This document shows positions 1-39,253 of a stretch of DNA of 39,253 nucleotides, piece after piece. The DNA is from Eledone cirrhosa (lineage: Eukaryota): assembly GCA_964016885.1 (NCBI GenBank), contig CAXHJY010000393.1:1-39253 (forward strand), written 5' to 3'. Every line of letters starts with the position of its first letter. The stretch's first letter is position 1. The position numbers and the translations under genes were made by a program. A model generated the notes under the pieces. That model was given only the letters and a program-made list of their open reading frames with translations, searched no databases and was not told where the DNA came from.

Positions 1-3
1 ATC

Positions 4-49
<46 letters not shown>

Positions 50-50
50 C
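1..50. repeat. (ATC)n microsatellite
   Basis: Direct reading. Confidence 0.95.
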
Positions 51-484
51 AACAACGAGAACAAAATCTATATCACAATCACACATGCTTCTGGTGCAAT
101 CCTATGTTTTACTGCACCGTATATTTTATGCATGCAGTCACGATCTATGCCAATGATGTTGCTGTTGCATTAGCGACTTGCAAAAAATCATTGCAATGTG
201 CTTAACTGCACCAGTGCATGTGCGTGACAAGTTATGAAGCTTTGCTAATTGTTTCTTAGAAGGAACCGGAAGTATAGAAATACCATCGCCACTTCCTTCC
301 CATCTCCTCGCCGCCACCCCACCTCCCTCACATGCCCTATCTCTTTTTCTCTCTCCACACTCCCCCCATACTTTCTCACTCTCTCTCTCTCTCTCTCACA
401 TACACACACGCCCATACGCACACACACATTATATATATATATACATATACACACCATGTGTGCACTCACATCTATAAATACAAA

Positions 485-539
<55 letters not shown>

Positions 540-649
540 ATATATATACACACATGTATGCACACACAAAAATAAATACATATATATATTGCACACACAC
601 ACACACGTGTGTGTGTGTGTGTATTTTTACAGGCATCTTTGATGACAAT

Positions 650-757
650 AATAATAATCATTGTTTCTACTTTTGGGACAGGCCAGCTATTACCCCAGTG
701 TATTACTTGGTACTTTATTTTATCGACCCCGTAAGGATGAAAGGCAAAGTTAACCTC
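650..757 (-). mobile_element. 3' fragment of tRNA-derived SINE (family A, octopus-type)
   Basis: Contains ggtactttattttatcgaccccgtaaggatgaaaggcaaagttaacctc, the reverse complement of the body of the full copy at 30241-30430; ends in an (AAT)n tail. Confidence 0.9.
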
Positions 758-1520
758 TTGTCATCAAAGATGCTTGTAAAAATACACACCACACATATAT
801 ACATATCGTGTGTGTGTGTGTGTGTGTTGTGTGTGTGTGAGTGTGTGTGTGTGTGTGAGCAATATATATATGTATTTACTTTTGTGTGTGCATACATGTG
901 TGTATATATATATGTGTGTGTTTGTGTGTGTATATATATATATATAATGTGTATTTGTAGTTATAAAAATAATAATAATGTTATGATAAACGAGGCAGTA
1001 AGACTTTATTGTTGTCAATATCTATCTTGATTGTTTTTGTGGTTGTTGTACACAAAGACGTGACCCACCCTCACAGCTATATATATACATAATCACCCCC
1101 GCCTAGCCACAGACACCACTCATTTCTAGAGCCATCTAGGCCTTAAAATCCACTACTCTCGATCTACAACTACTCACCAAATATTTGATCAACTGCACAT
1201 ATTTACTGGAAATTTAATAGCACCTGTCAATTTTAGTTCGTCAAACACTTGACAGTCATTTTCTTTCTATGTCACGTTTCTATTATTTGGGATCCATCAA
1301 CCGGTTTTCGCTTTCTGTGTTTAAAAGCCCTCGTCACTGCTCTGATAATGCAACATTTGTGTTTCGAGTCGAATAAATTATTAAGCACCAACGTCAGTTG
1401 TGATGGCTTCTCTTATCTCCTGGTATGTTTGGCGGAGAATAAATATAAGAATTAATTTACCATACGTTCTGGTCAACTATATTTTTATATGTACAGTCCT
1501 CAAACTAACACAGAGAATGA

Positions 1521-1522
<2 letters not shown>

Positions 1523-1551
<29 letters not shown>

Positions 1552-1595
1552 TGTATGTATGTATGTATGTATGTATGTATGTATGTATGTATGTG

Positions 1596-1627
<32 letters not shown>

Positions 1628-1631
1628 TGTA

Positions 1632-1702
<71 letters not shown>

Positions 1703-1706
1703 ATGT
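1523..1706. repeat. Compound (TATG)n/(TG)n microsatellite
   Basis: Direct reading. Confidence 0.95.
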
Positions 1707-2707
1707 AAAGAGAGAAGAACAAATAGATATAGAGAGAGATCTAGAAAGGGAGAAAGATGTAAGTGAGATACTGATATGCATATAGATATATCAATTTGTA
1801 TTTTTAATCGTGTATGTGATCAAGTATGTGTATATATAGGTATCTATGAATATGTGCGTCCTGGATATCTGGCTTCGAATATGTAATAATGTATATATCA
1901 GAATACATTGACACATACATATATATATATATATATACACACACACATTCACATATGTATATATATTTATATATATATATATATTTATTTATGTATGTAT
2001 TTATGTATGTATGTATATATATGTGTGTATGTGTATACATATATATTTCACTATTTACGTAGTTACCTCTATATCTACATGTCTCTCTCTCTACATGTTT
2101 ATACATACACAGCATGCGCACATACACACGCACTCACTTACACACAGATACACATAAACGTAGTCACATATACAGAAGCACCTGCATATTGATTTACATA
2201 CACATAGATAAAAAAAATTGACTGTCTTTGTGCGAGCGTGCTAAATCCTTTGAACTGCTTTCTGCCTCTCATAGTTTTGGAGTAGGTTTTGCGGAAAATA
2301 TTTAAACAAACAAGTTATAAGATAAAAACATAAACCAAAAAGCCCCCCCCCCAACCCAACCTGAAAAGAGACCAAAAAAAATAAATGAAAAAAATCCCAA
2401 ACAACAAACTAAAGAAAAATAAGCCATCCCCATCGCCCACCCGTTAAATAAAATAGCGGAAACCATATCAAAAACAAAAAAGAGGGGACGAAAAAAACAA
2501 TAAAACAATAATACCTCTTAAATAAGACACACAGACACATGCACACGCACGCATATACACATACATGTACACACAAGAAAAACAAACATACTCACAAACA
2601 AAACAAATATGGTGTTTATAATGTGTGAGAATTTCTGCTTCTACGTTTTCAGCCATATTGGTTTGTCCTGTTAATGTAGTTATATCATTACATGAAAAAA
2701 AAAAAAG

Positions 2708-3802
<1,095 letters not shown>

Positions 3803-4191
3803 CTATATGTATGCGTGTGTTTATGTCTATGAGCGTGTTTGTGTGTATAGACAGATTCAGAAATATAGATAAACGGGGAAATTGAAAATTCGCTTTATGT
3901 ACTCCTGATCAATTTGCGTATGAGTATGTCTAAGTGTAGACGTGTATGGTTGTGTTTTATGTGTCTTGTATATGTGTATAAAGATCGATATATATATATG
4001 TATACACACACACATTACACACACACACACGCATATATATATATATATAAAATGTACATTGGACACAGAAACACATACGTTCATACTGTACTATCACACA
4101 CACAAACACTCATGTATATATATACATACATACACACACACATATATATATATATATATAAACGTATATATATAAACGTATATATATATAC

Positions 4192-4222
<31 letters not shown>

Positions 4223-4223
4223 C

Positions 4224-4291
<68 letters not shown>

Positions 4292-4373
4292 GTTTATATA
4301 TATACATAAACACAAATAGATCAAACATGCATGTATATTTGCACACATGCTTATTGCTAAACTCAGTTGTGTG

Positions 4374-4404
<31 letters not shown>

Positions 4405-4441
4405 GTAAAAGGTAAACAGAAATAACAACACAATCGGTACA

Positions 4442-4504
<63 letters not shown>

Positions 4505-4772
4505 TGTGTGTGTTTATAATATGCAGCTTTTGCATCGTAGATAACTCAGCTTTATTTACATTGCCTCTTCCTCCATATTGAGTGACTTTTCATTTCACCT
4601 TCCGCTCACCCCTTTCTGATGTTGCAAACAATTTGCATAGCACATTTCCTCTCTTGAAATCACATACGTTTTGAAAGTAGGCACTGGAACCATTCAGCTT
4701 GTTCAGATACTTGAAATAAAACTTCGATTGAAAATAATATGTAATGTTATCTCTTTCTCTTAATTTCGAGTA

Positions 4773-5307
4773 TATTTTTTTGACCGGCCACCTTCCTGGT
4801 GGCAAGGTTGTAAAAGAAAAGAAATTGTCATCCCTTGAATCTCAAGAATGTTTTGCAAATTTTGAAGGTGCCAGCTATCGCAACCATTTGTAGACTATGA
4901 ATTAGGGAGCTGCGCTCTTTGTCCGCAAATCAAAGTTCAGTCATACTTTGGTCCAAGCGGCTGGTATATAACCCGTAGCTCCAATAATGATGGGTATGAA
5001 GTTAAAGGTGTATCTTGGATACTAGATTTGTAAACTCCTCATCAATGGTCCTCCTTCTCCTGTATTTTTCTGACAACGTTTACATCAAGTGGGCAGCTGA
5101 TCTCCACAACAGAACACGTTTTGAATGTGTGGTTCCAAACAACAATATCAGGCCGGTTGTGCTTTAATTTGGTGGCAGTTTTTATTTTCAGGTTCCACCA
5201 GTATTCCTTAGTGCCATCTGTCTCAATATATTCTTCCTCGTTTGTTGTTAATTTTGTTTTCCGAAGTGCGTTCCAGATGGTTCTAGCTATCCCATCGTGT
5301 CTCATAA
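4773..5307 (-). mobile_element. 3' fragment of non-LTR retrotransposon with restriction-like endonuclease (R4/Dong-like), decayed
   Basis: Translates to RHD...KHNRPDIVVW...VVEISCP...KE (PD..(D/E)xK RLE). Continues after stop/frameshift as YPRYTFNFIPIIIGATG...LQMVAIAGTFKICKTFLRFKG* (stop 4828-4830), then a short 3' UTR and A-rich end. Confidence 0.85.
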
Positions 5308-5424
5308 TGTATGTATGTATGTATGTATGTATGTATGTATGTATGTATGTATGTATGTATGTATGTATGTATGTATGTATGTATGTATGTATGTATGTAT
5401 GTATGTATGTATGTATGTATGTAT
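5308..5424. repeat. (TATG)n microsatellite
   Basis: Direct reading; separates two head-to-head retroelement pieces. Confidence 0.95.
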
Positions 5425-5426
5425 AT

Positions 5427-5850
5427 GTCAGGTCACCAGTTGGTGCTACTGGTAACGTGTATCCCAGTACAACCTGTCTCATGGTCGGGTTGTGGGCGAC
5501 TAAACTGGCAACCCCACCAAGGTTTCTTGGTGAGGAGGGTGACTTTGGACATCCTGCAGGACTAAAAACAAAACCTGTCAAAGGGCAAAGGAGCTCTTAA
5601 CAGTCAATGGCCATCCAAAATCACCGGGAGAGATAACCTCTTAGCCTTTGTCAAGGCAGAATTCTAGGAGAAGGAAAACTCTGATATAACACCTGCAACC
5701 CTGATGGTATCCAATGATGTTGACTTGTTCTTCTTTTTGGTAAATATCATCCTGGTTAAGAGAAAGTCACACTTGTTCAGCGCATCGGTAGGGGTTCTCC
5801 TACATGGATATAAAATAGTGGCCGTACTCGAAAATGAGTTGGCAGTCACC
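5427..5850 (+). mobile_element. Non-autonomous bipartite RTE-derived element (family X), copy 1: longest 5' end, internal deletion
   Basis: Near-identical to 15404-15807 over the shared parts but lacks about 185 bp between ggttaagag and aaagtcacac; same 3' end ggcag(t/c)cacc + atgtatg. Confidence 0.8.
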
Positions 5851-5857
5851 ATGTATG

Positions 5858-5895
<38 letters not shown>

Positions 5896-6257
5896 TGTAT
5901 GTGTATGTGTGTGGGTGTGTATGTGTATGTGCGTATGTGTGTGTGTATGTATGTATGTGTGTATGTATGCATGTATTTATGCTTATACGTGTGTGTGTAT
6001 ATATATGTATGTATTTATGCTTATAGGTGTGTGTATATATGTGTGCATATATGTATGTATGTATGTAATTATGCTTATATAGCTCTCACTAACCTTTCTG
6101 TCTTGCCTTGCTCTGTGTGTTAATGTGTGCATATATATATATATCAATGTATACATGTATGTCTAAATATATAGATCATATGTATATATATATATTAATA
6201 TATATATATTTATAATATATATGAGTAAATATATATAATATATATATATAAATAAAA

Positions 6258-6349
<92 letters not shown>

Positions 6350-6968
6350 AAGATCGGAATTAAGAGTATTCCGCAGTTCACTGTAATAATAATAATAGTA
6401 TTAGCTCAAAGAAGAAGAGAGAATTTTCTTCTGAGCTCAAATGCAAATATATTACACAAAGAGAAGTGTGTTACACAGTGACATGTGTGTAAAGAATTAT
6501 TACAAGTGAGTTTTACCGTATGAAAGTAGCTATAGTTAAGACTGTGATAATGAACCACTAAACTCCTCCAGGCACACACACAGACAGACATACATGTATA
6601 GAGGCACTCTCTCTCTCTCACACACACGCACACCTATATACATAAAAACAGAGACACACACACATTCTCTCTCTTTCAGACAGTCTCACACATTTATTCA
6701 TAACGTTATATCCGTGTTCATGCTGACATTTTGGTTTCTGCCGAAGGAATTGTTAACAGTTGAGAGACTTATCACTATTGCGTCAGCTAAGCTCTAGTTT
6801 TTTAACATAGGCTTCATTAAAAAAAAAAAAAGATTCTCGTTGGGGTTAAATGTGTAACGAGACAGCACCGAATTTCTTCCTTACCCAATGGGAATTACGA
6901 AGTTGTGGCAGATTACCAAGCTGCAATTCTCCCCCCCCCCCTCTCTCTCACACATGCACTCACAAGTA

Positions 6969-7023
<55 letters not shown>

Positions 7024-7721
7024 ATGCACTCACAAGTGCATTCAGACACACACGCGCACACATACACTCTCACAAGCATTCAGAAACGCATACACGCATT
7101 CATACGTACATTCACACACACTCATGTACATTCACACACGCATACTCATTCAAGCTTACACCCACTCATACGTACACACACACACATACACGCACACATA
7201 CACACACACACAATCATACACACGCACACACACATATACACGCATGTACATACACGCACATACACACGTAGGAATATATTTTTAAAAAATAGCAAAGATT
7301 GTAAAAAATCCTTTATTAATTTACACATTACGTCAACCAAGCTCTATTTTCTGAACAGCTAAAGGCAGCATATTTTGAAACCATATTCTCGGGAGAGTAC
7401 AATGTGTAATGATCCAGAACCGAATCTGTTCGTTACCCTACGGTGCTGAATTACGAAGTGGTGGTATATTCTTGCACACAGACAGTCACATATACACATG
7501 TACACATATACACATGTACACATGTACACATGTATGTAGTCATATATTTAAAATATAGCACTTAACACACACGCAATCCTCCCCTCCATACACACATATG
7601 CATGCCTACACATGCACACATGTTTGTCAGTATGTATTAAAAATAACACATAACACACACACTCTCTCACACACACATACACACACATGTACATACACAC
7701 TTATGCAGGTTTATATTAAAT

Positions 7722-7928
7722 AATGGTTTCTTATATAGGCACAAGGCCAGCAATTTTGGGGGAGGGAAAGTCGATTAAATCGACCTCAGTGCGTGACTGG
7801 TACTTTACTTTATCGACCCCGAATGAAAGGCAAAGTAACCTCGGCGGGATTTGAACCCAGAACGTAAAGGGACATAACTCTATGCCGCAGAGCATATTGT
7901 CCAACACTCCACCGATGCTGCCAGTCCA
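7722..7928 (-). mobile_element. tRNA-derived SINE family A
   Basis: Reverse-complement B box (ggatttgaac), conserved body tatcgacccc...aaaggcaaagt, tail. Confidence 0.9.
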
Positions 7929-7931
7929 ATA

Positions 7932-8153
7932 TAATGATTTCTACTATAGGCACAAGGCCAGCAATTTTGAGAGGAGGGGAAAGTTGATTAAATTGACCCC
8001 AGTACGTGACTGGTACTTTATTTTATCGACCTTGTAAGAATGAAAGGCAAACTAACCTCGGGGGGATTTGAACTCAGAATGTAAAGGGCTGTAACTCTGT
8101 ATCGCGAAGCAAGATGTCCGACGCTCTACCAATTCTGCCAATCCACCTCCCTT
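7932..8153 (-). mobile_element. tRNA-derived SINE family A (near full length)
   Basis: Same body; head ccaattctgccaatccacctccc; B box ggatttgaac. Confidence 0.9.
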
Positions 8154-8167
8154 AGGTATATATTAAA

Positions 8168-8342
8168 TAATTGTTTCTATTTTTGGCATAAGGCCAGCAA
8201 TTAACCCAGTGCATTACTGGTACTTTATTGAATCGACCCCCGTAAGGATGAAAGGCAAAGTTAACCTCGGCGGGATTTGAACTCAGATCGTAAAGGGGCG
8301 TAACTCTCTGCTACAAAGCATGGCGTCCGAACGATACTGCAA
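8168..8342 (-). mobile_element. tRNA-derived SINE family A
   Basis: Same body and B box as neighbours. Confidence 0.9.
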
Positions 8343-9449
8343 CACACGTACGCACACTCACACACTCACACACACATGTACATACACATTCATACAGGTA
8401 TATATTAAATAATAGTACATAACACAGACACATACACACGTATATACATTCATCATCACACATGTATAGCGGTATGTATTAAAAAAATATAGCACTTAGA
8501 CTGATCAGTTGATCCCCGTTAACAAGTCCGATATTTTCAATGAATTTCACCGGGTGATCTCCTCATTAGTTCTAACACATTTTAATCTTAGAAAACAAAT
8601 AATAATTAAAAGGAACAACAACATCAGAAAAACCAAAGAAGAAGAACAACAAACATCTATATATAAATTTGAGCAATTTCCGTCCGTCACACAATGTGTG
8701 AGTGTGTGTAAGTGTGTGTGCGCGTGTGTGTGAGTGTGTGCGAATGTGTGTGTTTGTGTGAATGTGTGTGTGGGTGTGTGTGTTTGTCTGAATATATGTG
8801 TGTTTGTCTGAATGTAGGTGTGTGTGTGTGTGTGTGTGAATGCATGTGTGTGTTTGTGTGAATGCATGTGTGTGTTTGTGTGAATGCATGTGTGTGTTTG
8901 TGTGAATGTATGTGTGTGTTTGTGTGAATTGTATGTGTCTGTTGGTGTGAATGTATGTGTGTGTGTTTGTGTGTGTTTGTGTGAATGTATGTGTGTGTTG
9001 TATTTGTGTGAGTGTATATGTGTTTGTGGGAATGTAGGTGTGTGTTTGTGTAAATGTATGTGTGAATGTATGTGTGTGTTTGTGTAAATGTATGTATGTG
9101 TGTATTTGTGTGAATGTATGTCTGCGAGTGCGTATTTTTTGTAAGCGTGTCTGTGTTTGCGTGTTTATATTTATATACTCATACATATAAATGTATGTAC
9201 ACACACACACACATACACACACACAGACACACATACACACAAAAAATTCTAGTAACAAATACAAAAAAAAGAAGCGTTAAAAATTACATTGATGAACGCT
9301 GAAGTTTTAATTGAAATTAATCAAAATAAATAAATAAATAATCATATAAATAAATAAATGAATAAATAAATAAATAAATATATAACTTCATGCAAAAATG
9401 TAAACAAATAAATAAATATATAACTTAATGTAAAAATAGAAACAAATAA

Positions 9450-9515
<66 letters not shown>

Positions 9516-10094
9516 CTTAATGTAAAAATGTAAACAAATGAATATATATATATATATAACTTAATGTAAAAATGTAAACAAATGAATATATATATAACTT
9601 AATGAATATAGAAATAATTATGAATAGGCAAAGTCGAAAATATGAACAACTGTGCCACAAAACCGATAAATTGATTTGAAAAATCTATTGAAGGCATTGA
9701 AGAGATTGCATATAGTTTGACAGTTCCGGACTCTAGATAAAGGTTTATTGTAAAAAGTGTAGGAATTAGGAGTATTATGATAGGAATAATTAAATGAAAA
9801 TAAATATATGAATATATATGTACATATATGTATATGTATATATATGTATATGTATATATGTATATATATATATATATGTATATGTATATATATATATATG
9901 TATATGTATATATATGTATATGGTTATATATATATATATATATATCTCCCCTTTCCGCTTGATGGCAGTGTGAGATTTCTCATTGAGACTGCTGGAATTT
10001 CAAATTTGGCGGTCATTCTAGCACGGAGGGGTACCATCGCTGAACATTAATATCGGTAAGGTTTTTTTTTTTTTATATTGATATTTGTCGGGCA

Positions 10095-10216
10095 TCCACT
10101 GATGATTTATAAGTGCCCACCTACATATATTCCTACGGACTATGTGTAGGCTTCTACATAACCTGGACATTATTTTCCCAATTTGTAGAAAACTTATAAT
10201 GAAACGATCGTTTGGA
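10095..10216 (+). ncRNA. Type I hammerhead ribozyme with long branched stem II
   Basis: Stem I UCCA/UGGA; CUGAUGA 10099-10105; stem II UUAUAAGU/ACUUAUAA; GAAA 10201-10204; palindromic stem III ACGAUCGU; GUU triplet (H17 at 10212). Confidence 0.8.
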
Positions 10217-10424
10217 AAGTGAGATGTATTTTAATTATGTCTCATATAAAATAATACAACTGGCTATCCGCAAAATACGTATAGTTAGCACCCCAAACCT
10301 ATAATTGGGATTATACTAAGGTATATCCTCATGTTTGTTGAGTGAGACGGAAGCCGGTCGGAGTATTGCTTAAAGCTTTCTCTGTTAATGTATTAAATAT
10401 ATATATATATATATATATATAAAG

Positions 10425-10504
<80 letters not shown>

Positions 10505-10837
10505 TATATATATATATATGTATATGTATATATGTACATGTGTATAGAAATATATGTTTATGTATATGTATATATATATGTATATGTATATATATGTATA
10601 TATATATGTATATGTACATATGTATATGTATATATGTATATTTATATGTATATATATATGTATATGTATGTTTATATATATATATGTATGTATATGTATG
10701 TATACGTGTATATATGAATATGTATATATATATATATGAATATGTATATATATATATATGAATATGTACATATATATATGAATATATATATATGAATATG
10801 TACATATATATATGAATATATATATATGTATATGTAC

Positions 10838-10869
<32 letters not shown>

Positions 10870-10971
10870 GTATGTATATGTACGTATATGTATATTTATA
10901 TATATATACACGCATACATACACACACAGCAACAAAGCAAGGGCAAGAAACTTAGTAGTAATAGTAATAAA

Positions 10972-11122
10972 AATGAATTCTAATTTTAGGCAGAAGGCCA
11001 GCAATTTTTTTTTTTGGTGGGGAGGAGGAAAATCGATTACGTCGGTCCCAGTATTTGACTGGTACTTAACTTTATCTACCTCCACAAAGCGGGATTTGAA
11101 TTCAGAACGTAGAAAGTGGTAA
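10972..11122 (-). mobile_element. Diverged SINE family A
   Basis: aaggccagcaattt...gactggtactt...gcgggatttgaattcagaacgta. Confidence 0.8.
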
Positions 11123-11387
11123 CGAAAGATGTTAATAAAAAGAAAAGATCATGGTGACGACGGCGAAGAAGAAAGACGATAAAACAGGAAGAAGAAGGAG
11201 GAGGAGAAGAAGGAAGATTATGATTTTGAATGTAAAGAAAAAAGAAAGATTATGGCGTCGTATAAGAAGATAGATGGTGAAGCATGAAGAAGCAGAAAAA
11301 ATATGGAGAAGAAAGAAAGTTGGTGAAGTAAGAAGAAGAATAAAAAATATGGAGATGAAAGAAAGATGGTGAAGTATGAAGAAGAAG

Positions 11388-11860
11388 AAATGTAAAGAAA
11401 AAGAACGATTATGGCGATGAAGAAGAAGAAGAAGAAAGACGATGAAGCATGAAAAAGAAGGAAGATTATGATGGAGAAATGTAAAGAAAAAGAAATTATG
11501 GCGATGAAGAAGAAGAAGAAGAAGAAAGACGATGAAGCATGAAAAAGAAGGAAGATTATGATGGAGAAATGTAAAGAAAAAGAACGATTATGGCGATGAA
11601 GAAGAAGAAGAAGAAAGACGATGAAGCATGAAAAAGAAGGAAGATTATGATGGAGAAATGTAAAGAAAAAGAACGATTATGGCGATGAAGAAGAAGAAGA
11701 AGAAAGACGATGAAGCATGAAAAAGAAGGAAGATTATGATGGAGAAATGTAAAGAAAAAGAACGATTATGGCGATGAAGAAGAAGAAGAAGAAAGACGAT
11801 GAAGCATGAAAAAGAAGGAAGATTATGATGGAGAAATGTAAAGAAAAAGAAACATCATGG
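11388..11860. repeat. 89-bp purine-rich minisatellite, about 5.3 near-identical copies
   Basis: aaatgtaaag recurs at 11388, 11477, 11567, 11656, 11745, 11834; degenerate units from about 11130. Confidence 0.95.
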
Positions 11861-12078
11861 CGACGAAGAAAACGGAAGATGATAGCGAAGAAGAATGACG
11901 ACGGAGAAGAAGAAGGGGGTAGAAGAAGGAGGAAGAAGGAGAACACTGAAGAAGGAAATCAAACGCGATATCCCTTAAATCCGCCTCTTAAATCTCACTG
12001 TAATGTGTAATGGCAATTAACAGATGTCAGGATAACATGGAATATAATAGAGGACATTATGAAAAGAAAACAAGAACA

Positions 12079-12134
<56 letters not shown>

Positions 12135-12139
12135 TTACG

Positions 12140-12223
<84 letters not shown>

Positions 12224-12301
12224 TACGCACACACACACACACACACATATATATACATATATAATATATATATATATATACTTACGCACATATACGTACA
12301 T

Positions 12302-12344
<43 letters not shown>

Positions 12345-12377
12345 CATATATAATATATATACTTACGCACATATACA

Positions 12378-12422
<45 letters not shown>

Positions 12423-12693
12423 GGTGGCTGCCAACTCGTTTTCGAGTACGGCCACTACTTTATATCCATGTAGGAGAACCCCTACCGATGCGCTGAACGA
12501 GTGTGACTTTTTAGTCCAGCCAGCGACTTGAAAACTCTGGTACAAACACTACACTTGTGACAATTACTGACACATAGTGCTGGGCCCATGGTACCATGTG
12601 ACGACAAGTGCAGAGAGATCTCCAGATATAAAGCAATGCCTGTGCCGTGAAGCTTTTATAGTGAGCAAAGGCACTGCACAAAGCCAGTCCCAC
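12423..12693 (-). mobile_element. Family X RTE-derived element, copy 2 (5'-truncated)
   Basis: Reverse complement of 15539-15807; flanked by (TA)n and CA/TA repeats. Confidence 0.9.
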
Positions 12694-14060
12694 ATATACA
12701 TATACATATATACATACGCACATATACATGCACACACATACACCTATATACACATATATACATATGCACATATACACGCATACACATACACATATATACA
12801 CACACGCACATATACACTCATACACATACACCTATACATACATATACATACACACGCGCATGTAAATGCACATACATGCACCTATACATACGTACACACG
12901 CACATACATCTACACATACATACAAATACACATGCATATATACATGCACACATATGTACCTACACCTACACATACATATTATACATACGTACAAATACAC
13001 ACGCACATATACACGCACGCACATACACCTACACGTACACATTATACCTACATAGAAATACACAGGCACATATACATGCACAGACACTCACACATGTACG
13101 TACACATGTATATGCACATACATATGCACACATACATGCAAATATACGCATATAGATAAACACATATACACACATGCACACATGTATGCATACACAAATA
13201 CATGCATATATATATATATACATACATATGCAAGCGCATATACACACATACAAATGTAAAAATACAAGCACATATATGCATATACATACACACACATACA
13301 CACATATATACATATATACACACACACATTCAAATGTAAAAATACAAGCACATATATACACATATATGTGCTCGTATTTATATATACAAGCACATATATG
13401 CATATATATATATATATACACGTACATACACACATACATATACATAAATACCACTCACACATCAATTCACATATACATACAAACATGCACATGCATACAC
13501 ACACTCACAAACACACAGATGAAAACACACACATACACACATACATACACAAAACACGGTTGCTCGACATTTAAAGATTAGTTTAGGAAAACGAAGGTTA
13601 AAACCGAAGAAAATAAAAAAAAAAATGGAAGGAAAATAAAAAAAAACCCCACAAAACATCAAAAACACATTAAAACAATTGAAATTCATGAAAAGCACAC
13701 CTTCACACATACATACGTTCACAAATCACACACACTCATACAAACAAACACATACACACACAAACACACACAGAGAACCAGAAATTAAAGTGCAAAGCGT
13801 TCATTAATTTATTTTAAAATAATTCTCGCCAACTTCCTTCTCCTACATCTTTAAGCATGCGTTTCAATGAATGAATTGTTAAGGTGTGGTAGATATTCTG
13901 GTGGTGGTGCTAGTAGTAGTATTATTAGTAGTAGTAGGTATTAGCAGCAGCAGCAGCAGTAGTAGTAGTAGGTAGTAGCAGTAGGTAGTAGCAGTAGTTA
14001 GTATTAACTAGGCTTGGCATGTAGTGTTTGCTAATATTGTGTGAAAAGAACGGAGGTGTG

Positions 14061-14293
14061 TTCACGTTGCTTCAGTTTACTCAGCTGTACAAATGAGTTG
14101 CGATGTCACTGGTGCCATATTGTATCGGTCTTTGCCTTTCCCTTGGACAACATCGGTGGCGCGGAGAGGAGAGACTGTTATGCATGGGCGACTGCTAGTC
14201 TTCTACAAACAACGATGCCCGGACTTGTGCTTAGGAGGGGAACTTTCTAGGTGCAAATCTTATGGTCATTCGTGACTGAAGGGGTCTTACCTT
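14061..14293 (+). mobile_element. Headless fragment of a second SINE family (octopus-type)
   Basis: ttcacgttgcttcagtttactcagctg... body and ...gactgaaggggtcttacctt tail, recognised by recall as an abundant cephalopod interspersed repeat; its start resembles the central part of 35365-35650. Confidence 0.6.
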
Positions 14294-14295
14294 CT

Positions 14296-14450
14296 ATTGG
14301 CAGTATCGTTAAAGTTTCAAACAAAAAGCTCTGCAGCATTTAATTAGGGCTCTTTACATTCTCAATTCAACTCCCACCGGGGTCAACTTTACTTTTTAAC
14401 CTTCCAGGGTCGATAAAATAAAGTACCAGTCCTGTTATGGGATCGATTCT
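14296..14450 (+). mobile_element. Diverged SINE family A
   Basis: A box tggcagtatcg; body gggtcgataaaataaagtaccagt. Confidence 0.8.
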
Positions 14451-14605
14451 TCTCCTATATCTTTTTCTCCCTTTCTCACTACCTCTTCATCTTTGGAAAA
14501 AATCGGTTGACTTCAGACCTGGAGAGAGGGTGGGCTCCGCTAAATTCAAGATGGCTAAATCACGCCGTATTTTGCTTATGCTATACATACATACATTCAT
14601 ACATT

Positions 14606-35790: not shown

Positions 35791-36310
35791 ATATATATAT
35801 ATTATATTTATTATATATATATATATATATATATATTATATTTATTATATATATATATATATATATATTATATTTATAATATATATATATATTATATTTA
35901 TAATATATATATATATATATTATATTTGTAATATATATATATATATTATATTTATAATATATATATATTATATTTATAATATATATATATATATATATTA
36001 TATTTATAATATATATATATATATATATTATATTTATAATATATATATATATTATATTTATAATATATATATATATTATATTTATAACATATATATATAT
36101 ATATATTATATTTATAATATATATATATATATATTATATATATAATATATATATATATATATATTATATTTATAATATATATATATATATATATTATATT
36201 TATAATATATATATATATATATATTATATTTATAATATATATATATTATATTTAAAAAATATATATATATATATTATATTTATAATATATATATATACAT
36301 TATATTTATA
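35710..36310. repeat. TTATATTTATAA(TA)n satellite
   Basis: Direct reading. Confidence 0.9.
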
Positions 36311-36353
36311 TACACATGTACATATGTATGTGTATGTATATGCGTGTGTATAT

Positions 36354-36781
36354 GGAGGGGCATGTACCTCTGTAGGGAGGGCTAGCCATGCCCTTTTCAG
36401 GACAGCTCGTCTTGCATTGGGTCCCACTTGACACTCAACTCTCACCTGTGGCCACCAAGAAGCTGTAGCATGCGACAGCGGCCACACCTCGGTAAACCGC
36501 ATTGGCTTCTGTGGCCGAGTGAGTGGGACCGTCACTGTGCACTGGCCCTCCCACTATAAACCTTTCCCGTACAGGTTTCTTCTTTAGCGTGCACTCCCAA
36601 AGCCCTGCGGCGAGAGGTGGAGGTGACCTCTGGGAGTTGCCAGACTGACTCCGGTCTCTTCCCCTATCCCCACTGTCCCCGGACCTGCAAGTCAAGGATC
36701 AGCCTTCACAGCCAGCTTCGTGCCCACAGCAGACGGGAACAATAATAAAGATGTCATCATCGTTTACGATGGACAACCAAG
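36354..36781 (+). mobile_element. Probable bipartite non-autonomous RTE/BovB-like element (family Y)
   Basis: GC-rich island in TA repeats. tgggtcccacttgacactcaactctcacctgtggc...gcatgcgacagcggccacacc resembles RTE 5' UTRs and gatgtcatcatcgtttacgatggacaacc resembles RTE/BovB 3' ends (recall, not searched); no RT coding. Confidence 0.6.
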
Positions 36782-36914
36782 ATATATTATATTTATAATA
36801 TATATATATATATTATATTATATTAATAATATATATATATTACATTATATATAGGTTATTATATTATATATTATATTATATATTATATATATATATATAT
36901 TGTATTATATATAA

Positions 36915-37255
<341 letters not shown>

Positions 37256-37272
37256 CATATATATACATACAC

Positions 37273-37339
<67 letters not shown>

Positions 37340-37340
37340 C

Positions 37341-37371
<31 letters not shown>

Positions 37372-37384
37372 CATATATATATAT

Positions 37385-37545
<161 letters not shown>

Positions 37546-37552
37546 CATACAC

Positions 37553-37592
<40 letters not shown>

Positions 37593-37632
37593 ATACATAT
37601 ATATATATACACATATATACATATATATATAT

Positions 37633-39157
<1,525 letters not shown>

Positions 39158-39253
39158 AATTAAAAAGAACAGAAAGATGCAGTAAAAGAAATTTATTCGG
39201 TTCTAACGTACGTTTCAATAGACATCAATTTGCCTAGATCTCGCTGCATCTAT

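Follow-up and report, generated by a model that had tools for sequence, protein, structure and literature searches.

Whether a hammerhead RNA with a large branched domain in place of loop II can be a working ribozyme, and what kind of element carries it, is the question raised by a motif at positions 10095-10216 (+) of the window, the 39,253-nucleotide stretch of the Eledone cirrhosa genome analysed here. The initial annotation had described it as an intact hammerhead core bearing a 95-nt, two-hairpin insertion in stem II, located in a repeat related to Penelope-like elements (PLEs).

Architecture of the motif

Core positions were assigned using the general hammerhead position numbering and the NUH rule. 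Checked against the sequence, every quoted segment was found at its position, giving a complete type I hammerhead core with stem I open:

10090-10093 (+): conserved GGGC directly 5' of stem I, candidate pseudoknot partner
10095-10216 (+): type I hammerhead motif, equal to the family A majority (see below) at every position
10095-10098 (+): stem I 5' strand, 4 bp with 10213-10216
10099-10105 (+): core CUGAUGA, N7 being U, A or C across subfamilies
10106-10114 (+): stem II 5' strand, U10.1 followed by 8 bp, partner strand 10192-10200
10115-10119 (+): junction linker containing GCCC, candidate pseudoknot with GGGC 10090-10093
10120-10150 (+): hairpin 1 of the stem II domain, 10 bp including one G·U
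10152-10190 (+): hairpin 2 of the stem II domain, 7 bp with a 25-nt loop
10201-10212 (+): GAA core (10201-10203), 8-nt palindromic stem III (10204-10211) and N17

Stem III is indeed a perfect 8-nt palindrome, ACGAUCGU at 10204-10211, and the cut proposed 3' of 10212 agrees with N17 being U10212, in a GUU triplet. The 95-nt insertion has to be divided: its two hairpins are real, whereas 95 nt is the length of the whole domain between CUGAUGA and GAAA, composed of the U10106·U10200 opening, an 8-bp helix (10107-10114/10192-10199) and a 77-nt part (10115-10191) that replaces loop II and holds both hairpins. These place a predicted three-way junction atop the 8-bp helix, in line with the multi-way junction originally described. 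The word insertion also implied a direction of change, for which the clade, containing no short-stem sister family, offers no support; the domain may have been inserted or inherited.

Folding of the region was more stable than in 199 of 200 shuffles (z = -3.30), and a hammerhead descriptor returned one match in the window, against none in 200 Markov-simulated windows. An Rfam search of 9945-10396 gave no hammerhead match at E ≤ 10, a miss to be expected if loop II exceeds the length allowed by the models; among the 150 of 327 matches listed for the whole window, Rfam returned microsatellite noise and no hammerhead.

The host repeat

The host genome (3.0 Gb) is rich in (TA)n, and the motif lies in an island that had been described as (TA)n-bounded at about 9945-10395. 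The bounds stand, at 9945-10396, while the left edge proved to be the 5' truncation of a 723-bp repeat unit, here termed family A:

9945-10396 (+): 5'-truncated solo copy of the family A repeat, covering approximately positions 273-723 of the unit and flanked by (TA)n tracts
10054-10061 (+): donor-like cg/gtaagg, candidate, found in U·U subfamilies and absent from G-C subfamilies
10384-10396 (+): fixed 3' end of the element, lying 184 nt past the predicted cut

The island has 3,444 candidate copies in the genome, the best 40 scored being all 96-100% identical, and 30 family A loci (L001-L030) were retrieved for comparison. Copies share a common 3' end and vary in 5' extent; the full unit measures 723 bp and contains no long ORF. 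Head-to-tail junctions occur in nine of the 30 loci, mostly as a partial unit followed by a full one. Of the 35 3' ends matched in L001-L030, 28 continue into TA repeats, 6 into the next unit and 1 into other sequence. Family A thus displays the structural hallmarks of PLEs, namely pseudo-LTR-like partial tandems, 5' truncation and a fixed 3' end, and lacks the RT and GIY-YIG ORF of an autonomous PLE, having no long ORF; in its structure, that of non-coding tandem units each bearing a single type I hammerhead, it also resembles a non-LTR retrozyme. The host is a non-autonomous 723-bp unit, where the pLTR of a coding element had been assumed. The copy in the window is without the first ~272 bp and without a neighbouring unit, and differs from the majority at four positions, none in the hammerhead; being a truncated monomer with no neighbour, it is likely inert.

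The donor-like site, initially likened to those of intron-containing pLTRs, is present at 10054, but the intron is unsupported, GGTAAG being absent from the G-C subfamilies. Spliced joints were not seen in contigs from four runs of unrecorded type, which are unable to show ends or strand. Another donor-like site, close to the start of the unit, likewise lacks conservation. Folded as a circle, a whole unit (L008:1229-1951) gave -184.7 kcal/mol, compared with -150.0 ± 7.3 kcal/mol for 12 base shuffles.

Subfamilies and the length of stem II

A genome scan with a pattern in which stem I and the core were fixed, N17 was limited to U/A/C and the four central bases of stem III were free returned 2,730 intact motif matches, and none with a reversed control. 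The retrieved loci contain 117 motif matches, 89 of them distinct, falling into ~14 clusters across which all core positions and the NUH triplet (GUU, GUA or GUC) are kept. One sister family, ~78-83% identical and with 2,496 candidates, has the same architecture with a GUA triplet and a canonical G10.1-C11.1. At eight distinct loci a pair of hammerheads occurs with a spacing of 708-996 bp, and 23 extracted units measured 699-1030 bp. In a subfamily with units of ~990-1030 bp (L146, L147, L157, L170, L183, L187), ~260 bp of the 5' part of the unit is internally duplicated. Three longer hammerhead spacings (2.75-7.7 kb), considered as a possible coding element, were discarded, as their contents are unrelated or duplicated DNA with no PLE ORF. 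A metagenome scan with the motif pattern gave 0 matches.

Copies having the same ends as the motif and a shorter spacer numbered two with 8-38 nt and 41 with 54-84 nt, giving 43 shortened copies against 2,730 full-length ones; they represent scattered deletions, and no amplified shortened family was found among the copies with 8-38- and 54-84-nt spacers. For the stem III type of the motif alone, 6,554 sites had an 80-110-nt spacer (control 5) and 124 a 5-35-nt spacer (control 9), and a looser pattern with a 36-66-nt spacer gave 21,423 matches (control 1,372), of which the first 100 listed comprised, by eye, about one third an unrelated coding stretch that we take to be RTE/LINE and about one third palindromic middles. 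By the counts across these spacer classes, including that of 36-66 nt, stem II length is a continuum in the Eledone cirrhosa genome, with the motif at its long, branched end. An older family, F (L129, L136, L137, L140), has the same stem III palindrome with a 20-nt stem II and a U·U or U-A opening.

Covariation and selection

Covariation across genomic copies had been put forward as a check of the proposed structure, and compensatory changes were found among the homologues. Stem III is palindromic in 84 of the 89 distinct sequences, with GAUC (43, a count inflated by the search design), AAUU (35) and GGCC (6) as its middle bases, the last two having come from the free pattern. In an alignment of 31 representatives, chosen out of the 89, 94.6% of the cells of the proposed structure were paired, compared with 38.7-46.4% in slid controls. 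The structure included 65 double-changed cells, a total equalled by none of 500 shuffles, and eight co-varying pairs, a number that 38 of the 500 shuffles attained; kinship among the aligned sequences inflates these pairing measures with the exception of the co-varying-pair count. The stem II opening at 10.1-11.1 is U·U in 18 of the aligned sequences, G-C in 12 and G·U in one. In a 3'-flank tree of 29 of the 31 representatives (L176 and L178 dropped), two stem III double changes each map once, on separate branches, and the G-C/U·U switch also maps once; hairpin 1 changes several times, partly via G·U states.

The helices supported by covariation are stem III, the base and tip of stem II, and hairpin 1, which has changes on both sides in four of its ten pairs and pair-keeping one-sided changes in five. 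Hairpin 2 (97.7% paired, nearly invariant, with one double-changed cell) and most of stem II are uninformative because of their invariance, and stem I offers no covariation evidence since its invariance was imposed by the search pattern. The GGGC/GCCC pairing, present in 91.9% of cells with no double change, is a candidate stem I-stem II pseudoknot.

Because the palindrome has survived separate double changes affecting bases that are unable to pair within a monomer, the comparison points to selection acting on dimer pairing via stem III. Taken together, the aligned subfamilies argue that the branched stem II hammerhead is a real, selected RNA structure. Its two hairpins, which lie outside the catalytic core, are retained under selection, likely serving as a docking or protein-binding domain.

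Relationship to known hammerheads

Several traits of the motif have precedents: a long helix II, the U·U and a stem III palindrome are all known already, as are hammerhead repeats that are non-autonomous (PMC10085705, PMC6765202 and PMC13725137 among others). The premise of a short stem II as the norm among PLE hammerheads was partly wrong: in Schistosoma PLEs helix II is larger than usual, at 7-8 bp, and helix I measures 4-5 bp (Cervera and De la Pena, 2014; PMC4209133). Nor is the U·U an oddity, as the annotation had presented it, given that U..U opens stem II in 14 of the 26 Hydra-clade rows of File S2 in Craig et al. (2021; PMC8557442) and is also reported by Perreault (2011) and Cervera (2020; PMC7229834).

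Hydra-clade PLE hammerheads resemble the motif in being type I, with a mostly 4-7-bp stem I, a self-complementary AC..GU stem III, a U..U or G-C stem II opening, a position near the 3' end and (TA)n targets; they differ in a loop 2 of at most 10 nt, against 77 nt and two hairpins here, and the host unit here, unlike Hydra-clade PLEs, encodes no protein (Craig et al., 2021). The minimal hammerheads of metazoan PLEs share the 7-8-bp helix II, the 4-5-bp helix I, and the palindromic 15.2-16.2 and loop 3 for which dimer action was proposed; they diverge in the supplementary descriptor, which allows stem II 3-7 bp and loop 2 3-10 nt against the 77 nt found here, and in a highly conserved G10.1-C11.1, where the motif's subfamily has U·U (Cervera and De la Pena, 2014). 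Non-LTR retrozymes, with reported units of 51-972 bp, are likewise non-coding, tandem-forming repeats in which each unit carries a single type I hammerhead, and the axolotl HHR_Amex2 shares the U·U (PMC7229834; Li et al., 2026, bioRxiv 10.64898/2026.07.22.740005). Unlike them, family A, whose circular RNA is putative, is found mostly as scattered monomers with truncated 5' ends and as partial tandems within (TA)n, instead of in long arrays, and has a branched stem II.

Enlarged loops are present in Selaginella PLE-X hammerheads (35 and 29 nt, flagged as deviating), although these are under half of 77 nt and File S2 annotates no two-hairpin junction in them (PMC8557442); 35 nt is the longest PLE loop 2 in the literature compared. 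The discontinuous Clec2 hammerhead is also a natural hammerhead split by a long stretch, but it belongs to a mammalian mRNA 3' UTR, spans several hundred nt and is not mobile (PMC6765202). A branched-stem-II PLE hammerhead was not found in the literature compared, where PMC13725137 mentions variants with additional helices, nor was a branched 77-nt loop II found in print; a long-stem-II PLE variant in Lunse (2017) or Arkhipova (2017) is possible. The expectation that length-limited searches would miss such a motif is borne out by the loop 2 limits given above and by the core spacer of 7-17 nt used by Craig et al. (2021). The proposal of an expanded PLE-type hammerhead is supported and, by its sequence, the motif represents a new architecture among PLE hammerheads of the dimer type, carried by a retrozyme-like family that is non-autonomous.

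Coding PLEs and the search for a partner

The element carrying the motif has no protein, and its link to the Hydra clade is drawn from the hammerhead type and the (TA)n target. Many of the sites with an 80-110-nt spacer are hammerheads of families C and D, located downstream of RT and GIY-YIG ORFs whose proteins carry DKT and CxCX5C motifs and RWR (seen in D), in accordance with the Hydra-clade signature, given as RWK, DKT and CxCX5C with no CCHH (Craig et al., 2021); an assignment of both families to Neptune was dropped, since the motifs fit Hydra. These Hydra-type families, C (L086, L123-L126) and D (L118-L120), have 97-105-nt stem II domains and the same stem III as the motif, the domains being predicted to form long bulged hairpins and not branched structures. 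In family D, a stem I adjoining the core is not obvious.

Outside the core, no significant homology between families C-F and the motif's clade emerged in 68 comparisons: the one at 0/200 was a gappy AT-rich alignment and was rejected, and two others stood at 2-3/200. A short motif common to the element and to the region downstream of the C/D hammerheads is suggestive. Pfam gave a weak RVT_1 match in one of three proteins, and a search for protein homologues gave no match.

The window also contains, at 24999-27482 (+), a 5'-truncated, very young autonomous PLE with RT, a Cx4CxxC linker, GIY-YIG and a Neptune/Nematis-type motif; the best 150 scored of its 38,439 candidates were all 100% identical over 199 aa, and its copies show 1,217-aa ORFs and a tandem spacing of ~4.1 kb. 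Nothing is common to this coding PLE and the 723-bp unit, and no matches were found in L056-L085. Its 3' region includes a second hammerhead-like core (27707-27740, +) with an extra U, a 6-bp stem II, a non-palindromic stem III and an unclear stem I, identical in all seven copies compared. Other retroelement ORF fragments lie at 20508-21000 (-), 31300-32612 (+) and 5034-5600. Elsewhere, the minus strand of L050 holds three minimal hammerheads at 467-bp spacing, a conventional retrozyme-like array. The abundant, tandem-forming and TA-inserting family G (L086:1680-1940 and >20 other loci) contains a hammerhead-like stretch whose core is altered, and its last ~30 nt resemble the 3' end of the motif's element.

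Folding energies, mechanism and alternatives

In the calculated monomer an inactive rod (-33.6 kcal/mol), formed by pairing between the palindrome and the core, lies 6.4 kcal/mol below the hammerhead fold (-27.2 kcal/mol), and stem III has only 2 bp. The strand-swapped active dimer (-69.2 kcal/mol) lies below two monomers (-67.2 kcal/mol), as it also does in five other subfamilies at 37 °C, while an inactive two-molecule fold reaches -72.4 kcal/mol. On balance, we favour the view that the motif is probably the dimer-cleaving ribozyme of a non-autonomous, likely Penelope-like, retrozyme-like element, with a branched stem II and cutting after 10212 only when paired. According to this model, head-to-tail copies would be transcribed into a single RNA, two hammerheads would exchange strands via the 8-nt palindromes of stem III, and the paired copies would cut after N17 to release unit-length RNA, possibly circularised, which a (TA)n-targeting PLE RT/endonuclease, most likely of the Hydra clade, would copy back into the genome.

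Counting against dimer cleavage is the calculated best two-molecule fold, which is inactive, and the literature weighs on the same side: PLE hammerheads cleave poorly in vitro (PMC4209133), eight of nine retrozyme dimers were without cleavage (Li et al., 2026), and the hammerhead of the anole PLE depended on protein and could be dispensed with for in vitro insertion (Frangione, 2024). The fold might instead be selected as a structural or protein-binding handle, for RNA dimerisation or RT recruitment, with cleavage negligible or unneeded for mobility. That the anole mutants left insertion in vitro unaffected, with no RNA-seq ends at the site (Frangione, 2024), that many PLE and retrozyme motifs cleave weakly or not at all, and that calculation favours inactive folds all agree with this possibility, which we nevertheless consider rather unlikely: N7 and N17, the positions left unconstrained by catalysis, do vary (N17 among U, A and C, as the pattern required), 10.1-11.1 varies between two tolerated states, and the axolotl U·U type I motif cleaves, better as a dimer (PMC7229834).

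Cleavage by the monomer would be conceivable if the branched domain provided a GGGC/GCCC stem I-stem II pseudoknot of sufficient strength. Such pseudoknots activate natural hammerheads (Perreault, 2011) and both 4-mers are conserved amid varying neighbours; yet the four pairs show no double change, stem III of the monomer is merely 2 bp, and the conservation of the palindrome would be left without explanation, making this an improbable account. A dead relic, whose look was preserved only through recent amplification, would accord with substitution rates in family A that are alike, at ~1%, in the core, the stem II domain and the 3' flank, as in neutral copies. Pairs and palindrome are, however, kept via double changes between subfamilies ~20% apart, and shortened versions with 8-38- and 54-84-nt spacers founded no family; the covariation between subfamilies appears largely to refute a relic, which we deem very unlikely.

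Beyond the dimer-cleaving ribozyme that we favour, we tentatively advance, as a possibility, that the enlarged stem II is a functional three-way junction, docking stem I by the pseudoknot or binding the PLE RT, and that the motif is one member of a large, hidden group of PLE hammerheads whose stem II domains span 40-110 nt, comprising thousands of copies here in both coding and non-coding elements.

Implications

What hammerheads do in Penelope-like elements has yet to be settled, given their weak cleavage and the dispensability of one of them in vitro, and the natural subfamilies described here offer comparative evidence for dimer pairing under selection. As a branched stem II lies beyond a loop 2 limit of 10 nt, published searches for PLE hammerheads undercount them, and elements scored as lacking a hammerhead may merit re-examination. 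If the broader proposal is true, a class of long-stem-II hammerheads would have been missed by the published descriptors compared, and the functional stem II domain would constitute a natural, co-varying test system for the role of the hammerhead in Penelope retrotransposition.
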